A stretch of DNA of 62,967 nucleotides, the filler included, from Klebsormidium nitens (lineage: Eukaryota > Plantae > Klebsormidiophyceae): assembly GCA_000708835.1 (NCBI GenBank). It is 4 parts of 4 records of this genome, joined end to end, with 100 filler letters (N's around TTAATTAATTAA, not from the genome) between each part and the next. Parts side by side here need not be neighbours in the genome. Positions count along the whole stretch, not along the records: positions 57,115 to 62,967 come from DF238255.1; 3 more parts are not named here. The stretch is one strand, 5' to 3'. Position numbers and translations under genes: made by a program. The notes below the pieces were generated by a model. That model was given only the letters and a program-made list of their open reading frames with translations, did not search any database and was not told the origin of the DNA. Numbering within the stretch: position 1 is the stretch's first letter; each line of letters starts with the position of its first letter. Below are positions 1-62,967 of the stretch, piece after piece.

Positions 1-227
1 GTATTGGGTGACGTTTCGTGATGTATGCTGAAACGCTCACCAGTCGGCTCCCGACCAGCCGATGTCCGCTTCCCAGCGTCCGCTCTCCCCAGGACTTGGC
101 TCGCATGATCCACCAGCATCCCCTCCAGCGGGTGCAATCACGTTATTGCTTAACCGCACATCAGAAGCCCAACTCGCCTGCCACGATGCAGACGGTCGAC
201 CACATACTGCTTGTCTTCTAATAATCA

Positions 228-432
228 GCCGTATTCACCCGGCGCCAATTGCGTCGTTCGCAGCAAGCCAGCTGCAGCTCGCTCTAGCACAAATGCCTCA
301 CGAGCGGCCGTATTCACCCGGCGTCACGTTGGCCCGCTTCAAAGTTACGACCCAAGAGCGGCCGTATTCACCCGGCGCCACGTTGGCCCCGCTTCGAAAC
401 TTTCTCGAACTTTGGCCGTATTCAACCGGCGG
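228..432 (+). repeat. Array of four copies of a 17-bp motif GCCGTATTCA(C/A)CCGGCG
   Basis: Copies start at 228, 307, 361 and 415 (spacing 79, 54, 54); the intervening sequences are partly related to each other. Confidence 0.85.
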
Positions 433-1043
433 CCGCTTCACCTCCGCCAAAAGCAGCCTGCGGCGCGCACTCGCGTCTTCTCCTTGACCCAGGCCAGCTG
501 TCTTTGTAAGTCGGCTATTCCGGTCCCTTGCACCGCGCTGGTACCGTACCGCTCGGACGAACGGAACCTCCACTCCGAGCGGTGCCTAAAGTACCAGTGC
601 CTGCAATTATAGTCGACTTTGGACAGCTGGTCGGGGGCCGCGCCAAAAATTCAGAATCGAGTGCTCGTTGCAGGCAGAACCTGCTTGATGGATTCGATTC
701 GACAAGAATCCGAGAAGCTGTCCTTTGTTTTCCGGTAGCGTACACCATCAGAGGAAGACCAAATCCGACCCTCATCCGGCCCGTCAGAGCTTCCTTTGGG
801 TTGTGCAATCTGCGCAGCTCTCATCAATCAATGCTAGCTAGATGGCCAAGTTGTCATGGAAGAAGAACGCCACCCTCTTTGCTTTGAAGGAGGACTAGAG
901 CTTACAAGGCGAGCGTCATTTAACTCTGACAGCTCGCAGTGCATGAGCGGAGCATTGCCTCAAGTGCTCTCATCTGACTTCCACTCCTGAAGTCAGACGT
1001 TGAGTTGCAGGCGCTGCAGATTGCAAGCATTGCAAACGTTGCC

Positions 1044-4000
1044 ATGGCGTCTACTACGAAGGACGAGACAGACAGCTTGGATCTCAATGGGGAGGAAGAG
1101 GATCAATTTGAACCGCTAGTATCTTCAACAATGGTGAGTGCGCCGCTGCAGCATATGACGCCCAATCCGTCAGACTAATCTTGCTTCAATGTGTTTGCGC
1201 CGTTGCAACATGAAGCTCAAATTCTCTTTGGTTCTTTGACTTTGATTTGAGGGTCAGCAAGATCTCCCGGTTTTGCAAAGGTGTGTGCGGATGCTTCACA
1301 TGTGTTGCAATGTAATCAAGCTTCCGTAGACACTCACGGCACTGGGGGTAAATAGATTTTGGAACATCTGAAAGCCAACAAGATAGAAGGACCCGGTGAG
1401 GAACTGAATTGCATATTGAAATACCTCACAAGGGTTTCTGTTGTCTGTTAAAGCGGCGCCCTCCCACCACCTTTCAATGAAAGCACAACACACCTCTTAC
1501 AGGTCAATGCTGCAATGTCCAATACAGTTTCCTTTGAATGCATATCATTCTTCGAGTAATCTTTCAACTCCTAGCGCTTGCCCCCACAACACAGATTGAG
1601 AGAGCATGCTTTCAATGTCCCCAACCGCTTCCAATGCGCTGTAGCTTTAGACGCTTTCAATCCTTGTAACACCCTCACACAACTCAGACTCAAAGAGCAG
1701 TTCACAAACAAAAGGCAAGACTACTCAAGAAGAGGGGATACAAACGAGGACATACAGCTAGTGTAGGGCTCTCCCTTCAAAGTGTCTAATGAAGGAGCCA
1801 TCCTCTCAATATTCTTTTAAGTATTTCAAAGTGAAAAGTTGACCGGCTCCTGCTCTGCCTACCCACCAACGTGCATCCCTTCAGCCAACTGCAATTCCAA
1901 TTGTGTTTGCAACATTTTCCTCTTGTGCTTTCCAGCCAGGAACTCAGCTCACGGCCAAGCTGATGCGGAGCTTGACCACGCGAATGCAACAGCTGGGAGA
2001 CTCAGGCCAGGAGCGCCTCAGTCTGCTGCCCATTGTTGGCGAGCGGTCCGGTTGGCTGATTGAGCCTTCGGATGTTGAGTTGGGGGAGGTTCTGGGGAAG
2101 GGCTCAACTGCAACGGTGTATAAGAGCCGGTGGCACGGGCTCGATGTGGCTGTCAAAGTGCTGGATCCGTCCTGCTTTGATGACTTGGTAAGTAGGCTTT
2201 TCTGTTGGTGCAATCGGCTTACAGCTTGTTTGGAGGACTGCTTTGTTGGCTGCATACACAAGCCTGCTTGAGATGCGCAGCTCCTAATGCATTCTGACTT
2301 TCAAGAGTTATGGACGGTCAGCTACCCTTTTTGAAGAGCGATAAGTCTCGGTAAACAAGCAATGATGTTCTCTTAGAAGCAAGGTTTTCTGAAGGAGGCA
2401 ATGCCTTCAAATGAGGGCGACACTAAAGTGAGAGCCTCCCTAGAGAAAATGCCTCCTGCTTATGCCTCTGAATGGCCGCAAAGGGTTCCGAAAAGGAACG
2501 CTTCTCGTATTCTTTCTCTGCAGGGCAGCCTGACGTCCTTCTGCCGCGAGCTCGAGCTCTTCTCCACGCAGCGCCACCCGCACATCCTGCCATTCCTCGC
2601 TGGAACCCTCGACATTCCCCACAAGTGCTATGTTGTCACCAGCCTAATGGACAGCACGATGACCATGTGGCTCCACGGGTGCTCGGAACGAAAGTCGACG
2701 CGGCAGATCCCGCTGCCACCGATGAAGGACCGGCTCCGAGTTGGGCTGGAGGTAAGTTTGGGAGGGAGGGTAGAGGGTCCAGAAACCGGGACTTTTGAAT
2801 CCCGTTTGGAGTCTGGTTTGGATCGTATTTGGTATAGTGAATCGGCGGTTGTTGATCTGATGGGCTTATAAATTGCACAATTCTTGAGGAGCTCTAGCAG
2901 CAGTGTGTTTGGGCCCTGGACAAGGAGTCCGCTTGCGGTTTCAAGGTTGCTATCCCTCGTACTTAACAAGCTCAGGTTCCAGTATCCGTGACACCGCAAT
3001 CTGTATCAGAAATGCTCAAAAGTTGATCTCGGCAATCGCTGTCCAGTTTGCGTGAAGCGATTAAACCACTAAGAAGCTCGCTCCTACACCTCACTTTCGT
3101 GGCTCGGCTGGCTGGGTCAACAGGCATAACGACAGAAGTTTCAACATCCATATCCTTTCGCCAATCGCTTCGTTGATTTCACTGTCCCAGGTCGCGCTGG
3201 CGCTTCAACACTTGCACGAGCAAAAGCCCATGATCATTCATAGGTGAGTCGTATAAGCGACCCCACTCCTAAACTTGTCCGTCAGGTTTTGCGGCAAGCA
3301 TGACTTGGTCGGAACGCGGGTACATGAGCTGCACTTTTCCGGTCTCGTTCGACGGGAATTTCAAGAAGCTTCATGGAGGGTTTGCGTTGACTGTAAAAGA
3401 ATGCGCGCTCGCGATAACACACAGCTCGCTCCAACATGTTCGCCACACGTTCGGTCTTTTTAGTATCTCCCACTACCTGAGGTCTTGACGCAATCACAGA
3501 AACTGATCCTGGCGCGTTCGTCGAGTCTAGAGGTCATCCAGACCCTCCCCGTTCCAGCACCTTGACACTTTCAAAACAGAAACTCCTGACTAAGGATTAG
3601 TGTAAAACTTTAAAGAGGGTGTCTGCGGATGCATCCGCATGACGTCATATGGCGACTGCACAGGTTGGCCCTCGGCCGTTTTGTCGCCAAAAAGTCAAAG
3701 TGGCGGTACCATTCCCCGTGCCTGATTTTCTGCTTAGGCGCGACCGGTGCTGACGTTTTGGGCCGCCCCGGGACGACGCCCACTTTAGAGAAAGCCAGCC
3801 AAGTAAAGTTGGTCCGACTTTCTCGAAACGATAGAAACCTGACTTGATCCAGATAGAAACGGCTGCCGCGTTTTCCGCAGGGACCTGAAGCCGTCGAACG
3901 TCTTCATTGGCGGGAATGGCCACGCCTTCCTGTCCGACTTTGGGTTCGCGCGGCTGCTACGACCGGGTGACATCAGCATGACGAGGGCCACAGGTGCTGT

Positions 4001-5959
4001 GCCGGCCTTCCGTTTCCGTCTCTTCCTTTTCTTCTTAGGTCCGAATTTTGAAATGAGGGGAGAAACGATGTCAGCGTGACGAGAGGCAGCCTGTGCTTTG
4101 CTTCCTCCATCTGCTCCGAGTAACCGATTTTTTACTCCTAATACTAAAGTCAAGTGTCTGCTCTGTGTCTCCTTTCTCGGATCTGTCCACTGATTTGTCC
4201 CAACCTTCCTCCGAGCACACACCTCTTAACAGAACGGTACCGCAGTTGTTGTCCCGGCCTGCTTTATGGGCAGTCAGCCCCCGGAACTTAATGCCCCACG
4301 AGCTTTCTAGCTTTCTGGGTTCATACGCACCGAGCAGCTGTCTCCGGTTGCGACCTTCGATTGACTTCCAATAACTCGGTTGAATGTATGGGGGCCTGCT
4401 GGTCTCCAATCCCTGCTGCCCGCATTCCCTCCCTTTCCTTTTTGAGTCGTTTGTTTGATGTTACGGGAACCCTTTCTTCTGCCAGGTACGTTCATGTACA
4501 TGGCACCCGAGGTGATCCGGAGCGACAAGTACGATCAGCGCTGCGATGTGTACAGGTGAGCGCCACCGCATCGCGTCTTCAAGGCTCTCGAGCTTCGACT
4601 GCAGCACCTGACCTTTTGGTGCTCACAAAGTAAATCAAAGGTAGAGGCCTTTCTTTGAGCTGTCCTTACGGGCGCTGTCTGTCAACACCGCTCAATGGCG
4701 ACTGCTTGGGCAGATACTATCTCCCGGCCGCAATCGATTAACGGCGTGGACCCACGCTTGGCTAGGGCTTGGGTCGAGCGTCGTTTAACCTGTGAGGGTT
4801 GATCGACCTTACTCGGGTAAGCTCCTTTAAGTCCGATCTGAGATCGTTCATCTGTGTTTGCAGCTTCGGCGTCCTGCTGAACGAGGTGCTGTGCGGTTAC
4901 CCCCCCTTCATCGAGGTCCGCCAAGCGCCGTTCCAGGTAAGCGGCGGCCAAACCCGTCTATTGATTCATGTGTCGTAAAATCCACGGTACTGAGAATACC
5001 CGGAGTTAAACTGTGCCTAATGGAGAAGCTGGGCCGTCCGATAGCGGAAAGTGGTTGATCAAGAAACGCCCAGTCTCGCTTCCAACTTTGGCCAGGAAGC
5101 CAGGTTGTCGAAATGCGCGGCAAACCATTGAATCTACGCGTCTGCTGACCTTTCCACCGCCTCTTGGAGCCTAGGCAAAGTTCAGGCGTTTGGTTTCTGG
5201 ACCTATATTCAGTCCCGTCATCGAGCCTTCGAAGACTTCTTCCCTCCCTTCTCTTCGACGGTAGATTTCGGTTCTGCTCGTTTCTTCGTTCTGCTCTGTT
5301 CGTCGCCGAGTTGCTTCGCTCCGCCATACCGTTCCGCGATTCGCGGGCAAGTGGCCGCAGTCTGTTCGAACCACGAAAACAGTGCGTTTCTGCACCTTGA
5401 CTTCCTTTGGACCTTCCCGATTGCATCAATTGAACATCCATGCAAGCTTCAACATTGATCACGATCCTCTCACGTTACAGAGGGCCTTGCTTCATCTACA
5501 AAGGCCCAAGTTGATTGTGAACCCTTCAAACCCTTTGTTCCTGAAAGTCTCTTATGGTAAAAGCTTTACTCCGCCAGACATCCCTGTGAAACATTCAGAA
5601 TCATGACTCACCTTCTTCAATTGTTCATATTTCTTTAAAACCTTCGACACTTGAGAATCAGACTCCTAACCCCTTCCTTTCGTTTCCAGATTGCCGAAGC
5701 CGTCGTCAAGGCGGGGATCCGCCCCTTCCTGGTTAAGACCGACGCGGACCCCCGGGTCATAGACCTGATCAAGATGTGCTGGACCCAGGATCCAGATGGA
5801 CGGCCCCCAATGAGCCACGTCACCACCACCCTGCGCGAGATCCTTGCTGACGTGCACAAGGGAAAGAAGAGCCGCAGCGGAAAAGTCAGCGACGGGGCCG
5901 GCAACGAAAGCCGGTCCTCCGTGATGTCACGGCTTTTCAAGACCAAGTCAGGGACGTGA
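1044..5959 (+). CDS. Raf-like (TKL / MAPKKK group C-type) Ser/Thr/Tyr protein kinase, multi-exon
   Basis: Spliced exons reconstruct the kinase subdomains: LGKGSTATVY, VAVK, IIHR|DLKPSN, DFG, GTFMYMAPE, DVYS|FG, CW..DP..RP. The exons have GT-AG borders and the stop is at 5959. The ATG at 1044 and the early exon structure are less certain. Confidence 0.9.
3613..3785. mobile_element. Possible Stowaway/Tc1-mariner-type MITE in a kinase intron
   Basis: TA at 3611-12 and 3786-87 flank an imperfect 11-bp TIR (AAGAGGGTGTC vs reverse complement AAGTGGGCGTC, 9/11). A perfect 16-bp palindrome TGCGGATGCATCCGCA lies at 3624-3639. Confidence 0.3.
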
Positions 5960-8497
5960 AACAACTATTGAGCCGTGCATCTTTACCCGCCATACTAGTT
6001 GGGCTTCAATGCGGATCCCGTCTAACGTCTATTGTAAAGGGGACTTGAACGGGAGCAAGGGAGAGTGGGGTTGCCTGTTCGAGGGCCGATTGATATGCTA
6101 ACTGATTGAGCTACAGTAATCGTAGCGTGAGCGCCGCATACGGGGCTGTATGAAGCGCTGAGGAAAATAAGACTGCAGCCTCTGAGAAAGTCGAGAAGAA
6201 TGCAAAAAGGGCAAAAATGATACACGATGGGCTGCTCGACTTGGTTTCAGCAAAATGTGCAAGAGGAGGAGCGAGCAGCCTTCAGCGTCAAGTCTTGCTT
6301 ATTGAGTTTTGAGCTCTAGGGAAATGGATCCCAGATTTGGCGCCCGCCCTAGCTAGACTCAAAGCCGTATGCAAGTGAGCGAGCATAGCGACGTTTTAGT
6401 ATTGTACAGTGTTTGCTTACAGCACCAAGCGATCGGACACTTCATAGCCTAGCAGAGCTATGGCAGGACCAATAGAAAGATGCGGTACGTGTGTGTACAG
6501 ACCAAAGATCCATCGGAGGCCGAAAGTGATTTGGCCCGAACCAGTAACGCTCCTGATTGCGAAAGTATAGCTATTGAAAACGCTCACACAAATCTCTTTT
6601 GGTATGTGAAGTTTGAACGTTGGATTGTGACCATGCGGAATTTCTGCATTTAGTCGCAAAGTCTGTACTGATGTTACGAGGTCCTCATAGCTTTATTGAG
6701 TACTGGTACGATGGTGGCGGCAGTCTTTTCGAACAAATGATGCTCAGACGAAGCTAGCTCGTACATGGCCGGGTGGTTGCACCGGGCGCGCGAGCGGCCG
6801 GCCAACTTGAATAGCAGATACTACGAGCTTCGTCCACCCGATCCAAGCCGAGTGCAGCGGCTTTTTCATGACAAACATGTACGTGTGCAATTGGCCTCAT
6901 GCTAGCTGGAGCGTTTATACATGGATGCGACAGTCGCGCGAGCGCGAGTTTCAGCATGCGTCCTATAGATAAAAGCTCATGTACCAGTAGAAGTTGATTG
7001 TACAAGAGCTTGGTGAAGATCTTATAGCAAAGCATGTGCTATAAGATATATGCGTATGTGTCCATGAGTGTGTCGCGCGACCGTCAGTAGCTTAGTGCGG
7101 GCGATATCCACGTGTGAATCTAAGCATGCTAGCTTATATAGATGTCCCATGGATAATTCATGTTGCATGCATATGGCAGGTTGTCTTCCGACCTTACGCG
7201 CGCGTATACAATTTCGGAGTGCCAGAAGCCCTGCTGAGCGGGCCATGTACTCTTGCATAGACCGATTGTACTCGGCTGGTTGCGCGCCAGTTATGCTCAT
7301 CGCCTGTTAAGGGTCACATGAAGCTGCAAATACAGTCATCAAGCCAGCTTGCATATGTACCCATGGGTTCATGATAGGCGCGCGCATGTCATTACAAATC
7401 CAAGGGACACGCAGCGTATTAAGGTTGGATCACACCCATGGCTTGATTTAGCAACACAGACAAGGTGACAGTGATCTGACGTCCTCAACGACGAATGCAC
7501 TTTTCCCCAATGCTTCGAAGGGCTTACATACACTAAGCTTGGTCTCCCATCCAGGCGCATATTGTGCATGATCGAATTGCAACCATAAAATCTTTCCCGA
7601 CCTCCCAAGGCCTTTGCCTGTCTAACTCTAGAGACGTCCAAAATCAAAGCCAGGCGATGCTCCTGGACCTTCTGCAAAGGTACTCCTAGAAAGTTTTCAA
7701 TCGAAGCGCTTTTGCTGCAAGGGTTCCGAGCCGTCCAACCTCACGGGCTGCAACCGAAGCAGGGTTGTATCAGCAGGATATCTCCTTCGAATAAACCGCC
7801 AGCAGCAATGGTATCCTACATGCATCCGGCAGTCGATGACGAGAATCCGTCCATCAATGACAAGCAAGGTATGTCCAAAAGAGATCCAGACTTATAACTC
7901 CCAGGGTTTGACAAGGCAGCCCGTCAAGCTACAGACAATCAGCAAACGTCCAACACACATCCGACACGACTTTGCCAAAAATAACTTGGTGGTACCTTAC
8001 CTCCTGGACAGACTCCTCGATGGCGAGCGGGACGCAGCCCGAACTGGGCTCCGGGAGCGGCTGCATATCGGACGAGCACGAATCAATCATGGCCTCTAGC
8101 TTTGAAGATATCATTCAGAGAATGAAAACTTGCTGCTGCCAGAAAGAGTTAGGGAACCGAGACTGCTGAGACTTGAATAGCGGAGATGCCAAATGGTACC
8201 ACACACCGTCAATGTGCGTTCTGACCACATGAAGAGCAGCTGCTAGCACTTCATTTTCCAAAACACGTAGTTGAAAGGTACCTCCTCTTGCAACTCTCTC
8301 GCCTCGATCGGTCTGACGTGTTGACACGCCTGAATCAGCGGAGACGCTATGACAAGCATCCGTTGCTACGAGACACATGAAGGCTTAAGACCTTGTACAA
8401 AGACCCACTTCTGCATTCGTTGTTTGGGCGTATAGTAGAGAGAAGGGAACAGTCAGCCAAACAAACGCAAGATCAATGAAGGTGGGAATTTGCGAAC

Positions 8498-11437
8498 TCA
8501 CTCCCGGGGGGAGTCGCTGCGCGGGCGCACTGGCGGGCTTGCCGAGCGCGCCTTCTCGTCGTCCTCAAGCTCGCGCCGACGGTCCTCGACGCTGTCCGAG
8601 CGTCGGCGCCGGTCATCGTCGTCGTCGTCCCGGCGACGAGGCGGGCTGCGGGAGCGCGAGCGCGAGTGGGACCGCTCACGGCTGCCGCTCTCGACCTCCT
8701 GAAAGATGGACTGGAGCTGGTGAGTTGCCAACGACATGCTTCCCAACAATGCAGCTTCTCCGGTTTGTGGTGATGGTTTGAGAAGGTCAGGAGTATAAAT
8801 TCTCACACAGCATGGCTATACCATATCACATGGTGTGCATGAAGCTGGTGGGTGTTTTATAAGTGCTGATTCGGCAGCACATATCTCGGCAGGACCGACT
8901 GATGCAAACCTCTAGGTCCTCCAAGCGTCGAATCAATGGTCGATTTTGGCGGAGGGCACATGTGTCGAGGACCCGGCAAGAGTAGCCTCTACTCGTTTGC
9001 AAGTTACTTAACTTGCAATTACAGATTGGAATGTCCATGAAGCCAAACACATCGGAATGCCTCCAAAAAGGTCAGTGCTGCGCAAAGGTCCAGTCTCAGC
9101 ATGCTCTGTACTTTGCAGACAGCGAACGAATAAACGGAAGTGTACGTGCACTCACAGGTCGCAGGTAGACTGTGTTCCCCTGCAGGCGCACCCCGTCCAG
9201 CTTGCGGACGGCGTTCCTCACGTCCTCTCGGCTCTGGTACTCAATCACTCTGCGCAGAGGAAGTCAGGCGGGTCAGAGTGATGCAAGCAAACTGAGCAGC
9301 TATTTAGTTGTGAGGATGTTGATGGGGAGGTACGACCATATCAGGGTCATACTTTGATGATTAAGTGGACTGGTGTGACTCCGACGAGCAGGACAGAAGT
9401 CACTTGGAGGGGCGGAAAGATGACAAATGACAACAGGAGGACTCTTCTGGTGGGTAGTCTGATTGCACAAGGGAAAATATGCAAACCGAAGCCCTAAGGT
9501 TGCTTCCAACATGTTGGCCTGACGTGATGACAGGTTGCATCTACCAACAAGGGATGCCGAATGTTATTCAAACAGCGACGCATCAGAAGGAGGAGCCTCA
9601 GGGAAATGGTAAGGTTTGCAAATGATGAGGCTTGCAGGACATACATGAACCAGGTCGGAGCTTCCAAGCTTTGCATGCCCCGCTCCTTACCTCCAGCCCC
9701 AAGGGGGCAGCTAGCCTCCTAATCCATGTTTGCAAACCCTCAGGACATCCACAAGAGTGACCCTCGTCCCTCCCATGTGAAGGGCCCCCACTCGAGTCCA
9801 CAGAATCCACACCAACCATGCACGGCCCGCAAAGCTCCCCAAGACGAATGCAGCGCCCTCTGTAGCGGCTCCCTGGGGCGTCCACTTCTCGGTAGCCTCT
9901 GACCAACTTCCGGAAGACCAGACAGGATCCGCGGGGCCACAAGCAGGGTCCGCTGACGACCTTCCATACGCGAGCGACGGGGATCCCGTCCGATTGTCCA
10001 GAATGCCTCACCCCTGAATCTTGCCGCGGTCACGGAAGACGTCCGCATAGGCGACGGCGCCGGCCTCGCGTCCGAAGTCCTTCAGGTCTTGCCAGGAGGT
10101 GCGCTCGGACAAGCCCTCTGGAAATGCACACAAAGCGAGAGCACAAGAGGGGTTGGCAGACAAAGAGAAGATTCAAGCCTCGTTTTGGCTGCCTGACCAA
10201 TCCAGATGTGCGCGACAATGTTCCGCTTGTGCAGCAAAAGCTGTTCATCCTCATTAAACGAGGGCGCATCCAGAGATTCCAAGATTGAATGACCCTTCCA
10301 AGTGCACAGAACGAGCTAGCCAGCAATGGGAGCGAATGCCACATTATCTGCTCACCAATCACGACGCGCTTGTCTTGGCGATTGAATAAGCCTCCCGGCT
10401 GCTGCCCGGGGCGAGGCCCGACCGGCATTCTAGGCGGAGGCCTGCTGGCCTCCACCTGAAGACGACCACCTGAGCAGCACGTACAAATCCACTAAGTAAA
10501 GGCAGTTTTGGCACACATTAGCAAGTTGCAGGCTATATTTGAACACATTAGCAAGTTGCAAACCCCAGATATGACCACTTGCGAACAAACAAGGACTGAC
10601 AGGTTAGCGAGTCGCAAACCCCAAAATATGACAACTTGTGAACAAACAAGGACCGTGTATGCAGTTCTCACAGAAGAATGGAACAGAATTTTGACACTGT
10701 CGACTTCAATTATCGATTGCGCAGATGTCAGCAATCAAACCCCTCACCCATGAATGTGTACCCATCCAGCTTCCTGATCGCATCATCTGCGTCACGGTAA
10801 TCGTCGTACTCCACAAATGCAAACGCGGAGCCCTGAAGAAGCGGCAAAAGCAGAAGCATGAGAGGTGTGTTAGTAGGCAGAATAAAAACAGGGTCAATAT
10901 CCTTGGACATTGCAAAGATGTCTAGATGTCAACACTCAGCAACCTGAGTTTCCAATTGCTTCACATCGAATAACTGAGCCTCGCACGGTTGCAAAAGTGC
11001 TCGCAATTGGCTGCAAAGTGCTGACAAAAAAATCTCACTGACAAGTGGGACGTCGAACTCGTTGCTCATCACCAAGTGCTAAACCAAGATACTTACATCA
11101 GAGCGCGCCTTCAAATCAGCACGAACAATTCTTCCATAACGTGAGAAAAGGTCCTCGACATCCATCTGATTGACCCTGCAAATAAATGCAAAGCCAAGTT
11201 TAACATTCCAACTTCAAGCAGTTCTCTTGAGCAACATTCGACACCCAGTCAAGGGGGTAATTCACAGAGTGGCAGCTAAGAGGAGTGCACAACACGAGCA
11301 TACTCCACCAGCCTTTCATTCCCTGCTTCCTCGCGAGGCACCTTGGTGCAACTTTACCTTGGCGCGAGACCTCCGACAAAGATTCTCGTCCCTCGGCTCG
11401 GAGCGCCCCTGTCCCTGTAAGAATCTCTGTACGACAT
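8498..11437 (-). CDS. SF2/ASF-like (SR30/SR34 family) serine/arginine-rich splicing factor, multi-exon
   Basis: Exons give [27 protein letters not shown] | [16 protein letters not shown] | [22 protein letters not shown] (RRM1). The pseudo-RRM signature SWQDLKD is near 10070-10100, followed by [19 protein letters not shown] and an RS-rich tail ending at 8498. Confidence 0.9.
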
Positions 11438-12028
11438 TGTGACTGTCTACGAAGCAGTCAAAAAAGCGGTTCAGGAACTATTGAGCTCGTTCCTGGGGCT
11501 GAGAAAAGAGGACACCCCTGGGCGCTGAGGCCACCCTTTCAACAATGTAATTTTAATAAAGTTTTCTTGCCAGTTTCTGTCCTTTCCCAGCTATACATAC
11601 ATACATACATGCATCGAAAGGAATCGGTGCACATGTGGCTTCAGCCTTCAGCCTTTCATGGCTACTTTTAGCCGAAGCTGCGTGGCTTGGGTTATGTCTA
11701 ACCTAGGCACGTCGTTTCTGTACTTGCAACTCAGTTTTGGCACGCCAGAACTAGGGTTTGCCGCTTAACTCTGACCTCAAACCCGGAGGGTCAAGTATGG
11801 AGAGATTGGAATTAGGGTTTGGTTCTTCTCATGAAGCATGAACGCAGCTCTGCTTCTCGGCAGCCAGCTTGCATATAGGAGCTGAGGGAGGTTCAATTTC
11901 AAGCTCGGAGGGAATGCTAACAGGATAGACAAGGCTGAGCGATTGCAAGCGACGTTCTCTGTTTGCTTTTGAGGCGTTCGCAAGACGAGGGATTTTCATT
12001 GGAGGGGGGGTTGTTGCTTGGGCCCAAC

Positions 12029-15000
12029 ATGCCTCGCAAAGTGAGCGTTGCAGCAACTCAGTTTGCGTGTACCAGTGATGAAGCTACTAACGTCCAGAAT
12101 GCTGAAAGGTGAGCACTTTTTATCCGATGATAAGCAGCTCTCTAAAATCTGTTTGCATACTGTCACGATCAAGCCAGCACGTTGTGTGCCTCTGCAATTC
12201 CTGTCAATCAGGGCACTTTTTGAGATCATTCTTGTTGCCAAGATAAGCTCTTGATTTTCTGACAGGATGATTCGCGAAGCAGCCAAGAAAGGGGCACAAA
12301 TCATCCTGATCCAGGTGAGCTGGGTTTTGTACTTAGATGAAAGACTAGGAGCTTCCACCATGGTAAACCACGGGTGAACAACAGATCATTCTATACACTT
12401 GGCTACTCTTTTATCAAGGCACACCTGATTCCCTGCACTGGTTCCCAGTCTTGTGACAAGGGCCATCATTTCTTGTTGCAGTTGCACGTAATCTTGCAGA
12501 TTTCCAACATGTGAGAGTCAGCCGCACTTGTCTCCCTTTTTTGAAGTTCCCCAATGCACGACAGAGTCGTTCTCGTCTTCTGTATACAGGAGCTCTTTGA
12601 GAACCTTTACTTCTGTCAGCATCAGAAGGAGGCTCTCTTCTCATATGCGAAGCCGAGGGAGGGGCATCCGCTCCTTGCAAGGTGGGTTAGCCAAGCCCCC
12701 CTGATATCACCCTCAACAAGCGATGAAGAATTCCAAGTTATACGACTTGTGGTCTGTAATCAGCGCAAGCAGTCCTCTTCTGCAGGCAGGGACCTGTGAC
12801 ACTCGCGTCTTCGATTCAAGTTTGTATGACAGACGGAGGGGACTGGGCGCTTTTGTACCTGTTCAAGGGCTCCAGCTGAACTTATGCTAGACTTGCAGGT
12901 TTGCGGCGCTCGCAAAAGAGCTGGCGGTGGTGTTGCCTGTGAGTTTCTTTGAGAGAGCGAACAACGCCCACTTCAATTCAGTGGTGGTCATTGACGCGGA
13001 TGGCACAGAACTTGGCCTCTATAGAAAGACGCACATACCCGATGGCACAGGCAAGTCAACTCCTTCATACTGTGTGACAGCTTCAGATTGAACCTTTTGC
13101 ATCGGCAGTCGCCACATGCAAAGCATATACTGTCCCCATGCAGCGATGCTTCCGATATTCGATAGTATCTGATGTACTAATACGTACTTTTTCTGGTTTC
13201 AGGTTATCAAGAAAAGTTCTACTTTAACCCTGGGGATACAGGCTTCAAGGTGCCTTCCTTCTCTTCCTATTCCCCTCTGAGATTGGCCGATACTGAGGCC
13301 TCTCGACTCGCTTTTGACTTGTCACTCTCAACTCCTCGTCTTGCTTTGTGAGACTAGATGCCCAACCTTTCAACCTGATGCCAACGTGAAAGAAGGCAAT
13401 GTCATGGCTCTGCAGTCTCCATCCCATCCCGGTTTGACTGCTGACTTGCACAGCTTTCTTATTCAGGTCTTCAAGACAAAATACGCTGACATAGGAGTTG
13501 GTAAGTTACAACCGCCTTTGTATGTGTCTAAAAAAAAATTAATAGCAATAAGTATGCAAGCAAGCAAGGACGTGCTCCAGCTCGCAGAGTTGCTTGGCAG
13601 GCGATAGCATAAGAAACTGACCAGATCCCAGATGGTGTGGTTATTAGTGAGGCACTGATTGAAGGGACGCTCATCTCTGCTTAACGGGAAGGAACGACAA
13701 GAGTATGATGACTCCCAAGCTGTCTTGATTCCTCCAAAATTTCCTGTCTTTAAGCTAATATTCTGATTAATCTGGTGTGTCGTCATCATGGGCAATCACA
13801 CCATCCGAATTGAGTAGAGTTCTTTGTAGAGCTTCTGTTTTCATCCGGAAGGCTTCGAGAATACATTACAGCAAAACTCTAAACACTGAAACTTACTCTG
13901 AAATGTGGCACTCTTTTGCAGCGATTTGCTGGGATCAATGGTTTCCTGAAGCGGCGCGGTCGATGGCACTAATGGGGGCGGAAATTTTATGTGAGCTGGC
14001 TCCTCGATTTGCGTGAATCCTCTCGCCATTTCGACATCAGGCTCTCGTTCCCTCTCCTTGTCGTCGTGAATGGAGGTATGCAGCTCGATGAGGACGCCAA
14101 TTCGATCTGCTGCAAGGGTAATTGTTCTTACTCATTCGAGCTGAGCAAGTTGATTGTGCTTCTGATCGCTCAGTCTAATGACTGGCTGACATTGCCGCTG
14201 CCGGAGCCATCTCACGAAATGAACGAAACGGAATGTACGAAAGGTACCGTTCCAAACTGGAAACTGTTGCAGATGCGAGGATCGCATCTGGCCCTTTCTG
14301 GCACTGCAAGATTATCCAGAACGTTTCGGACCTTCAGAGGCGTCTGCGTGTTCTTCATTGGACCCACGCAAGAGAAGGGAAGCCCCTTGGTAGACCCAGC
14401 GCTTTCAGGGACTGAGGATCTTCACACGCGTTTGTCTTCGAGTCTCAGAAACGCTTGCTTTTGTATTTCCGACAATCTCGAGGGGGCCCGATCGTCATCT
14501 ACTTTCAAGACGGTATAAGCACCAGGCCATGCGGCTTGAAGAAGCCCCGTCGAAGTTTGACGGAAAGAATTGTTCTATTCCTGTCTCGGGGGCCAAAGAT
14601 GGCTCTTACGGACTCCAAAAATCATTGATTACGATTCCCGCTTTTTTGCTGTTTCCAGTTTATCCGACGGCCATCGGGACCGAGCCCCAGGACGCGACGA
14701 TCGACTCGCGGCACCACTGGCGGCGCGTTATGCAGGGGCACGCGGGCGCAAACCTGGTACCCGTGGTCGCGTCAAACCGGATAGGGAAGGAGGTGTTCAA
14801 GGACCCCGACAGCGAGATCACCTTCTACGGCACGTCGTTTATCGCAGGTGCGTCCGAAGCCCACAAGCTTGGTAAAAGGTCGAGAAGTGTCCCGAATGGA
14901 TTCTTTGGTATGGCGTCTCGAGATGACATGACGATCAGACCGTAAGTCAACAATTCCCTTTTTGAGAGCAAATTTGCTGGTGGAATGAGTCAAGCGAGGA

Positions 15001-15614
15001 AGCTCACTTTTCCCAAATTGAAATTTGAAATTGAAAGTGCAAGTAGTTGTTGGTTGTCGAGTTGTGTATCTGCGTGGCGACTTGCAGGAAGGCCCAAGCA
15101 GTGGTCTCGAAGTCAAAGTTTCGGCTGAGATTCCGACCTTTCGAAATTGATCCAAAAAACTTGTTGTTGTTGGTAGTTGGCACACAAAGAGCCTCTGCGT
15201 TCAAAGAGCGCGCTTTTTACATCTGGGTATGTATAAGCAAGAGATTGCCTGACTGTCACGTCGTAATTGCCTTACTAATCTGTCGCGTTAAGTCTGCTTC
15301 GCAAATTGCATCACTACATTTTATCTGACCGTCAGCAAGAGTACACGGACCTGGGTACCGGACCATCGTCAAGCGAGTGTGAGTTGGACAAACTCTGTCG
15401 TTCAGTGTTCCGTAAATCTGTACGGAACATAATCCGCTCTGCTGCAGGCCCAACTGGCGAGGTTGTTGTAGACGCTAACGACAAGGACGAAGCCGTCATT
15501 GTTGCATCCTTTGACCTGGACCAGATTCGGGGGCAGCGCGCTGGCTGGGGTGTGTTCCGGGATCGACGGCCAGAGATGTACAAGCCGCTTCTTACTCTGG
15601 ACGGGAGAATCTGA
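12029..15614 (+). CDS. N-carbamoylputrescine amidase (nitrilase superfamily, plant CPA/NLP1, bacterial AguB-like), multi-exon
   Basis: Ten exons reconstruct MPRKVSVAATQFAC..., IILIQ|ELF (catalytic E), YRKTHIPDG (K), YQEKFYFNPGDTGF, ICWDQWFPEAAR (C), YPTAIG.EP, ASNRIG and FRDRRP. Confidence 0.95.
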
Positions 15615-16951
15615 TGTTGGCGGCTCTATGTTCTGTTGTAAACGGCATGATGAAGAGCATTCATGGTGCACAATTCGAGGTTCTCGTTGCCTTGAAATAA
15701 TTGACTGCGGATTGCAATCCTGCGCGCCCTGATCATGGCAGATGTGCCTTGCACAGAAAGCTGCCTCGCCTTGCGATCCTTTTCTGCATGCTTTTTGGCA
15801 CCGCAGTCTCTCTTGGAGGAAAGCACCCCTGGCAAGGGTGATCCAATCATGCACATATATGCATGCACGCAAAGATGGCACATCGGCCAATTTTATGCAT
15901 ATCTGGTGAACCGTAATCATGCGCACGCACGCGGCGGGCCATGCTATAGCTTCCTTACATGCATAATTGTATCCAGCAGGCTACTATACGCCTATCCATC
16001 CGGGTCGAATGCAGACGCGCGCGAGCCCCGGCCCGGCCAGGTGCACGTATGCATTTCTCATGTTGAGGTGCATGGTATACATGGTAGACCGCCCGGGAGG
16101 GCGGTGGGGGCTTGCCTATTCTGTGGGGCGACCGGGCCGATTTTACAAAGTACGTTTGCTGGCTATTGCGGATCAGTCCCGTTCTCCCAGATTGTACCTA
16201 GGACGCCTACGATAGGATTACCTATAGTCGAGATGCGCCTACCGAACTATGTGCCGCAGGTGGCAGGAAAGCCTGCGGTGTGCGGCAAATATCCAGGCGC
16301 CCAACAGCTTCCATGCAAATATTCGTGAATTCCCATCGGAGTAACAGAGCATTGATTTTCTGTAGTTTGTTGTGGGATATTTCCAGCGCAATGGTCAGTA
16401 CAGCCTCGTACGGTGCGTACTGTAAGCGCTGTGCAGTGCATACCAGGTCACCAGGCTTCCCTCCTCCCGGGCACTTTGACGCATCTTTACCATCTTTGGG
16501 TGCAATTCTGATGGAGTCCATTGCAGTTAAGGGTATTCTAATTTCTTTTTTCTGCACTCAATGACCGGGTTAAGAGGCAGTGTCAGGCGCTTGGCAGAGG
16601 TACCAACTTCAACGTGGCAACTTCGCACGAGTTCGTAGAACCCGGAATGTCACGTGGCAGCTCTACAAAAACTCTGTTTGGAGAAATCGAGGGTGAACGT
16701 TACATGATTACGTAATTTTGCGGCGGCCCACTCGCGTCCGCGTTCGATGCGTAGCATCAAATCATGAAGGCGCGCGGCCCAGTCTGTCCTTGGCCCCGGA
16801 CCAGGTGTGGATCTTTTGGGGGATTTTGCGTACGTTTTCGTATCGAATCAGGGGCAACCGAAAAACAAGCTAGACTCCGCATCGTTATCTTCCGCAGAGC
16901 GGCGTCATACAGCGTCGCCCGAAGAGCGGCTGGTAGCAAACCAAAGGTTCG

Positions 16952-17042
16952 CATATTGGCTTCCCTCTTCCCGTAGGGAAGTAGGGCAACCATATTGGCT
17001 TGCCTCTTCCCGTAGGGAAGTAGGGCAACCATACATATTGGG
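16952..17042. repeat. 39-bp tandem repeat (two full copies and a partial third) with internal hairpin
   Basis: CATATTGGCTT(C/G)CCTCTTCCCGTAGGGAAGTAGGGCAAC starts at 16952 and 16991. The internal stem is CTTCCC-gta-GGGAAG, nested in TTGCC..GGCAA. Confidence 0.85.
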
Positions 17043-17769
17043 TTTTTTGCCGCTGTACGGCGCCGCTGCGCGGGCCCGCAAATCGACCTGCTCGGGTCGG
17101 CCCTGTTCGACGATAAAACTCGCTGTACGGCATAGAAAAATGGCCGGATAGCGGTGCGAAAGTTTTTTCGACTGGGCCCGCATGCAGCGCAGTTGTCAGT
17201 TTACGCATCGAACATTTTGGTTGTATACTAAGGCACGTGGTCTTCTAACTTGCTGACGTGTAAGTGCTGCGCTCTTCTCTCTCGGGCCCATTTGTTGATC
17301 GGTGGGTTGCGATTTTGAGTCTGCTGATATCGACGGTTACTATTTCCCCTGGTAGAACTTCTTTTTAGGTACGCATTGTCAATGCCCGTGTGGTACGGCC
17401 TAAGCTTGTTCGATGCTTTCATCTCTCTCAGCTGCGCGGTTTCTTTTGGAAGTAGGTAGTCAGGTGCTTGTGGCGCTTTGAGGGGGGCGCGATCATGGCG
17501 TCCCCTGCAGACGACGCGGATCGGTATGGCTCGTTAGACTCGCTGGGAAATCTTGTGCATGTGGTTAGTCTCGATGGGCGCTTCGATCAATTCGCTGGAG
17601 AAGTAGTTGGTTGGGAGGGGGAGGAAGTTGAGTACGCTGTGAGGGTTCGTAGTCTGGAAATGTTGTGAGAGGGGTGCATGCTGTAGAGATGACTTACTTG
17701 ACCCTTGCGCAGCAGTTTCGTGCCTTTAATCAATCTGATGGGCAATCTGTGCAGCCTACTGAGCTGAGC

Positions 17770-18277
17770 GGTAGGTACAGGGGCGTGGGATTGCGTAAGC
17801 GGTCTATCTTTCCCTATGAGCTTAGGTGTATGGTTTCTGGCAAGCAGTATCACGTCGGATAGTTTTCAACTGAGGAGAGAGCTGCGAGGGCTTATGATTA
17901 CGTAATGAGAGCATTGATGGCAGACGGGGCGTATAAGAGGCCGCTGAATTTTGCTGCTGCGAGGCCGTTGGGTGCAGGAGAGAGGGCGGAAGCTGACAAA
18001 TGCCTGGTGTCTCTGCAAGGTAAGTTGCGGGAGCGGGAGAGTCGTGCTACTGAGCTGCGTTCAGCGTCTAATGTGGTTTCGGCAGGGCCTGTCTGTCTTC
18101 CAAGATATGTTGGAGTGAAAGAAGAACTCTCGCATGGTGGTGTGAGGTACCGAGCGCGCATTCAGCATGCTCACTGTGTCTATGATCTTGGTACTTATGC
18201 AACCCCCTTGGAAGCCGCAAAAGTGCATGATTACGCTGGACGGAGGTGTGCAGTTATGAGAAAGATGAATTTCCCGT
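17770..18277 (+). pseudogene. Two tandem AP2/ERF-like DNA-binding domains at the N-terminus of the Helentron protein
   Basis: GRYRGVGLRK...YHVG*FSTEERAARAYDYVM...LNF (17770-17952, with an internal stop) and RYVGVK...YRARI...YDLGTYATPLEAAKVHDYA...MNFP (18103-18277). Confidence 0.8.
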
Positions 18278-19260
18278 TACAATTTGATCTAGGCCTCAGT
18301 GTGGAGGCTCAGGCTCATATCGATAACGTGGTGACAGCAATGACGCCGACTAGAATGAGGTCGGCGAGTGATGCTGGTGTCGCCTCGTTTGACGACATTT
18401 GTCGTCAGTTTCGACGTCTGAGTGATGAGGGCCCGACGTACGTATGTAGCTCCTGCCGTCGCACTTGGTTTTCGCATTCTGTGTGTGAAATGAGCGATGG
18501 TCTAAGGGGCCGGCTGGACTCTGCTGCATCTACTACTTGGCTGTCAGGGCGACGTTCTGTTGGAACCAAGGAATGGGTTTGTAAAACATGTTATCGATAC
18601 TTATCGAAGAGCAAGTGTCCCCCTGGTGCACCGTGTCGGCAACCAGATTTTCGACCGCTTGCTCCCGCTCTTCGGGGTCTCAGCGGAATGGAGAATGACT
18701 TGATTGCCATGCGGCTCGCTTTTATGAAAATGCGCGGTTTGCCACCATCTGTGGCTGGGGGTCCTAGAAGGTTGGGACAGCTTGCTTTGAAAGGAATGGT
18801 GGTTAATGTGCCAGCTGATCTTAGTAAAATTCAGCTCGCACTTCCTAGATTCGTGGACTCGGAAGGTACGATTCCTGTTGCCATAAAGTACAAACTTCAA
18901 CATAAAGCGTGTTACCGTGCTGCCGAAAATGTGCGGCCTGCAAAACTTCGTGACGCTTTAGAATTTCTGGTTTCTCATCCAACGTTGTGGCGTGAAGCGC
19001 GTGTTACTATTCGGTTTGATTGGTTGAACGGTACCGGCGAGTTTGCAGCTTCGGATGCTGTGGAAGTGCTGCGTCTTAAAAATCAGCTCGGGCTTGAGGG
19101 CGGGGTGATTGCCGCGGAGACAAATTCTTCTTCTGATTCCGATGACGATTTGATTGATGACGACAGACTTCCGCCTGAAGAGACGATGCTGCAAGATGTG
19201 CCGACCTTTGTGACGTCACATACGTTTGGTGTCAATGTTGCCCCAGCAGAAGGGCATTGA

Positions 19261-21600
19261 AACTCCAGTCGGATACTGCAAGATCCGTTAGCCGAGGAAA
19301 AGGCCTTTCCTTGCCTATTCAATGGGCTGGCGAGACCAGACATTGCATTAAGTTATAGCCAGCTTTGCAAATTCGAACTCACGAATGAGGATCGTCGCTT
19401 TGCTCAGCATTCCAGTAACATCTTTTATAAATACCGCAAGCTTCAGACAATTGCTGTATCTCGTGCGTCTTGGTTGCGTGTGCGGAAAAAGAAACTGCGG
19501 GGGGGGACTTTTCCGACTGCCGGAGAACTTCGAACTGCTTCGTTCAAAACTTCGTTGGTGTCTCAGAATGTGGGTTTCCGTGACTTCAAAACGTTGCGAG
19601 GAAGTCCTGACTATAATCGAGAAGGAAAGAGAGAAGCGTTTGGTATGATTAGACAGCTGCGTCCGTTTCAGATTTTTGCTACGTTCACGATGGCTGAAAC
19701 TCATTGGGCCGCTTTGCTTCGAAATCTACATCAGTTGGCGTTTGGTATTGAGCTTTCTGAAGATGCAGCTTTGGAACTTCCGTGGGCCGTCAAGGCTCGT
19801 CTAATTCGAGACGATCCGGTGACAGCCGCGCGGTGTTCAAATCATGGAAATCGACGGTCTCATTTGATTGGCATGATGCGAAAACATTCTTCTCTTATCG
19901 GTGAGATTACTGACTTCTTCTGGCGAGACGAGTTTCAGCAACGAGGAACGCCGCATACTCATGCGGCTTTCTACTTGGCTGATTTTCCGAAGTACGGAAT
20001 TGATGATGATTCTGTTGTCGTGAGGTTCATCGACGGGCTTGTAACGTGCTCTCTAGACCAAGCTTCTGCGGCTAATCTGGTCGGTCAGTTTCATCATCAC
20101 AGTGCGGATTACTGTCAGAAACAGAAGAATCCCGGAGGCACTCCGAAGTGTCAATTCGGGTTTCCACGCCCACCGCTTCACGAGACCATGAGTTTGCGCC
20201 CGCTGCCTGAAAGTTTGTCAGACTTTAGGAAAAAGGAGTGCGCTCGAATCTTTAAGAGAATTGTGAGTGCTGTGAAACAGTTGGATGAAGAATGCTCTGC
20301 TCTGACTTGTGTCGACTTCTATGCGAGCGTGGGTTTGACGTCGGCGGAATACGTACTCGGATTGTGGTCTAGTTTGATGAAGCCAGCTGTGTTTCTGAAA
20401 CGCTTGCCGGCTGAGAGGAATATAAACAATTATAACCCGAAGTTGTTGATTCTTCTTGGTGGCACAAATATGGACTTTCAGTTCGTCTTAGAAGCGTATG
20501 CTGCCGCTAATTACATAAGTTCGTACATGATGAAAACCGATTACCGGCTCAGCAAAATCTTTGATCAAGCATATGCAGAGGCGCGGCGAGGAGACATGGA
20601 GCTGCGCCGAAGCATACGGCATGTCGGCATGGCTTTGCTTAAGGGTCAGGAAGTGTCCGCACAAAAAGCAGTTTACGGTTGTCTTGGACTTCCGTTGCGG
20701 TACTCTTCACGCGAGCACATCTTTATTCCGTCCGGTTTATCGGGAGACCGTACGTATTTGCTTAAGAGTGAACAGATGCTACGATGTTTGCCGGAAGATT
20801 CGACGGATTGCATAGCGTCTAACATAATCGACAAGTATGCCATGCGTCTACAGAATCCGACTTTGCAGGGGACTGGTGATCTTTGCTTAGCAGACTTTGC
20901 TGCTTGGTACGACTTATCAGCTGTCCGTCTAGTTCCGGAAGAAGAGGTTAACGATGATCAAGTGACTGGCGCTGAGGAGTCAGACGTCCCAACTGCCGGT
21001 ACGGATGCTGCTCACAGCGTGCGCAGTTGTCAAACTTTTCGAAAACGGACGAAGGCTAAAATCATACATTTTGTTGGCTATAAGCAGGCAAAAGATTCGG
21101 ACCTTTTCTTTCGTGAACGGATTCTTCTGTTTCTGCCTTGGAAGTTTGATGGTAACAGTCTGATGACTCTCAGCAAAGAAGAAGATGAGATTCTATTGGC
21201 TGGTTATGACAGCTTTGAAGCGCGCTACGAGGCCTCAAAGGACACGATCGACTTTAATGCTGCACACTACGATTACCATTCTGGGATCGACTGGGAAGAA
21301 GTGGAAAGGTATGCTGAGGCTACAGCGGCTGCAGATGCAGATTTGGAGGATTCGTTTGTACGCCCTTTTCCGCCAGACTCGACGGACTCGATTGTTCCGC
21401 CGGATCACGCGGTTTCCGCGGACTCGTCGGTTCCGCCGGAATTCACTGTCGCGCCGGATTTCCACACTTCGTCCGTCTCATCGGCGACTGAACGATTGCC
21501 AAGCGCTCAGATATTATTGTCGGACGAGGATTTTCGAGCTCAGATGCGTATGCTGACTCCAACACAAAGGGCTTATGTCAACCACGTGGTGCATTCTCTG
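19261..21600 (+). pseudogene. Helitron HUH Rep (Y2) domain region
   Basis: HUH motif EFQQRGTPHTHAAF and Y2 motif YAAANYISSYMMK, plus typical Helitron motifs FATFT, DPVTAAR, CQFGFP, NNYNP and VSAQKAVY..LGLPL. Confidence 0.9.
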
Positions 21601-21632
21601 AAGTTTCCGAATGCGATCGTATCTTTGTTGAG

Positions 21633-23010
21633 TTTCTCACGGGTGGTGCGGGGACCGGTAAGAGTCTCGTTATCCGGTGCATTACGCAATTGATCGCTCG
21701 TGTTTTCAGCGGTACTTTAGGTCTGCAGCCGTCTTCGCTCAAAATCTTGCTGTCGGCGTATACTGGGAGTGCTGGATTCAACATAGATGGTGTTACGATT
21801 CATTCTGCCTTTAGAATTCCGATGTATGCGAAACTGGCAACGTACCGGCATCTTGGAAGCGCAGCAAAAGCTGCACTGAGAGACAATTACATAGATTTAC
21901 AGCTGAACATCATTGACGAGATTTCTACGGCTGGTGCAAGGCTCTTACAGATGGTCAATTTCCGGCTTCAGGAGATCTTTGAAGTGTCGGATATTTTTGG
22001 GGGAATTCCGATGATTTTGTGTGGAGATTTGTTTCAATTAAAACCTCTGTGGGATGAGTACGTATTTGAAGGCATTTGGAAGAAGGGCGTCATGCTCAGC
22101 AATTTGTGGGAAGAGCTCGTAAAGTCGTTCGAGTTGTTTGAGATCATGCGTCAGAGAAAGTATCTAGAATTTGCTCAAGCTCTGAATCGTTTGCGGATTG
22201 GAGAGCACACGGCTGCGGAGATTGCGTTATTCCAAACAAGAGTAGTCAATCCTGTACGTTTGCCGGCTGATTACTCTGCTTTCGACAAACACATCTATGC
22301 TACACACAAGAAAAGAGACGATCATAATGCTCTGGTGCTACGTATGACGGGAGGTCCTGAATACACGTTGCTGGCTAGAGATGAAGCGCTATCTTATAAT
22401 CTTCCTCATCGAGAGCAGGAGCACTTCCTCTCGAAGGCGCAACGTATGCCTGACACGGAGACTGCAACCCTGTATACAGTGCTTAGCTTAAAAGTCGGGC
22501 TTCTCGTGGAAATAACTTGCAATATTGATATTTCTGACGGTTTGTACAACGGTGCGACTGGTTACATTCGCTACTTTCACAATCTTGGTGGTACTGATCC
22601 TCACGCGATCTGGATTGAGTTTATAGAAGAGAGAATCGGTCGAAAAGCGCGAGAGCAATCTGCGAATCCGTACAGGCTATGTCAAGCGGTCCATCGAACT
22701 TGGACACCAGTGTTTCGTGTCTCGCGGACTTTCCAGGCTTCCCAGAGAGTGGAAAGCTTGCTACTGAGAACGCAGTTTCCGCTGCGACCGGCCACCGCAG
22801 GCACTTTCTATCATGTCCAGGGAATGACGCTGCGCAGAGGGGCCGTCGAGTTTAGAGGAGCATCAAGACGCCACGTGGATGCAGGCCGCCACTACGTGGG
22901 CCTCAGCCGGTTTCCCGATCTCAGCCAAGTTTTCATACTGGATGCCGCCTTTGACGAAATACGGGTAAGTCCTAAAGCGATCGCTGAAACTGCACGACTC
23001 CGTCGAGAAG
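21633..23010 (+). pseudogene. PIF1-family SF1 helicase domain of the Helentron
   Basis: Walker A FLTGGAGTGKS begins at 21633, upstream of the listed ORF start and in its frame. It is followed by IIDEIS, CGDLFQLKP, IMRQ, RTQFPL, VQGMTL and YVGLSR. Confidence 0.9.
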
Positions 23011-23065
23011 CTATGGTTCTTCCGTGCGTGCCATACGTGTCGGAAAGTCCTGGAGAGGACAGAGA

Positions 23066-23650
23066 ACTCAACATCATTGTGCAGAATGTACGCTCTATTA
23101 GGCTCCACATAGAAGATATTTTTACCGATCTCAATTTCCTGAGGAGTCATATTGTTGTCTGTACGGAAGCTCGGTCGTCACCAGCGTGGCCACTAACTTC
23201 TTTGTCTCGAGAAGATTTTGACTTGTACCGAGCTGAAAAGGAGCCTTCGCTGCGAGACGGGTTTGACAGCGTACTGGTCTACGTCAGAAACCGAGATAGA
23301 ATGCTTACCCCCGACATCTTCTCCGTTCTGTTCCAAGGCAATTCGGAGATCTTATGCCTACATGTTCGAGGACGCCCGAACCCGGACTTTTACTTGATTG
23401 CCGTTTACAGGTCTCCATCTAACTCCCATATCGACGCCTTTTTCTGTCAGCTGACATCACTCTTTCAACGACTTACTCAGAGAGCTCCTATTTCGTCTTT
23501 GAACTTCGCAGGTGACTTCAACTTCGACTTACTCAAAAAGTCGTCGCAAACACGCCGGCTCATCGATCTTATGGAATCGTTTGGGGGTAAGCTGCTAAAC
23601 TCTCTGCCAACAACTAATCAAGGAAGTTTACTTGATCACGTCTGGGTGTC
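23066..23650 (+). pseudogene. Apurinic-like (APE/EEP) endonuclease domain fused to the Helentron helicase
   Basis: LNIIVQNVRS, CTEA, YRSPS, GDFNFD and LDHVWV are the EEP-family motifs in the expected order. Confidence 0.85.
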
Positions 23651-24313
23651 TTCCAGTCTCGCAAATGCAGGATCCGCGCGTAATCTGGAGAACAAACTGG
23701 AGCGACCACAGTCCCGTGCACGTGGCGTTCCGCTGGATCGATTGATACGTCCGAGTATTTCTAAAGGTGAGGCGTGTGAACACCGTTTACTTTTGGCAAG
23801 GATTGTAGTGACGTAAGCGTGTGGCTTCTGGTACTTCTTGCTACCTGTTCACAATGTCGCGTAAGTATATAAGCATGCGCAAGATTGGCTGTACAGAATA
23901 ATACCTCGTCTAGTTGCTCGGCCGTTGTCGCGCAATTCGCTCGGCGCGCACGCATCAGAGGCTGACGTCATGACGATCTCATGACGCTGTTCTTCGGCCT
24001 AAGGGTCGTGGGTTCAACTCCGGTTGGCCGCACCTAGGTCGCGCGGACCTAATCTCACCCGTGTGTTGTTGGTGTAAAATCCTCACGGCTCAAAAGTGGG
24101 CGTGGGGTGTCAGTCCAAGAGAATGTGACGATTCGAGGTTCCGTTTTGCCTCGAAGTCGTCGAACTTGGCTGATGTGGCTCGAACTTCACTATATAAGTA
24201 GTGGAGTTGCCGAAATTGTTATCGTAGTCGACCTTTTTCGACGCAGCACAGTGGTAGTGCGGCCGACCATTACATTTAACAAGAGGACAGAAGTTGTCTT
24301 GAGCAGAAAGAAA

Positions 24314-24413
24314 NNNNNNNNNNNNNNNNNNNNNNNNNNNNNNNNNNNNNNNNNNNNTTAATTAATTAANNNNNNNNNNNNNNNNNNNNNNNNNNNNNNN
24401 NNNNNNNNNNNNN
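24314..24413. other. Assembly gap (N44-TTAATTAATTAA-N44)
   Basis: Run of N with an artificial all-frame-stop linker. Confidence 0.98.
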
Positions 24414-26603
24414 GGTAGGCGTGGAGCCTAGCTGCACCATCGGTGTTGACATCAACTTCGATTTGCAGTTTGAACTTCTTTGAGCCGTCCATCTGGATTT
24501 TCATCTGCCACGCGGAGCTCACAGACTGGTCAAGAAGCTTGAAGCGCGCGCAAAGCACCGTTGCCCGGCCACGGCACCATTTGACCTGCAGCCTGCTTTT
24601 GGAAATGAAGCTTGACGAAAATCACGTGATATGTCGTGCCTTTATACATAACATGGTCGCTGTTAAGATATTTTGATTTCTTTGTGTCACAGTTGACTTG
24701 TTGAGGTTGGGTTGCATTTTGACATATCTGGGCTGCTCGCCCGGTGTATAAGACCTCCGGTAAAACCCACTCAGAGAGCGGCAGCCTGCTCTGCTTGCTG
24801 CAGATATAAGACTAGCTTATCTGATCAGAGCATGACATACGCATTGCATCGATCCTCGGAAGTCGTTTAAGCGATCCGACCAATCAGGAATCAGGAAAGT
24901 CCTGCTTGATTTCATTGTCCTTTTGAATCTTCGAGGACGAGATATTAATTCGGATCAATTGTGACGAAGAAAGGCAGGAGAAGAGCTTGCTTCTTGCGCA
25001 GCGGCCCGTGCATGCTGGAGGAGCGCCGGACAGAGGCGGCATTGGAAGGAAGGAATAGAGGCGTTTTCCAGCAAACTGTTGCTCGACAAGACGCAGAGAG
25101 GGTGGTGATCACTGGAACTTGAGCATCTTTCCTCGAGTGCTGCGGGAGGAAACAGAGAGATCGTGGCACGCAGGAAAGGGAATGCTATGAGGAGGCCAAG
25201 CATTGATTGACCTCAACAGAACCAGGATGAATGAAGACTTCGGAAAGCAAAGAAGGTCAAGGTCCAGCGATCCTGGAGACCGTCTCAGAGGTACCCTGCA
25301 TTTGTCCTCTGATCATCGGGGAAGGTCTTTCTTTGAATATGATCCTCCAAGCTGTGACAAGTACGAGAGACATCACCACACCAGGGTGAGTTGCTTGCTG
25401 TACACCGCAGAAGTTGTTTATTTTATCGGAAGGGAGCTTCTGTGATTTGCATGGTGTACAAATTGAATCAAGAAGTCCATAGAGTCCCCTCATTCTGTAG
25501 AGGGAGTGCCTCATTCTTGAGGCCTGTTGAATCTGAGCAAATCAGCTTGATATGCACAATTCAGTCTGTGGTTCTCACACATTTATCAATAGAAGACGTG
25601 AAAGGAAGGCTTTTAATCACAGCTGTGGTTGTGCATCTGCATCATTTGCTCTATCTGGTCAAATATCTTGTTTTTGAGTTTCTGAGCTTTTACTGCTGCA
25701 TACATGGTTCTGAGCAGGAATGCTGCTATCTTTCTAAAGAGATCAGTGTCAGATGAAATATCCTACAACGCTTGCTTTTGATATTTCGGCTGATGCAGCA
25801 ATGTCATCGCTTGTTGGTCTTTTCTTGATGCAGGATATAGTTTGCAGCTTAAAATAAAATGCAGATAGACCTTCTTTTCTTCTTCTGCTCTTTGAAACTC
25901 TGGGGCTGAAGCTGCATGCATGTTTTGTGAGTTGGCAAGTGCAAACAGAGACCTCCTTTAGGCTGATACAGCATCGTTTGTAAGTTGATGCACACGGTCA
26001 AATGAAGCTGTGGCTAGGTAGGCAAAAAAGCCTTTTCTGTAGCATTGGCAAAGTTATCACAGACCTTGAAGTAGAAGAAGAGACCACAGGCATCCTTCTG
26101 ATAGCGCTCGGCATTAATAAAGTGACTTTGACGTACAACTCCGCCTTCTGTTATTCACTTGTGCTTCTCAGAGCCTGACATTTCCCGTGCTTTATCCTGT
26201 TTTTGGTCTCGTGCCAATTCGTATGCCACGCTTCCTTCTCAGGACTTCATGCATCTTCCAAGCTTACTTGTTTCATTGCTGTGCCTGAGAGTCACAGTTT
26301 TGAGCATCCTCACTGGACTGCAGAGAGAGGAAGTTGTCATCAATGCGTAGTTGCGGACTGTTGCATACATCATTAGTGAACCAGAACCTAGCCCGATTCT
26401 CAAGCTGTTACTTCTAGTCTCTGAGAGTACGAAGCACGAGAAACAGCAGAGTCATCTTCATAAGTTTGCCTACTGCAGATTTCGTGCTCCCTCATTGGAC
26501 ATGGTGTGTTCATACTTCTATCACTCAAGTAAATAAGGTCTGTGTAATCTGGACTTCTTCTGCAATACCTGTCAACTTCTAAGTCTAGGTTTCTTAGTTC
26601 TTC

Positions 26604-29600
26604 TTGCAGAACAGCTTCTCCTGCGGCTTCTTCACACAGCCTGGGGCCAGCCAAGGAGTTGCCCCTCTCGAACGCCCCAGCAAAGTCAGGAAAGCCCCTT
26701 CCGGCACGCACGAGCACGCTCTCACCCTCGCCGCTGCTCTAGCAACCAAGCTTCCTGATCGGGTTGAAGAATGGACGCGGACCGGCCTGAAAGCCGTGAC
26801 CGAAGAGCAGCGCGCGAGCATCGAGAGTTTCCTGGCGTCAGAGACGCAGGCAGCCGCAGAGTCGCAGAGCGCTTCCGAGAGCCTTGACACCGTCCCGCCT
26901 CTGGTGCACTCCGAAGAAGTGGACCTCAACGAACGGCCCTCGCGCGCTCAGCGCGGCCGGCGCTCTTTCGGCGGCTTCCTCGCTGACACTCTCTCGTCCC
27001 AGAGCAGAATCCGGCGCCGCTCCGAGTCCGGCAGCTTTCTCTCCCCGGAGCGCTGCTCCCCAGGCAAGCGGTGGTCCTTCTTCCGCTTCTCAACGCAACC
27101 GGGGAAGAGCCCCGCCCGCTCCGACCAGTCGAGCCTCCCGAGCAGCCCCGTCCGTGAGCATGACGTCATCGTCCCAAAACCACGCAAGCGTGCCATAAGC
27201 GACGGCGGCCGCAGATCCGAGCCCGTGTTCAGCCTCTCCCCAATCCGGACGTACGCGTCTCTCCCGCCACCGCCAGAACCGCCGACAGCTGGTCGGAGGT
27301 CGTTAACTGGGGCCAGCAAAGCGGGGCTCATGGACCAGCCGGCGACCGGGGAGAGCCAACCGGGGACTCCAACGCTGCCAGACATGCCCCGGGTTAACAC
27401 AATCCGGTCGAAGGATCTCCCCCCTCCTTGGAGCGCCCCAAACAGTCCCCCCGCAGAGAGACCTCCCTGGAACGCCCCAAACAGCCCCCCTCCCCGGTGG
27501 AGAGGCCCCAAGAGTCCGCCGTCGAACCCGCGCCCGGTGAAGACTTCCCGGGCTTCCGCGCTGACGTCATCTGTTCCGAGCAAGGCCCCGAGCCCCGGTG
27601 CAAGCCCCCGAGCGAGTGTGCTGAGGTGGAGCAGCTTCAGGGAGCCCCCGGCTTTTACGACTCCCAAGACGAAGGACGGGTTTGCCAGGCAATCTGGGAA
27701 GAGAGCGTCTGATCCTCCGGGCGAAGCTGTCGTGACACCCGGTGCGACGCGTCAGAACCAGAGCGCCCCGGTCTCGCCAAGGGGAAAGGAAGGCAAGTCT
27801 CTGTGGAAGTCCGGCGAGAAGGCGAGGCTGAGTGACAAGCGAAAGTCCGGCGAGTCTGCGAAAGGGGCTTCGCCGGCCGCAGCCAGAGTGCTGTCTCCCC
27901 CGCCAAAGCGAACGTTCTCGCACGAGACGGAAGATTTGCTCTGGGCCGAGCAGGCGCGAAAGAAGGGCAAGCTGACGAGCCCGGTGAAGACCCCCGGGGG
28001 CGAGAAGCGCGTCGGGCGGACGGAAGAGCGCCCCCAGTGGAACGAACCGGCGTGGAACCGGAAGGCCAAGCAGAAGCAGTCGCTCAGCCCGAAGAAGCGG
28101 TACTCCAAGGTGCGCAGCGCGTCCAAGAGCCCCGTCCGAATGCTGTCCGCGAAGAAGGGCGCCAAGCGCAAGTCGAACGACCTGGAGCAGCCGCTTCTGA
28201 CCGCGGATGACTCGTTTGCGGACGGCAAGCTGCCAAACGCCAACGAGAGCGCGGGCGCGGAGGATCTGCAGCTGCTCGGGAGTGCTGTAAAGGTGGCAAT
28301 TGATGCGATTCCGGGAATTTCTGCCCCGGAGAATCTTCCCCCGGTGATTCCTGCTACTGAAGCCGAAAATCTCAGCCCCAGAACCCTAGGCTTCCGCTCC
28401 AACACGGACGATTGTCCGGAAGCCGAGGATGCTGAAAGCTGGGAGAAGACGGTCGAGACGGCCTTTAGTGGACCGGAACCGGAACCGGAAAAGGAAACGG
28501 AACCAGCGGAAGAGTCGCCGACGCCCGTCTCGGAGCAGAAGCGGATTCGAAGCCCCGGGATGCAGATGCGCGCCGACCCCCGCCCCATGACCTCGAGCGG
28601 CATCCGATACGAGAACCCCCTGTATGACGTCACCATGACCGTGTCGTCGGACAAGATGAGTGACGTCATCACGACCGCCGCGCGGTTCGAGCAGGACCGG
28701 GCGTTGGAGGCAATCGAGGAGGGCGCGCGCGAGGGGCGTCGCGAGAGCGGCGGGATCGGGCGCGGCGGCCGGCCGACCAGCCCCGTCGGGTTCCGGCTGA
28801 CGGCGGAACGGAGCGTGAACAAGCCGGCGGAATCGGCGGAAGCGGGTGAATACAAGCCGGAGGCGTCCACCGACTCGGCCGAGAACTGGCTGACCCGCAA
28901 GTCGCTCACGCCCGCCAGCTCGCAGAAGGCGTTGTCGTCCAACGAGGAGACGTGGCTGTTCGCTGCGGAGGAAGAGGTTCCGGCGGCGGAACGGAACGCC
29001 ACGTGGCAGCAGGAGGGCATGGCAGTGACGGGCGGCAAGCTGACGGTGGCGGAGTGGCTGAAGCAGTTCGCGCCCGAAGGAAGCGAAGGAGACGGAGTTG
29101 CTGGGGATGATTCGGAGCGAGGGGATGCGGTTGCACAGAAGAAAGTTACTGCGGGGAACGGCCATAAGGAGGACGCGACCGGTGAGGGGTGGGAGGTTTC
29201 GGATTTGGTCGGCGTTGCGAAGGAGATAGGAAGCGAGGGAAAGGAGAGGTCGAGTTGCTCGCTCTTTGACGGCCTGCTGATAAATGACACGAGCACGGGC
29301 GCAAAGAATGAGGTCGTGGAAGCTAACGGGTACAGCGTTGAGAGTCCTGGCAATGGCGCCGCAGAAGGAGACGGCAGCGCACTCCGAACAGAGGCTCGAG
29401 TCCACACGTCGGAGCAGGAGCGACGGGAAGAGAAGAATCCGCAAGAGGCGAACGGATTGGCAGCGGAATGGAAGCCACCGGAAGACAATCCGCTCGGAGA
29501 AGCTCAGGAGAGCGAGTCGCCCAACGGCGCGCTGCGGGAGTTTGCGGGCGCGGGCGCGCGCAGAGTGCGCGCGGAACAAGGGGGCGACTCGCTCGGATGG

Positions 29601-31766
29601 AGCCAAGACGAAGTGATGATGACCTCAGTGACGTGGGAGTCGCTCATTCGCGAAAAGCAGGGTAAGGAGCGCCAGAAGTCTGTGGTCCAAGAGCTTCTTG
29701 TCGACATTGTCTTTCCCATCTTTCTACCTCGACTTCTCTGCTTTCGACGTCATAAAGAATGTTCGCAGACAGTTTGTTTGGTGTTTTGTCGCAAATGAAG
29801 GTGAAACCGTCGCGTCATGCAGTTCGTTTGTATCCTACTCTGAAAATATACCCCAAAGAATCTCCGGAGAAGCATTTTCAATTTGTAAAGTGGAATCGCA
29901 GTTGGAAGAATTACTTTGATCGTTCGATATGATGATGATCAATGCAGCCCCGTCAGGGCTAGCATCTTGCTCAAACTTAGGAAACAAGAGGAATATTTAG
30001 GAGACCTTGAGATGGCATCATCTCAAAGGTTGTAATCACTGGTCTTGTTTGAAAGCTCCTGCTATCAGGTTAATCAAGCCTTAGTCAATTTTTAAGTGAT
30101 TGCATTCTTGCTTGAGCTCACAACTTTGCACGAAGTTAATTGTTCAATTCCCACTGCATTTTCAGACACCCCAATACTTTCTCCAGAAGATCCCAAAAAC
30201 TACTGATACCTCTTCCACCAAACAAAGCAACATTGATTTTGGCAACGGAGGAGCCGGGAACGTTGCTAAACTCAAGTGTTTTCACCCTTCGCAGAGCTCA
30301 CGATTGAGGCGGCCGTCCCTGAAGCAATTGCACATCCGCACTTCTCCGAAGTCTGCTCCTCTCAAGACGAGTCAGAGAAGTCTTTCCAAGCTGATGATAA
30401 GACGGAACAGAAGGGCAAACCCGCGGAGAAGGAAGGGGAGCGAGCCAGAAGCCCAGTGCGGAAAGTGGGAGCAGGCATTGAGGAACAGGTTGCGTTCTTT
30501 GAGGCGAAGGCGTCTATTGCTGCGGACGTCTCTCCCGCAAAATCACAGGACATCGCAGTGCAGAACGGTCATCCAAAGACGGGTTCAGTTCCGGGAGCTC
30601 TGGCGGAGTTTGCCGAAGAGACGGCAAAGAAGGAAGGATGGCAGGAGAAGGCAGCGAAGGAAGCGGGCGGAACAGCCGCGGAAACGGAAAGCGAGGATGG
30701 AGAGAACGAGAGCGGCGGTGAGGACGACGCAAAGGCCGTCGAGCGACACGTGTCCGAAGCTGGACCATTTGATGAGGCCGCGGGAGCAGAGCTGAGAGGA
30801 GGGGCGCAGAAGGTTCCAAACGGAGTCTCGCATTTGGACGGAGAAGAATCTTGGGAGGTTGTGAGCGAGCGAGACTTTGAGGAAGTTCTGGGAGAGACGA
30901 GACTTGAAGTGGGAGAGAAAGGCCAGGAAGTAGGCGGATCTGGGGCGAATCAGACGAAGGACGGTGGGGTGGGAGAGGGCCAGTCTCAGGGGGACGAACA
31001 AGGGCTGCTGGGAGACGAAGCCGTAACTCGGGAGGAGAGAAGACTGTCGACGCAAGGGATGATCTTGTATCTTGGGAAGGGGGAAATCGATATGTCGGAG
31101 GTTTTCAGTGACGAGGAGAGCGAGGGCCAGGATGAAGAGTCTCCCATGCGCAGAGGAGTTTTGGCGAGCGGAGACGAGGAGATGAACGGGAAGTGGGGTC
31201 CGCACGGCAACGAGAGAGGGAGTCTTTCGGATCCAGGACTTGAGGTTGTGAAGGTGGCTGCAGAGAATGGAGAGGAAGTTCCGGCAGCGGCGCAGAAGCT
31301 TCCCGTGCAAGCGGACGGAACGGAAGAACCTCCAGCGGAAACGGATGAAACGGAACCCCCAGTTGCACTTGTGCAGAATGGTCACCACCAGCTCCTGGAT
31401 GGCCCTGTTGGACGTGAAGAGCTGGCAACTGCTCTGATTCCGGTTCGTGCAGCGGAGATCGAGAACGGAAACGGAAGCGGCGGCGGAGTAGCAGAGGAGA
31501 GCATGCTGGCGGTGATCGGCGGCGGTGTCAATGACGGCCACGTGGAAGGCGCGGAACAAGGCCACGCGGCGGAACGGCCGGAAGCGCAGGATGAGGAAGA
31601 GGAGGATGACGTCACGAGCGACGCTGCGACGGGGCAAGGGGGCGGTCAGAGTGACTTCACTGACGCGGAGAATGACGACATCCCAGTCTCTTCCAATGCG
31701 ATGCAGTCCGCTTGGCAGGAGAGTGACATGAACATGAACCTCGTGGCGTCTGAAACGGTGAGCTAA
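26604..31766 (+). CDS. Large low-complexity, probably disordered Ser/Pro/Glu-rich hypothetical protein (at least two large exons; upstream exons may start near 25.2 kb)
   Basis: 1064-aa and 496-aa ORFs with host-like GC3 bias. An acceptor-like TTGCAG lies near 26605-26610 and a donor-like G|GTAAG near 29661. No recognisable domain. Confidence 0.6.
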
Positions 31767-32130
31767 GGAAGATTAAAAATCTTCATTTGCAAATCGTGCT
31801 GTTTGAATCGAGGCGTTAGCGGGTGTCAGAGGAATAATCGCAGTCACAGGCGATACGCGGGGAAGTGTCGTAATTTGTGTTGCACCCTGAATCGAAACAA
31901 AAGGGAATCCTCTTAAGCCGACGGTTTTTCCAGATCGCCAGAGTCATCGTACGAAAAGAAAAGGCCAGAGACGAAGTACGTACATCTGGTCGAAGCGGAA
32001 CAATCCGACTCACAGCTTATTCCGAGTCGTGTTACTTGAATGCAGGTTTTTGCTTTCCACAAAAAATAAATCGTCGTCAAGCAACTTCCAAGTACTTTCC
32101 CGATTATTTTTCAGAAGCAGCAGCCAAACG

Positions 32131-32445
32131 ATGAATTTGCCTTCCTCAACAAACTATTCGTCGCAGGAGTACTGGCCCGACCAAGAAGCGCTTCCAGCGG
32201 CCCCTCAGTTCGCGATGTTCCCTCCGGAGCCCCGGAAGCCGCCGCCACATCCAGCAATCCAGATTGCGAAGGTCGGCGGCATTCTGGCACACGCGGCTGT
32301 GAAGACTGGAGTTGGGATGAGCTACATCACGCTGCAGCAGTGCGGAGTCCTCGCCAGAGTTGCAACTGGAATCCTTATTGACGATGCAAAAAGTGTCACG
32401 GGCGGTCTGTTCAAGTTCACTGGTAGAATGCTCGGTTTTGGGTGA
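32131..32445 (+). CDS. Small hypothetical protein (MNLPSSTNYSS...)
   Basis: ATG-initiated ~104-aa ORF with a Pro-rich N-terminus and a hydrophobic/Gly-rich C-terminus. No family recognised. Confidence 0.3.
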   Translation: MNLPSSTNYSSQEYWPDQEALPAAPQFAMFPPEPRKPPPHPAIQIAKVGGILAHAAVKTGVGMSYITLQQCGVLARVATGILIDDAKSVTGGLFKFTGRMLGFG

Positions 32446-34283
32446 GTGTAGCACTTGTAGGATGTTCGATTTCAGTTGAGAGTAGTATATTGCCAAAAGG
32501 AGCCTCCAAAGTAGGTCATATCTGCGTTTACCATGTAAAAGGCATCTAGGGGTAAAAGTCAAAGTCATGTCAGATGCAGAGGGTTGTTACTGTCGTAGTC
32601 GAAGAGTGTATTCATATGCAGCGGAATTGAAAGCGTGAACTTTAGTTGAAAGAGCAGAGCTCAGATGTATCATTCACGGCTTTTGTCGTTTATTCCAAGC
32701 TATTGCACATCTGGCGTGACATGGGAGGGCTATACTATAAGCCCTTCAGTGCGATACACTCATGTTGGGTACGTTGCGGCGACGGAAGGCTTAGTACGTG
32801 CGGTCAGGCCCGCCGGGCCTGGAAAATCATTCGCAAGTCGGGCCACTGAGATAGTGAGCTCAGAATCCCATCTAGATATATGGAACTTATACAACAACTG
32901 TCATATCAAAGTAAGTATAGGATAAGCCGGCCAGCGTTGCATACATCGAGCATAATGCGTCTAGCTGCTTGTGCGATTTGAAGATTGTGTTGAAGATTGA
33001 GATTCAGTCATTGACAATCCGCGATCCAGGCCCGTGCAATGTGAAATATGATTCTGCGGATCCATAGGCGGTCATGTTGCTTCCCGCGCGCTGCAATGGC
33101 CCTCCCCTCAGTGCCGGAGGCAGCGCGCCCCCACAATACCGATTACGTATCCCTACCATGGTCAATTCTGACTCCTTTTGAACGTATGCCGTCGGAGTGG
33201 GCGGCCATGAGAAATAAGTTCAGGGCTAGAAGTGGACTTCGATGCACACTTAATTTGAAGTAGCTCGAGGCCCCTGTCCTCATATCTTGTTGATACAGCT
33301 GTCTCTAAACCAAGATCCGACTACGTGAACAAAAAATGTTACACATTGCCATGCTGGTATGGGCCAGACATGCATCATAGAAGATCATAGACGGGTTGTC
33401 TGGCCTGGCGGGAGATCACCATATTGGGACAGAAAAGCAGCTCCGGCAGGCTGCCCTTATATTCAAATCCAGATTTTTGAACCTGACTGCGGGTTCACCT
33501 TTCTAACCTAGGGACCTGGAGTGCTTATTCTAGCAGCTTAGAAAAGAAAGCGAGTCAATGTGTACTGCAACACCTCCAAAGCCCCTTGCGCTGCGATTTG
33601 TGCGTCTGCCCGGCTTGCTCTGCAACAACTGGGTCTGCAATTGCGGGTTCGCCTGATTGCCTGCAAAGACGGCGAACGGATAGTTGCCACTGCATCTACA
33701 TTGCCGTAGAGGTATTCTACAGGACATTCTGGCCCAACAGATTCGTATGTCATAAAACATTTACATCGAAGATAGCACGTTCTTATGCACTTTCGGAACC
33801 AGCGAACGCAGATTAAAAATCTGCGCTCCTTTACCCGGTTCTACAAAAGGCGTCCGCTTCCGGCAAAGTCACCTGGGCCCCTTGCACCGTGCCCAGACGG
33901 CAAGTCCCGTTGATGACATCAGCCCGACCCGCCAGGTGAACCGATTCTGCAGACAGGGGGATCGTGAGAAAGAGGGATCACCCTGACCGTTTCGATGACG
34001 CAAATGGAATTTCAAACCACTGATGGAAGCTTTGAATGTAAGCATATGAGAGTGCAATGGGGAGGGCCAGACTGTGAACCAGTGAAGCGGAAACTCAACA
34101 TTCCACGGGCAGTACTTGCAAAGTCGATTTTGGAGGCCAGAACCGCGGAGCCCTAAACGCGCCCTTCCTGTGAACCCATCATAGCAGGTTGCTGTCATCT
34201 TTCCAAAAAGACTTCTCATGCGTCTGCGTCAAGGGCAGACAATACTTGGACACGAAGGAAAGAGAAGACACTATCCGCCCACA

Positions 34284-34379
34284 CCCAAGGCGCACAAGAA
34301 GAAGTACCTCTTCAAGGCGCTCAAGAACACCAAGTTCTTCCAGTCCACCGAGCTCGACTGGGTCGAGGCCGGCCTCCAG
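34284..34379 (+). pseudogene. PRP8: Isolated fragment of splicing factor PRP8 (PROCN region)
   Basis: [32 protein letters not shown] matches the highly conserved PRP8 segment PKAQKK.YLF....TKFFQST.LDWVE.GLQVC. It ends at CAG|GTACGC, and I could not find the neighbouring PRP8 exons. Confidence 0.75.
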
Positions 34380-34739
34380 GTACGCACCACAGCTTATTGG
34401 TGGATGTCTTCGGATTGCTTTCGGAGGCTTTGCTGTATCTTGCTTCACATCCTTCTGCAGTATCTATTATACTCCTTGCCTTTGGTATCTGGAAAACAAT
34501 TGGGTTTACATCAAAAAGAGGGCCACCTCGTCGAAGCTTACCAAGCATCATAGTTGGTTTCAGATATCCTACCGCTCCCCAAAACCTGCCTTTCTGAGCC
34601 GATCAACACAGAAACGGGTTCACCTTCCATTAAGACGAGACACATAAGGAACCATCTCACGCTTGCCCTCATGAAATGGTTTAACTTGACAGGTTTTAGC
34701 TGTGTCTGTATCAAAGCCGTTTCCTAGTCTGCAGAATCC

Positions 34740-35363
34740 TTACAACAGGCTGCTTGTGGACAACGTATTCATTACAGAAAAATGATATAACAGAACCGTT
34801 CCAGCCAAATCCGCACCTGCCCCTTGGCCTTCAGTTGAGAAGTTGTCGCCACACGATTCCCGTGCGTGTGCTGAGCGCGCCTCTAACGCCCCCGGATGAG
34901 CACCAAAATCCCGCCTTTTGCTTTTGCCAGCTGTCTCTGCACTTTCGGAGTCGTCACTGACTTCGATCACCTCCAACTTGGATGAGGTACAGCCTACCGG
35001 TGACCTCGTTTTTTTGGCGGGACGTTGTTGCCCAGTGACGCCATACGCTATGCTGCCACCCGGCCTGCTCTTGATCTGCGGCTCTGGTTGCTCAACCGTG
35101 ATGCTCTTTTCTGCGGAGATGAGTAGGGGCGCTAGCTTCTGAGCTGCTCTTTCCATCTGGCGCCGAAAGGCGTCAAGCACTCCAAGGGCCAACTCTAGCA
35201 GCCCAGAGGTGTCTCTACGGCGCCCGGGAAAGCGTTCAACGCAGGTGGCCAGCACTCGTAGTGGCATGGCGTCCTCCTTGCATTTCCAGAGCAAGTAGGC
35301 TATCTGGATTTCAGCAGGTTGCGCAACTGTGGGGGGTGCCATCTGCAGGAGGGGGGTTTTCAA
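34740..35363 (-). CDS. Hypothetical protein ORF
   Basis: 207-aa ORF, possibly spliced to 35774-36073. No recognisable family. Confidence 0.25.
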   Translation of the reverse strand: MKTPLLQMAPPTVAQPAEIQIAYLLWKCKEDAMPLRVLATCVERFPGRRRDTSGLLELALGVLDAFRRQMERAAQKLAPLLISAEKSITVEQPEPQIKSRPGGSIAYGVTGQQRPAKKTRSPVGCTSSKLEVIEVSDDSESAETAGKSKRRDFGAHPGALEARSAHARESCGDNFSTEGQGAGADLAGTVLLYHFSVMNTLSTSSLL

Positions 35364-36722
35364 TGAATACTGCAGAGGGAAAGGGGTGGTCAGCAGCCGA
35401 TTGCCCTGAGCTTAAAAGTCGTGAGGGCTTCAAGCAGCGATGGAAGGCAATCTAAAGAGTTGATGTCAGTAAAGGTGCCTTCTGCGGCCCCTTCTTATAC
35501 TTACAAGGGTCTTCTTGCCGATAAACATAAGAAACGTCATCTCGGAGAGTTGGTCATTATGAAGACTGTACAAGCTGTTTGCAACTGCAAAGGCTGCTAA
35601 ACGATTGTATTGACGTTTCAACTAGTTGACTTTCAAAGCCTGACACACGTTTAGCCACTATCGGAAAGAGATGACGAGCACACGTGGTTTCACCTGTGGA
35701 GTTGATCAGACACATGCTGACCAGCCCAAACAAATTGCAAATTGCTCTACAACATAGGGGCTGTCTACCAACTTCAAGCGAGCTGGGATGCCTGCGAGAG
35801 CCTTACCTGGATGAAAGATGACAGTTGCAGGTAAAGACTGAGAGCAGATTTTGCCTTTGGTGGCGTCCTCGTGAAGATACAAACGATCGCTCTTTTTGCT
35901 TCTGCCTCTGATTCTGACAATGCCTCTCCTATCAGCTGTGCTGCCTCGATTCTCAAGGGCGATCTGTCATCGGACAGCCTCTTTCCTTCAAGGGAACGGT
36001 TGAACATTCCGATGGTGTCCTTGATGATCCACTTTGGCCTAACCTGATGATTTCTTCCTTCTTGTCCCTCCATAACTCTGCCTTTTCTTTTACAAGTACT
36101 TCTGTTTCTAATGATGACCCCACTGCAGATCCGATGTCAGACTGTATAAGACAGGAAAAGATAGGGTGTCTATTTACGGTGCAGCCACGACGACATCCTC
36201 ATGCCAACAAAAGCACGGTTTGCGATCAGCAAGCCAACAACCGTTTGAACCATATGCTGGAGAGACTGGATAGACGAAAGAATACACTGGACAAAAAAGC
36301 AAGCCTCTTGCCCTTTGTATAAAGCCCTAACTTCAGCTCAGCTGCGAGCCAAACTGTCAAGATTTTGTGTCAGTAACAGCATCAAACTCTACTCAGTCAA
36401 AAATTCAATTCTGGCACAAGCTTCTTACAAAGAAGAATCACTGCCGCAATCAACAGAAGGCCCCGATGCGAGAAGAGCATGCTATATTCAGATTCTGAGA
36501 TGATTACATGAAAGAAAGCTACAAATGGCAATATCACTGTGGAGTCTGCTAATCACTCGCAACTGATATTTGACAGGAAGCTCATCATTGGCGACGGACA
36601 AGGCCTTCACCATGTCGTCACTCCCGATTGGCCTGCTTTTTCTGTTTGGGCAACCCTCTCTGAAAGAAGGTTCGTCGCATCATTTCCGTTATACGTCCCT
36701 TACAAAGTTTTGCTGCCTACAG

Positions 36723-39700
36723 ATGCCATTCGTGGCGACCCACAACCTAAACTACGCCTTCACCGTTTCGTCCGTCACATTCAGTTTGCTTCTTTTGTTC
36801 GGGTACCGCCTCGGAAAGGAGGGCCCCCGAATCGCGGGCTTTCGTCTCCTGCTCATCGCGCTCGGGTCCGCGATCGCACTCGCCACCAACCTAGTTATCA
36901 AGCCGTTCTTCGTGGGGGATGAGTTGCACGAAAAGGTCGCCAAGAACTTTGAGAAGGTGAGGGAGAGTTGCTTGAGCGGTCTTGAAGAATTTGGAGAAAT
37001 ACGAGACGGCGAGAAGCGACTGCGTTTGCACGTGGTTGGAAAAACCGACGCGGGCCCACGACCGACCTAGTTGTCACGCCATTCTTTTGATGACGAGGAG
37101 TTGCGCCCTTCTTCGGTGAGAGTTGAGGCGGTGGGGCACGCAAGCAGATTGCGCTGCAAATTTTTTGAGAGGGACCTCGGCCAACGCCCCTGCACGATGT
37201 TTGACTTTTTCACATAACGCCATAGAGTGTTCAAATCCAAACTTCCTGAAGGCGGATTACTCCGTCCTATAGCCGACAAGTGGCAGGCGGTTGCCATGCC
37301 TTGCGTAGTTTGAGGGCCCTGCATTTGTCGACAGGGGACTTGAAGAGCCACGACTCCAAGGATTTTGCCGGTTCGTAACCTCAAACCGGAACCCTCAGAA
37401 AAACTCAACCCCAGTACCAAACCCTCGTTCACAGGTTGCGAGCACTCAGGTGGTCGCGGTCCGCGACTTCGTGGAGGGCCTGCGGCTGGCGCCGCTGCAC
37501 GGGATTGAGGGCACGCAGGACGATGACGTTATGCACCTGGGCTACCGTGACGTCATCCTGTCGCTGGCCGCCGAGAAGACGCTTGGGGAATTTTCGTGTT
37601 ATATCTTTGTTTCCATGTCACGTTATCTGGCGTGCTTAATTCGTGAAATGGAAGATACTGTCTGCGTCTTGCTGGCTGCAAATGGTAGGGGAGACGTTGA
37701 TAGATATTTTGGTGTTGAGCTTCATCAGATTTCCGTTATTGTTGGAAACCCCGGAATTGTAATGCCAAGACACTGAAGGTCGAGATTTTGAACAGAACGT
37801 CACGCTTTATTGGTTAAGGGGAGAAACTGGTCGACGTTTGGCATACTAGTATCGAGGGTGCAGCTCTCAAGGTTGAATTCAATCAAACGACCAAAAGATT
37901 GGGACGCATCAGTACAAGCGACTTCCTACTTCTTACCATACCCCTGCCCTCCATGCATCACACGCACAATTTTTGAGAGCTCAACCACAGCCCTGCCCCT
38001 TATCTGGATAATGTCCAGGCAGGGTGTCTCTCACCTCGCTGGGGCTGCTCTCTTGCCCCGTCGCTAACCCGCTTTCCCCTTCTCGCGGCACCCACCCAAA
38101 TGTTGAGAGGGCCCCGCAGGGGCCGTTGACAGTCTCCCTACTCCTTTCGTGATTATCTACTTGTCTCCAATGAGTCCCTTTCTACCACTGTTCTGACAGT
38201 CATTCGTCGTTCTTCTCCAGCACACGCACACCTCTTGGGAGCCAACCCACGGACCCATTCACACTGCACCACCCTTGGCCTCTCTGCATGAAAGTCTCCA
38301 TCAAGCTGCGGCGGTGCGCGTACGGCTTGATCGCACTGGACGGCTGCCTGCGGTCCGAGATCCAATGTCCGGTGATCGTACGGCAGGTGTTTGCGGACGC
38401 GATGCTCGAAGTGCGGCCGAGGCAGCCGAGGTAAGCTTGACACGTGTCACAGTCTGATAGTGGCATTCTTTTTCAGATTCCAGAGTCCGGTCGTTGTCCA
38501 GCAGATTGTTTTGCGGACGCGATGCTCAAAGTCACGGTCAAGGCTGCCAAGGTGACTCTGTCACAAACTCGTCAGTCGCCGCTTGAAGTCAGAAGGTGGG
38601 ACTTTACCGTTTAAGGTTCAGTAGATTTGTGACAGGTTCTGCAGAGCTCACTCTCAGTCGCAGCCGCGGCTGTCATGGACAGCTTGACACGTGGATAGTC
38701 TGGCAGTAATGTTTTCAATCGGGCTTGATGGATTCACTTGCAAGATTCGTTCAGTTGGTGCTTCCGGTCAAACGCATGGCAGATTCGTGGCTAGCAGCCC
38801 TGAATTGTGTTCTCTCACCCGACCACTTTGGCGACGACGTCGCATGCCTACCAACCAGGAGGCCCATACGTCACATTCTCGACAGATGAATTTATTTTAT
38901 AATGGACGTATCCAGAGCAGAACATTTTATCACCTTTAAGATCAGTCCTGACAATCTTCAAAAGTGCACAGCTTTTCTTTATTGCTTTCCAGGCAGTCCG
39001 CATCCTCGGCAAGAGCATCGCCGACATGAGCAGCTTCGACCGTGCTCAGCTGCTGACACGTGTTGACGCCGCGTGCCTGCGACTGGAGCGGCAGATCCAG
39101 GAACGCGCAGAAACGCTGGTAGTCCCTACGGAAGAAGGCTCGCAGAAAGGATGGTGGCACGATCTCACCGGACTGGGCGAAAATGAAAACGCGGGGAATC
39201 CAGTCCGGGATGGATCGGGAGAAAAGGTGCAAAACGGAGGAGCTCTGGGCTCAAGAGAAGAAGGAAACGGCATCTTGAAGGATGGAAGGGGGGAAGGGTT
39301 GGGAGATCCGGGGTCGAGAACGTCAGAAGAGGGAGGGGAAAGGAGGCTAGTCGACCGAGGGGGCTGGAGTTCAAAAGACGGAACGGGGGCCGATTCACGA
39401 GAGGGCGAAGCCGAGAGCGGCGGACAAGGTATCTTAAAAGCAAATTTGGGCGCCCAATCAATGAAAGGAATAGTTGAAGGCGCTCCGGAAAGTTTGACGG
39501 AAGCTGCTCTTGGTGCTGACGTCATAAGAGAGGCCCAAAAGCAGTGGAACAGCGCCGACGCGTCAGCTTACGGGTCCGTGGAAGGAAGTTCAAAAAGCGC
39601 GGACGATGCGCGGAGCGTTTTCGAAAGTGAATGGGAGGATGTACCGGGGGGGCGGAGCGAGGTGCACGTGGGTGACTTGTGGAAGGACACGTGTCTAAGG

Positions 39701-40234
39701 AAGTTGTGCAAAAGGCGGTGCTCCGAGCGGAGCACGCGTGTGCGGCGCGGCGGTCGGCCTCTGCTGCGGACATTCTCGTGCGAGCGCGCGGACTCTTTGG
39801 GCGTCGAAACCTTCTCGATCCTCGTCGGGGGAACTTTGGACAACGGAGGAAGCGACGTACCTGCACATAACTTGTTTCGTTCTGCAGAATATGCAACGCA
39901 TGCTGACGTTGGCTATCCTTGTAAAGACGTCGAGTCCTCTTTTCAACAGCAAGAGGCTGGCGAAATCATTGAAAGTGCACATCATGACGGGTTGGGTCAG
40001 CGACAACTCAGTGTTGATTTGGACGATGTCGGTGGAGTTGCGGTCCTGCAGTCCGTCACCTTTGCGTGCCTATTGGTTGAGTTTGTTGCCCGGTTGGCGC
40101 CTTTGGCCGGGTCGGTGGAACAGCTGAGCATCAAGGCGGAATTCACGGCGGAAGGCCGGAACGCGGCCAACAGTTCGGACGACAGAACTCGGGAAACAAC
40201 CTTTGTGGGAAAAGGGTTGAAAATCGATGAATGA
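36723..40234 (+). pseudogene. ALMT: Aluminium-activated malate transporter (ALMT) family gene; 5' part not found, frameshifted
   Basis: YAFTVSSVTF...FRLLLIALG...PFFVGDELHEKVAKNF (36723-36956), VASTQ...GYRDVI (from 37435), WEPTHGP/F..HPW...LRRCAY.LIALDGCLRSEIQ (~38221-38430) and the last exon (from 38993) with TFACLLVEFVARL. Apparent +1 near 38255 and -1 near 38413. Confidence 0.85.
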
Positions 40235-42482
40235 ACGGGACACGGAAGACGACCTTATATCAGATTTCCATAGCAAATGTGTTCTACATCGGTGATAGTC
40301 GTGACATCAATTGACCAAAGTCAATTTGTAGAACCTCTTTTTATAGGCGCCGAGCGAGCGCGCTTGGGGGCCACCGTTGATAGACTGAACAGCGTCAGCC
40401 TGGCAGTGCCGGAAAGTTACGATCATTGGTTGATTCTGCTCTGTACGTAATTTTGGAAAATCAGTATGCCTATTTTAGATTTCGACGATAGCCGTAGCGT
40501 GAACGGGCTGACTGCCGATCTCTGTGCGCGGTAGTCTACGAGTACCCCTCGCTGTAGAATTCATATATGAAGCTTATATACTTGCCAGGCCCACTGGTGA
40601 TGTACTATAGTTGTGACCTTAGCAACATGCCGTGGTATTATCAATCAGTATTCACGAATTCTGTCTTAAATCGCGACAACTATATCACATCACCACTGGC
40701 ATGCATGGATATAGCCATGGATACTTCTCTCATAGCCATCGCTGCGTGCATGCATGTGCACGAGTCCTGCATGATGTCAGTAAAGTATAGACGTGATCAT
40801 TTCCGGCATTCTTGAAGCTGCCCATCTGATCGGTTGCTGAATAAAGGATTCAGTCATGATGCTCAAGTCTCTGTGCATTGTCTTGCATGGCGGCGCCTGC
40901 ACGCTGTGGGCCGAAAACCCTGGTCTCTTCACTGCGGTTCGGGAACCATCCTCTTCGAAGCCCACAGGTGGTCGTCGCAACTTCGTTTGTCTGCCTTTGC
41001 TGTAAGTACTGCGGATTCACTTTTTCCTCTCTTCTTCTTCCCTCCGCCTCCGCCTGATGGTTTGCCACCCTGCGACATAACATCAGCGGACATAACTCGA
41101 ATCTCAAACGGACAAAAGACGTCCACTTGACCCGTCGGCAGTATGTTGGCAAGGTAGTTTAGAAATGCACCTTGCTCGTTGACTTAGGGGCTTCGACGAT
41201 AAGCCCGGTGGATTCGGCCTCTTCTGCTCTGTCGTAGGCTGAGGCCAGAACCCCTCGACAGAGACGGTCTGCTTTGAATCAAGATTCGGTTAGGTGGCGA
41301 CCGTGTTTCAGCTGCTCAAACCACGTTTTCGGAGACTGTTCGCACTGGAAAGTTCGATGCCAGATTCAGCAACTTTGACGCCTGGAGCGGGTCGGGCACA
41401 ATCTGGACGTTCACGTGGTTTATCTAGTGCCGGAGTGTTTCCCATCGGAGATTTACCCAGCCGGCTCCGGGCACCCAAGTCAACCCAAACGTCGCGCTGG
41501 CAGCTGCGCCCACTTTCTGAAGTCCTGCAGCTACAGAGGACATGTCTGACAAAAGTTCCGATTGTCTGTCGCTTTTTACTGCTTCGTAATCCCGAGATTA
41601 CAACCCAAAGAAACGTGCGAAGGACTGCGCCGACCAACACGCCAAACCACAGCACAATCTAGTCAACAGCAACGTTAGGACAAGTCGATCTTAATTGTTC
41701 TGACTTCTCTCTCTTTCAAGCGTGGGGTCCACGCACGTGGCAGTGACGTCAATCCTACGGTGCTGAAGATGGCAGCGGCCAACTTCTGGCACCTGGAGGT
41801 ACCGTACCGCGCTTCGTGGGACGAGCGTCCGAGCACTGCGGTGCGGACGCTTCTGGAAAGAAATGCCAAAGGCTGTCCAAGTCTAAGAAGGGACTCGAGA
41901 ATGGCGGATCGCCGTACACCTGCGTCTCGAGCACTGGGAATGGGGCGCATGCTCAACTGAAAGAGAGGGCGCATGAGGGGAGATCTGATACTGGTGGTAA
42001 CGTTCTGGATACTTCTGATCGAGAAGAGGAGTTGAATAAACCGAATTCGGCTGGGGAAGGAAACTTAGAAACTAGACAGCGGAAGGAACAGTATCGGACG
42101 CACGCTATTGAGTTGTCAATACGGGACGCTTTGCATCTAGACTTGACTGCGGACTGCCTGGTTACGAAAGTTCCTTACAATAGGTTCCTTGGAGTTAGCG
42201 AGGGCGATATAGAAAAGCTGGTGCGAAAACTGAGAGACTGCGCCGAGCGTTTTGTGTCCTTTGCGGGAGCGCCTAATTTGCAAGCTAAGTTAGAAAAGGA
42301 GAGTTACGAAGTGATCACAGAGGTAGACATTGGGAGACGAGGTAAACGGTACATGTCGTGGGCTCGCTCAAAGCACCGTTCTTCCACAAAGCATCAAGCT
42401 GCGCTTGGTAGGCAGAGTACGACAGTCTATTGAAAACAGCGGACAATTGTGTATGTTGATGGTTTCTTCTGGCAATCACTAA

Positions 42483-42821
42483 GGGCCTTTGCACACAGAG
42501 CGGGTGTTGTTGGTTTCGAGCGACAGTACAGCAGGGGTCGCGGCGGTACCGTCGCCAAGAAAACACCGAGGGTGTTGTTTGCAATTCGCCGACTCGTACG
42601 GTCATACGTCAAAAACACCGCGGTGTTCCAAATCGTCACCACGCTTTTGAGCGTGGTGACGACGGTGGTGAAGTTTTGCGATGACAATTTGACCGTCGCA
42701 CGGGACCACTTTTGCGTGCGGAAGGTGCCCCCCGAAGTCGCGTCGGCAATTCGGGCAAAACAACACCTTCGGGTTCTCGGCGAATTGTCCAAAACAACAC
42801 CCGCTTTGTGTGCAAAGGCCC
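42483..42821. mobile_element. PIF/Harbinger (Tourist-like) MITE, 339 bp
   Basis: 29-bp TIR GGGCCTTTGCACACAGAGCGGGTGTTGTT / AACAACACCCGCTTTGTGTGCAAAGGCCC (1 mismatch), with TAA target duplication at 42480-82 and 42822-24. Confidence 0.9.
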
Positions 42822-43352
42822 TAAAGCAGGACTGATCGAGGATTTTCTTACATGATGTTGTGGATGATCGAATGCGTGACATTCTTGGGGAGTCTCAAGC
42901 GTAATTCTAAGAAGCTATCCGTGATGGGCCACAATCACGCAGTGCCAAATCTCTGCGGTCAACTCGTCGGACGCTCAGTCTGCTCGAACTCATGTAGCGG
43001 GGTGAGCGTTGCGGTTTATCACAGAATGGATTAAATCTCGCACTCAATCATGCACAGGCTCGATCAGTTGCTGGCAAGCCTGCGAGCTGTTCAGCGATCG
43101 ATGCGATTATGACGCATGCCCTGCATACACATACAGCTAAGTTCATGCAAGTACCGGCACTGCAGCGTTGCAGCTACCGTACTGTGCTGGTCCCCAAATT
43201 ACCGGCCCCCGGCCGCGGGCCGCCGACCGCGCCGCACTGCGCGTATATACTTCCGCATGTGAATGTTGGCTCGTCGAACGTTCTTTATACCATGATTTTA
43301 AATGCTAGTTCAAAGTTGTCTTGAAATCATGCAATTGCAATTGAAGGTCATG

Positions 43353-43799
43353 CCCCGGGTGGGTAGGGCAACTAGGGTCGTAAACCCGGGCAATGTTTTT
43401 GAGATAAAACAATGTTTATCTCGTTAATCCCAATATATTCATGATTGTTTTCAACACGAGCTCGTTGAGAGCTTTCCAAAAACATCCTTGGTTTTAAAAT
43501 CTGGCCCCCCTAGGGATTTATAAACATTGACAAACAAGTTTAAACATCAAATGATGTTTGTACATGTCGTCGGGCGAAGCCACGATTTTCTGAGTGCAAT
43601 AAACTTACAAAACAAACATACTCATTGTTAAAACATGGTTAAAACATGTTTAAACCCAAAAAACATGTTTAAACCATGTTTTTCGTGTCTTTCCGTGTTT
43701 AAACCATGTTTATAACCATGTAGGGACCCACACGTTTCTGGCGGTCCCAGCCGATCACCTGTACGTTTAAAACATGAGTTGCCTACCCGGGGCCCCGGG
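43353..43799. mobile_element. AT-rich MITE-like element with GC-rich imperfect inverted ends
   Basis: Left end CCCCGGGTGGGTAGGGCAACT, right end AGTTGCCTACCCGGGG(CCCCGGG). The interior is rich in AAACATG/CATGTTT. GGTCATG flanks both sides (43346-52, 43800-06). Confidence 0.5.
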
Positions 43800-44758
43800 G
43801 GTCATGGCGGCATCATCTCCATCGTTGTATATGTTGGAGCATTGGGCGGCCGGGCCGGCAGGCCAATGGCATGCAAGTTGCGCATGGCCTAGCCTTTAGT
43901 CATGCAGAATTATCGGCTAGCCTGACAATGGTTGACTCTTAGCTATATACGCATGCAAACGATCATGCATATGCATAGCTGACATAGCTAGCTCACTGGC
44001 TATGTATATTGTATTCTCAGCGCGACCATCGCAATGGCGCGGTTCTATTGGCTTCCCAGTATATATATGTATCTTTCAAGTTACGGTACGCAATTCTAGC
44101 GGCAATTCGAGTCATGTCCCACTGCGAATACTTAAAGATACATTAGATCTCACAAGTAACATTGTTTGAGACGTGAGCCGTTTGCAATTAAGGTCGGACT
44201 TCGTCTATACGACGTCGCTTGAGAGCCCCCATATGCAAACTTATTCGAACTAGCTTGTCAGAAATTTGATCAGGTTCGCGATCATGAAATTCAGGTTTGC
44301 GATCACAAAAATAAAGCCCCAGTCCCAATGCCATGAGCAATTTGAAGATGCTGGTGCGCCGGGGACTCGGCCCGGTCGGTCGAAATCGTGAGACTGATCG
44401 AAGTCAAAGAGTACTATATGAGCTGAGCGGGACCAAAAGAACGACGGACCGCTTTTACTGGCATAGCCATCCATTTCAAATTAACCGTCTCGAGCTGATG
44501 AGACTTCAAAATGCTACACAGCGGACGGCGTTGCCGCTCAAGCTCTTAATTCTCATTGTTTTATTTGTAAGGGTCATTACTCAAGCCCGAATCGGAAGCA
44601 CAACAGACACAAAGACACTCGTAGGTGCACCTATGCAAGCGGCAAAACTAATCCAACGCACAAATTTCTTTCTATATGGTCGCCGACTACATCCTCGTGC
44701 TAGGCTCTTAGATGGTTTGATTAAGCGATAAAATTTACATTGGGTTTCTCGGATCTGG

Positions 44759-47390
44759 TTAAAACCAGATTTTTCTCCGCCAAGCTGCAATCTGAAAGAG
44801 CCCTGGCTGGGGCGTGTCCGCGCTCTTTACAGTGCGACCAAGCCTTTGAGGGTGAGATGCGGAGGTGCCCTGGAATACCTCCCTCAAGTCCATTCTCACC
44901 GGGTGAGACGAGACATGGTAACTGTGCCCGACGTCGATAAGGTTTCCAACACTTGCGCAGTCAACCCGGTCGAAACGGTCTTGCTGGGCTGGGGGCAGAA
45001 ACCCCTCCAGTCTCGGGTCAGCTCCCACTCGGACTTCGGACCAATTAATCCAAGTAGATCCGCGCAACGCCCAATCGTTTGCTGAAAAGTAGAGGGTTAC
45101 CCGGCTGGTAGGGTTGATGTGCCACAGACCCGACTTGAGGCCCCGCCTGAGTGCTTCGACGTCGATGTCAGAAGCAAGGCAAACCACTTGCCTCAGAGCC
45201 TCACGATCCTCAATGGGAAAGTCGCGGGTTAATGCGAGGCCATTCATGAGCAGTTGGTTGCCCATGCTGTGGGCAAATAAATAGATCTCGCGCACCAGGG
45301 GCTCCCCATCCTGTAGACAGAGCGTCACGCTTCAGAGGAAAGGTGCTGACAACGAGCTGCTTCGGAAATTGCAAGCAAGCAGAGCCCCTCACTGGTTCCG
45401 CATCAGATTCTCGTAATATGCAGCTTCAAAAACGTCTTTCGAAGTGGCAGAAGGAAGATGCGTTGACACTGCTACGACTTGATTTCCGTCAGCGGCTTGA
45501 GTCGACAGAGTCAGTCGAATGAAAGCGCTCTCTCGGGTACAAAGTTTCACCAGACACGAGGATCCAGTACCCAATCCAGGTTGCGTCTCTTTACGAGTTG
45601 CTGAGATGATAAAAAAAGCAGAAGCCGTTTGAGGAGTTTGGACAACGGAACCAGAAAAGTAGATTGTTGATTGAAGAAACGGAAAGATAGCCCCAAGGCG
45701 GAATGGATTCGAAGTTCTTCCAAATGAGTCCGCAACACTCAACCTGAGGAATATCCGCCCACTCTCATGGACGGCTTTGACTGCTCTACTTCGAAACAGC
45801 TTTACTTACTGGAAAAGGGATGCCACAAAACCCGGTAGAGGTCCTGCTCAAGGGACGTAAATGCCGCCCAGCAAGCTACCAGAGAACTCTCCGCAGAAGG
45901 GTTCAACGTTGAGAACGGTCGCAAACTAGCGATAGTACTGAAAATTCGAGAAATGAGGACTCACAAGTGGATGTTGTAGAAGCGGGATCACGCCCTTTCC
46001 TAGCGCTCCGACACCGTACGTCTCACTGTCGCCCAGTCCAAGCCGGAAGAAGCTATCCGTCGAGGTGGGTATCTGCCTCGCGTCAATATGGTAGCAAGGG
46101 CGGGCGTTCTTTGACGGCCAATCGCAGACGATACCAAGCAAGTCGTTCTCGGGGCTTACTGCAGCCATGATCCTTGCTGCCATCAAGATGGCCTGGTCGA
46201 AGCCTACACAGTACCCGTGGAAGATAAGGACCACCTTGTCTACATTGAGACGATTCAGGTGCCCCCGCAGGGAGTCGATGATAGTATGCTGGTACTCGAC
46301 TCGAAACGTTTCGGCCCTGCACTGCTCTGGTTGCAGAGCTTGCACTCGCTCTATCTTGACCTTCCTCGCCTTGTCCAACTCAATGGCCTGCTCCGGTAAG
46401 TGCGCGGAGACCCAGCCGCACTCGAACGCTCCGTGCTCCTCTGCCCTCCTCGTGTTTGTATAGTGGGACGAAACTTTCTGCGGGTCCCATTCTGCACTCC
46501 TTGCCCTCTCCGTGAAGTAGAACAGCTGAACATCCCGGGACGCATCCACACGTGAAATTTTACCGTGGAAAGAGAACGCCTCGATATCTCCAGGGCTGGG
46601 CAGGACCGAATACGTTCGCGTCTCTCGAGCGTCCGTGACTCTTCGGCCACTTCCGTCGCCTGCCTCCCTGCTGCCGCCTCCTAAAAGCACGTACCCTGAA
46701 GGAGCTCCGGAGTCAGGTGCTGCCCTCGCATACGGGACAACATTCCCCTTTGGCAGCGGCGTCCCCTTCTTTGAGAGAGCATTTCCCCGCTCTAAGTCGC
46801 CTTGCACCACTTTCAATAGCTCCTCAACAAAGACGCGCGACCGGTTAAGGGCAGAGCTCCGTGCCCAGGACTCCAACGTCTCCCAGAAGGCGACGTCCCC
46901 AGGCTCGTTGCCCAGCTCGCGGGCAACAGACTCGGCGAAATCGTCAACGTACTTTTCTGCCCGTCCCCCTCTCTTGAGGGAAGATCGATAGATGCGGTGC
47001 GCCCACGGCCGTCTCCAGCAGGCTGCCAGCAAGCCCACGCACTGAACATCCCCGTCGATAAGGCATCTCAGCGCCCCCAAGATGTCCTCCGGCTTTTCCG
47101 CCGTCTTGAGAGCTTCCCGTGCCTTTTGCAGGACAGGCCGGATATCCTGGCAGAAGTCGAGCCACGTGGCGGGCATCGAGGCATCGCCCAGATTGCACCC
47201 AGCATCTTGGACGCTGTCTAAAAACAGCTCGTCCGAGTCGTCGTACAGGCAGTGCAGGAAGCCGAGGATAGGCAGGACGCTGAGCTGGAAGTTGCACAGC
47301 GCCGCCGGCCACGAAGGAGGGAATGACTGGATCAGCTCTGGAGAAGGCGGCTCAATGCGCGGCTGCTCAGGAATCTCCACAAACGGCTTG
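44759..47390 (-). CDS. DUF900-family alpha/beta hydrolase with a long N-terminal extension; spliced, 5' end lost in the gap
   Basis: VVLIFHGY, CDWPS, nucleophile elbow IYLFAHSMG, TLYFSANDWAL and GHSYH. A phase-0 intron with donor at 45964 (GTGAGT) and acceptor at 45311 joins HPL|DGEP. Confidence 0.75.
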
Positions 47391-47446
47391 CCTGGAACAT
47401 AAAGGGATCAACGGTCACTAAATTCCTGAGTGATGGGATTCTGGAG

Positions 47447-47546
47447 NNNNNNNNNNNNNNNNNNNNNNNNNNNNNNNNNNNNNNNNNNNNTTAATTAATT
47501 AANNNNNNNNNNNNNNNNNNNNNNNNNNNNNNNNNNNNNNNNNNNN
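47447..47546. other. Assembly gap
   Basis: N run with TTAATTAATTAA linker. Confidence 0.98.
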
Positions 47547-47973
47547 TTTATCCGATGGGGAAATAGGATCGAACCCAATTCCCCTTGCTCCTAAGATACT
47601 CATCAAAATACTCGAACGCTTTGGTTGTCATAACGTACTTCGCAATTGATCTGCCACTTCAATGTGTCCTAAGAGGTTGTCACAAAACTTCGTAATATTA
47701 TCCTTGTGAAATCAGAACTCTTCTTCAAGCACCGCTTCATCGTATATAATGCGTTGCCCTTTGTAGCACACTCCTGGATGTCCCCATCTCATCCAAGCAC
47801 AATGAGAAAGTTGTTTTCTCCATGTCAAAGGCTTTGAAAGAGATGCCTCAAGCTGAATGTGCATGGAGCGTACTCATAATCAAACACAGATCAGAGCGTC
47901 TAGAATCCAACGGACCCCCACATCCACACGGCAAAAAGTCTACTTGTTGATCCCTCTTCAAAACGAGGCCGAA

Positions 47974-49114
47974 TCATGCACAAAGTGTTGGGTGCTTACC
48001 TGCTAGGGTGCTGAGGTTCCTTCTCAGGAAGTTGTGCGGCAGTAGAGTGCGGTCCCGGTACAGCTCCGAGCGATCCGCGTGCAGGGGACGTGCATCCGAA
48101 AAGGCGGCTGCAAGAGGGAAGTCGAGCTTGCCGATGTCCTTCCTCGTCCCCCCCTGTTTGTGACGATCGGCACACTCCGAGCTGTAGCAGTAGTAGGTGT
48201 TTGACAGGCCCCTTCGCAGCAGGCCGAAGTGGTTGCTGACATGAGGGGCATCGCACTGGTTGAGGTACGGGCAGCGGCGCCCCCCTGGGCCAGTCTTGTA
48301 GTCGTACATCACGCCTGTGCCGTCGCGAGAGATCGTGGCCTTGGAGAAAGTCGACGTGCTGTCCCCCCAGGTCGTCAGCATCTCGCGCTGGGCTGCGACA
48401 ACTCGCTTCAGCAAGTCCTCGTCCATAAGCTCAGGGGCATAAAGAGCCGTCGCAGCAGCGGGGACGCTGGTAGCAGGGCTTGCAGGAAGGACGAGGCTTG
48501 GAGGGCGAACGCTCCTGGGAGTATTGCGCCTGTTGACCAGCTTGATGAGCCACTCGTCCATCGGAGGGAGGTCGTGAACGGGCGGCAAACTTGGTCCGCT
48601 CAGGCACTTGTACTCTCGCCGAGTGCCACTGAGGTCGGTGTAGGCGGAAGGTGCAACTATGACACAACCTCCGACGCCGCCGCATGTCGATGCCGACTTT
48701 CTTCCCACCCACCTCCAGACCGGCCCATGTGGTCGGCCTCTCGCTGCCCGATTCCAACCCCACTGCCACCGAGCTGCTCAGCTTGAAGAAGAGGTGAAGC
48801 CCTTTCGTCCCGGTCTCGCATCGAAAGCCGCTAGATACGCCGTGCACTCTCTCTAGCTGTTGCCACGTCTCCATCCCCCCTCCTTTCAGGTCGATGTCGA
48901 CCACGACGACATCCGAGTTTCCACAGTTGATGCTCAAAGCATTCTTGGAAGGCCCGGTTGCTAGGTACTCCTTGCTGTTCTCCGGCGTCAGCGTCTGCCA
49001 GCTTGAGACCGATGGCAAAAACCTCTTCTTCTCTTCGCCCTTCTCGGTTCGGTATGTCTCCAGGCGAGCCGTGAACACTGCGTATCCAGACTCAATGAGC
49101 AGGGGCGCGGCTTC
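47974..49114 (-). pseudogene. Bifunctional DNA primase/polymerase (Prim-Pol, AEP superfamily) with Zn-binding module, frameshifted
   Basis: VVVDID, ETGTKGLHLFF, GIDMR-[+1]-GVGGCVIVAPS...Y...PP...WL, followed by CPYL..C..PH.SN...YYCYSSEC. A single-base frameshift lies near 48678-84. Confidence 0.75.
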
Positions 49115-50564
49115 CTGTACCACAACAAAAGACTGTCTTAGTAATTTGAAAAGGGGAGCAAGAGGGGATCCAAGCCCCACTCTCACTGAAGCTAATTGTC
49201 CTAACTCTTTTAAATCATCAAAGAATGCCCAATATCCAGAGAATTGAAAGAGCAACAACTAAAGACACAATAGGACACTTGGAACACCAGGGACGCTTCG
49301 GATCAATCTACAACGACGGCAATGTTTTTTTTGTTTTCGCCCGCTTCGATATGCAAAGTTGTTGCTGACAACTATACATCGCAGGCGCCCATTCAAGGTC
49401 TTGCAAAAAGTACACCCCTTCTTTTTTCATTGTAAACGAGTATGCAGATCGATTGTCATCACTTTTTTCAGATTGAACAAAAAGTTCGGACTGCGAAATC
49501 CGAAACTTACAATCAAGAAATCACTGACAACTGCTACCTAATGTTTTTTACGATCTTCACGACTGAGGGGAAGTAATCCCTCTACATTTGCAATGCAAAT
49601 AGTTACAAACAAGAGTTTGCTACAAACCGACAGATCTATTTTCACAACTTTTTCCAGTTGTAACTGCAAAATCTGGAGGCAAAGAGGTTTTAGTACTGCC
49701 AATTCTGGCAACACTCTCTTGACCTGCCGGCGCTTTGTGGGCAAGATGATCTGACCAGGAATGCTTTTGCAAATCTTGACTGGCTGCGGCTCATCGACAG
49801 TGTGCAATCACTGTTCAGATCCAACCTACCTCAAGTGGAAGCGGGGGAAGACTTGTGCCGGATGCGGATACTCTGGGCTCTTTACTTGCGCCTGAAACCT
49901 GCAGACATAAAAATCATCAAATGTAGCTTCTTTCCTCTTGGCTTTACCAAGAAGTAATGCTCATTCTAAGTATTTCAAGAAATAACCACTGTTCTATTTC
50001 GAAATTTGAAGTGTCCCACATATTTTCAAGCACATGAGATCAAAAACCCATGGACCGTCAATTCAGAAGCGGTAGAGAAATTCAGAACATGAGGGCGCTA
50101 AGAACACTTGCGTTCAAGCATGGTTGAGACAGAAGTCTTTCGAATCGTGGCTGTCAAGTGAACGAGAGGTTCTGTCCTACATGGTCTCATGTGTTCTGCC
50201 GGTCTCAAGAAGAAAACTGGAATGCGTCTCCCATATTCTGAACAAACTCTTCAAAGGACAAACGTGTCAGAAGCGTGTTTGTCGCCCCCCATGTCCCGAC
50301 AAGATATGAGCATGCCAACAGAACCTGCCCTGAGACGTCCCAGGTGTCCTAGGTGTACTAAAGTTTTGATCGGGCTTTGTGCAAGAGGGAGTCACAATGA
50401 CAGTGTGGAACAATAAACACATTCTACACACTCAAGCTTGAGCGAACTGTCCATTATTGAATGACCGTTCAACTTTATGGAAGGTGGAACAGCTTCCACA
50501 GCCATTGATTCTAAGCTTTTGGACTTGATTTCCTTTTGTCTTGAGACAGAAAATCAAGCCCAAA

Positions 50565-52750
50565 ACAAAAATGTCCCACGTGTCCCAGGCGTCCAAAGTG
50601 TCCCAAATTCAGGATTCGACAATGACGACGAGAAGACACGCCGCACAAATCATGGAAAAACTCTCGGATAGGATGTGCACACGAAGTCCACAAATCTTCC
50701 ACGCCTGCTCAAGTCCAGGAAGAGAACTTGCCTGCCGGATATCGCCCTCGGAAGTTTGTACATCGATTTGGTGAGCTGCGACATGTCCAGTATTGAGGGG
50801 GTGTGTTGTGGGGGAGGGGTTGTGTTCAGTTGTGTCCGAACGCGGCGGAAGGCCTTCGAGCATACCGCCAACCTACAAGGCATACAACAAAATCTTGGGC
50901 ACACTCAACGGAAACGAACTTCGGCCAGGGTACTACTTCAAGTAAGCATGGGACAATCCTCTAAGCGAACGATTCTACAGTCACCGCCCAAGTCTGAATT
51001 GTGCTCACTGCTCACTCTGAATTCTGCTCATTGCAGCCGCGTCTACAACACTCACCCTTGAAGTCCCACTAAGGTTCCTTCAGCAGGAGTACAGAGTCAC
51101 AATGACCGTGTGGAACCCTGAGGAGTTTTTGCACTTTCGAGCTCACTAGAACCCGCCGTTCTTGAATGGCCGTTCAATTCTGAGCCAGGAAAAGAAAACA
51201 TGTCCCACCTGTCCCAGGCGTCCGAAGTGTCCCAACATTCTGCCTTTGACGAGAATGAGGAGACACCAAGAGCTTTCCGATCACACTTTGAAAACGTGTC
51301 CCACCTGTCCCAGGCGTCCGAAGTGTCCCAACGTTCTGCCTTTGACGAGAATGAGGAGACACCAAGAGTTTTCCAATCACACTTTGAAAACATGTCCCAC
51401 CTGTCCCAGGCGTCCGAAGTGTCCCAACATTCTGCCTTTGACGAGAATGAGGAGACACCAAGAGTTTTCCGATCACACTTTTTTCAAAAGAGAGTCGCGA
51501 TGACCGTTTTTTTTGGAACCCTGAGGCGTTTGCACTTTTAAGCTTATTAGAACCCTCCGCTTCTTGAATGGCCGTTATATTCTGGGCCTAAAAAAAGACA
51601 TGTCCCACCTATCCCAGGCGTCCAAAGTGTCCCAAGTTTCTGGCTTTGACGAGAATGAAAAAACACCCGCACAAACCAAGGAAAGCTCTCGGATGAATAT
51701 GCACACGAAGTCCACAGATCTGGTGACCGGGGTGGCGCGCTGGCCATGACCCTCAAATTGGAAGTCCTCCACCAGATAGATAGAGGACTTCCGGGTTTTG
51801 TAATTTGATATTCACCCAACTTTGATATGGATTGTGAGCCTCCCTCCGAGAACCCATCCAACCGCCAAGAACCCGCATCCGGATGGTTCCTCTTCGGAGT
51901 CGGATTCCGAGGGGGAGAACTTCCACGTCTGCTAAAGCTTAAAACAAGAACTTGCCTCTCGGATGTCACCCTCGGAAGTTTGTCCGTCAAGCCGGTGAGC
52001 TCCAGTGTCGAAGGGGTGAGTTGTGGGGGAGGGATTCCGATCAGGTGTGCCCACTTGCCGCGGAAGGTCTAAGAGCATATCGCCAACCTACAAGGCAAAC
52101 ATCAAAATCTTAGGCACACAAGATAGACATAAAATGCGGCCGGGCCACTACTTCTTGTGAGGAGTAACAGATGCTCTTCGAAAGGCAGAATCAAGCTTCT
52201 GTGGCCGTTCAAATCTGGGCCAAGAAAAGAAAACATGTCCCTCCTGTCCCAGGCGTCCGAAGTGTCCCAGAGCTTTATTAGGACCGTCCTTTTTTTGAAT
52301 GGCCATTCATTCTGGGCAGATGCAAGGGCTGTAAAATTCGTGATTGTCTTCGACAGAGTTGCAAGCCAGAAAAGAAAACATGTCCCACCTGTCCTAGGCG
52401 TCCAAAGTGTCCCATATTTCTGGCTTTGACGAGAATGAGAAACAACGCCGCACAAACCAAAGAAAAGCTCTCGGATGGTATGCACACGAAGTCCACAGAT
52501 CTTCCACGTCCGCTAAAGCTTAAGCAGAGAACTTGCCTGCCGGACATCACCCTCGGAAGTTTGAACATCAAGCTGGTGAGCTGAGACATGCCCAGTGTCG
52601 AAGGGGTGAGTTGTGGGGGAAGGATTCCGATCAGGTGTGCCCGCTTGCCGCGGAAGGCCTGAGAGCATATCGTCAACCTACAAGGAAAACAGCAGAATCT
52701 TGGGCATGCTAGCCAGACATAAAATGCGATCGGGACACTTTTTCTTGTGA
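50565..52750 (+). repeat. Three diverged copies of a ~380-bp unit (50565-50945, 51595-52160 with an insertion, 52375-52750)
   Basis: Shared blocks TGTCCCA-cluster...CACACGAAGTCCACA...GAACTTGCCT...CCTCGGAAGTTTG...CAACCTACAAGG...ACT(A/T)(C/T)TTC. Confidence 0.85.
51200..51485 (+). repeat. 96-bp tandem repeat x3
   Basis: TGTCCCACCTGTCCCAGGCGTCCGAAG... starts at 51201, 51297 and 51393, with near-identical copies. Confidence 0.95.
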
Positions 52751-52959
52751 GGAGTAACGCATGCTCTTTGAAAGGCAAAATCAAGCTTTTGCAAAAGACT
52801 TTGGCACAAGCGCTCGGTGCTAGAGAATCGCCGTGGCCGTTGTTTTACCTGCAAAATCGGCTTGCTTGCTTCTTCTTGTTGAAATGCTGGCAACCTCCCC
52901 CGATTGTACCAAGAGTGGCTTCAAGTAATAAGGCTCTATGCTGCAAAATTCGCATTGCT

Positions 52960-55900
52960 TCACCAAGGGTTGACTAGACAAGCTGGGAAAGATAAGAAAG
53001 TCAAGGGAAAGTTCCTTAAGGAACAAAACCCACCGCAGTCGAGACAACGGGGATATCTCCACGATGAAAGGCAGGGGCCCCATGTGGGCTGTCCTCAAAC
53101 AGCTCAGCATTGGCTTGGCCGTATTCTATGATCGGATTGGCACAGCCGGCGGCAGGCGCGTTGTCGATCATCCTTTCGTCCTCAGAATTCGGCTCCTGGC
53201 TTTCCACCTCACGTGGCTCAAACTCCGCCCCTTCAATGTCCTCCCCGCTGTCAGCGTCACTCCCTGTTTCACTTGTATCGGACTCGGCCTGAAAGGTGAC
53301 AGCTTTTCCATGTGAGAATGTAAGCATGGTGTGTGATTGTGTCACATGTGTCGCTGCTGTCCCAACTGTCTGCAGTGCCTTCGATGAAGATGGAAGACAC
53401 CGGCAATACGAAATTGGCGAGCACCTAATGTAAGCTGACAAGGCGGCGCTACGCCCCCCCCCAACTGTGCGGCGTGTGTTCTCGTCGCCGTCGTCGAATT
53501 TAGAGATTGGGACACTTCGGACGCCTAGGACACGTGGGACACGTTTTTCGTTCTTGGCTTGCAGCTCCTGTGAAGACAATCACAAATCAGAGTTCAACCC
53601 CCCAACAACCGAACAGTCAGAGAGCTGATTTTCACTTCTCTGATTGCCTGGCCCTGCTGTCCTGGGTGTCTCTGCTATTCCCGACGCCCTACCTGAAGAG
53701 TTTCAGACTGACCTCGGATTGAGAGAGCACAACCCTGCGGCGCTTCTCTTGCGGCCCTCTCAGAGACGCTGCTTGCATGTCCTGACTGAGATCGGCGAGG
53801 TCGTCCTCCCCCGCCTCTGCCTCCCCTGGACTCTCTTCGGGCTTCGCTCGCCGGCCGACTTTCAACGATCTCCTATCTGTCTCGTTTTTGGATGTAGTTC
53901 TTGGCGGAGCTGTTTGATAGTCCTGTAAGAAAGAAAGTATGCATTGAGGCTTTGACTGCAAAAGTATTCTTGGTCTCTTCCGTCCTTGCTGTCATGTTCA
54001 GCCTGTAAGACAAGCTCGTAGTCGGAAGGCATGTTCAAGCGGGGCGAGATTGTGTCTCACAGGAAGCTTCTAAAACTGCGGGTCTCGAAATCACAGCCAA
54101 ACGTATCCTCGATGGTGTCGTTGGTGTCCCTGATGTCCCTGATGTCCTTGGTGTCCCAGATGTCCATGTGTCCCAAGCAACTTTCTGTTCGAACTTCAAG
54201 TACATATCGCACTTAGTCTGTAGAATCTTCCTTCCAATTGGAGGGTTCGTTATGGTGTCCCTGGTGTCCTTGGTGTTTCAAGTGTCCATAGAGACTATGC
54301 TAGCGACACATGTCCCAGCAGTCCCAAGTGTCCCAAGTGTCCCCTGAGCATAGTGCAGGAGCTTTGGAAGAAACAAATAAGCAGCAAGGTATACCAACTG
54401 TCCGACCTGTCACTCCTGTCCTGACTGGTCCCTCCAAACAACTAGACATCGGAAAATCCACCCTGTCCCTACCGTCTTAAGAGTCTAAACTGATCCTAAG
54501 AAGCTTCATAAGAATGTAGTTTGTTAGGTCGAAAAATAGACTTGCATTTATCCGCGACGCTCAACTCCTGAGCAAGGGAAGTGCCTTGACTATCAAGGGG
54601 CTTCAAGTGATAAGGGTTTGTGCTGCAAAAAACGCAGAGCTTCTGTAAGGGTTGACTAGACAAGCTGGGTAAGACAGGAAAATCAATGGGAAGTTCCTTA
54701 AGGAACAAAACTCACCGCTGCTGAGACGACGGGGACGTCTCCACGATGAAAGGCAGGGGCCCCATATGGGCTGCTCTCAAACAGCTCAGCATTGGCTTGG
54801 CCGTACTCCATGACTGGATTGGCATAGCCGGCGGCAGGCGTGTCATCAATCATCCTTTCGTCCTCGGAAGTCGGCTCCTGGCTTTTCTCCTCACGCGGCT
54901 CAAACTCCGCCCCTTCAATGTCCTCCCCGCTGTCAGCGTCACTCCCTTCTTCGCTTGTATTCCACTCGGCCTGGGGTGACAACTTTCACGATGTAAGAAT
55001 GGAAGCATGGCGTGTGAATAGAAGTATCGCGTGTGTCTCGGCCGTCCCAACAGTCCGCAGTACCCTCCATGAAGATGGATAAATTGGTCACAAAAAACGA
55101 ATGTGCACCTTATAGACGGTTTGCTCAATTTCGAATCCCTCATACAAGGACCTTCAGACGTATTAGCATTCAGCCAGCTACACGCCCTTGATCTGCGGAC
55201 AACCATGGACATCCCTGTTCTTCCAACAAATCCCGCTGACAACCCTCATTAAATATGCAGAGGATCAGCTCCATCAACACCAAAATACAGCCCTCGAGAT
55301 GCAAGAACGTTGATAGACCGGCTCCCCGCTGATGCTGACATGTAGAAATGAGCTGCCACCGCTGCAAAATGCACAGCGAACTTTTCATGCTGCAAGAGCC
55401 AACAAATTGATGTGCGATCACAAGCCCTTCTGTATGCTGTAGGCGCTTGCTGGAAGAACACCAGCACAAGTGCTGTGTAATCAGACTGGAGATTGAAAAA
55501 ACAATTCTGTCCGCCGAGAAGGACAGCCACAAAAACGGCAGCACATGACTCCTTCGAATTCTCGGAAATTGTGCGAGAAAGTGAGAATGTTTGAATACTG
55601 TAAAAATTACTGCGCTGCACATTGTGATTGACTTGTAGCGCCACTGAATGTGATGCACAAAGAAAGCCCCGAACAAGGACGTTTATCAACGTCTCTCCTT
55701 AAGCCAAGAGCCGCCAGGTTGACAATCCTGCAAACGATTACAGAACGGACATAGAGACATTTCATTGATTCTCTGATTGCCCGGCCCTGCTGTCCTGGGT
55801 GTCTCAGCCATTCATGATGCCCTACCTGAAGAGTTTCAGACTAACCTCGGATTGAGAGAGCACAACCCTGCGGCGCTTCTCTTGAGGCCCTTTCAGGGAC

Positions 55901-56160
55901 GCCGCTTGCATGTCCTGACTAAGGTCCGCAAGGTCGTCCTCCCCCGCCTCTGCCTCTGGACTCTCTTCGGGCTTCGCTCGCCGGCCGACCTTCAACAGTC
56001 TCCTATCTGTCTCGTTTTTGGATGTAGTTCCCGGCGGAGCTGTTTGATAGTCCTGTAAGGAAGGAAGAATGCATTGAGGCTCTAGCTGCAAGAGTATTCT
56101 TAGTCTCTGCCGTCCCTGCTGTCATCTTTAGCCCGCGGGACAAGCCGTAGAAGGCATCTT
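52960..56160 (-). repeat. Tandem duplication of a spliced, acidic hypothetical gene unit
   Basis: Paralogous exons DYQTAPP.TTSKNETDRR... (acceptors before 53922 and 56052) and SDADSGEDIEGAEFEPRE...EDERMID...YGQANAELFE (53030-53300 and 54710-54980). Confidence 0.75.
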
Positions 56161-57014
56161 CCTTCTTCAAGCGGGCGAGGTGTGTCACATGTCCCAGCAG
56201 TCCCAAGTGTCCCCAGAGACTTTGGAAGAAAGAAAATAGCAGCAAGTCCCTCTTGTCTTAAGCGTCCCGATCGATCCCTCTAAAGACCTGGACATAGGAG
56301 AGTCCAACTTGTCCCCGCAGTCTTACAAGTCCTTCTTTGGTCTTCTTAAAAAAAGCTTGATAGGAACTTGTATTGTTCCAAGTGGAACAACGAAGATGGA
56401 AACTTGCCTGCGAGGTGCCTTTGTCCGCAACGCTCAACCCCTGAGCAGGGGAAATGCCTTGAGGCTGAGAAAAGCCTGTCGCCATGCTGGTGGCCTACGA
56501 GATGGCAAAAGAGGTTGTAACTTGGTGTCCAACTTGGTGTCCAACATCAAGAAGTCAACTAAGGGACATCTCTAACTAGGTGCTAACAACAACTTGAAGA
56601 GGTTCTTGATCAAGGCATTCAAAGTTGGACGAGAGATCTTCGAAAAGGCATCGATCCTGATGGACCAAATGGCGGTGGGTGCTTAACACGTCACCGTCAA
56701 CTATTTCTCACCTTGGTAACTTCCTCAAAAGCAGCCTTGTTCTTGAGCTGCCACTCACGGAAGTATGGCTCTTGGTATGTGCTTCTTGACCCCTGTGCAA
56801 GTCGACAGCTAGATGGCAGTTGGTATTGCTTCTTTATGCATGCATGCAAGCATTGATACACAGCCTCAGTGCATGAGAATCTGCCAACAGCAACTCAACC
56901 TATTACAAGGCAGCGCATGCTTGAAGGCCGTTGTGGCAACAACAATAAGCCCATGTGACGTCTGCCCTAAAGCCTCAGCTATAAAGCGGCAATACGACCA
57001 GAGAACGAAGCGGA

Positions 57015-57114
57015 NNNNNNNNNNNNNNNNNNNNNNNNNNNNNNNNNNNNNNNNNNNNTTAATTAATTAANNNNNNNNNNNNNNNNNNNNNNNNNNNNNN
57101 NNNNNNNNNNNNNN
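57015..57114. other. Assembly gap
   Basis: N run with TTAATTAATTAA linker. Confidence 0.98.
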
Positions 57115-57216
57115 CTGGATTGATGTGGCGATTGAAGAGTTTCTGGGCGTCCACCACGAAGTACCTAGGTTTCTGATCTGCACTCTACTCTGCACTGGAA
57201 GGTGGATTCTACGTGG

Positions 57217-57876
57217 TCAATGCCAGTCCATCGCGAGAGCTATCTTAGGGAACTGCTCCTTCATGATGCCCTTGACATTCCATGCTATCTCCTTATGCTC
57301 GTCTTGTGTACCGTTGCCGCACCTCAGATCCACGTAATGTATCCAATCCCTCGCGTTCATGGTCATGTACAGCTTAGTCTGCGTGGACATGGGAAGGACG
57401 AAACGGGCGCACTCTTTCGCTATGCCCTTCTCTAGTGCCTGCGTATATGTGGCGTATGAATCCTTCCACAGCCTATCCTGCTCTGCCACGAACCAGGCCT
57501 TCACGTCCGGCGGCAGGTCGTCCACGGACGACTGCCTGTTCTTGGGATCCTGGCTCCTGGCTTCGTAAACCACGTTCGCATCGACCTTTGCATACCTGGT
57601 GCTGAATTGCTGAAAAGTTGCCGACCTGTGCCTCAGGATCTGCTCCGCTATGGCTCTGCTGGTGGTTATCTCCACCGTCATGGAGGCGGTCTCGAAGACC
57701 GACCAGTGACGATTCTTGATACAATAACGCAACAGCCTGGCACCGCTCTCGTAATTCCTCTGGTTCTGGGGATTGGAAACCCGTGCGGCGTGCACTATGA
57801 TGTCCTCGGGACCTAGCCCCTCCAGTTCTCCCGCGCCTCTGCTGAGCGCCACCAGCTTCACCTCGCAAGCTGCCAT
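57217..57876 (-). CDS. thyX: Flavin-dependent thymidylate synthase ThyX, intronless (219 aa from ATG 57876)
   Basis: AARVS, HWSVFE, SRAIAEQILRHRSATFQQFSTRY (RHRX7S signature), KECARFVLP, RDWIHYVDLR and TQDEH. Confidence 0.95.
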   Translation of the reverse strand: MAACEVKLVALSRGAGELEGLGPEDIIVHAARVSNPQNQRNYESGARLLRYCIKNRHWSVFETASMTVEITTSRAIAEQILRHRSATFQQFSTRYAKVDANVVYEARSQDPKNRQSSVDDLPPDVKAWFVAEQDRLWKDSYATYTQALEKGIAKECARFVLPMSTQTKLYMTMNARDWIHYVDLRCGNGTQDEHKEIAWNVKGIMKEQFPKIALAMDWH

Positions 57877-57925
57877 CTTTCTATGTGGACTACAATAATA
57901 CAAGTTCAGTGCCTAAACCGACATA

Positions 57926-58252
57926 TCACTTTCGCAGCATGTTCAGGAAGATCTCGATCATCTCTCCGTGACCCTCCAAGGGGTAGACTCCACCGACCGT
58001 GTGGGCTAGTCGCCAAGAGGTGTGTATCGCCAAGTCTCGGACTCTGGATTCCATACTCAATCTAGGTATGGTGAGAGCCAGCTGCGAGTTCAGTCTACGC
58101 AGACGTTCTCCGTTATCGTCCTTGCAGAGCTCCATCTTGGCGATGATCTCCAGCAGCACCCACACCCGATCTTCCACCGTGGACTCGGGAGACAGAGTCG
58201 AGAATCTCCTTTGGAGCTCGCCCAGGACCTCGGCAGTCGTCCGAAACCACAT
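57926..58252 (-). CDS. Hypothetical 108-aa protein between Fanzor and thyX
   Basis: ATG-initiated intronless ORF, co-oriented and tightly packed with thyX. No family recognised. Confidence 0.45.
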   Translation of the reverse strand: MWFRTTAEVLGELQRRFSTLSPESTVEDRVWVLLEIIAKMELCKDDNGERLRRLNSQLALTIPRLSMESRVRDLAIHTSWRLAHTVGGVYPLEGHGEMIEIFLNMLRK

Positions 58253-58267
58253 CCTTGTCTGACGCTA

Positions 58268-58470
58268 AGGAAATTATTACCATTTTCGCCCAAACTGTCG
58301 CCCGTACCGGGCGCTTGTTCGAACGGAAAATGAATAATAATACCGGATTGAGTCCATACGAGTACGGACTGGTACTGGCTATCCGCGAACCGCCGGGTTA
58401 TGAAGCCCGGTATCCTCGAACAATCCTTATATAGTGGCCGACCGGCAGAACTCCACCGGCCTTGCACGGC
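58268..58470 (-). ncRNA. Putative Fanzor omegaRNA scaffold overlapping the ORF 3' end
   Basis: Dense cluster of stems directly 3' of the nuclease stop: 58393-97/58406-10, 58351-58/58363-70, 58299-303/58309-13, 58273-87/58326-41 and long-range 58315-22/58416-23. Confidence 0.7.
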
Positions 58471-60262
58471 CTTCCAGCCGCAGCCTAAGCAGCCTCAGGA
58501 TATTGCGGGCGGCGTTCACGTCTCGGTTCACCGTCATGCCATTACAGCCACTGTTTCTGCAGTGGAGCACACTGTGAACTTTGACGGTCTTCACCGCCCC
58601 ATCCTTGCACCGCTTCTCCGAGTACTGGTTGCGCAGCTGCATCTTGCAATCGAAGTGGAGCTTGCTGGTCCTGAACTCGTCCATCGAGACCACCCTGCAA
58701 TGCTTGCGGAGCTCTCGCTCCAGCCGCTTCACGGGCCCAGAAGGAGACCCCCTGATGATGCCTCCGGAGTCCTTGTTCGACCAGTCTCCGAAGCCCACAA
58801 CCGTCTTGCAACCCACTCGCCTTGTTATGGCTTTGCAGAGCGCATACAGCTTCTTCTGCGCCGAGATGTACCGCTTGAACTTGAGCCCTCTGAATCCCTG
58901 CCTCATGTGGTAGACGAGCAACATGTCCAGCCTGGGCAGAATGAAGTGCAGGTAAGCGAGGAACTTGGTGCTCTCCGAGGTCTTCTTGGTGGGCATATTG
59001 CGGATAGCCTCGAGCACCTCCGGGCTCTTATCGTACCACCGCTTGATCTTGGCGTTGCTGTGCTTGTACTTGGCGTCGCCATAAAACTCTCGGGTAGAGC
59101 ACTTCAGCTTCTCTCCTTCCTCATTGACCATGACAAAGAGGTCTCGCCTGCCAGGGTCTAGGCCCCACAGCTCCTCTTCTCCCGTGAGGTCAGGGAGCGT
59201 TGCTTCGCCTGAGGCTTGCTTGGGCTTGGGTTTCCTCAACACGATGCACACGGCCTTTCCGTCCGTGAGGATCTCACCTGCAAACTTGCGGTTGCATGTC
59301 TCAAACTTAGCAATGTCGAAGAGGTCCCTCCAGTAGTCGTCTGCCACCTTCCTGAACTGAGCTCCCGAGGCCGGAAGCTCAACCCCTCCCCTCTTGAGCA
59401 GCCCATACAGTCCGTTAGTGCACATCTTGAGGTGATTGCACTCGAAGCCCCTCTTCGTAGGCAGCAGGCTGAAGAGCCTCAGCTGCTTGCCATTCTTCAG
59501 CTCCTCTTCCGTCAGGGGGTGATGAGACTCCATGTAGCGCAGGAACATGTATTGCATCGGCATGAGTATGTGAGGGGAGGAGTCCGCCCTGCCAGTGGTG
59601 GCTTTGGGAAGCATGGCTCGATACCTCAATACTAGTTGGTCGTCGCCTTCATACTCATCGGCGAACATGCCTCTCATCTTTGCGTAGCACGAAGGGCCGT
59701 CTAGTGAGTACTTGTGCTTCAGGTAGCGCTTGAAGCGCTTGTAGAAGTTTGTGGCGATTGAATTCTTGGTGCATGTAGCCATCTGAAGACTGGCGTTCTG
59801 ATACCAGCCGGAAGAGAGATGCTCGGAATCTGGAGGCACGTAGTTAGCAGGGCGTGATGCCAGGTAGAGCTCTACGGTCTCCCTGAGGTAGAGGTCTTTG
59901 ACGGAGCTCTTCTGCCTGCCAGCCACGCTGACGGCGGAGAGGCAGTTGTAGAAGAAGGGCTGATCCAGAGGTGGCACCTCACGGCCCAACTCACACATCC
60001 GTAGTACATGAAGGTTAGCAAGGATGTAGGCTTCACAGATAGCCTTATTCACTTCCTTGAGCACGCTCTCCAGAGGGAGGGCCCTGGCAGCCTCCTTGTA
60101 GAAGCTGTTCAGGCTGGTCATGACCACGGTGCATTCGGTCTCTTTGTTCCTCAGGGCCCGGAGCTTGACGTCCTCTCGGGTCCTAGGCTCTTTGAAGAGC
60201 TTGCTCACGTAGGCCAGGCATTCATGGTGGAGAGCGACGTCGGGGGGCTTCTTTGGTGGCAT
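58427..60262 (-). CDS. Fanzor (Fanzor1-like) TnpB-derived RuvC endonuclease, intronless, 611 aa from ATG 60262
   Basis: RuvC-I WGLDPGRRDL, VGFGDWS, shifted RuvC-II VSMDEFRTSK, Zn-finger HFDC...CRNSGC and RuvC-III NRDVNAARNI. The N-terminus MPPKKP is NLS-like. No internal stops. Confidence 0.92.
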   Translation of the reverse strand: MPPKKPPDVALHHECLAYVSKLFKEPRTREDVKLRALRNKETECTVVMTSLNSFYKEAARALPLESVLKEVNKAICEAYILANLHVLRMCELGREVPPLDQPFFYNCLSAVSVAGRQKSSVKDLYLRETVELYLASRPANYVPPDSEHLSSGWYQNASLQMATCTKNSIATNFYKRFKRYLKHKYSLDGPSCYAKMRGMFADEYEGDDQLVLRYRAMLPKATTGRADSSPHILMPMQYMFLRYMESHHPLTEEELKNGKQLRLFSLLPTKRGFECNHLKMCTNGLYGLLKRGGVELPASGAQFRKVADDYWRDLFDIAKFETCNRKFAGEILTDGKAVCIVLRKPKPKQASGEATLPDLTGEEELWGLDPGRRDLFVMVNEEGEKLKCSTREFYGDAKYKHSNAKIKRWYDKSPEVLEAIRNMPTKKTSESTKFLAYLHFILPRLDMLLVYHMRQGFRGLKFKRYISAQKKLYALCKAITRRVGCKTVVGFGDWSNKDSGGIIRGSPSGPVKRLERELRKHCRVVSMDEFRTSKLHFDCKMQLRNQYSEKRCKDGAVKTVKVHSVLHCRNSGCNGMTVNRDVNAARNILRLLRLRLEGRARPVEFCRSATI

Positions 60263-60509
60263 TAGACCACCCCTATGCGTCTCCTTAGGAAAATAGATCT
60301 CGGGAATTTTACGCACGGCCCAGGTTATGTATACGAGCCTAGCGCTTATAATGTAGGACTCTCGTACACATCAACGAAACAGGTGATTATATGCAACAAT
60401 CGTTTTCCATTTGCGTCCAACCGGGCGGTTTCGCGCGACACTTTCGACGAAAACGGTAATAAATCGATCCATGCGCCCGAAGTCGAACTTTCGGACGGTA
60501 TGCTCGCAG

Positions 60510-60705
60510 TTTTTTCACGCCCGAAACCGACCTCCCGAGAAATTTCTTTCGGGCGCCACCTCTCGCGGAAATATACTCGGAGGGTTTTCACGCCCGAAAC
60601 CGACCGCCCGAGAAATTTCTTTCGGGTGCCACCTTTCGCAAAAATATGCCCGCAGTTTTTCGGCGCCCGAAACCGACCGCCCGAGAAGTTTCTTTCGGGC
60701 GCCTT
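60510..60705. repeat. 73-bp tandem repeat x3, each with a 9-bp inverted pair
   Basis: CGCCCGAAACCGAC..CCCGAGAA(A/G)TTTCTTTCGGG(C/T)GCC starts at 60518, 60591 and 60664. CGCCCGAAA / TTTCGGGCG pair within each unit. Degenerate copies lie near 60474 and 60743. Confidence 0.9.
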
Positions 60706-60773
60706 TCAAGCAGTATGCTTCGCGGTATGCCTCAAGCGAAAGCCAGAGAAGTACTTTTCGGACGGAGATCGCT

Positions 60774-60787
60774 CTATAAAAAGAGGT
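60774..60787 (+). promoter_or_regulatory. Candidate TATA box
   Basis: CTATAAAAAGAGGT lies just after the 73-bp repeats and before a pyrimidine-rich tract. The identical 14-mer is on the minus strand at 40333-40346. Confidence 0.45.
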
Positions 60788-61576
60788 CCCTCTCGTTCTC
60801 ATTCTCAAAAACGCACTTGGCCTCCCCCTTCCCAACAGCTCGCAAGCAACTCCCTCGCACACAGCATCCTTCTGCCTATCTGCCTTTTCAGCAGCGGCAC
60901 AGCTTAGCCGCTTCCCTCTTTTCCCAACAGCACCCTATTCTCCCACAGCTCGCTTCCCTTCCGTCCACTCACCAGCCAGCAGCACCTCATACTCGCATAG
61001 CTCGCTTCCTCCAACACCAGCAGCAACGAGGCCAAGTCGCGTCAGATAGTCACGCCGGCCGGCCTTTTGCCTTGTCCTTGTTTTCCTTTTTGCTGGTCTG
61101 CGCAGACCTCTCTTTTCTTCTCCGTGTCTCTGCAAGCCTGGCCAGGCTGTCGTGTCATGCTGCTCTTCGGCAGCTTTTTTTCTTGCCGTGTCTTAGCTGG
61201 GCTCCCGCTTCTTTGCGGCTCCCCTCCACTGTTTCTGTCTTTCGCTGGCCTCTCGGGCCTTGTAGCTGCCTCGTGCAGTTCCCTTCCGAGAAGTATCAAG
61301 GTGAGTATTAGTGAAGTAGGATAAATTGAAGTTACTCTATGATCGGCTTCTCGTTTGCTTTGCAAAATATTTGCATAGAAATGTTCCCTCTGTTGCTCTC
61401 CAATCTCGTTGTTTGCAGAACCCTCGCATCGACTACCTCCTGAGGCTCCGCTCGCATCCGTTAGCTGGCCTCTCGGCCCTTGCAGCTGCCTTGTGCCGCT
61501 CCACTCCTACCAATCAGATAAGTTCCCTCTCTTGCTCTCCAAACTTCTGATGTTTGCAGCATCCTGCCTCCTTGAG

Positions 61577-61780
61577 GCTCCGCTCGCACCCGTCGGGCAG
61601 GGTGCCGATAAGAGCGAGCATTTGTGGCTCTGTGGGTAGTGCCGTTTGTCCACGGTACGCATACCACTCTGCCTGTAGGCTCCGCTCGCACCCGTCGGGC
61701 AGGGTGCCCATAAGAGCGAGCACTTGTGGCTCTGTGGGTAGTGCCGTTTGTCCACGGTACGCATACCACTCTGCCTTTTC
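61577..61780 (+). repeat. 102-bp tandem duplication
   Basis: GCTCCGCTCGCACCCGTCGGGCAGGGTGCC...CATACCACTCTGCC starts at 61577 and 61679. Confidence 0.9.
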
Positions 61781-62344
61781 ACTCCGTCTGACGATGTTGA
61801 AAAGCTGTCCGAGCTACTGGTCACTTTTATCTCCACTCGCAGGTCCGAGTCATCGAGCCTTTTGACGAGCGGACGCGACTGGAGATCACTACCATGTGCC
61901 TCGTCTACGATCAGGGGCTCGACACGCCGTCTATGGTCCAGGTTTGAATCAAACAGAGGCAAGTCTCGACTGACTCTTCGAATGCCTTCGCTGCTGAGTC
62001 ATATGCACAGGGCGTTTCGTTCCTTCGTAGCAGCAATGACTTGTGGTCAGAAAATTCCCCTGCCGCCTTTGTCACAAGAGTAACATGTTTCTTTTTCTTC
62101 TTACAGGATAAAATTCGCCGCATGGAGGAGTCTTCGTTTGTGACTCTGAGTCCTTTTTCTGGGCGTGTGCAATGGATTTTTCTACGTGACGTGATTCTGG
62201 GTTCTTTTCTGGGCATGTGGAATGATTTTTTGTGTGACTTTTCTTCGACTCTTTGGCTGTCTGTCTGTCTTTCTGTCTCTGTCGAGTCGGTCGGTCGGTC
62301 GGTCCGTCGAGTCCAGTCCTGTCCAGTCCTGTCCAGTCGGTCAG

Positions 62345-62655
62345 TCCCACCAACTATACACACCCTACACTAGACACCCTACACTATACACACCCCTCAC
62401 CCTCTTACCCACTCCAAATACCCTACTGCCTTACCCTTCCCTCCCACACACCCTACTTCTTAACCCTTTCCTCCTACATACCCTACTACCCTTACCTATC
62501 CCTCACACCCTAATACTACCCTTACCTATCCCTCACACCCTAATACTACCCTTACCTATCCCTCACACCCTATACTACCCTTACGTATCCCTCGCACCCC
62601 ACTGCCTAATTACCTCCCTCACACCACCCTATACTACCCTTACCTATCCCTCAAA
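62345..62655. repeat. Nearly G-free C/A/T minisatellite including a 30-bp unit x3
   Basis: CTTACCTATCCCTCACACCCTAATACTACC starts at 62491, 62521 and 62551 (last copy diverged), embedded in related CCCTA-type repeats. Confidence 0.9.
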
Positions 62656-62669
62656 CACACCCGCAGTAG

Positions 62670-62722
62670 AACCACAGATGGCTGCTGCGACCCGCAGCTG
62701 GGGTTCGATTCCCCATGTGGTT
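62670..62722 (+). other. tRNA-like fold lacking a D-arm
   Basis: 7-bp AACCACA/TGTGGTT stem, 6-bp hairpin GCTGCG/CGCAGC, and a perfect T-arm TGGGG-TTCGATT-CCCCA directly abutting the 3' acceptor strand. Confidence 0.4.
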
Positions 62723-62967
62723 GGACGATGTGGCACATCGAAATATTGCCGGTTGAGATTACTGGTTGTGAGTAGGTTTCCTAGTATACTTTCTTCTCTA
62801 GATCATGAAGACTACAACCAGCAACCGGCAAGGTTGGGGAACTTAAGGGAGTTCCGAGATCGATCTGTACAATCTGAGATAGATCAGATCGATCACCCCT
62901 TTTCTTAGGGCCTCTGAAAAATGGTCCGGTTGCCGGTTGCTGGATGGTGACGTGGCACCTCGAAAAG

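Follow-up and report, generated by a model that had tools for sequence, protein, structure and literature searches.

The window, i.e., the whole stretch of DNA analysed here with a length of 62,967 nucleotides (filler included), originates from the streptophyte alga Klebsormidium nitens. The piece bearing the Fanzor1 open reading frame (ORF) is part of the K. nitens NIES-2285 scaffold DF238255.1, to which it is 100% identical over 5,853 bp. The genes and features of this piece, given in the coordinates of the window, are the following:

58274..60462, minus strand: whole mobile element of 2,189 bp, delimited by shared termini, terminal inverted repeats (TIRs) and an empty paralogous site
60432..60462, minus strand: left-end TIR with the outermost bases TTATTACC, 31 nt, 84% complementary to 58274-58304
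60263..60431, minus strand: 5' non-coding region from the left TIR to the start codon, common to the K. nitens copies L001, L002 and L016
58427..60262, minus strand: Fanzor1 ORF of 611 amino acids plus stop, identified by its uninterrupted frame, its motifs and its alignment to relatives; it carries RuvC-I D369, the relocated RuvC-II glutamate E529, RuvC-III D581 and the zinc site H536/C539/C568/C573
58274..58426, minus strand: conserved 3' non-coding region, candidate omegaRNA/fRNA scaffold, 153 nt from the stop codon to the right end
58274..58304, minus strand: right-end TIR, ending in GGTAATAA on the ORF strand and overlapping the 3' end of the RNA scaffold
58254..58273, minus strand: predicted guide, formed by the ~20 nt of flank that follow the right end, with putative role and length
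57926..58252, minus strand: ORF of 108 amino acids outside the element, its ATG having its equivalent at L018 as the start of the first exon in the thyX model
57217..57876, minus strand: thyX outside the element, FAD-dependent thymidylate synthase of the short viral type, 219 amino acids, identified by Pfam and TIGRFAM-type matches
60463..62967, no strand assigned: repeat-rich flank without recognisable gene, collinear with the paralogous locus L018 at 91% identity
60512-60703, 61575-61776 and 62281-62653: repeats in that flank, i.e., a 73-bp unit present 2.6 times, a 102-bp unit present twice and low-complexity sequence, respectively

The element is thus built of the left TIR, ~170 bp of 5' non-coding sequence, the Fanzor1 ORF as sole gene, the 3' non-coding region and the right TIR. 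A sequence-only reading of this DNA had proposed an intact eukaryotic Fanzor RNA-guided DNA endonuclease with an uninterrupted ORF of 611 amino acids, and the frame was found to be open as claimed, with 611 codons at 58427..60262 on the minus strand starting from a conserved ATG. The frame is open further upstream to a GTG at 60316, which would extend the protein to 629 residues; the ATG at 60262 is the start common to the other copies. All of the motifs named in that reading (LDPG, MDEFRTSK and NRDVNAARN) are present together with the acidic residues D369, E529 and D581, which are invariant in 42 of 42 aligned relatives and which align with D383, E541 and D606 of SpuFz1 from Spizellomyces punctatus in a phmmer match to 8gkh (E 4e-10). 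For SpuFz1 these were shown to be the active-site residues (Saito et al., 2023; PMC10432273). In Fanzors the canonical RuvC-II glutamate has given way to Gly or Pro, and another conserved glutamate is found some 45 residues downstream (Jiang et al., 2023; PMC10530073). The K. nitens protein shows the displacement ascribed to it: the canonical site is occupied by a glycine (G-F-G-D-W, residues 490-494; G490, G492 and D493 are invariant among the 42 relatives) and E529 sits 37 residues after G492. The zinc finger with an HxxC first pair could be traced to the ligands H536-x-x-C539 and C568/C573. Position 536 is a histidine in 30 and a cysteine in 12 of the 42 sequences, and C539, C568 and C573 are invariant. 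A C-terminal zinc ribbon of the OrfB_Zn_ribbon or Cas12f1-like TNB kind is probably present, as the Pfam family PF07282 (OrfB_Zn_ribbon) scores 23.3 bits against a cut-off of 26.3 and the C-terminal part of an intact relative reaches 28.2 bits. The ORF is intronless, as had been stated, since the protein aligns gap-free and end to end with relatives of 611 amino acids. The basic character claimed for the N-terminus is weakly expressed, with six K+R versus four D+E in the first 30 residues and a PPKKPP stretch at residues 2-7; the whole protein is basic with a pI of 9.6.

The assignment to Fanzor1 was supported by comparing the protein with TnpB, Cas12f and Fanzor1/2 by HMMs and structures, in which the Fanzor1 structures match best by far. 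The AlphaFold2 model (pLDDT 86.8, pTM 0.82) returned SpuFz, PpFz and GtFz as the top seven Foldseek matches in the PDB, each over the whole length of the Fanzor1 fold with its WED, large REC, split RuvC and TNB parts, with E-values of 1e-19 to 1e-23 and TM-scores of 0.61-0.68; Cas12f, Fanzor2 and TnpB reach a TM-score of at most 0.32 (query-normalised). Against giant-virus proteins, full-length matches with TM-scores up to 0.78 were obtained. SpuFz1 (PDB 8GKH, 9CEU-9CEZ) shows a whole-length fold match with a TM-score of 0.66-0.68 and an E-value of 1e-23, but only 18% sequence identity; its N385 corresponds to G371 in the K. nitens protein, and its first zinc ligand is a cysteine instead of a histidine. 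Prokaryotic TnpB was rejected, as the match to the NCBIfam model guided_TnpB (NF040570) reaches 25.5 bits where 100 are required and is limited to the last 45 residues, and as the canonical RuvC-II site carries a glycine. ISDra2 TnpB and Cas12f, the prokaryotic ancestors and relatives, share with the K. nitens protein the RuvC fold, probably the inserted zinc ribbon (TNB) and, as predicted for the present copy, a guide RNA encoded at the 3' end of the element itself; they differ from it in that the K. nitens glutamate is relocated and its REC part is much larger. Fanzor2 was rejected as well: the mimivirus enzyme ApmFz2 (Acanthamoeba polyphaga mimivirus; 9b0l) likewise derives from TnpB, is borne by a eukaryote or virus and has a rearranged RuvC-II, but its fold match is weak (TM 0.27, E 6e-06), and the K. 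nitens piece and element are devoid of an IS607-type serine recombinase.

The limits of the element follow from its copies and from an empty site in the same genome. Similarity to the window stops at 58274 and at 60462 in every related copy, and in L002, L013, L014 and L016 it starts exactly at the latter position. The termini are common to five or six copies, and the window contains the terminus pattern just two times, once at each element end, with zero occurrences expected. At the paralogous locus L018 (DF237962.1) both flanks are collinear at 91-93% identity and the 2,189 bp are missing. All copies have T-TA at the left and TA-A at the right junction, with no other direct repeat outside. 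The frame T-TA[element]TA-A would fit a TA duplication in a TTAA site, with an uncertain register; such a duplication is unprovable because the TA lies inseparably within the invariant T-TA/TA-A frame, and the present-day, diverged empty site shows neither TA nor TTA at the junction. SpuFz1 is encoded in a single-ORF element of ~2.1 kb with ~30-nt inverted repeats (Saito et al., 2023; PMC10432273), dimensions similar to those in K. nitens (2.19 kb and 31 nt).

The statement that the ORF is not accompanied by a transposase holds true for this copy: a tblastn search of the piece with the relatives' transposase gave no match, and the long flank ORFs tested contain no Pfam domain. It does not hold for the family, as relatives with the same terminal repeats carry a DDE_3 transposase. 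The family occurs in two forms, one of 3,174 bp with and one of ~2,190 bp without the transposase. In L014/L015 the transposase gene (DDE_3 5e-19, HTH_33 2e-08 and a weak HTH_Tnp_Tc3_2) takes the place of the 5' non-coding region, and L003 keeps a transposase remnant. In metagenomic copies only the ~50 bp adjoining the ATG are retained, the rest of the 5' non-coding region being replaced or divergent; in K. nitens, 60263..60431 might serve as promoter or 5' UTR. Since the relatives on giant-virus-like metagenome contigs have a DDE_3 (Tc1/mariner-type) transposase within identical limits, this copy represents a non-autonomous deletion derivative. The partner is of the DDE type within TIRs, versus the IS200/IS605- or IS607-type partner of TnpB. 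Fanzor1 was reported earlier in TIR-bounded Tc/mariner elements with TA duplications, PUl-1, PUl-4 and PGv-1, and mariner elements of Pythium ultimum and other oomycetes and of algal viruses were found to encode either Fanzor1 together with a Mariner transposase or Fanzor1 only (Bao and Jurka, 2013; PMC3627910). Judged by description, the family of the present element shows the same two forms, its own TA duplication being presumed. Taken together, the ORF is very probably an intact Fanzor1, a TnpB-derived, omegaRNA-guided endonuclease of eukaryotes acting on double-strand DNA, in a 2,189-bp TIR-bounded, transposase-deleted, non-autonomous DDE_3 element of K. nitens.

The K. nitens annotation holds six Fanzor1 loci (GAQ93531, GAQ91713, GAQ93111, GAQ93595, GAQ92330 and KFL_006700050/60), whose proteins diverge by 4-14%. 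One Fanzor1 of this species, KnFNuc, was shown to possess RNA-guided cleavage activity with a TTA target-adjacent motif (TAM) and to edit DNA in human cells, and it was described as intronless with five copies (Jiang et al., 2023; PMC10530073), against the six loci found here. The present copy agrees with KnFNuc in species and assembly, in being an intronless, multi-copy Fanzor1 and in the origin of its candidate guide RNA, 3' non-coding sequence next to the right end, and KnFNuc is presumably either this very copy or a sister copy that is 86-96% identical. The published TTA TAM fits the T-TA that all copies keep unchanged at their left junction, whereas CATA was reported for SpuFz1 (Saito et al., 2023; PMC10432273). 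The ORF is encoded in a eukaryotic genome, and relatives were found in Coccomyxa, Asterochloris, oomycetes and virus-like contigs. A protein of Globisporangium (Pythium) ultimum is 50% identical and the oomycete proteins range from 46 to 51%. Scans of viral_contigs with the Fanzor1 protein and with the alignment of 42 sequences returned only distant relatives (21-43% identical), and a single metagenome scan with Fanzor1 gave one locus with 51% identity.

The element is inserted upstream of a viral-type thyX gene model, 21 bp from its first ATG. The thyX gene is well defined by Pfam Thy1 (E 8e-51) and TIGR02170 (E 5e-53), and its best relatives among solved structures, 4fzb and 2cfa, score 242 bits compared to 83 bits for the next-best; 4FZB is the ThyX of PBCV-1. 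The virus-like thyX context noted from the sequence is correct in part, with respect to the gene itself, which is of the PBCV-1 (chlorovirus) type, but does not extend to the K. nitens flanks, which are repeat-rich and free of other genes common to virus-like contigs. The closest outside relative of the gene with a readable context, 70% identical, is located on a giant-virus-like contig, and the contigs of this relative encode an AEP_C962R primase, DUF5906, an EsV_1_7_cys motif and DUF5760; an 84%-identical relative sits on a contig of 2.3 kb that is uninformative on context. Contigs of the same metagenomes contain element copies with 78-79% identity in the coding sequence, accompanied by TFIIS, a capping methyltransferase, ribonucleotide reductase, Bro-N and a D5-like helicase. 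Around the thyX relatives L009, L010 and L011 no synteny was found past thyX. The 108-aa ORF at 57926..58252 has neither homologues nor a Pfam match; at L018 the thyX model P0247, which stands alone with 253 amino acids, starts at the ATG equivalent to 58252. Near this paralogous thyX locus lies a separate Fanzor2/IS607-like ORF, which is a different gene from Fanzor1.

It might be argued from the thyX gene, from the gene content of these contigs and from the phycodnavirus-like core genes reported in the K. flaccidum/nitens genome (PMC5294986) that the element is a passenger in endogenised giant-virus DNA and the window a fragment of an integrated phycodnavirus-like genome. We consider this possible but doubtful. 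A paralogous thyX segment exists without the element, which indicates that insertion (or loss) of the element was an event separate from the arrival of thyX. Other K. nitens copies adjoin annotated multi-exon models with the cellular domains zf-MYND and WD40, and at the protein level the K. nitens flanks have no similarity to virus-like contigs apart from thyX and Fanzor. Moreover, the flank is gene-poor in addition to its repeats, and both contigs, DF238255.1 and DF237962.1, stop just past thyX. A broader scenario would be that one element family was exchanged between a phycodnavirus-like giant virus and the nucleus of the streptophyte host, with the transposase-bearing form residing on virus-like DNA, the Fanzor-only forms kept under purifying selection as the nuclease recognises unoccupied TTA-flanked sites, and this copy marking the exchange; we regard this as speculative and rather improbable.

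The reading of an intact Fanzor1 in a non-autonomous DDE_3 element includes an omegaRNA region, and here the protein's sequence, its fold and catalytic residues, and the conserved 3' non-coding sequence are all consistent with what the sequence-only reading had proposed. Guide RNAs (fRNAs) of KnFNuc come from 3' non-coding sequence next to the right end (Jiang et al., 2023; PMC10530073), and for TnpB and Fanzor the 3' flank of the omegaRNA serves as guide (Saito et al., 2023; PMC10432273; Jiang et al., 2023; PMC10530073). The region of the present copy is 94.8% identical to that of L001, the nearest intact K. nitens copy among those compared, although the ORFs have a dS of 0.33, and 85% identical to that of L003 (about 90% without one loop insertion) at a dS of 1.24. 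The sequence 58255-58470 folds with -84.3 kcal/mol (z -3.9), 94.7% of the cells in the predicted structure are paired, and indels affect only a loop or one entire hairpin. A covariation analysis of six sequences, which are too alike, gave zero compensatory pairs, and 185 of 500 shuffles performed equally, so that this control fails to distinguish the structure from chance. A search of Rfam for the candidate omegaRNA gave no family match, the sole return being a sub-threshold mascRNA-like hit at 62671-62721 (E 0.19). A search for tRNAs gave none, and an exact 16-nt pattern from the RNA region gave six chance matches in viral_contigs with no Fanzor nearby. The 5' limit of the candidate omegaRNA may lie inside the end of the ORF. 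Beyond the right end the flank differs in every copy, and 58254..58273, directly upstream of the ATG at 58252, would be the guide.

Selection on the protein was estimated from the same pairs, with a dN/dS of 0.065 versus L001 and 0.092 versus L003. As judged from these divergences, copies lacking the transposase have kept both the Fanzor1 protein and its 3' RNA region under constraint over a long time. This is relevant to the explanation that the copy is intact but silent, i.e., repressed in the alga, for instance by cytosine methylation, with neither RNA nor activity in vivo and with its sequence kept only by recent family-wide selection. K. nitens genes of viral ancestry were reported to be enriched in the methylated fraction (PMC12344493), the piece contains no transposase to move the element, and several sister copies are decaying, with two frame changes in L016, one each in L013 and L014/L015, and a diverged sequence 3' of the stop in L002. 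However, a dS of 0.33 combined with a dN/dS of 0.065 points to long-term purifying selection on the protein instead of a recent burst, the 3' RNA region is kept well above synonymous sites, and a K. nitens Fanzor1 locus is known to give an active ribonucleoprotein (PMC10530073). A silent copy thus appears unlikely, if still to be reckoned with.

In the public record the ORF is masked by the model GAQ93111.1 (830 aa), labelled "thymidylate synthase (FAD)", of which residues 1-607 are 100% identical to the Fanzor1 ORF and residues 612-830 to the ThyX of 219 amino acids; exact look-ups of the separate Fanzor and ThyX proteins gave no match, the record being the one 830-aa model. That this annotation is correct, with a Fanzor-like N-terminal part spliced to ThyX in a domesticated host gene, can practically be dismissed: it rests on the model's link of ORF residues 1-607 to a complete ThyX and on the position of both genes on the same strand 550 bp apart, but the Fanzor1 ORF has its own stop at the position found in all full-length relatives, the annotated intron would excise this stop along with the right TIR and the conserved RNA sequence, the ORF lies within a TIR-bounded insertion missing from the paralogous locus, where the thyX model stands alone, and the fusion was not found in any relative outside this model. 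GAQ93111.1 is therefore, to all appearance, a chimeric gene model joining Fanzor1 and ThyX.

For the intact Fanzor1 in its non-autonomous element, the following mechanism can be proposed. Transcription across the end of the ORF and the right end of the element would give rise to a structured RNA, as shown elsewhere for KnFNuc. The scaffold of ~150 nt (58274-58426) would bind the Fanzor1 protein, and the next ~20 nt of flank would act as guide. By alignment with SpuFz1, the RuvC site D369/E529/D581 is predicted to cut both strands of a target adjoining a 5' TTA. If the register is as assumed, an unoccupied TTAA site would present TTA directly 5' of the sequence matching the flank, whereas the occupied site would present ATA, so that the nuclease would act on vacant sites but leave its own copy untouched. 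Recognition of empty sites with the own copy spared is a proposal made for TnpB.

In eukaryotes, Fanzors correspond to TnpB and Cas12, and they attract interest as compact tools for genome editing. A K. nitens Fanzor1 is already known, with RNA-guided and reprogrammable activity demonstrated, so that the present locus represents no new type of enzyme and adds modest detail. What is added is the corrected annotation of GAQ93111.1 as a Fanzor1/ThyX chimera, exact element boundaries with terminal repeats, a natural pair of occupied and empty sites within one genome, and evidence of a DDE_3 transposase partner for the family on giant-virus-like DNA. The constraint on the protein (dN/dS about 0.07) and on the 3' RNA region bears on the question of what Fanzors do for their elements.

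The sequence-only reading had taken the open frame at window 58427-60262 (minus strand) for a Fanzor nuclease, and this was right, as judged by the fold match, the alignment to the solved structure 8GKH and the rearranged RuvC-II site. Its C-terminus matches Pfam Cas12f1-like TNB (23.3 bits) and NCBIfam guided_TnpB (25.5 bits), both below threshold, and in a sequence search of solved structures Spizellomyces punctatus Fanzor1 (8GKH, E 4e-10) was the sole match. D369, E529 and D581 align to 8GKH chain residues 777, 935 and 1000, which after subtraction of the fusion-tag offset of 394 are D383, E541 and D606, the metal-coordinating residues of SpuFz1 (Saito et al., PMC10432273). The AlphaFold2 model built from an alignment of 42 sequences was confident (pLDDT 86.8, pTM 0.82), and its top seven Foldseek matches in the PDB are SpuFz, Parasitella PpFz and Guillardia GtFz (E 1e-19 to 1e-23, TM 0.61-0.68, ~630 aligned columns). 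Cas12f, mimivirus Fanzor2 and TnpB score far lower (query-normalised TM <=0.32), and in the HMM and structure comparison that had been proposed with TnpB, Cas12f and Fanzor1/2 the solved Fanzor1 structures are thus closest by fold. Among predicted viral structures, full-length matches were found in Homavirus, Tetraselmis virus 1, Yasminevirus, Klosneuvirus and others (TM up to 0.78). The canonical RuvC-II position holds a glycine (G-F-G-D-W) and an invariant glutamate lies 37 residues downstream, the same rearrangement that was described for all Fanzors (Jiang et al., PMC10530073). The family is large, since an exhaustive HMMER search returned 2,444 cluster representatives at E <= 1e-3, with 290 at E <= 1e-30. 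One relative, P0009 (MBX8645053.1), which is encoded on a 3.3-kb contig and shares 56% identity with this Fanzor1 across its whole length, is labelled 'MAG: transposase [Thermoplasmata archaeon / Candidatus Sysuiplasma superficiale]'; this contig is probably algal or algal-virus DNA binned into an archaeal MAG.

The frame is open over 611 codons, as had been stated, and upstream of ATG 60262 it stays open as far as GTG 60316; this ATG and ~50 bp upstream of it are kept in other copies. The catalytic motifs quoted beforehand were found, and D369, E529, D581, C539, C568 and C573 are invariant across the 42 relatives, which are 37-96% identical. The HxxC zinc pair is H536/C539, with residue 536 being His in 30 and Cys in 12 of the 42. 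The protein aligns end to end and gap-free with several 611-aa relatives and therefore shows no sign of an intron, in agreement with its description as intronless. Of the basic N-terminus that had been claimed a mildly basic one remains, not strongly so, in a protein with an overall pI of 9.6.

Similarity of all copies to the window stops at exactly 58274 and, on the other side, at 60462. Each end of the element is formed by a 31-nt inverted repeat; the two are 84% complementary and have TTATTACC as their outermost bases. This terminus pattern occurs in the window only at the two element ends (0 expected by chance) and as facing pairs in the metagenomic copies L013, L014 and L015 and in the K. 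nitens loci L016 and L017 (DF238255.1). In L013, a virus-like contig, a third, lone match at 14204-14218 lies ~5.6 kb past the element and may be a solo element end. The element lengths are:

window, 2,189 bp
L016, 2,187 bp
L013, 2,205 bp
L014/L015, 3,174 bp

The extra DNA of L014/L015 codes for a protein of 320 aa in which DDE_3 (5e-19), HTH_33 and, weakly, a Tc3-type HTH were recognised; this transposase gene separates the left repeat from the Fanzor gene. The metagenomic copy L003 retains the last ~70 codons of a transposase of this type, the rest being gone. A search with the relatives' transposase gave no trace in the window piece, which bears out the earlier statement that none accompanies the gene, though L014/L015 carry one; the tested long flank ORFs of the piece contain no known domains. 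The window element and the transposase-bearing L014/L015 together show the pattern known from Fanzor1 elements carried by Mariner, some of which are derivatives that have kept Mariner ends and TA duplications but encode Fanzor only (Bao and Jurka, PMC3627910).

The paralogous thyX locus L018 (K. nitens DF237962.1) is collinear with the window on either side of the element, with identities of 93% over window 57199-58273 and 91% over window 60446-62967; the two matches meet within a few bases and 2.19 kb are absent. Because both flanks meet there without it, the element is a discrete insertion or was lost from L018, and on this sequence comparison it is present or absent independently of the thyX segment. 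The junctions diverged through small indels in a T-rich run, so that a TA duplication is not readable, and neither TA nor TTA is present at the present-day L018 junction. The T-rich sequence of the empty site (L018 9976-9992 vs window 60446-60463) bears a faint likeness to the left repeat over its outer 17 nt, which carried the blastn match into the terminal repeat and reflects chance or a target preference.

Three of the eight loci surveyed hold intact copies, namely the window, the K. nitens locus L001 and L003. Two frame changes are present in L016 and one in each of L013, L014 and L015, L014 and L015 being one element seen in two samples; the K. nitens copy L002 is interrupted by a 651-N assembly gap and also departs from the other copies right after the stop codon. 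Compared with the intact K. nitens copy on DF238570.1 the window copy shows dN 0.021 and dS 0.332 (ratio 0.065), and compared with L003 a dN/dS of 0.092 at dS 1.24. Low ratios at such synonymous distances indicate that the copies are old and the protein was kept, and the gene is maintained by selection.

From the stop codon to the right end 153 nt remain, which share 94.8% identity with L001 and 85% with L003 (~90% without one 10-nt loop insertion), at a synonymous divergence of the adjoining ORF of dS 0.33 (L001) and 1.24 (L003). The region 58255-58470 folds with -84.3 kcal/mol (z -3.9 vs shuffles). In a six-copy alignment the 55 predicted pairs are 94.7% paired, with 16 one-sided, wobble-compatible changes, one whole hairpin absent in one copy and a loop insertion in two copies; there were 0 compensatory double changes, the shuffle control being uninformative, and no Rfam family matched the 3' region. 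The published K. nitens Fanzor1, KnFNuc, co-purifies with an RNA that originates in the 3' non-coding stretch bordering the right end (Jiang et al., PMC10530073). Based on conservation, fold and the KnFNuc RNA, 58274-58426 was assigned as scaffold and the next ~20 nt past 58274 as the predicted guide, both of which lie within the RNA range 58240-58500 suggested by the sequence-only reading. All copies are framed T-TA[element]TA-A. At an unoccupied TTAA-type site, TTA would stand immediately 5' of the guide-matching sequence, and at an occupied site ATA would take its place; the nuclease would then spare occupied sites and act at empty ones alone, a behaviour also proposed for TnpB. We infer this TTA/ATA recognition in an uncertain register, and the present empty paralogue is without the motif.

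The surroundings of the element contain the following features:

57217-57876, minus strand, thyX, a short ThyX with 4FZB and 2CFA as best solved relatives
57926-58252, minus strand, 108-aa ORF between element and thyX
60512-60703, tandem repeat (73 bp x2.6)
61575-61776, tandem repeat (102 bp x2)
62281-62653, low-complexity C/T-rich runs

The thyX product matches 4FZB, the chlorovirus PBCV-1 enzyme, and 2CFA, which we take to be the apo PBCV-1 ThyX structure, with 242 bits vs 83 bits for the next-best solved ThyX. Outside K. nitens the closest thyX relatives are an 84% match on a 2.3-kb contig and a 70% match on contigs also carrying AEP_C962R primase, DUF5906, DUF5760 and the EsV_1_7_cys motif. 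L003, L013 and L014/L015 originate from the same two metagenomes (JGI 3300060284, 3300060285) and are surrounded by TFIIS, capping methyltransferase, ribonucleotide reductase, Bro-N, UvrD-like helicase and D5-like helicase. Phycodnavirus-like core genes were moreover reported in the K. flaccidum/nitens genome (PMC5294986). The virus-like thyX context claimed earlier holds in part, for the PBCV-1-type thyX and its 70% relative on giant-virus-like contigs, but a simple 'viral island' reading of the K. nitens surroundings meets the difficulty that these flanks have nothing else in common with the virus-like contigs, that the right flank consists of low-complexity DNA and tandem repeats, that other K. 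nitens copies adjoin ordinary host genes and that both thyX scaffolds stop just beyond thyX. The repeats and C/T-rich runs are all common to L018 and contain no recognisable gene. The 108-aa ORF has no homologues anywhere. At the paralogous locus the annotated thyX model begins at the equivalent of its ATG, which in the window is 21 bp away from the element's right end; this places the element at the 5' edge of that thyX model.

On the giant-virus-like contigs from these metagenomes, gene calling split both the large subunit of ribonucleotide reductase and the UvrD-like helicase into several pieces (L013 1667-4835, L014 13101-14222), a hint of decaying, possibly endogenised viral DNA, or of inteins; these contigs may accordingly be endogenised rather than free viral DNA. 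L018 2434-4407 (minus strand) encodes a separate 657-aa TnpB/Fanzor-like ORF (Cas12f1-like TNB 65 bits, HTH_OrfB_IS605), annotated together with a Resolvase domain in one gene model; by its domains it is an IS607/Fanzor2-like system, ~5.5 kb from the paralogous thyX and adjoining a MIP aquaporin gene. A match to Rfam mascRNA-menRNA at window 62671-62721 (plus strand; 23.8 bits vs a gathering score of 42.5, E 0.19), where ARAGORN finds no tRNA, is probably chance.

The best protein matches of the Fanzor1 ORF are from Klebsormidium nitens, and the cluster of the best match contains GAQ93111.1, an 830-aa K. nitens protein named 'thymidylate synthase (FAD)'. Its scaffold DF238255.1 (GCA_000708835.1) is 100% identical to the entire 5,853-bp piece. 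As residues 1-607 are 100% identical to the Fanzor1 ORF and residues 612-830 to the adjoining thyX, it is a chimeric model:

57217-60262 (L017 6302-9347), GAQ93111.1, Fanzor1 ORF joined to ThyX

The predicted intron spans the stop codon of the Fanzor, the conserved 3' region, the right terminal repeat and the 108-aa ORF, all of which the model thereby loses. Others reported that a K. nitens Fanzor1 forms an RNP, has TTA as its TAM, makes focused cuts on both strands and edits human cells at up to 2% (PMC10530073). With a public K. nitens sequence and published activity of its Fanzor1 family, the locus is already known. New contributions of the analysis are the limits of the element, the site that lacks it, the relatives on virus-like DNA that carry a transposase, the measures of selection and the error in the annotation.

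Follow-up and report, generated by a model that had tools for sequence, protein, structure and literature searches.

In the 62,967-nucleotide stretch of Klebsormidium nitens DNA analyzed here (hereafter the window), the minus-strand segment running from 58426 to 58274 is very probably the omegaRNA (fRNA) scaffold of a KnFNuc-type Fanzor1, carried on a 2.19-kb non-autonomous element, probably of the Tc1/mariner-IS630 kind. The segment lies on the strand of the nuclease gene and at the end of its open reading frame (ORF), stops at the right end of the transposon, and holds a structure with compensatory changes. A first-pass annotation of the sequence had read this region as the cognate guide scaffold of the neighboring protein, a reading borne out by its place on the ORF strand, its termination at the right end, its conservation and its covariation across Fanzor loci, as well as by RNA sequencing of the ribonucleoprotein (RNP) from the same species (Jiang et al., 2023; PMC10530073). 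The position, strand, element ends, conservation, covariation of three stems (S2, S3, and S4) and strand asymmetry were obtained in the present analysis, RNP formation, the TAM and cleavage are taken from the literature on the K. nitens enzyme, and we infer the guide length, the homing role and a candidate pseudoknot (P1).

The host gene is a minus-strand ORF at 60316–58427, in the piece of the window that spans 57115–62967. Its mechanically assigned start is a GTG at 60316; read from the ATG at 60262, the Fanzor1 (TnpB-like) ORF (58427–60262, minus strand) encodes 611 amino acids and ends with a TAA stop codon at 58429–58427. A word search returned the K. nitens protein KFL_016210020, which is 96% identical over its full length, other K. 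nitens copies with 86–93% identity and, among green algae, oomycetes and metagenome contigs, over 100 relatives. Pfam placed the Cas12f1-like TNB domain (PF07282) on the ORF with an E-value of 7e-5 and 23.3 bits, below the curated cut-off of 26.3 bits. In an alignment of 30 homologues, residues D369, E529, and D581 were invariant, and they make up the expected RuvC triad. The sole PDB match of the protein was SpuFz1 (8GKH; E-value 4.4e-10, residues 264–609). With the invariant RuvC triad, the sub-threshold TNB domain and the likeness to SpuFz1, and given that KnFNuc is classed as a Fanzor1, the product is assigned to the Fanzor1 nucleases. Single-protein locus scans of viral and metagenome contigs gave no matches, profile scans turned up no relative above 62% identity, and a GTDB scan yielded two distant relatives alone (34–36% identity), with a different right end. 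Another K. nitens copy (L002; DF237931, 445–3121) has its ORF interrupted by an insertion of ~650 bp and loses homology at the position that matches 58438 of the window, just before the stop codon; hence the scaffold and the right end are missing from this copy, which is a degenerate Fanzor locus without its guide RNA.

The ends of the element are marked by 31-nt inverted repeats that are 84% complementary to each other, at 58274–58304 (right end) and 60432–60462 (left end), giving an element of 2,189 bp. On the minus strand, it starts with TTATTACC at 60462 and ends with ...GGTAATAA at 58274. With L001, a further K. nitens copy, and with L003 and L004, metagenome copies whose proteins are ~80% identical, nucleotide homology spans the ORF and stops at this same ...GGTAATAA end, with unrelated flanks beyond; the flanks of all copies diverge from 58273 onward. 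More broadly, the end motif G(T/G)(A/G)ATAA is common to 13 related loci, to all of which homology stops at that point. In ten more distant loci the conserved region closes with the same terminal motif, which in L064 and L065 takes the variant form GGTGATAA. A left end like that of the window is also found in L004, L060, L062, and L061, and the left ends from five loci begin (T/C/G)-TA-TTACC, as would be expected if a TA duplication bordered a TTACC... repeat. Any of T, C and G can occupy the outermost of these left-end positions (it differs, for example, in L062 and L061), and the right-end base that follows the TA is A in 14 of 14 loci. The window element has ...GAT|T-TA-TTACC at its left end, and without the insertion the site would presumably consist of T-TA and then the flank of the right end, in line with the TTA reported as the TAM.

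A gene or gene fragment for a DDE_3 transposase (PF13358; Tc1/mariner-IS630 type) sits beside the Fanzor gene in L058, L061, and L062, whose Fanzor proteins are ~52–58% identical. In L062, whose element runs from a left end at 1420 to a right end at 4459, it is enclosed by the same inverted repeats and sits on the left-end side of the Fanzor gene. The window element shares with the Tc1/mariner-IS630 DDE elements that carry Fanzor1 the terminal inverted repeats, and the TA at both ends fits a TA duplication. It differs from the relatives with DDE_3 in that no transposase gene was found within it, and it is therefore non-autonomous. With the half that covers the terminal hairpin, the covariance model described below partially matched a site ~1.6 kb downstream of the L061 Fanzor element (6092–6156, 15.7 bits; ending ...GGGCGTTAGGGGTAATA), which could represent either a miniature element or a solo right end.

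Several features were recorded around the element. An intact ThyX gene (flavin-dependent thymidylate synthase, PF02511; E-value 8e-51) occupies 57217–57903 on the minus strand, ~370 bp past the right end, and its nearest relatives are metagenome proteins (84% and 70%). The metagenome contigs that carry L003 and L004 hold giant-virus-like genes (TFIIS, mRNA cap methyltransferase, ribonucleotide reductase, and patatin). From these contigs and the relatives of ThyX, the DNA flanking the element may be giant-virus-derived. A 108-aa ORF at 57926–58252 (minus strand, start 58252), just past the proposed guide, matched nothing in Pfam and, by tblastn, none of the fetched loci. Immediately outward of the left end, at 60499–60717, lie three tandem 73-nt units that are 75–88% alike, each with an internal inverted repeat (GCCCGAAA...TTTCGGGC). 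Farther out are a 102-nt tandem duplication (61570–61773; 96% alike), a run of ~30-nt CT-rich repeats (62462–62656), a 17-nt inverted repeat (62815–62946; 94% complementary), and a sub-threshold mascRNA-like Rfam match (62671–62721; 23.8 bits against a threshold of 42.5), at which ARAGORN found no tRNA.

Within the limits that can be set for it, the scaffold occupies 58274–58426 on the same (minus) strand as the ORF, and its 5' part may reach into the ORF. With the stop codon at 58429–58427, the region that the first-pass annotation described as overlapping and following the stop codon does indeed overlap and follow the ORF end. The minus strand of 58260–58500 folds with a free energy of -99.6 kcal/mol (z = -3.66; 0 of 200 shuffles equally stable), compared to a z of -0.95 for the plus strand, indicating that the structure goes beyond chance and is strand-specific. 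A covariance model built on S2, S3, and S4 gave a single match in the piece (58268–58431, minus strand, 118 bits) and weak matches (E-values 0.02–0.84) at four Fanzor genes left out of its training, in each case at the 3' end. Rfam returned no match in the scaffold at an E-value of 1 or below, and DNA-pattern scans of IMG/VR for the terminal hairpin returned chance matches alone (covariance-model E-values 0.03–0.7). Hairpins are also seen inside the ORF at 58470–58434, where coding constraint confounds covariation.

Covariation was measured on 12 loci with 40–96% protein identity, aligned with the structure-blind program MAFFT over the terminal ~120–175 nt of the element and the adjoining 6 nt. 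Across these loci the three nested stems together were paired in 88.9% of alignment cells, with 10 pairs changed on both sides and 0 of 500 shuffles as good; when the partners were slid, 29–52% of cells were paired. S2 is a three-part hairpin on the minus strand at 58379–58423 (58423–58417 with 58385–58379, 58415–58412 with 58390–58387, and 58410–58406 with 58397–58393), and 7 of its 15 consensus pairs changed on both sides while 80–85% of cells remained paired. S3 (58342–58379, minus strand) joins 58379–58375 with 58346–58342; it was paired in 93% of cells and changed on both sides in 2 of 5 pairs, and one of its column pairs (75–106) is G-C in five sequences, A-U in three and U-A in two. The window copy carries an A·C mismatch in S3 (58376/58345), a position that is G-C in close copies. 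An extra hairpin in the S3 loop (58370–58363 with 58358–58351) is present in the window, L001, and L003 only, and absent from the other loci. S4, the terminal hairpin (58274–58340, minus strand), pairs 58340–58333 with 58281–58274, its 3' arm being the right-end inverted repeat. In the window it is prolonged by two inner extensions (58332–58326 with 58287–58281, and 58324–58317 with 58295–58288) and an apical hairpin (58313–58308 with 58304–58299). S4 was paired in 98% of cells, with 1 of 8 pairs changed on both sides. Compensatory variants of S4 occur as UUAUUACA/UGUAAUAA in L044, which is within the alignment, and as UUAUCACC/GGUGAUAA in L064 and L065, both of which are outside it.

We considered whether these stems might act at the level of DNA or be generic, as subterminal repeats bound by the DDE transposase or as hairpins of a 3'-UTR or terminator, instead of forming a guide scaffold. 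The identity of the S4 3' arm with the terminal inverted repeat, the resemblance of the S4 5' arm to the left-end repeat and the DDE_3 gene in related elements speak for such a role, and the covariation of S4 by itself could also mirror co-evolving transposase sites. However, strong covariation is also seen in S2 and S3, neither of which falls within the inverted repeat. In addition, the paired cells hold 53 G·U against 5 A·C pairs, a one-strand signature which argues that the molecule is an RNA read in the Fanzor sense and not a set of DNA hairpins or an antisense RNA. Published RNP sequencing also reports that the K. nitens enzyme binds RNA from this region (PMC10530073). The stems persist both in a non-coding context, as in the window type with its stop upstream of S2, and inside a variable C-terminal tail, as in the L062 type with its stop within S4. 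We consider a DNA-level or generic origin very unlikely, and the guide scaffold remains our reading of the segment.

Within this scaffold, the first-pass annotation had placed a pseudoknot formed by the 8-bp pairing of TTGTTCGA (58315–58322) with TCGAACAA (58416–58423), crossing the long terminal stem (58273–58287 with 58326–58341). These complements are present at those coordinates, as are those of a second proposed crossing pair, GGATTG (58345–58350) with CAATCC (58421–58426) and ATACC (58340–58344) with GGTAT (58409–58413). The 8-bp pair is perfect in the window copy; yet a perfect 8-bp inverted repeat turns up in 24% of dinucleotide shuffles of 58268–58470, so that such a complement is unremarkable alone. 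Over the 12 loci it was paired in 56.4% of cells compared to a shuffled mean of 55.6%, similar to slid partners, and it has two mismatches in L001 and three in L003, none of them compensated. Moreover, its 5' strand belongs to the covarying S2, and its 3' strand (58315–58322, minus strand) lies in the inner extension of S4. We therefore rejected the pair, and a functional pseudoknot of this topology appears highly improbable. Of the second crossing pair, the GGATTG/CAATCC core covaries and was retained, whereas ATACC/GGTAT was set aside as an independent helix (76.7% paired compared to 72.5% in shuffles), its excess coming mostly from the conserved CC/GG of S2 and S3.

The retained core constitutes the candidate pseudoknot P1. 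Its 5' strand (58421–58424, minus strand; AUUG, extendable to 58426) would pair with a 3' strand at 58347–58350 (minus strand; CAAU), which lies in the S3 loop directly 5' of the S3 3' strand, a location that would make P1 an H-type pseudoknot with S3. In the window, the duplex GGAUUG/CAAUCC has a predicted energy of -7.8 kcal/mol. Over the alignment, P1 (columns 10–13 with 101–104) was paired in 83% of cells, compared to 62% in shuffles (0 of 500 as good) and 20–33% with slid partners. Its middle pair (11–103) is U-A in three sequences, G-C in five and C-G in two, with an A-U pair that never varies on one side and a nearly invariant U-A on the other. The strands read AUUG/CAAU in the window and L001, AUUA/UAAU in L003, AGU/ACU in L004, L062, L061, and L047, AGUG/CACU in L058, and ACUG/CAGU in L059 and L060; the L003 form carries an extra compensatory change, G-C to A-U. 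By inspection, three Watson-Crick types, none of them in fewer than two sequences, occur at only four column pairs; the center of P1 is one of these, with two others in S2/S3.

These observations have to be weighed against a purely nested scaffold made of S2, S3, and S4 with no pseudoknot, in which the covariation of P1 arose by chance in a small alignment. P1 comprises 3–4 bp, and about two independent double substitutions lie behind its covariation. Formation of its outer pairs would come at the expense of the first two pairs of S2, and columns 12–13 can pair within S2 instead. A blind scan of all 4-bp helices ranked it 12th, amid spurious candidates from which it does not clearly stand out. 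It is absent in L044 and L065 and shifted in L064. Furthermore, the SpuFz1 omegaRNA is reported to have no pseudoknot (Saito et al., 2023; PMC10432273), and PMC10711439 speaks of a pseudoknot absent from, or lost in, the guide RNAs (reRNAs) of Fanzor1. Against a nested-only fold stand the three Watson-Crick types of pair 11–103, the drop in pairing once the partners of P1 are slid, and the additional compensatory change in L003. On balance, we regard the covariation support for P1 as moderate; that P1 is a real H-type pseudoknot with S3 has an even chance or slightly better judging from the alignment, and a nested-only scaffold is a serious possibility to which we give somewhat less than even weight. 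Going by the same two papers, the premise of the first-pass annotation, that omegaRNAs contain a pseudoknot, is inaccurate for Fanzor1, the type found here; it holds for TnpB and Fanzor2.

A second scaffold family was seen in L036, L042, L037, L010, L045, and L066, which are Fanzor relatives with ~35% identity whose elements end ...GGCGTTTTAAATCTTCAAGGGTGTAAA. Here too a short hairpin directly precedes the 5' arm of a terminal helix, the 3' arm of which is the element end (UUACAC/GUGUAA), and a conserved AAAGU/ACUUU complement would cross that helix. An analogue of P1 was sought in the second family ending GGGTGTAAA (Fanzor relatives, 35% identity) but could not be mapped cleanly.

From these features, the following course of events can be proposed. 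The RNA would arise from the Fanzor message or be co-transcribed with it, in the same orientation as the gene, would begin at or before the stop codon, and would run to the right end of the transposon. It would fold as S2, S3, and the long terminal S4, possibly together with P1. The ~20 nt of flank after 58274 would act as the guide, putatively 58254–58273 on the minus strand, 3' of the scaffold. The length of this segment is assumed, and its start would be 58274 if the TA duplication is counted as scaffold, as the target duplication is in PMC10711439. Fanzor together with this RNA would then cut DNA that matches the flank next to TTA, that is, the unoccupied insertion site. Such cutting would be analogous to the homing of TnpB, a role that we infer from the literature.

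The closest described system is KnFNuc itself, an intron-free K. nitens Fanzor1 of which each genome carries five copies (Jiang et al., 2023; PMC10530073). According to that report, the RNA sequenced from the KnFNuc RNP comes from 3' non-coding sequence directly next to the right end of the transposon, the right-end flank provides the guide, the TAM is TTA, and cleavage was assayed in a cell-free system. The window locus agrees with the KnFNuc fRNA in genus or species, protein family, a 3' non-coding RNA at the right end, the lack of introns and the multicopy state, and its left-end TTA matches the published TAM. Judging from the species and the 96% protein identity, the RNA probably corresponds to the published KnFNuc RNA. 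The covariation-based stem model and P1 were derived here and are absent from the main text of PMC10530073. SpuFz1 of Spizellomyces punctatus (8GKH) is the only solved homologue of the protein, and its guide RNA is likewise encoded at the right end; in contrast to the SpuFz1 omegaRNA, reported without a pseudoknot, the candidate P1 covaries here.

With the omegaRNAs of TnpB and Fanzor2 (ISDra2 TnpB, ApmFz2, and IS607 TnpB), the present scaffold has in common its origin at the right end, a guide derived from the flank and a tertiary pairing with a hairpin loop, the last of these here through the candidate P1. In ApmFz2 (PMC11832414) and IS607 TnpB (PMC10711439), the 4–5 nt before the guide pair with the 5' region or an apical loop. 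In the window, in contrast, the guide-adjacent nucleotides 58281–58274 belong to the nested S4, where they face 58340–58333 in the pairing that held in nearly all cells, and P1 would lie ~75–150 nt upstream of the guide. The canonical TnpB/Fanzor2 pseudoknot was thus not found in the scaffold at 58274–58426, and P1, if real, would be a different, previously unremarked one.

Since Jiang et al. described the K. nitens Fanzor1 and its fRNA in 2023, the kind of object that the first-pass annotation proposed was already established for this species, and the locus adds no new kind of biology. It does illustrate that reading raw sequence can pick out the guide scaffold of a eukaryotic RNA-guided nuclease. 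The covariation-based secondary-structure model for this Fanzor1 clade could guide scaffold minimisation in genome editing, and P1 offers a testable candidate pseudoknot in an RNA class reported to have none. Whether the Fanzor1 guide RNAs of Klebsormidium, Coccomyxa and giant-virus-like metagenomes share a non-canonical H-type pseudoknot, between the S3 loop and the four nucleotides 5' of S2, is in our estimation an evenly balanced question. If they do, this pairing would contradict the statement that Fanzor1 omegaRNAs have lost the pseudoknot, and it would put the pseudoknot of this clade away from the guide-adjacent position that it takes in TnpB and Fanzor2.
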